Assembly: GCA_048886685.1 (NCBI GenBank)
Contig: JBHLKM010000035.1
Coordinates: 1-13,491 of the forward strand
Length of the DNA stretch: 13,491 nt
Source of the DNA: Candidatus Hodarchaeota archaeon
Lineage (GTDB): Archaea; Asgardarchaeota; Lokiarchaeia; Sigyniarchaeales; SOKP01
Reading direction: 5' to 3'
Positions 1 through 13,491 of this stretch are shown here, in pieces. How positions within the stretch are numbered: position 1 is the stretch's first letter; each line of letters begins with the position of its first letter. The notes below the pieces were generated by a model that saw only the letters and a program-made list of their open reading frames with translations, was not told the origin of the DNA and ran no database searches. A program made the translations under genes and the position numbers.

Positions 1-851
1 ACAGATGCGAATATTATGGCAACTGTAATCGCAGACGTATCAATAATCGCGACTGTCGTTTCCTCAGGAACTAATAAGGTCCATGTTGACAAAATACTTG
101 TTTCTGCAGTGAGATAACCATCTTGATTCGTTGTCGGGATGGTGTACCATTCTTCACTTTCATTATTATAATAAGCCCACTGACTTAGTCGGTTCTGATT
201 AGTTTCTCTGATTCTTAATCTTGCTTTTAGAAAGGTTCCATTATGGGGACATTCGGAATTGCATTTACACTCCGAATCACATTTGCATTGGCAGTCACAT
301 TCGCAATTACATACAGGTTCGCATTCACATGGGCAATCACATATACAAGGACATTCTGATTCACAATTGCATACACAATTACAGGAGCACACACATTTAG
401 GGTCACATTTACATTCACAACAACAAATTGCAGTAGATTTCATTGTAATACAAAAACCTTCAAAATAACGATATGTATTTCTATTTCTCACTCTATGTAG
501 ACTTCCATTCATTAAACCGAGTTGTGCTTCCTCTCTGGTACATTTCATAGTCATTTTAAGGTCATCATCTCCTTCAACTTCAATAATGACATCTTTATAT
601 CCTATTTCTATAGCATCACAGTTAATATTCAATTCTAAGCCAACATTGGCACAAATTGTTAATTTTGTTCTTTCCTGAAACCAAAACATAGTTCTGATAT
701 TACTTTGTAGTTGTGTTTGAATCGTATCACCTTGAACTGTTACTGTTTGATCTGGAGTTTCAATTGCCCTTACATTAACAGATCCTACTAATGAAAGCAC
801 AATCAACACCATGACACCACTTAATAATATCTTACTAAAACTTTTTTGCAT
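1..851 (-). CDS. Secreted/membrane-anchored protein with metallothionein-like Cys-rich (CxC repeat) insert; 3' end runs off the window
   Basis: Absent from the ORF track because there is no stop in the window. Manual translation from ATG 851 is open for 283 codons: signal peptide MQKSFSKILLSGVMVLIVLSLVGSVNVRA, then ...TYRYFEGFCITMKSTAI-CCCECKCDPKCVCSCNCVCNCESECPCICDCPCECEPVCNCECDCQCKCDSECKCNSEC-PHNGTFLKARLRIRETNQNRLSQWAYYNNESEEWYTIPTTNQDGYLTAETSILSTWTLLVPEE..., ending in hydrophobic AITVAIIFAS (probable TM start). GGTGA SD-like motif at 858-862. Confidence 0.9.
   Translation of the reverse strand, partial: MQKSFSKILLSGVMVLIVLSLVGSVNVRAIETPDQTVTVQGDTIQTQLQSNIRTMFWFQERTKLTICANVGLELNINCDAIEIGYKDVIIEVEGDDDLKMTMKCTREEAQLGLMNGSLHRVRNRNTYRYFEGFCITMKSTAICCCECKCDPKCVCSCNCVCNCESECPCICDCPCECEPVCNCECDCQCKCDSECKCNSECPHNGTFLKARLRIRETNQNRLSQWAYYNNESEEWYTIPTTNQDGYLTAETSILSTWTLLVPEETTVAIIDTSAITVAIIFAS
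249..425 (-). repeat. Cys-rich coding repeat, 14-aa (42-nt) period: (CxCxCxCxCxC-xxx)n
   Basis: Units: CCCECKC-DPK / CVCSCNCVCNC-ESE / CPCICDCPCEC-EPV / CNCECDCQCKC-DSE / CKC-NSE-C. 26 Cys in 59 codons, counted by hand. Confidence 0.9.
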
Positions 852-959
852 TAAAAATCACCAAATTTTAAATCAAAGAATAATTTGAATTTAAAATAAA
901 AAGGATTAAGGTATAACTTTCCCCAATAAGATTGAATCTCAAAATTAAAACTAAGGAAA

Positions 960-1127
960 ATGAAAATCCTTAGAGAATCTATCGAAATTAATATTTCTCC
1001 CGAAGTTATTTGGGATTTGTTATTACACATAGCAGAAAATTACCTAGAATGACATCCTTCTCACATAAAGGATAAATGGGAAACAGAAATAGCTAAAGAT
1101 GTATCCTTTTCTAATGCGGTATCTTGA
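960..1127 (+). pseudogene. SRPBCC (START/polyketide-cyclase-like) family N-terminal remnant
   Basis: ATG 960: MKILRESIEINISPEVIWDLLLHIAENYLE*HPSHIKDKWETEIAKDVSFSNAVS*. Matches the SRPBCC start pattern (SIEIxxxPExxW...YxxWHPxH). In-frame TGA at 1050-1052 sits where the Trp of WHP is expected; the rest of the domain is missing. Confidence 0.6.
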
Positions 1128-1218
1128 AGGGTTAAATAAGGCTCTGGGCGATGATAAAAAGAAAATCGATAAATGGGAAAAAGATTTAAGAAAATATTTA
1201 ACTAATTTAAGTGATTGA
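1099..1218 (+). other. Short ORF or C-terminal gene fragment (39 aa) abutting the DUF166 start
   Basis: MYPFLMRYLEGLNKALGDDKKKIDKWEKDLRKYLTNLSD*. Protein-like helical composition; the stop lies 1 nt before ATG 1220, as in an operon junction. Confidence 0.3.
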
Positions 1219-1219
1219 A

Positions 1220-1906
1220 ATGAAAATCGGACTAATTTCAGATGGAAAGTATGGCGAGAGAGCATTTGAAAATTTCAAACGAGAATTTGAAGTTATTTGG
1301 ATAAAGGTCCCAGAGATTCCCTCAAATATAATATTAGATGAAATTGTTAACGTTAATATTCCCGATTGCGATCTCTACATCTCTTACATAAGACATCCAG
1401 ATTTAATCCTACAAATAGCAGAACTTCAAAAGCCACTGATTTTAGGAATCACGCCCGGTCTTGGTTTAGCTGAACAAGCAAAAAGAATTAATCCTAAAGT
1501 AATTAGCCCAAGAACTATGTGTTCATTAGAACCTAACACAGGTATTGACGAAATAGATGAGTTTGCACTCTATTTTGGAAGACCAAAGTACGAAGTATTA
1601 ACCAATTCTCAAGGTTTAGTACGAGCTATTAAAGTGAATCGTTCTTCTCCGTGTGGTTCTTCTTTAGCGAGTGCTAATTTCATAAAAAGTAAATCAATAA
1701 AATTGAACAATCTTCAAAACTTTGCTTTGGCAGTATGCCATGAATGTAGAGCACCTCGTTTTGGTCATACTTGCGATAAAGAAATTTCTGGAATGATTCA
1801 TATAATATCATTAATCAATAGTGTTCAATTTGATGGATTAGATCCAGAAACTGCTGATTTTATTGTAAAAATTAACAAAGAATATAATGCTCGAATTAAA
1901 AATTAG
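1220..1906 (+). CDS. DUF166 family protein (conserved Cys motifs, function unknown)
   Basis: N-terminal ISDGKYGERA, internal HPDL, PRTMCSL, FGRPKYEV, RSSPCGSS and C-terminal CHECRAPRFGHTCDK. ATG 1220 is preferred over GTG 1211 because GTGA at 1211-1214 looks like the SD. Confidence 0.75.
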   Translation: MKIGLISDGKYGERAFENFKREFEVIWIKVPEIPSNIILDEIVNVNIPDCDLYISYIRHPDLILQIAELQKPLILGITPGLGLAEQAKRINPKVISPRTMCSLEPNTGIDEIDEFALYFGRPKYEVLTNSQGLVRAIKVNRSSPCGSSLASANFIKSKSIKLNNLQNFALAVCHECRAPRFGHTCDKEISGMIHIISLINSVQFDGLDPETADFIVKINKEYNARIKN

Positions 1907-2024
1907 AATCTAGAATTTCATGGGTTTATATTTTCTAAAATCATATCTTGTGATGATTTCACCTCGAAGGAATTGTAGTTGTTTCAGAAAGTTTAATATA
2001 GAAACAAGGAATTAAGCTACGATT

Positions 2025-3395
2025 CTATTTCATATAATCATTGTATTCGGGTATAAATCCTTCTTTCATTAATAGCTTAAATTCCGATTGAGAATTTTCA
2101 ATTAATTTTTTTGCGGTTGAATATAATTCTTCTTCTGAAAGTTTAAGGCGGGCTATTCCTTGTTCAATTGCTTTTAAGCCAGTAGTAACAGCTTCTCTGA
2201 TGAATGATTCTTCATAATCCATGGTCGGAAGGATACATGTCTCTGTTAAACCCCCTTTAATCTCATCAACTAAATTTGCTAGAGCATAAGAAGCTGCAAT
2301 GCACATCTCATCAGTAATAGTTTTAGCGCATACATCTAAGGTTCCTCTAAATACTCCTGGGAAACATAGAGAATTATTTACTTGATTTGGAAAATCAGAT
2401 CGTCCTGTTCCTACAATTCTCGCACCAGCTTCTAATGCATCCCATGGAAATATTTCTGGAATTGGATTCGCTAAGGTGAAAACTATCGCATCATCAGCCA
2501 TTTTTGAAATCCATTCCTTCTTAATGACATCAGGACCTGGAATACTAGAAGATATAAGAATATCAGCTCCTTCCATTGCTATACCACAATCACCCTGCAA
2601 TTGTTCTGGATTACTAAAATCAATTAATTCAAGTTTATAATCATGAGTATCTCTTAAATCCGTTCTATCCTTATATAAAATTCCTTTCGAATCTACAAAT
2701 ATAAATTTTTTTAAATTAAATCCATCGGTTTTTAATAATCGAAAAATTCCGAAATTTGCAGCACCAGCTCCATTAAAGACAATCTTCACTTCACTTTTCT
2801 TCTTTCCTACTATTCGTAATGAATTTATTAATGCAGCAAGAGTTACACATGCAGTTCCTTGTTGATCATCATGCCATACGGGAATTTCTATTTCTGGGTC
2901 TGCACGGATTCCATCTAAAACAGAAAAGCATTTGGGTTTTTCAATATCTTCTAAATTTATACCCCCAAATGAAGGTTGAATCAATTTTACAAATTCTATA
3001 ATCTGATCAGCATCGCAACATGTTTCTTTACCAATACATAAGGGAACGGCATCAACACCACCTAAATATTTGAACAATAAAGATTTTCCTTCCATCACCG
3101 GTAAAGCTGCTTCAGGACCAATATCTCCAAGACCTAAAACTCTTGTTCCGTCACTTACAATAGCAATAGAATTCCATTTATTTGTATATTCATACACTTT
3201 TTGTTTATCTTTAAAAATTTCGGAAGAGGGTGCTGATACTCCAGGAGAATACCATATCGAAAAGTCATGATAATCTCGAATTTGACAACGAGGAAGTACC
3301 TCTATTTTACCCCTGTAGAACTTATGCATTTTGATTGCATTAAGTCCAGGAATTTTTGATTTTCTCAATAGTTCTTCTTTAGTTAATTTTTTCAT
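2025..3395 (-). CDS. mae: NAD(P)-dependent malic enzyme (short prokaryotic type, no PTA fusion)
   Basis: Motifs YSPGV, SDGTRVLGLGDIGPEAALPVMEGKSLLFKYLGGVD, GINLEDI, WHDDQQGTA, NGAGAA (Rossmann), ANPIPEI, TGRSDFPNQVNNSLCFPGVFRG. Confidence 0.96.
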   Translation of the reverse strand: MKKLTKEELLRKSKIPGLNAIKMHKFYRGKIEVLPRCQIRDYHDFSIWYSPGVSAPSSEIFKDKQKVYEYTNKWNSIAIVSDGTRVLGLGDIGPEAALPVMEGKSLLFKYLGGVDAVPLCIGKETCCDADQIIEFVKLIQPSFGGINLEDIEKPKCFSVLDGIRADPEIEIPVWHDDQQGTACVTLAALINSLRIVGKKKSEVKIVFNGAGAANFGIFRLLKTDGFNLKKFIFVDSKGILYKDRTDLRDTHDYKLELIDFSNPEQLQGDCGIAMEGADILISSSIPGPDVIKKEWISKMADDAIVFTLANPIPEIFPWDALEAGARIVGTGRSDFPNQVNNSLCFPGVFRGTLDVCAKTITDEMCIAASYALANLVDEIKGGLTETCILPTMDYEESFIREAVTTGLKAIEQGIARLKLSEEELYSTAKKLIENSQSEFKLLMKEGFIPEYNDYMK

Positions 3396-3501
3396 AAAAA
3401 AATAAAATACCTCTGAATTATAATAAATTTGATTATATTACATAAATACATTTAATATATCTATTACTTTGCTTAAAAAGTTTAATATCTAAGGGAATCA
3501 C

Positions 3502-3700
3502 TCACTCATGGGGTATTAAAAACATCAAGAGTATAATAATTATTACCTAACAGAGGAAAATTGATGCTCAAATAATAGATTTCTTTTGGCTTTTCTCCTT
3601 TACTAGTTCTACCATGAGCTCAGTAGTAGCAATGTACAAAAAACCAATCACTCCAGAAACTATAAATCACTAAAACCATAATATAATCCCAAGTACTCAT
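3502..3700 (-). pseudogene. ZIP (ZupT/GufA-like) metal transporter remnant, internally deleted
   Basis: Minus frame 3666..3502: FIVSGVIGFLYIATTELMVELVKEKSQKKSII*ASIFLC*VIIIILLMFLIPHE*. Resembles the ZIP TM7-TM8 signature (GxFLYIAxxELxPEL...KKS). Stops at 3570-3568 and 3549-3547. ATG 3700 (MSTWDYIMVLV) is in another frame. Confidence 0.5.
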
Positions 3701-3974
3701 TTCTTTAATTCTTTCCATGCTAGCCTAGATGTACAAAACTATGAAGGAAAAAAAAGAATTTTATATTTGAATCTAAGTTGATCAGCCTATTTAAGACTTA
3801 TTCTAGTACTATCTCTTCTGTATACTCCGTGAATAAATCCAATAATTTTACTAGTAATTTCAATAATTTACAGGTGAAAAAGATGGAATCCCTTTTATAT
3901 TGAAAAAAATATAATATTCTACATGATCAAAATTGATCACACATCTTAAAAAAACAAAACAAAATGAAATCAAC

Positions 3975-5357
3975 ATGCAAAAAAAAATCGTAATAACGAG
4001 TTGGATATTAACTGCATTAGCACTATCGATCATACTTCCTGTAATAGCGGTGAGCGCCAAAAAACCAGAATATATCACCAGCGACTCCGTCTACATCAAT
4101 GATGCCGTTGAAGGTTGTTCCTGGGAAGATTGGAGCGCACAACCGTGGTTGAAAGGATCAGGTACAGAAGAAGATCCCTACATGATTAAAGATCTCACCA
4201 TTGAGGTAAGCGGTCCTGTGTTTGCCCTGATGATCTACGGATCAAGCGTCCATTTTAAGATAATGAAGTGCACTTTCCGCAACATAGGAGGGCAAGGAAC
4301 TGCGGCACTTGTATTACTCGGAACGCAAAACGGAGTTGTCTTTAAAAACACGTTCTATGGAAGCAATACGGGAATTGCCTTAATTGGATCGGAGCACAAC
4401 GTAATCCAGAAGAATTTTTGTTATGAAAATGTTATTGGGATTTATAACCAATGGGGTATGTTCAATACTATTACGCAAAACGACTGTATTAACAACTTTG
4501 GTTCGGGTATTGTGATCGACTCAGCTCATAAGACATTAATTGAGCGGAACGTCTGCATGGGAAACATTAAAGCAGGCATTGCGTTGATAACTCAAAATGA
4601 AGAAAACACCCCTAAAGATAACCTGATTTACGCAAATACGTTGAAAAACAACCAAGTTGGAATTTACTTAAACGATTCGGATAAAAACGATATGTTTAGA
4701 AATACGATTGCACAAAACGCGGTCGGGATCATGTTTGACGTGGGATCCCAAGAAAACACAGTGTACCATAATAACATCGTCAATAATGGCATGCAAACCA
4801 TTGATTATCAACCGTTGATGAACAATTGGTATCATCCTTTCATGTTAGAAGGAAATTACTGGTCGGATTATGCAGGTGTAGATGAGAACGAAGATGGTAT
4901 CGGGGACACTCCTCGTGGGTATGATGGATATCCGCTCATGGGAAAAGACGGCTGGGACTTTTATACTCCTGAGGAACAGGAAATTCTAGACGCCTTCTTC
5001 AACAATATTAATCGGTTAGGAGCCGACCGCACCGTGAATGGAAGTGAGACCAGCTACATTATCTACGGTGTCATTCAGTTATTTTCTGAAAGAATGAACG
5101 GGGAAGCAAATCCTCCCTATAGTATGAGGATCAATGGAAATGAAGTGTCAGATTCCGTGTGGTATTTTCAAGAGGAATCTGCTTTTGGAGAACCAGGTTT
5201 AAACCAATATTTCTACCTGAAATTACCTCCTAATTTTCTCTTTGATGTAATGGGGCTTACTCCGGGATACTGGAAATATTTCGTAGAATTGAGTTGGTAT
5301 ATGGGCGAGGATTTGTTCACAGATAGTTTCTGGACGGGCTTCACCTTAATTCAATAA
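3975..5357 (+). CDS. Secreted right-handed parallel beta-helix (NosD/CASH, pectin-lyase-like) protein
   Basis: Signal peptide MQKKIVITSWILTALALSIILPVIAVSA from ATG 3975 (the track start 3933 is TTG). GSGTEEDPYMI motif, repeated GIxLxxSxxNxIxxNxxxxN PbH1 units, and NosD-type GNYWSDYAGVDENEDGIGDTP, followed by an unassigned C-terminal domain. Confidence 0.85.
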   Translation: MQKKIVITSWILTALALSIILPVIAVSAKKPEYITSDSVYINDAVEGCSWEDWSAQPWLKGSGTEEDPYMIKDLTIEVSGPVFALMIYGSSVHFKIMKCTFRNIGGQGTAALVLLGTQNGVVFKNTFYGSNTGIALIGSEHNVIQKNFCYENVIGIYNQWGMFNTITQNDCINNFGSGIVIDSAHKTLIERNVCMGNIKAGIALITQNEENTPKDNLIYANTLKNNQVGIYLNDSDKNDMFRNTIAQNAVGIMFDVGSQENTVYHNNIVNNGMQTIDYQPLMNNWYHPFMLEGNYWSDYAGVDENEDGIGDTPRGYDGYPLMGKDGWDFYTPEEQEILDAFFNNINRLGADRTVNGSETSYIIYGVIQLFSERMNGEANPPYSMRINGNEVSDSVWYFQEESAFGEPGLNQYFYLKLPPNFLFDVMGLTPGYWKYFVELSWYMGEDLFTDSFWTGFTLIQ

Positions 5358-5373
5358 ATGGCTTTTATGCCAC

Positions 5374-5388
5374 TTTTTTTTATTTTTT
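5374..5388 (+). terminator. T-rich archaeal-type terminator after the beta-helix gene
   Basis: tttttttt-a-tttttt tract starting about 16 nt after stop 5357. Confidence 0.45.
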
Positions 5389-5426
5389 GCTCCAATCTTT
5401 TTAAGCTACCGTTAGTAGCCCGTCGT

Positions 5427-5636
5427 ATGCAACTCATTTGCGATCAGGTTAGAGCCCCCGCAGGATGGAGATTCCAAGAATGTAGTTCTGAAAAGGTTAT
5501 CTTAAAAAGAACCAAGAAGGTCGGGGAGTGGAAATTTGACGCCTTGTCTGATCTGCTTGATTACGTGCAATACGCTAAAAAAACCAAAAATCCTAAAGAA
5601 TCCTGGGAAGTAATCATGTATAATGAATACAGCTAA
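5427..5636 (+). other. Short hypothetical ORF or gene remnant
   Basis: MQLICDQVRAPAGWRFQECSSEKVILKRTKKVGEWKFDALSDLLDYVQYAKKTKNPKESWEVIMYNEYS. Protein-like but no recognisable family. The track start at 5358 runs through the T-tract. Confidence 0.25.
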
Positions 5637-5674
5637 ACGGTGCCTGAAGGCATAAAACAATCACGGAAAGGATT

Positions 5675-5849
5675 GCAAAGATCTTTAGGAATTTTTCCTT
5701 AAAGATGTTCAAGAAAATTATCTCTTGAAATATACTCCAAGGATCCTTTTCTCTTTTCAATAATCTTAAAATGTAAGAACTTTTACAAAAGGTTGGAAAC
5801 AGACAATATTGTAAAATTTAAATGTTTAAATTTTATATTAAAATTAGAA
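5675..5849 (+). repeat. Direct repeat copy 1 (~175 bp), upstream of the cdc48-like gene
   Basis: gcaaagatctttag...aattagaa aligns to 7333..7506 with 12 substitutions and 1 indel (~93%, manual alignment). Confidence 0.95.
5810..5834 (+). promoter_or_regulatory. Putative TATA-box region inside the repeat
   Basis: TGTAAAA-TTTAAA-TG-TTTAAA-TTT (TTTAAA at 5817 and 5825), about 40-55 nt upstream of the 5871 start. Conserved in copy 2 (7474, 7482). Confidence 0.45.
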
Positions 5850-5870
5850 TGAACATGCATTTTTTAAAAT

Positions 5871-7313
5871 GTGTTAAAAGTGGTAAAAGACAAAACAGTT
5901 AGAAAGAGAGCAAAACTCAGAGTCGAACGTCTTGAAAAAAGCAGAGGCGGTCGTTCTTTATGTTATATTCATCAAGATGTAATGATTGATTTAGGGTTAC
6001 ATACGGGTGATATCATCGAAATTAGGGGAAAGAAAAAAACTACTGGTATTGCCGTTTTGAATTCTGCTTATAGAGGAAAAGGAATTATAAGATTAGATGG
6101 TCTTCAGAGACTTAACGCAGGAGCAACCATTGGCGAGTATGTTTCATTAAAGAAAACAAAAGTATATCCTGCAATTGAAATTGTTTTAACTCCTACAAGA
6201 TCAAATATAGATTTAAAAAGACAAGCAGATGCGATTAAAAGTAAATTAATTGATAAACCAGTAGTAATTGGTGATATAGTTGATGTTTTTGGGACTTTTG
6301 TTCAAAGAGAAGATCATGACAATCGTATGTCTGATCTTATGAAAATGTTTCAACTTGGTTCAAAAAGAAGGGCAACTTTAGGAACATTAAGGTTTATCGT
6401 TGAAGATTTGAAACCATCAGATAAAGTCGTAAAAATAACTCGAGATACTATAATAAAAGTAAATAAACGGGTTGCGGTTTTAAATAAAGTAGGTGGGAAG
6501 GTTACCTATAGCGATGTAGGAGGATTATCTGATGAAATTTATAGGATTCGAGAAATAGTTGAATTACCTTTAAAACATCCAGAATTATTCCAAAAATTAA
6601 GAATAACTCCACTTCAAGGCATTTTACTATACGGTCCCCCCGGAGTCGGGAAAACTTTATTAGTTAAAGCAATTTCACAAGAAACAGGAGTAAATTTTAT
6701 TGATATTAGTGGCCCAGAGATTTATAGTAAATTTTCTGGAGAGACTGAAGGAAAGCTTCGTGAAATATTCAGAAATGCAGAAGAAAATGCCCCATCAATA
6801 ATATTTTTTGATAAAATAGATGTTATTGCTCCAAAAGAAAAGGTTCATACTGATAAATTGGATAGGAGAGTTATCGCGCAACTTTTAATTCTGATGGATG
6901 GACTCCGTGGTAGAGGTGAAGTTATTATAATAGCGGAGACGAATAGAATTGATGATATTGATCCTGCATTAAGGCGCCCAGGGAGATTTGATAGAGAAAT
7001 CGAAATTAAACCTCCTGATACTAAGGGAAGATTAGAAATTTTAAAAATTCACACCCGCGAAATGCCTTTGGATGAGGATGTTGATCTTCAAATAATCGCA
7101 GAAAGAACCCAAGGGTTTGTTGGGGCTGATCTTGAGGCTTTGGTAAAGGAAGCGGCAATTTTAGAGATGAAAGAAGTTTTACCAAAAATAAAAGAAGATA
7201 TATCTATTCCAGCAGATACTTTAGATGATCTTCAAATCAGGATGGAGCATTTTCTTACTGCCTTAGGAAGCATGAGCCCTTCAACTCTTAGACAAATGCT
7301 AACAAAACCTTAA
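5871..7313 (+). CDS. cdc48: Cdc48/p97/VAT-family protein, N-domain plus a single AAA module, degenerate Walker B
   Basis: N-domain ([29 protein letters not shown]), [23 protein letters not shown], Walker A GPPGVGKT (6633-6656), Walker B IIFFDKID (AAA at 6813), [26 protein letters not shown]. Ends at the D1-D2 linker (PSTLRQ); no D2. Confidence 0.92.
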
Positions 7314-7332
7314 AGTTTTAAAGAATGAAATA

Positions 7333-7506
7333 GCAAAGATCTTTAGTAATTTTACCTTAAAGATGTTCAAGAAAATTATCTCTTGAAATATACTCCAAGG
7401 ATCCTTTTCTCTTTTAATAATCTTATAATGATAGAGCTTTTACAAAAGGTTGGAAATAGACAATAATGTAAAATTTAAATGTTTAAATTTGTTAATATAA
7501 TTAGAA
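7333..7506 (+). repeat. Direct repeat copy 2 (~174 bp), between the cdc48-like and Rab-like genes
   Basis: Same alignment as copy 1; begins after a 19-nt gap following the cdc48 stop; period 1658 bp. Confidence 0.95.
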
Positions 7507-7648
7507 GGAAAAGAAAGAGAATCCTGCCTTGTAGAAGTTAAATTTTAATTTCTATAAATCGAGATTTTTTGAATAGAAATGGGATTATTAAGTAAGTGGA
7601 GGATTATTAATTCAGGGTTTAGAATTAATGATCAATTGTAGTGAAAAG

Positions 7649-8173
7649 ATGTCAAGCTTTAAATTAAAAGTATTATTAACAGGCGCTAAAGCAGTAGATA
7701 AGACAAGGCTATTTAATAAAATAATTAAAGTAAGGATTCAAGCAAATTACAAGCTAACTGTAGGTGTTGACATTCTTACAAAAGATGTTGAATTTAGAAC
7801 AGGAGAAATTGCTATTTTAAGCATTTGGGATATAAGAGACCAACAACGTTTTGAATATATTCGCAGTACATTTTATAAAGGAGCAGCTGGAGCTATATTA
7901 GTTTTTGATTTAACACGAGAAGAGACATATAGTGAAGTAAAAAATTTACTTACTGAAATAAGGCAATTCGCTGGTGAAAATATTCCTTTTGTTTTAATCG
8001 GAAATAACGTTCATTTACTTAAACTGAAAGATAAAGGAATTATTCGAAAAGAGGCTTGTGAATTTGCCAGAAATGAAGGAGGGATCTATATTGAGATATC
8101 TCCAACCAGTATTGATGTTCTCGAAGAAGGAATTTGTGAATTAACTCGTAGGATTATTAATTCAAGAACTTAA
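7649..8173 (+). CDS. Rab/Ras-superfamily small GTPase-fold protein, predicted pseudo-GTPase
   Basis: FKLKVLLTG, YKLTVGVD (G2), LSIWD, QRFEYIRSTFYKGAAGAILVFDLT, IPFVLIGN. G1 GAKAVDKT, G3 DIRD, G4 NNVH and G5 EISPT are all non-canonical. ATG 7649 is preferred (GTGA at 7641); the track start is 7628. No C-terminal prenylation Cys. Confidence 0.9.
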   Translation: MSSFKLKVLLTGAKAVDKTRLFNKIIKVRIQANYKLTVGVDILTKDVEFRTGEIAILSIWDIRDQQRFEYIRSTFYKGAAGAILVFDLTREETYSEVKNLLTEIRQFAGENIPFVLIGNNVHLLKLKDKGIIRKEACEFARNEGGIYIEISPTSIDVLEEGICELTRRIINSRT

Positions 8174-8371
8174 AATATTGAGTAATTTAGCTACAGATGC
8201 TTAGCTTAAGAGTAGAACTATTAAAACTGAGCAGATTCAATTCCATTATCTCACGGGAAAAATAGACATAAATGTAGAGTTTATATTGATAAATTTTCTT
8301 GTTATTATTTGGGATTAAGCGGTTGAAAAATAAAAAAAGATCCAAAAAAAAGGTGTAATATATCCTATAAA

Positions 8372-9613
8372 ATGTCACATTATGATTATACATTAAAAGT
8401 GTTGCTTCTTGGTGATGAAACTAAAGCAAAAACAGCTTTCACCAAAAGATATTGCTATAATATATTTAATCCATCAGAGCGATTAACAATCGGAGTAGAC
8501 TTCCATGTAAAAAGCATTGAAATAAACGGTACAAAAATAAAACTTCAAATCTGGGATGTTGGAGGGGAAGAGAGGTTTAGATTCCTTTTACCAACGTATT
8601 GTTTAGGTGCTAATGGCGCTTTTCTACTATATGACATAACTAAACCCTCTACTTTAGATAATATACCAGAATGGATGAATATTATAAGGGAAAAGGGAGG
8701 ACCGATACCTATTATGTTAGTTGGATCAAAACTTCATTCAGAAGAACATCGAGTAGTTTCTAGAGAAAAAGGAATTTCAATGGCAGAAAATTATAATCTC
8801 TCGGCTTTTATGGAAATTTGCTCTGAAGCGAATGTGAATATTGATGAAGCATTTAAAGTCCTAATCGAACTTATACTTGAAAGGTATGAAGATTTAAGAA
8901 CCCTAATACCATTAAATTTCGCACCTATTAAAATTAAACCCGAATTCAAAATTAACGAATATTTGGAACTCCGATTAGAAAATAGTAAAACGAACATATA
9001 TGTCGGAGGAGATTTGTTTAACAGCTGCAAATATTTATTATTAAACCTGACAAAGGATAATAATAATAATTTTGAGAATATTGACTCAGTGGATCAAGCT
9101 ATTGAAAATTTAGATGGATCGATGGAACGGGAGCATAAACATGATATTTCTGCCGAAACAGAATTTTGGGGACATTGTTCCAATTTACAGGCGTGGTATG
9201 AAAATGATTATGATACACGTATTTTACATAGAAATTTAGCGTTTCCTCTTTTGAAAGCACTTGTAAAAGCGGGAGATAAAACTGCAAGAGTAAAATTTAA
9301 AGAGCAAGTTGCCCTTAGGCTTGAAAGTGGTTATCCTTCTGTAGTAATGTTTCTTATAGCTCAAGGTTATTTAAAATATTTAACTGAGGAAGAATTAGAT
9401 ACTATATTAAAAAATCCAAAATTTTTAAAAAATGTGCCAAAATGGTTTAATGATTTCAAGAATATTCCAGATTGGCTTGAAGAAAAGATAAGAGCGATAT
9501 TTAACGATTTGAAGTGTCCCTATTGTGATATTAGGATAAAAAGGAATTCAATTCAGAGAATTCTAAAGGGAGAATCATTGAAATGTGAATTTTGTTATAG
9601 TAATCTAATATAA
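8372..9613 (+). CDS. Rab-like GTPase domain fused to a Lokiarchaeal 'EFWGHCSNLQAW' domain and a C-terminal Zn ribbon
   Basis: aa 1-~173: LTIGVDFHVK, KLQIWDVGGEERFRFL, GAFLLYDIT, with G1 GDETKAKT, G4 SKLH, G5 EICSE. 8942-9397: EFKINEYLELRLE...CKYLLL...EFWGHCSNLQAWYENDYDTRILHRNLAFPLLK...GYLKYLTEEEL. 9515-9595: CPYC-x19-CEFC. Confidence 0.9.
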   Translation: MSHYDYTLKVLLLGDETKAKTAFTKRYCYNIFNPSERLTIGVDFHVKSIEINGTKIKLQIWDVGGEERFRFLLPTYCLGANGAFLLYDITKPSTLDNIPEWMNIIREKGGPIPIMLVGSKLHSEEHRVVSREKGISMAENYNLSAFMEICSEANVNIDEAFKVLIELILERYEDLRTLIPLNFAPIKIKPEFKINEYLELRLENSKTNIYVGGDLFNSCKYLLLNLTKDNNNNFENIDSVDQAIENLDGSMEREHKHDISAETEFWGHCSNLQAWYENDYDTRILHRNLAFPLLKALVKAGDKTARVKFKEQVALRLESGYPSVVMFLIAQGYLKYLTEEELDTILKNPKFLKNVPKWFNDFKNIPDWLEEKIRAIFNDLKCPYCDIRIKRNSIQRILKGESLKCEFCYSNLI

Positions 9614-9854
9614 TAATTGGAACTTGAAAATTTCATTCAAGATAAAATCTGGGAAAATATCACTCCAATTGTAACACATTCTTGTTATTTTCTCTTCTTT
9701 TTCATAAGGTGATTCTCCTCAATTTATCTAAATCGGATATGAAGATAGGGCTGAAAACATTTTCTTACACGTTTTTAATCTAGGTGAAATATTTTTAAAT
9801 CTTATTTAATGATGTAAAAAATAATTTAATCCGCTTTATAAGCTGAAAAACAAG

Positions 9855-9882
9855 TGTAAATATTTATAAGCGTAAATGTAAT
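9855..9882 (+). promoter_or_regulatory. Putative promoter/operator of the RHH gene
   Basis: TGTAAA-TATTTATAAG-CGTAAA-TGTAAT: a TATA-like TTTATAA flanked by (T/C)GTAA repeats, about 50-75 nt upstream of ATG 9930. Confidence 0.4.
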
Positions 9883-9929
9883 CAATTTAATTAGCAAAAG
9901 AAGGATTAACGTTTAGGAAATTTAAAAAA

Positions 9930-10325
9930 ATGAAGATTATTACAGTTCAATTACCAGAATCATATACACGGAAATTAGAAAACATGACTCGACAGATTGG
10001 TGTTAGTAGATCAGAACTTATTAGAACGGCAGTCAGGGACTTCCTAAATAACGAGTTTACCTTAATTGAAGAATTAAAAAAAGAAAATAGAAGAAATAAA
10101 ATTGCCAGGTTTTTTGATTACTGTATTAATTGTGAAAGAAAAATATATAGTGCTTCAGGGAGTAATCACTTTTTTCATAAAACAATTGAAATTTTCAAAT
10201 TGAAGTTTTGTTGTTCTTGTTATAAGAACTATAGGGATAAAACTTTAGATGAGTTTCCAGAAGATTTGATCGAAAAAATAAAGAAGAGGATTAAGGCATA
10301 TCGAGAAAATTCTTCGTCATCATAA
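9930..10325 (+). CDS. Ribbon-helix-helix (CopG/Arc/MetJ) transcriptional regulator with C-terminal Cys4 Zn-binding module
   Basis: MKIITVQLPESYTRKLENM...GVSRSELIRTAVRDFL is a typical RHH; followed by CINC-x25-CCSC. Confidence 0.85.
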   Translation: MKIITVQLPESYTRKLENMTRQIGVSRSELIRTAVRDFLNNEFTLIEELKKENRRNKIARFFDYCINCERKIYSASGSNHFFHKTIEIFKLKFCCSCYKNYRDKTLDEFPEDLIEKIKKRIKAYRENSSSS

Positions 10326-10426
10326 AGAGAATATGGTTTTATAGAGCCCTTTCTGTGGTATTTTTTATAGATGATATTGATAATTAAGTTTAATCGAAGA
10401 GAACAAATTAAAAAAAAATAAAATAA

Positions 10427-13400
10427 TTAAGATTTCTGTTTTACTCGCTTATAAACAATGAGAATTATTATAACACACGCTATTCCAATGAAATATAAGG
10501 GATAACCGGATATTGTCCCAGGACCTCCGCCTGGAGATTCCTCCTGTACATCGATGAAGTCAAAATTAGACGGATCTGAGCTTCCTGATTCATTAGATGC
10601 AACGACAGCGTAGTACCATCTGCCAATTCCGGGTACAGTGTCCGTTGTAGTAGTTTCTGATGTAGTTTTTACTTCCGTCGCGAGATTTAAATTACTCGAA
10701 GTTATTGCGGATGTGTATCTATAAAGAGTATAATTGTCCGCACCTGGTGAAGTTGTCCATTCCAATGAGATATCAAAGCTAGTTGTAGGTGATGTGGTAG
10801 TAATAGTCAATACCGGAGGGTTTGGTGATTCTGGTTCTTTTTGAACATCGATATATGGAGAATTAGAGGGGTCTGAGTTTCCCGTCTCATTAGTAGCAAC
10901 AACTGCATAATACCATGTTCCAATTCCAGGTACAGTATCTGTTGTAGAGATATCCGTAATAGTTTTTACATTTGTAGCAAGATGTAGATTGCTCGAAGTT
11001 ATTGGGGAAGTATATCTATAGAGTGTATAATTATCAGCGCCCAATGATGTTGTCCATTCCAAAGCAATGACAAAACTGGTTGTTGGAGAAGACGTAAGTA
11101 TACTTAATGTTGGGGGACTAGGTGTTTGCGGAGCCCATTCATCCCAATTTAGGGTAAGATTGTCTGAATTATCCATTGGTTGGGCTGCAAAATCAACATT
11201 CGGATAGGTACCTAAAAACCAAGATAGATCATCTTGACCAAAAAAATGAGGTATGTCGTTAAAATTTACTTCAAATGTCCAATTAGTGTGAAAATTCAAG
11301 TAATATAACAAGGATTGGAGCTGGATTTTAGTAAAAGAAAAATCTTGAGTTCTATTTGCTTCAAAGACAATAGATTTATGAGTTTCATTGAATATAAAAT
11401 GACCTTCATTTTCAAATTCTAATCCCTCTCCAGTTATAGTCCCGTTGAGAGCTCCTTGAAGTTGAGGGGTAAAAATCAAATCTAATCCTGTAGTTTCATC
11501 TAGAATCAGGTGATCTATAAGTTGGCAAAAAGATTGTAGATCTGGCTTAAAGGTTTTTATTAGGTATTTTATAATTGGCCAAAGGTGAATTCTAATATCA
11601 CATGTTACTATATTTCCCACAACATGATTTCCAAGAACAAAATTCTCAATTGAAATGTAAGTAGTTGCCTTGCTTTTATTTAGATAGTCATTAATAGACT
11701 TTTGAATGTAATCCGAAGCAATACCACTTAATCCATCCTTAAATCCAAAATAATTAAGATATAAGTTAATTTCTTGAAGAGGAATAGGAAAATGTATACT
11801 TCCCTTTTTTGTTATATTAAAATCTCCAGTAAAGAGTTTCTGATTAAATGAAACGTTGTAGTCAATCAAATAGTCTATAGTAATATTTGGGTTCCCCATT
11901 GCGCCTATAGTAAGAGTAAAATTGCCTGTTTCACCTATTCCTGGCTCATTCTCTGGATATGATAGTGTAAAATTAATAGGTATATCAACGGTAGTGTTGA
12001 CTTGAGCTTCAAGATTTGATTTAAAATATGGATCTGTTTGTATTATACTTTCAATCCAATCTTTGATATTAGGTTCAATTAATAAGATGTTCTCAAGCCC
12101 TGAAGCAATGTATGGAGCTTTAAAAAGTGAATTAAAATATAGTGTAAATGGTGTTTTTAATGGACAAAATTTGGTAGTCCAGTTTCCCCATGTGTTATTT
12201 TCGATAAATTCATTAAAATGATTGCCATATAAATCTCTCAAAACTGTATTATTTAATGCATATCTAGGAATTTCATTCCACATAAATGTTGTGGCTAGTT
12301 GTGGATTATAGGGTTTGATTTCAAAGCCATGTGAATTTGTAGTAGTTGCGAGTCTCACAGAGGAACCTATTTGGTTTTCCATACTTATAGGTGTTGTGTT
12401 TACAGCTATACTCATTTTAATAGTTTCATTTAGAAAGGGGGCTAATTGAGCAGTTGTATTAATAGAATAGTTATAAATACCCTCACCTAAACTAAAGTTA
12501 GGATCAAATATTTGGTGATATCGATCATTGTTATCAGCCCAGGAATCATCATAAAAACATACGATCCGATCTGGAAATGAACCAATATTATAAGGATTTA
12601 TAAAAGCAATATAAGGAACCCAATCATAAGCTACATCGAAAGATATGCCACTTTTAAGTTTTCTCGATGAATATTCATATATAAAAATTAAAGCCAGAGA
12701 ATCTCCATATATATCATCTGTACCCTTTAGAATTCGTTCATATATCTTAATTGGCTTGTCAATTGTAGGATTAACTTTACCTAACGCTGGGCGATACATA
12801 TCCATTAGATCTTTTACAGTAACATTCGCAGTTCCAAGGCCTTCAGAAAGTAGTGCACCATTAGTTGCGACTTTTGGATTTTCAGTGTTCTCTGGACCCC
12901 ACATAACTAAATAATACCATCCAGTTTTGTTAATTGTAATCGCGAAATTAGTGGAAGCATTCATGATTTTTGGTAGACCCGCATTATTTATTTCTTTACT
13001 GTATTCGTAGATCCAATCATCACTAGTATGGGATGAATTAAAACCATCAACTCCCAAAATATTTGGCACCCAAAGCCATGGTTTGATATAATTTTCAAAA
13101 TCGAGAAATTGGCTTTGGTTGAAAATGTACAAGTTTGTTTCTAAATTAGCAAAAGTAATTATATAACCTTCCCATGAAGTTGTTATATTATAGATTACCC
13201 CTTCCCTTGCGAAAAACACTGTAGTATCATAAGGATTAAGCATATTATTATTAGTAGAAGGCAAAGAAGCATTATTATCAAAATCACGATAGTGATTCCA
13301 AGACACATTTGATGGTTGAAATGTAATTTCTATGGAGTCTGTATGCGTATATGAAGTTGTATTAATAGGATTAAAATCAGTTAGGTTTCCAATAAGGGCA

Positions 13401-13491
13401 TCCATCGATAAATCTTCAGTACTATTTTTATATACATAATTAATCATCGGTTCACTCCAGGTCAATATTGTAGTAATTTCATCTGTTAAAG
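10427..13491 (-). CDS. Large cell-surface glycoprotein with two C-terminal FN3-like repeats and Loki-CTERM-like anchor; 5' end outside the window
   Basis: Frame stays open beyond the track's TTG 13465 to the window edge (LTDEITTI-LTWSEP). Very many N-x-S/T sequons. Two 99-aa FN3-like units. Ends GGGPGTISGYPLYFIGIACVIIILIVYKRVKQKS (I[PS]GY + TM + basic tail). Confidence 0.88.
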   Translation of the reverse strand, partial: LTDEITTILTWSEPMINYVYKNSTEDLSMDALIGNLTDFNPINTTSYTHTDSIEITFQPSNVSWNHYRDFDNNASLPSTNNNMLNPYDTTVFFAREGVIYNITTSWEGYIITFANLETNLYIFNQSQFLDFENYIKPWLWVPNILGVDGFNSSHTSDDWIYEYSKEINNAGLPKIMNASTNFAITINKTGWYYLVMWGPENTENPKVATNGALLSEGLGTANVTVKDLMDMYRPALGKVNPTIDKPIKIYERILKGTDDIYGDSLALIFIYEYSSRKLKSGISFDVAYDWVPYIAFINPYNIGSFPDRIVCFYDDSWADNNDRYHQIFDPNFSLGEGIYNYSINTTAQLAPFLNETIKMSIAVNTTPISMENQIGSSVRLATTTNSHGFEIKPYNPQLATTFMWNEIPRYALNNTVLRDLYGNHFNEFIENNTWGNWTTKFCPLKTPFTLYFNSLFKAPYIASGLENILLIEPNIKDWIESIIQTDPYFKSNLEAQVNTTVDIPINFTLSYPENEPGIGETGNFTLTIGAMGNPNITIDYLIDYNVSFNQKLFTGDFNITKKGSIHFPIPLQEINLYLNYFGFKDGLSGIASDYIQKSINDYLNKSKATTYISIENFVLGNHVVGNIVTCDIRIHLWPIIKYLIKTFKPDLQSFCQLIDHLILDETTGLDLIFTPQLQGALNGTITGEGLEFENEGHFIFNETHKSIVFEANRTQDFSFTKIQLQSLLYYLNFHTNWTFEVNFNDIPHFFGQDDLSWFLGTYPNVDFAAQPMDNSDNLTLNWDEWAPQTPSPPTLSILTSSPTTSFVIALEWTTSLGADNYTLYRYTSPITSSNLHLATNVKTITDISTTDTVPGIGTWYYAVVATNETGNSDPSNSPYIDVQKEPESPNPPVLTITTTSPTTSFDISLEWTTSPGADNYTLYRYTSAITSSNLNLATEVKTTSETTTTDTVPGIGRWYYAVVASNESGSSDPSNFDFIDVQEESPGGGPGTISGYPLYFIGIACVIIILIVYKRVKQKS
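10538..11131 (-). repeat. Tandem 297-bp (99-aa) FN3-like domain duplication
   Basis: Unit 1 11131-10835 and unit 2 10834-10538 share LEWTTSxGADNYTLYRYTSxITSSNLxLATxVKT...TTDTVPGIGxWYYAVVAxNExGxSDPSN. Confidence 0.92.

Follow-up and report, generated by a model that had tools for sequence, protein, structure and literature searches.

A cysteine-rich, hydrophilic composition, free of aromatic residues and of histidine, is the hallmark of metallothioneins, which are small (<10 kDa) stand-alone proteins that usually stay in the cytosol. The protein that we describe here carries a block of alternating cysteines, hereafter the cysteine ladder, that resembles plant type 1 and fungal CxC-type metallothioneins as well as phytochelatins and the synthetic (Glu-Cys)n peptides that are displayed on cells for biosorption. 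It shares with them the CxC motif, a large share of cysteine (44% in the ladder), the absence of aromatic residues and histidine, and acidic spacers. As in metallothioneins, the cysteines are kept while the spacers drift, and the size varies in a modular way. Some ladder homologs even have variants with a period of 6 (CxC+3), the spacing of plant type 1 metallothioneins. However, the ladder is not a small stand-alone protein but an insert within an exported membrane protein of about 310 residues, and we know of no metallothionein in which runs of alternating cysteines are as long as these, which reach six. The surface display of metallothioneins or phytochelatin analogues is, to our knowledge, known as an engineering approach and not in nature.

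Alternating cysteines are also found outside cells, with a short and fixed period, in the theta-defensins (CxCxC...CxCxC), in the 12-residue beta-helix of the Tenebrio antifreeze protein and in the CXCXC repeat PF03128, and the ladder is similar to them in these respects. Its cysteine density is, however, two to three times higher than that of such cystine-ladder proteins, and it has neither a match to PF03128 nor a confident fold. The host differs as well, in that its genome gives no sign of an exported disulfide system.

The remainder of the protein is best compared with the MAIN and GAIN_B domains (4dlo, 8vy2, 9mqr). As in these, there is a signal peptide, and a beta-sandwich stands directly before the surface anchor. 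The cleavage motif of the Bacillota MAIN domains, HFS, is identical to the motif found in those relatives of our protein that have no ladder (the plain relatives), and it occupies the same turn before the last strand. There are differences as well. MAIN proteins average 158 kDa, whereas the ladder protein has about 300 residues and no N-terminal adhesion or enzyme domain; they are anchored by sortase or SLH, and the ladder protein by a transmembrane (TM) helix. Moreover, the only cargo of the latter is the insert within the domain itself, HFS is replaced by ILS in the window protein, and our searches of Pfam and PDB sequences found no sequence-profile link.

The gene and its cysteine ladder

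The window, i.e., the whole stretch of DNA that we analysed, is the complete contig JBHLKM010000035.1 (C35, positions 1-13491) of the 4.4-Mb genome, with 31% GC, of a Lokiarchaeial (Promethearchaeota) archaeon. The ladder gene lies on the minus strand at 3..851, as whole as the contig permits. Its ATG (849-851) starts a frame of 283 codons that reaches no stop before the contig start, which is why the gene was absent from the ORF track behind the preliminary description. The 283-residue product is thus truncated at its 3' end and, by comparison with full-length homologs, lacks its last ~26-30 residues, which hold the remainder of the TM helix and a basic tail. A Shine-Dalgarno-like GGTGA (858..862, minus strand) stands 6 nt 5' of the ATG, and a TATA-like AT-rich TTTATTTTAA is found at 891-900 on the same strand; both were read from the sequence and carry little weight in a genome with 31% GC. 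Two ORFs on the plus strand overlap the ladder, one at 221-400 and one, rich in His, Ser and Gln, at 259-468; they were discarded as mirror products of the repeat, having neither start context nor homologs.

All the parts of the protein are encoded on the minus strand. Residues 1-29 (765..851) form a Sec-type signal peptide that begins with MQKSFSK, with Lys in the n-region, a hydrophobic core and VRA before the likely cleavage point; it has no twin arginine, it is kept in the homologs, and it is modelled by AlphaFold2 (AF2) as a helix (residues 5-23) outside the domain. The N-terminal part of a GAIN/MAIN-like beta-sandwich ectodomain follows (residues 30-142; 426..764), modelled with a pLDDT >90 and assigned by the VIA-align search described below; it closes with the strand C134-ITM, after which comes a short linker, STAI. 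The ladder itself (residues 143-201; 249..425) is then followed by the C-terminal part of the ectodomain (residues 202-262; 66..248; pLDDT 86-97), which comprises NGTF, the ARLRIR strand, a segment from ~W226 to W235, GYL and the final strand TWTLLVP. Near-invariant columns of the homolog alignment are A226, Y227, Y228, W235, G245, Y246, L247, S255, W257, T258, L260 and P262. Residues 263-283 (3..65) make up a juxtamembrane linker and the beginning of the TM helix, which the contig end cuts.

The full-length homologs (295-313 aa) consist of the signal peptide, a beta-sandwich ectodomain of ~190 aa, a TM helix and a KKRR/RKRR tail. Because these members finish in the TM helix and KKRR, the ladder protein is, as read from sequence, anchored in the membrane as a type I surface protein that exposes its ladder outside the cell. 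The preliminary description had proposed a real gene with a signal peptide and a probable C-terminal TM segment: the gene is an open frame of 283 residues, the signal peptide is legible in it (MQKSFSK, hydrophobic core, VRA), and the TM segment, of which the window has just the beginning, is found whole in the full-length homologs. An archaeosortase sorting signal (conserved Pro, TM and basic tail) was considered and rejected, as the Pro closes the last strand of the domain, 15-20 residues before the TM; no NCBIfam model for a sorting signal of this type matched.

The ladder counts 26 Cys in 59 residues and contains no F, W, Y or H. Its runs of alternating cysteines have 4, 6, 6, 6 and 2 members, the first run having one further Cys in place of an x residue; a closing Cys follows, and the linkers are, in order, DPK, ESE, EPV, DSE and NSE. 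The three complete CxCxCxCxCxC+3 units carry ESE, EPV and DSE, while DPK and NSE belong to partial units. The composition first reported for 249-425, i.e., 26 Cys in 59 residues with three perfect units and these linkers, is exactly what the translation gives. A strict pattern of six alternating Cys codons has 3 matches in the 4.4-Mb genome, all of them in the ladder gene, against 0 for the reversed control. At the DNA level, the three complete units are identical at just 24-27/42 nt, 12 of which are forced by the TG of the Cys codons; the TGT:TGC usage in the ladder is 18:8, and TRF detects a weak 12-nt periodicity. The divergence of the unit DNA and the mixed use of TGT and TGC therefore mean that the ladder is not a recent microsatellite.

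Database searches returned little. None of four ladder segments matched any Pfam family at E<=10, metallothionein families and PF03128 included, and the ladder protein had no match in NCBIfam and no significant one among PDB sequences. A feature search of the ESM Atlas with the ladder segment gave no usable match. A phmmer search with the ladder only (P0001:141-201) against 1.84 billion representatives returned one spurious protein of 1495 aa with 3 Cys; composition filters defeat such a query, which makes this search uninformative on other scaffolds. A phylum-wide scan for the DNA pattern was swamped by simple repeats, with the control matching about as often in many genomes, and it was left out of the distribution counts. 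The literature searched held nothing relevant on Asgard cysteine-rich surface proteins or archaeal metallothioneins; hence the earlier statement that no archaeal example has been described stands for Pfam, NCBIfam, PDB sequences and this literature.

The ladder is an insert, as had been suspected. The same genome encodes a paralog, P0002 (contig C3, L002:1351-2031; 226 aa), which has a similar signal peptide and domain, a complete TM with an RKRK tail, and no ladder. The two proteins align by BLASTP with 33% identity (E 2e-51) and a single gap of ~63 aa, exactly at the ladder. In the AF2 model of P0002, this site is the loop joining strands 130-135 and 142-148, which places the ladder at the tip of a hairpin, five strands ahead of the last turn. 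More than 150 related clusters have no ladder but a short hairpin loop at that site. The plain type accounts for 304 database matches from Promethearchaeota/Loki-type MAGs, nearly all of them 224-234 aa long. Among proteins of 497-2000 aa, none turned up that would be a longer, fused form, and the domain starts directly after the signal peptide. A shape search of the ESM Atlas also showed that Promethearchaeota have proteins in which the ectodomain fold is joined to a TM helix and to HTH domains on the cytoplasmic side, and one such HTH-fused TM gene adjoins P0002.

In the JGI, ENA, NCBI and Logan assemblies, 82 further clusters at 90% identity bear the ladder (83 with the window); their proteins have 247-373 aa, with 5 to >50 ladder Cys. 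The preliminary description had made the persistence of the Cys spacing in homologs decisive, and about 80 clusters retain it. The 242 full units give the consensus C-T-C-[EVP]-C-D-C-[EQ]-C-K-C-D-P-E, and the spacers are mainly D, E, Q, K, T and P. Most runs have 6, 4 or 2 Cys (223, 98 and 91 cases, respectively), the linker has three residues in 411/519 cases, and a period of 14 aa is the most frequent. The length of the insert is odd in 82/83 clusters, and therefore lengths differ by even steps; there are two modes, 81 aa in 30 clusters and 67 aa in 12, the window included. The number of runs, for its part, takes both parities (1, 5, 6, 8...). The reading frame is intact across all homologs. 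Around the ladder gene, the five loci compared share no functional neighbour and no conserved metal-related, electron-transfer or maturation gene. Two of the five have a NosD-like beta-helix gene no more than 2-3 kb away, which we take as a coincidence.

Codon alignments of the window ladder with the four homologs for which DNA was fetched reveal what is being conserved. Between 21 and 25 of the 24-26 aligned Cys codons are retained, with 4-9 synonymous TGT/TGC swaps. The dN/dS of the ladder is 0.08-0.38, as opposed to about 0.4-1.5 once the Cys codons are removed, and therefore, by this codon comparison, selection maintains the cysteines and their spacing, not the spacer residues. The early preference for selection over slippage is thus borne out by the diverged unit DNA and by Cys codons that are retained through synonymous swaps. 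The number of units is labile: sister clusters can have 29 vs 50 Cys, or 30 vs 46 or more, and one nested member is down to 5.

The scaffold and its history

For the window protein and for P0002 alike, AF2 models the base domain with a pLDDT >90, while the ladder stays <50, with no secondary structure. This lends no support to the initial picture of 11-residue beta strands, and a rigid meander with one strand per unit is also disfavoured by the unit counts of both parities in an insert at a hairpin tip. An exhaustive structural search with VIA-align, run with both paralog models against 48,161 chains, placed GAIN domains in the top four positions for both (Z 6.0-7.1), among them BAI3 (4dlo; Z 7.0-7.1, 125-128 aligned residues), CELSR1 (8vy2; Z 7.0) and CD97 (Z 6.0-6.7). 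The autoproteolytic FIIND/ZU5 domains reached a Z of about 5-5.6. A structural Z of ~7 is moderate, in the middling range of the tool. Foldseek against the PDB gave nothing at E<=0.001, with GAIN and ZU5 entries appearing only at E about 0.05-0.6. Likewise, none of the 127 members had a GPS or GAIN Pfam match at E<=1, and two family profiles searched against PDB sequences gave chance matches only, with no sequence link to GAIN or GPS. Weak matches to DUF5803 (best E 0.003, 20/127 members) and a 25-mer match to picornavirus VP2 (E 0.05) were taken as chance. On these models, we call the domain GAIN/MAIN-like, short of a proven member.

In MAIN domains, the turn that leads into the last strand contains a conserved HFS, and cleavage takes place between its F and its S (bioRxiv 10.64898/2026.05.12.724683). 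In our family, HFS is present in 121 clusters of the plain type and 15 of the ladder type, and conservation among the plain relatives is at least 90% for H186, F187 and S188. Another about 65 ladder clusters, that of the window protein among them, have [VIFTS]L[SA] instead of HFS. The window protein departs from the HX(S/T) motif, with I253-L254-S255 (87..95, minus strand) as the degenerate counterpart of HFS and Ile at the position of the catalytic His; homolog comparison and AF2 place this ILS in the turn that joins strand 246-251 to the last one, 256-262. By arithmetic on the ranges of the CD97 alignments, the Ser of the family falls on the cleavage site of CD97, Ser531. In full-length homologs, the TM helix and the basic tail come 15-20 residues after the last strand, so that the domain is tethered at its C-terminal side. 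With its catalytic His replaced, the window protein is probably uncleaved. The loss of the His makes cleavage of this protein unlikely rather than impossible.

Trees were built on the columns of the base domain, with the insert removed (FastTree, 143 rows; IQ-TREE LG+C20, 70 rows). In both, the ladder proteins all fall on one side of one branch (support 99 and 98). Those that retain HFS are basal in the ladder group, with linkers that are mostly LNE or QNE, and the His-less ones form one clade (support 96 and 95) that includes the window protein, whose nearest relative is P0123. Some members of this clade are without the Ser too (TLA, FLA). When rooted on the plain proteins, these trees support a history that starts from a plain HFS domain and continues with a single gain of the ladder and then a single loss of the catalytic His. 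Within the genus, the ladder gene is found in about 13/52 species genomes and the plain paralog in about 45/52, which makes the ladder gene accessory.

Possible uses of the cysteines: thiolates, disulfides and others

We tentatively favour, at close to an even chance, the reading in which the ladder thiols stay reduced and bind metal ions outside the cell, much as a displayed metallothionein would. An ancestor gained the (Cys-x)n array once, at the hairpin tip of a stand-alone beta-sandwich of the GAIN/MAIN type, in the form of units of 2, 4 or 6 alternating Cys with a three-residue acidic or proline linker, and the array was later enlarged and reduced through the gain and loss of units. Outside a strictly anaerobic cell, the thiols would remain reduced and, together with the flanking Asp and Glu, could chelate thiophilic ions (Zn, Cu, Cd, Ni, Co, Fe) in metal-thiolate clusters. 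The benefit might be the capture of trace metals that are scarce in sulfidic porewater, or the retention of toxic metals outside the cell. Ancestral ladder proteins with HFS could have shed an N-terminal fragment bearing the ladder, while in the ILS lineage of the window, with the His lost, the array is probably kept covalently on the membrane. The failure of AF2 to find a fold for the insert fits a fold that may depend on a cofactor. A capacity that varies in size is typical of metal-handling genes, and we counted the accessory status of the ladder gene and its size-variable capacity on this side. On the other side stand the absence of a conserved metal-related neighbour (the loci differ) and of a metallothionein Pfam match at E<=10, the even number of Cys per run, which is equally what pairwise disulfides need, the two invariant Cys of the base domain, which are a possible disulfide, and a Cys parity test that rests on a crude rule.

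The even runs and the two invariant Cys sustain the next most likely reading, although we consider it rather unlikely: a disulfide-zipped element, which would serve as a rigid stalk or spacer, or as an adhesive knob, resistant to proteases, with pairing of CxC runs across neighbouring segments, comparable to the cystine ladder of theta-defensins or the disulfide-braced beta-helix of beetle antifreeze proteins. The mostly even runs (2, 4, 6) and the even steps of insert length are what pairing demands, the location is extracellular, the selection is confined to the Cys, and a variable number of repeats is common in surface stalks. The redox setting of the host, however, does not suit such a structure. 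The genome is 100% complete by marker genes, and neither VKOR nor DsbB was found in it, while control genomes gave matches. Its single DSBA-family protein begins directly at the CPFC fold, with no signal peptide, so that there is no exported DsbA either. An excess of even Cys counts is an accepted genomic signature of exported disulfides (PMC2823432). With a crude home-made signal-peptide rule applied to ORFs of at least 120 aa, we obtained 102 exported ectodomains, and the Cys count is even in 46% of the 91 that have at least one Cys, vs 48% of cytoplasmic ORFs. The absence of DsbB and VKOR and of any even-Cys bias favours reduced, metal-binding thiolates over a disulfide stalk, as judged from the genome. 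In the base domain itself, the two invariant cysteines, C78 and C104, may form a disulfide pair. These archaea are strict anaerobes of anoxic, sulfidic sediments, which also speaks against the stalk. AF2, which is usually able to model disulfide-rich repeats, gives a pLDDT <50, and the strongly acidic spacers would have no role in such a fold. Furthermore, the numbers of runs are of both parities, yet the ends of the insert have to meet at one hairpin tip, which suits a simple meander poorly. We lean to reduced thiols because of this anoxic sulfidic habitat, the acidic spacers, the lack of aromatic residues, the absence of a fold in AF2 and the unit counts of both parities.

In another reading, which we regard as improbable, the ladder would be a redox or mineral interface, i.e., a flat thiol lattice that grips or nucleates FeS, pyrite or ZnS, or an array with Fe-S centres that passes electrons to a syntrophic partner, mounted on a force-sensitive GAIN/MAIN domain from which release was at first possible. 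The array is dense, surface-exposed and acidic, and Asgard archaea are syntrophic in sediment rich in Fe and S. MAIN domains typically bear adhesion cargo, for which a shear-driven release has been proposed (bioRxiv 10.64898/2026.05.12.724683); the ladder is the sole cargo of a minimal domain, and the ancestral ladder forms retain HFS. Against this, export is through Sec and not Tat, which offers no route for preassembled Fe-S clusters, no conserved electron-transfer or maturation genes lie nearby at the five loci, and no regular strand structure is predicted, so that this reading is entirely conjectural. A bolder form of it, to which we give only a slim chance, would have a two-dimensional thiol lattice for metal-sulfide minerals or Fe-S wiring stand on a force-sensitive GAIN-type domain; it would amount to adhesion with mechanical release that predates the GAIN domain of adhesion GPCRs, with the His-less lineage permanently tethered.

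It is very improbable that the Cys runs are substrates for thioether, sactionine-type or lanthionine-type cross-links, or for lipidation, and not free ligands. Thr and Ser often stand beside the Cys in the units, and another protein of the phylum, with a (CA)6 tail at its C-terminus, is encoded beside a radical-SAM gene, which indicates that the maturation of Cys repeats exists in Asgard archaea; however, no maturase is conserved beside the ladder gene in the five loci, and the Sec export of an unfolded chain gives little time for modification in the cytoplasm. Finally, an insert without function, expanded as low-complexity sequence, or one created in assembly is hardly credible and already contradicted, since against a repeat number that differs between close relatives and the weak 12-nt periodicity seen by TRF stand 83 independent clusters with the frame intact in all homologs, Cys codons conserved through synonymous changes, a ladder dN/dS of 0.08-0.38 and units that have diverged at the DNA level.

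What the ladder family may tell

If the array binds metals, as we tentatively propose, we could find no natural precedent for such a surface-displayed metallothionein-like module, which would also be the first in Archaea, in the lineage closest to eukaryotes. It would then reveal by what means strict anaerobes of sulfidic sediment obtain trace metals in competition with sulfide, or exclude toxic ones. The 14-aa six-thiol unit, whose natural copy number ranges from 1 to more than 9, would also be a ready design for biosorption.

The scaffold has an interest of its own. Almost every member of this Loki genus has a minimal, stand-alone domain of GAIN/MAIN-like type, which comes as the plain HFS paralog, as HTH-fused TM relatives and as the ladder form, and these three forms offer a compact system in which to study what GAIN-type autoproteolysis did before adhesion GPCRs. 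In particular, the ladder clade provides a natural comparison between members predicted to cleave, which have HFS, and members predicted not to, which have lost the His.

Reading frames around and opposite the ladder

On the plus strand of the window, an open reading frame of 69 aa (259-468), rich in His, Ser and Gln with an HxH rhythm, runs antisense to the ladder. We rejected it as a gene: it is the mirror product of the Cys-codon repeat carried by the opposite strand. At a distance of 3 kb from the ladder gene lies a gene for a NosD/right-handed beta-helix protein (3933-5357, plus strand; Pfam NosD, 3.6e-27), and the ladder homolog of locus L008 likewise has a NosD-like gene about 2 kb away; we take this double proximity to be a coincidence. 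The same strand then carries, at 5871-9613, genes that Pfam assigns to a Cdc48-like AAA protein, which has an N domain and a single AAA ring, followed by two Ras/Roc-family GTPases.

The gene adjoining the plain paralog

Directly downstream of P0002, the ladder-less paralog on contig C3 of the same genome, a gene (L002:2113-3243) encodes a product of at least 377 aa, in which a related beta ectodomain is followed by a TM helix and then by a cytoplasmic ArsR/HTH-type domain. HFS, the autoproteolysis motif of MAIN domains, is absent from this ectodomain. An ESM Atlas shape search also returned Promethearchaeota clusters of about 420 aa that combine the same ectodomain fold (TM-score 0.80 by query) with a TM and HTH_24/HTH_5. 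This type of gene looks like a family of GAIN-like transmembrane transcription factors.

Other Cys-repeat proteins in Asgard archaea

In f13, another family of the phylum, where 26 of 31 genomes give repeat-pattern matches, a conserved membrane protein of at least 516 aa ends at its C terminus in GGGCACACACACACAGGGR (locus L033, G033:C1 near 419949; also L026, L029, L031, L034, L035 and L038). The gene next to the GGGCACACACACACAGGGR-tailed protein encodes a radical-SAM enzyme (CNNKCTKCYV); together they may constitute a Cys-Ala repeat tail with its maturase.

In a further genome, a secreted protein of 125 aa (locus L020, G018:C104 near 6948-7004), which begins with a signal peptide, contains CDCGCECECECECNCECNC within an unrelated scaffold. 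Exported CxC ladders therefore arose more than once in Asgard archaea.

Follow-up and report, generated by a model that had tools for sequence, protein, structure and literature searches.

Are the three adjacent genes for eukaryote-like NTPases on this stretch of archaeal DNA, all of them with damaged nucleotide motifs, duplicates at an early stage of decay or pseudoenzymes that are maintained by selection? The window, i.e. the whole stretch of DNA that was analysed, comprises the entire contig C35 (13.5 kb) from a genome of 4.4 Mb, and its closest homologs carry the labels Promethearchaeota/Lokiarchaeia. An earlier note on this DNA had described three adjacent, intact and co-oriented ORFs, and our analysis recovered them as open frames on the same strand (5871-7313, 7628-8173, 8372-9613), designated Cdc48*, GTPase1* and GTPase2* in the following (Table 1).

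Disabled genes and their active paralogs

Unitigs of run X1, which may be the source sample, span the N/D1 junction of Cdc48*, its Walker B site and its stop codon as well as the boundary between GTPase1* and GTPase2*, with 0-2 mismatches. This near-perfect bridging of the key junctions makes an assembly artefact unlikely. An assembly chimera as the source of the N/D1 mosaic of Cdc48* was ruled out, because a unitig crosses the junction and the same architecture is present in independent ENA, JGI and GTDB copies. The genome harbors three full-length Cdc48 genes and ~113 P-loop GTPase domains, ~20 of which were scored as G1-broken, with fragments or mis-scores among these. Canonical same-genome paralogs of the trio were found, namely the Cdc48 on contig C12 and the GTPases on C13 and C9, and the lesions were confirmed against them. 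Each of the three genes is a member of a multi-genome family of disabled copies within one Lokiarchaeia family.

Cdc48* combines an N-domain with matches to PF02359 and PF02933 and a single AAA module. The change from DE to DK in Walker B and the absence of D2, both reported in the earlier note, hold against the same-genome paralogs; the stop codon lies directly past the D1 lid, likewise in relatives with complete ends. The proposed canonical state of the SRH stood for the intact Arg-finger motif, but not for GATN, which is altered to AETN with a Glu in all clade members. Residues 101-205 are 94% identical to the C12 paralog (pS 0.21), and D1 is equidistant from all three genome paralogs and nearly saturated at synonymous sites (pS 0.66).

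Four G motifs (G1, G3, G4, G5) are degraded in GTPase1* and three (G1, G4, G5) in GTPase2*, as the comparison with their respective C13 and C9 parents established for every motif named earlier. The C13 parent is ~92% conserved across the family. In GTPase2*, G3 (DVGGE) and the SK of G4 do not differ from the parent and thus represent the normal state; since G3 and the P-loop Lys-Thr are kept, weak nucleotide binding is possible. Both pseudo-GTPases exhibit Pfam Ras matches and the small-GTPase fold, and the AF2 model of GTPase2* resembles Rab8/Rab11 (TM by target ~0.85). C-terminal prenylation cysteines are absent from GTPase1* and both parents, the latter being canonical Asgard RasL/Rab-like GTPases without prenylation tail (PMC10933270; bioRxiv 10.1101/2024.02.28.582541), a group that is not specifically sister to Rabs. 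A TrmB-like label for the gene adjoining the C9 parent was dropped, as it has no Pfam match.

Table 1. Annotated features of the trio and its surroundings (positions in the window)
Feature	Position	Strand	Basis
First copy of the upstream element (182 nt), with core at 5801-5836	5672..5853	+	sequence
Cdc48* (N-domain + single AAA module, without D2; member of the D1-only Walker B K/R clade)	5871..7313	+	Pfam, paralog comparison, tree
Cdc48* N-domain, recent copy of host-type Cdc48 (88% aa, pS 0.30 vs C12 paralog)	5901..6485	+	paralog comparison
Cdc48* pseudo-D1, old (59% aa, pS 0.66 vs C12 paralog)	6486..7298	+	paralog comparison
Cdc48* Walker A, intact	6633-6656	+	paralog comparison
Cdc48* pore loop 1, Tyr to Ser	6726-6740	+	paralog comparison
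Cdc48* Walker B, DE to DK (codon AAA, 6813-6815)	6804-6821	+	active-paralog comparison
Cdc48* SRH, GATN to AETN	6933-6947	+	paralog comparison
Cdc48* Arg fingers, intact	6972-6989	+	paralog comparison
Second copy of the upstream element, 92% identical to the first, with core at 7458-7493	7330..7510	+	sequence
GTPase1*, pseudo-copy of canonical C13:101656; start probably at 7649	7628..8173	+	paralog comparison, Pfam Ras
GTPase1* G1, GK to DK	7682-7705	+	comparison with parent
GTPase1* switch region, kept	7727-7891	+	comparison with parent
GTPase1* G3, DxxG lost	7826-7843	+	comparison with parent
GTPase1* G4, NKxD to NNVH	8000-8014	+	comparison with parent
GTPase1* G5, SAK to SPT	8093-8107	+	comparison with parent
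Third, diverged promoter-like core ahead of GTPase2*, 36 nt	8264..8299	+	sequence
GTPase2* G domain; pseudo-copy of canonical C9:80387	8372..8900	+	paralog comparison, AF2 model
GTPase2* G1, GK to AK	8411-8434	+	comparison with parent
GTPase2* switch region, 93% identical to parent	8444-8614	+	comparison with parent
GTPase2* G4, Asp to His	8723-8737	+	comparison with parent
GTPase2* G5, SAK to CSE	8813-8827	+	comparison with parent
GTPase2* C-terminal FWGHCSN domain (~225 aa), without Pfam match	8942..9613	+	sequence, predicted fold
CxxC..CxxC ribbon in GTPase2* C-domain	9515-9595	+	sequence
RHH gene (RHH_1 match); mere neighbour	9930..10325	+	Pfam

The C-terminal domain of GTPase2* has a confidently predicted fold (pLDDT 84) and a dN/dS of ~0.24 (dN 0.20 / dS 0.85). 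Its Atlas matches are confined to Promethearchaeota clusters (GTPase fusions, LRR proteins, hypotheticals). An ESM Atlas feature search with this domain gave no usable match, and VIA-align returned nothing clear with a best Z of 3.9, which does not establish a new fold; the matches of PADLOC were scattered and weak, with none for the C-domain of the window. Fusions of a G domain with this C-domain occur in ~30/119 genomes. The majority of these GTPase2-type fusions are devoid of a complete G1+G4 set, a few look intact, and their G domains stem from different parents. One example is a fusion on contig C32 of the same genome, which has its switch from a C3 parent and a G4 region in common with GTPase2* of the window (pS 0.29).

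Selection, recombination and transfer

Early decay of duplicates, which the earlier note regarded as a serious alternative, is largely refuted by lesions that are common to copies across genomes, by dN/dS values well below 1 and by a substitution pattern that spares the interaction faces. Our sequence comparisons support the interpretation of the three genes as selectively maintained pseudoenzymes. The signs of a pseudogene (stops, frameshifts, dN/dS near 1) were not observed, the frames being open and dN/dS low, with weaker constraint in the GTPase1* subclade of the window (0.44-0.82). In a simulation, the probability of an open frame was <=0.005 at 0.25 neutral changes per site. A stop codon is present in the G002 relative of GTPase1*.

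Relatives of Cdc48* were recovered with a D1-only query, after the full-length query had drowned in two-domain proteins, in G145, G138, G125 and G084 as well as on a JGI contig and an ENA contig, the latter with one full and one partial tandem copy. The gene is rare and was found in 5/152 genomes of the order, representing two genera. Its exact DNA pattern, which variants escape, retrieved four other GTDB genomes and nothing in viral contigs; in metagenomes it matched 0 contigs, and a second pattern matched one. All seven full copies carry Lys or Arg instead of the catalytic Glu of Walker B, and Glu instead of Ala two residues ahead of sensor 1. Walker A is intact in all of them, six (6/7) retain the Arg-finger motif, and the pore-loop aromatic residue is missing in 6/7.

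In the phylogenetic tree, the Cdc48* D1 domains form a single clade with a support of 100/100, and their pairwise dN/dS ranges from 0.11 to 0.34. The N-domains do not form a clade but are dispersed among canonical Cdc48s with six label changes in a quick version of the tree. The N-domain of the G084 copy pairs with the Cdc48 of its own host (support 97-100, pS 0.26), that of G145 does so with moderate support, and the other copies are less clear. This discrepancy between a single D1 clade and N-domains that group with the host Cdc48 is indicative of repeated gene conversion, and the simplest reading is that the N-domain has repeatedly been replaced via recombination with host-type Cdc48. The D1 domains of G000 and G145 differ by a dS of only 0.16 compared with 1.50 for their canonical Cdc48 genes, which indicates a transfer between species. 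Many GTPase1 pseudo pairs are likewise closer at synonymous sites than the canonical genes of their hosts. Together, the often far closer relationship of pseudo-copies than of active orthologs is indicative of horizontal movement between species.

A strongly broken second GTPase1 copy is present in ~20 genomes of two genera, and milder, host-derived copies were found in several more. The identity among the broken copies amounts to 0.79 in the switch and 0.40 in G1/helix 1, compared with 0.96 and 0.99 among canonical orthologs. Six non-overlapping close pairs yielded a dN/dS of 0.19 for the switch, 0.80 for G1, 0.33 for G4 and 0.47 for G5. The pooled dN/dS of GTPase1* is 0.27. The Rab-like switch surfaces are preserved as previously proposed. 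The switch of GTPase1* in the window is 85% identical to that of the active parent at a pS of 0.77 (Fisher p=0.012 against the rest) and is therefore maintained by selection rather than by recent copying. GTPase2* exhibits 93% switch identity at a pS of 0.76 and 54-56% in the G4/G5 regions, where canonical orthologs share 79-96%, and a fourth parent (C12:130093) has a shadow copy on C32 with 91% switch identity at a pS of 0.81. In G087 (switch pS 0.03) and G010, the host parent served as the donor in a recent conversion of the switch. Part of this conservation is explainable without a partner, since the switch strands partly form the fold core and are generally the most conserved part of small GTPases. 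A search of viral contigs that reached close relatives retrieved no GTPase1*.

Upstream elements and gene order

The duplicated element that had been recognized upstream of the first two genes consists of two 182-nt copies with 92% identity, and its 36-nt core also precedes the third, so that each gene of the trio has its own promoter-like element. Within the core, an imperfect inverted repeat (ACA..TGT) precedes a TATA-like TTTAAA. A matrix built from the three sites of the window only placed held-out pseudo-GTPases of this genome at ranks 4, 8, 10 and 113 of 3437 upstream regions, and the parents at ranks 47-2284. Related elements are located ahead of pseudo-genes in G138, on the JGI contig and in a few more cases, and the motif scores high in a minority of the pseudo-copies of other genomes. 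Joints in run X8, in which the promoter directly adjoins a GTPase1-like gene, had been accepted at a likeness of 85% and were excluded from the evidence. The shared element fits co-regulation; common ancestry of a cassette would account for it equally well as a regulon.

The order of the trio was found at no other locus, some of the contigs being short, and pairs and fusions alone recur. At two loci (G145, JGI contig), Cdc48* forms the rear part of a fusion with a degenerate small GTPase, in G084 it is preceded by a gene carrying the GTPase2* C-domain, and GTPase1* and GTPase2-type genes are ~4-20 kb apart in G016, G004, G007 and G109, which are non-independent cases. From the 92% identity of the two upstream copies it follows that Cdc48* and GTPase1* came into their present arrangement recently. 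The RHH gene that had been noted behind the trio was recovered with an RHH_1 match, but its membership in the system was not substantiated: five genomes have no RHH homolog on the contigs bearing these pseudo-genes, and for lack of linkage a role as dedicated regulator was ruled out. Given an order found at no other locus and the unlinked RHH gene, the trio is a loose accessory module rather than a fixed operon. The proposal of a co-regulated three-gene module is compatible with the shared promoter-like element, but is not supported as a fixed system.

Possible roles and relation to known systems

Each gene presents the partner-binding face of one active same-cell paralog on a catalytically broken body, i.e. 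the Cdc48 N-domain or the switch I to switch II region of two different Rab-like GTPases. Judging from the substitution patterns, this face is kept host-matched through purifying selection and at times gene conversion, and the disabled copies look more like tuned competitors or decoys than like decaying duplicates. With somewhat better than even confidence, we propose that the trio represents maintained, mobile shadow pseudoenzymes of core Lokiarchaeia switches that would act as nucleotide-independent competitors for the partners of their parents. G1, G4 and G5 are required for nucleotide binding (PMC5593906); the pseudo-GTPases would bind nucleotide poorly or not at all, and their fixed switch surface could compete for the regulators or effectors of the parent. 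NBD1 Walker B mutants trap ATP and impair Cdc48 (PMC5447069); Cdc48* probably still binds ATP without hydrolysis or substrate threading and may hold cofactors or substrates via its N-domain or slow mixed hexamers. The shared promoter-like element would turn the genes on together, thereby damping these pathways, and the three-gene cluster may be a recent local assembly out of a larger, shuffling gene pool.

Anti-viral or anti-toxin decoys, which would sequester or detect effectors directed against Cdc48 or the GTPases, with the FWGHCSN domain as a possible output, would likewise be expected to be patchily distributed, horizontally transferred and matched to the host by conversion. A PAN N-terminal segment fused to a pseudo-GTPase in G125 and relatives of the C-terminal domain in three viral contigs (IMG/VR) would fit such a role. 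We nevertheless consider this explanation unlikely, as the neighbouring genes have metabolic or surface functions and the dN/dS of the switch region never exceeds 1; moreover, we know of no effector against Cdc48 or these GTPases. Host decoys such as the Arabidopsis pseudokinase ZED1 and integrated decoy domains are dead copies of host proteins with a retained surface, which the genes of the window resemble, although the latter are known here without an immune receptor or a pathogen effector. It is conceivable, if rather doubtful, that Lokiarchaeia harbor a mobile, co-regulated library of dead mimics of Cdc48, several Ras-like GTPases and possibly PAN, whose faces would be re-matched to a new host by recombination, and that this inducible decoy or brake layer would be a prokaryotic counterpart of eukaryotic decoy immunity.

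A quite improbable alternative is a scaffold, with Cdc48* as a structural ring comparable to the D1 of Pex1/Pex6, or as an Arg-finger donor, that links Cdc48 cofactors to GTPase-binding partners, and the pseudo-GTPases as CENP-M-like adaptors with partners of their own. The retention of Walker A and the Arg fingers in Cdc48*, the two degenerate GTPase-Cdc48* fusions and several GTPase2-type subclades whose switch is just 40-58% like that of any parent are in agreement with this role, but stable inheritance and divergence from the parent would be expected, and instead the distribution is patchy and the copies of the window are parent-matched. Slow decay of near-neutral duplicates that are repeatedly born from their parents, patched by conversion and open only since misfolded products are costly would explain the mild-to-severe lesion gradient among GTPase1 copies, some of them recent and host-derived, the dN/dS of 0.7-0.86 in some close pairs, and two observations of the earlier note that proved correct, i.e. 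a real pseudogene in the window (~948-1106) and key lesions that are single G-to-A changes; yet it is quite improbable in view of identical lesions and open frames across saturated synonymous distances, the low dN/dS of the pseudo-D1 and a switch conserved despite saturated pS, hence beyond conversion alone, and for Cdc48* and GTPase2* it appears largely refuted already.

Pseudoenzymes of both kinds are already known in eukaryotes. The class i pseudoGTPases p190RhoGAP pG1/pG2 and CENP-M (Stiegler and Boggon 2017, PMC5593906) share with the window's pseudo-GTPases a Ras-like fold with several degraded G motifs that is kept by selection. They also lack switch I features and no longer have a close parent, whereas the mobile, archaeal copies studied here have a switch face that is 85-93% identical to one active paralog of the same cell. 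Cdc48* resembles the type II AAA+ proteins Cdc48/p97/VAT in its N-domain and in a D1 with Walker A and Arg fingers, and NBD1 of Pex1/Pex6 is a known natural case of a missing Walker B Glu (PMC5447069). It differs from all of these by the complete absence of D2, the charge reversal from Glu to Lys/Arg together with the second change from Ala to Glu, and the exchange of its N-domain with the active Cdc48 of the host.

Our literature search, to which most subscription journals were not open, retrieved nothing relevant on Asgard pseudoenzyme GTPases or truncated Asgard Cdc48; we likewise found no description of an Asgard Cdc48 that has D1 only and a reversed Walker B, or of mobile pseudo-copies whose faces match the host. 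A natural D1-only, Walker B charge-reversed Cdc48 with a host-tracking N-domain thus appears to be undescribed. To our knowledge, hardly any partners of Asgard small GTPases have been found; dead copies in which the switch face of exactly one parent is conserved reveal which surfaces matter and represent natural affinity baits for partner discovery. The trio also suggests that Asgard archaea use regulation by pseudoenzymes, which is usually deemed eukaryotic. Pseudo-GTPase sequences of this kind were set aside as possible pseudogenes in a published survey, whereas at least the families described here are under selection; Asgard GTPase counts accordingly include selected non-switches that surveys drop.

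Recurring pseudo-GTPase pair and the locus of the active paralog

The combination of a small GTPase with the FWGHCSN domain that characterizes GTPase2* recurs as one half of a gene pair, the other half of which encodes another pseudo-GTPase that is extended at its N-terminus by a basic segment. This pair is present in two genomes, namely, in the window's own genome G000 (L032, C32:4583-8088) and in G138 (L221, C35), and the promoter-like element found upstream of the three window genes is common to both loci. A separate cluster of three more GTPase genes with a broken P-loop motif (G1) occupies 3.4 kb of G000 (C2:39539-42937). At locus L035 (G000 C9:78890-80402), the canonical parent of GTPase2* is located directly 5' of a co-oriented 328-aa ORF, which represents a candidate partner and obtained no match in a Pfam search.

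FWGHCSN domain and PAN-like fusion

The FWGHCSN domain is also encoded on three viral-type IMG/VR contigs of 93-111 kb (L233-L235; 42-46% identity), where it is joined to unrelated regions. Part of the C-terminal domain is tandemly duplicated in the GTPase2-type fusions L073 (G052) and L223 (G084). The first ~80 residues of the fusion in L108 exhibit 55% identity to the N-terminus of a PAN-like AAA protein of G000 (C15:58934), and the gene adjoins a GTPase1* copy bearing a zinc-ribbon tail.

Neighboring genes in the window

Features of the window and of locus L108
Feature	Location	Strand	Remark
CxC-repeat protein	window 3-851	-	reaches contig edge
Broken fragment	window 948-1106	+	in-frame stop
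DUF166 protein, malic enzyme, NosD beta-helix protein	window 1211-5357
Probable large surface protein	window 10427-13489	-	>1000 aa
PAN-like N-terminal segment + pseudo-GTPase fusion	L108:165-1145, G125:C59	-

The broken fragment is a true pseudogene, with 66-70% identity to two intact ORFs of contig C23. The three genes from DUF166 to NosD are ordinary neighbors without any mobile-element genes among them. Pfam searches returned no match for either minus-strand protein of the window. The CxC-repeat protein starts with an N-terminal hydrophobic stretch, followed by a long repeat run and a hydrophobic end. The large product is probably a surface protein, and its C-terminal membrane anchor is preceded by two ~97-aa tandem repeats (10538-11127; 73% at the nucleotide level).
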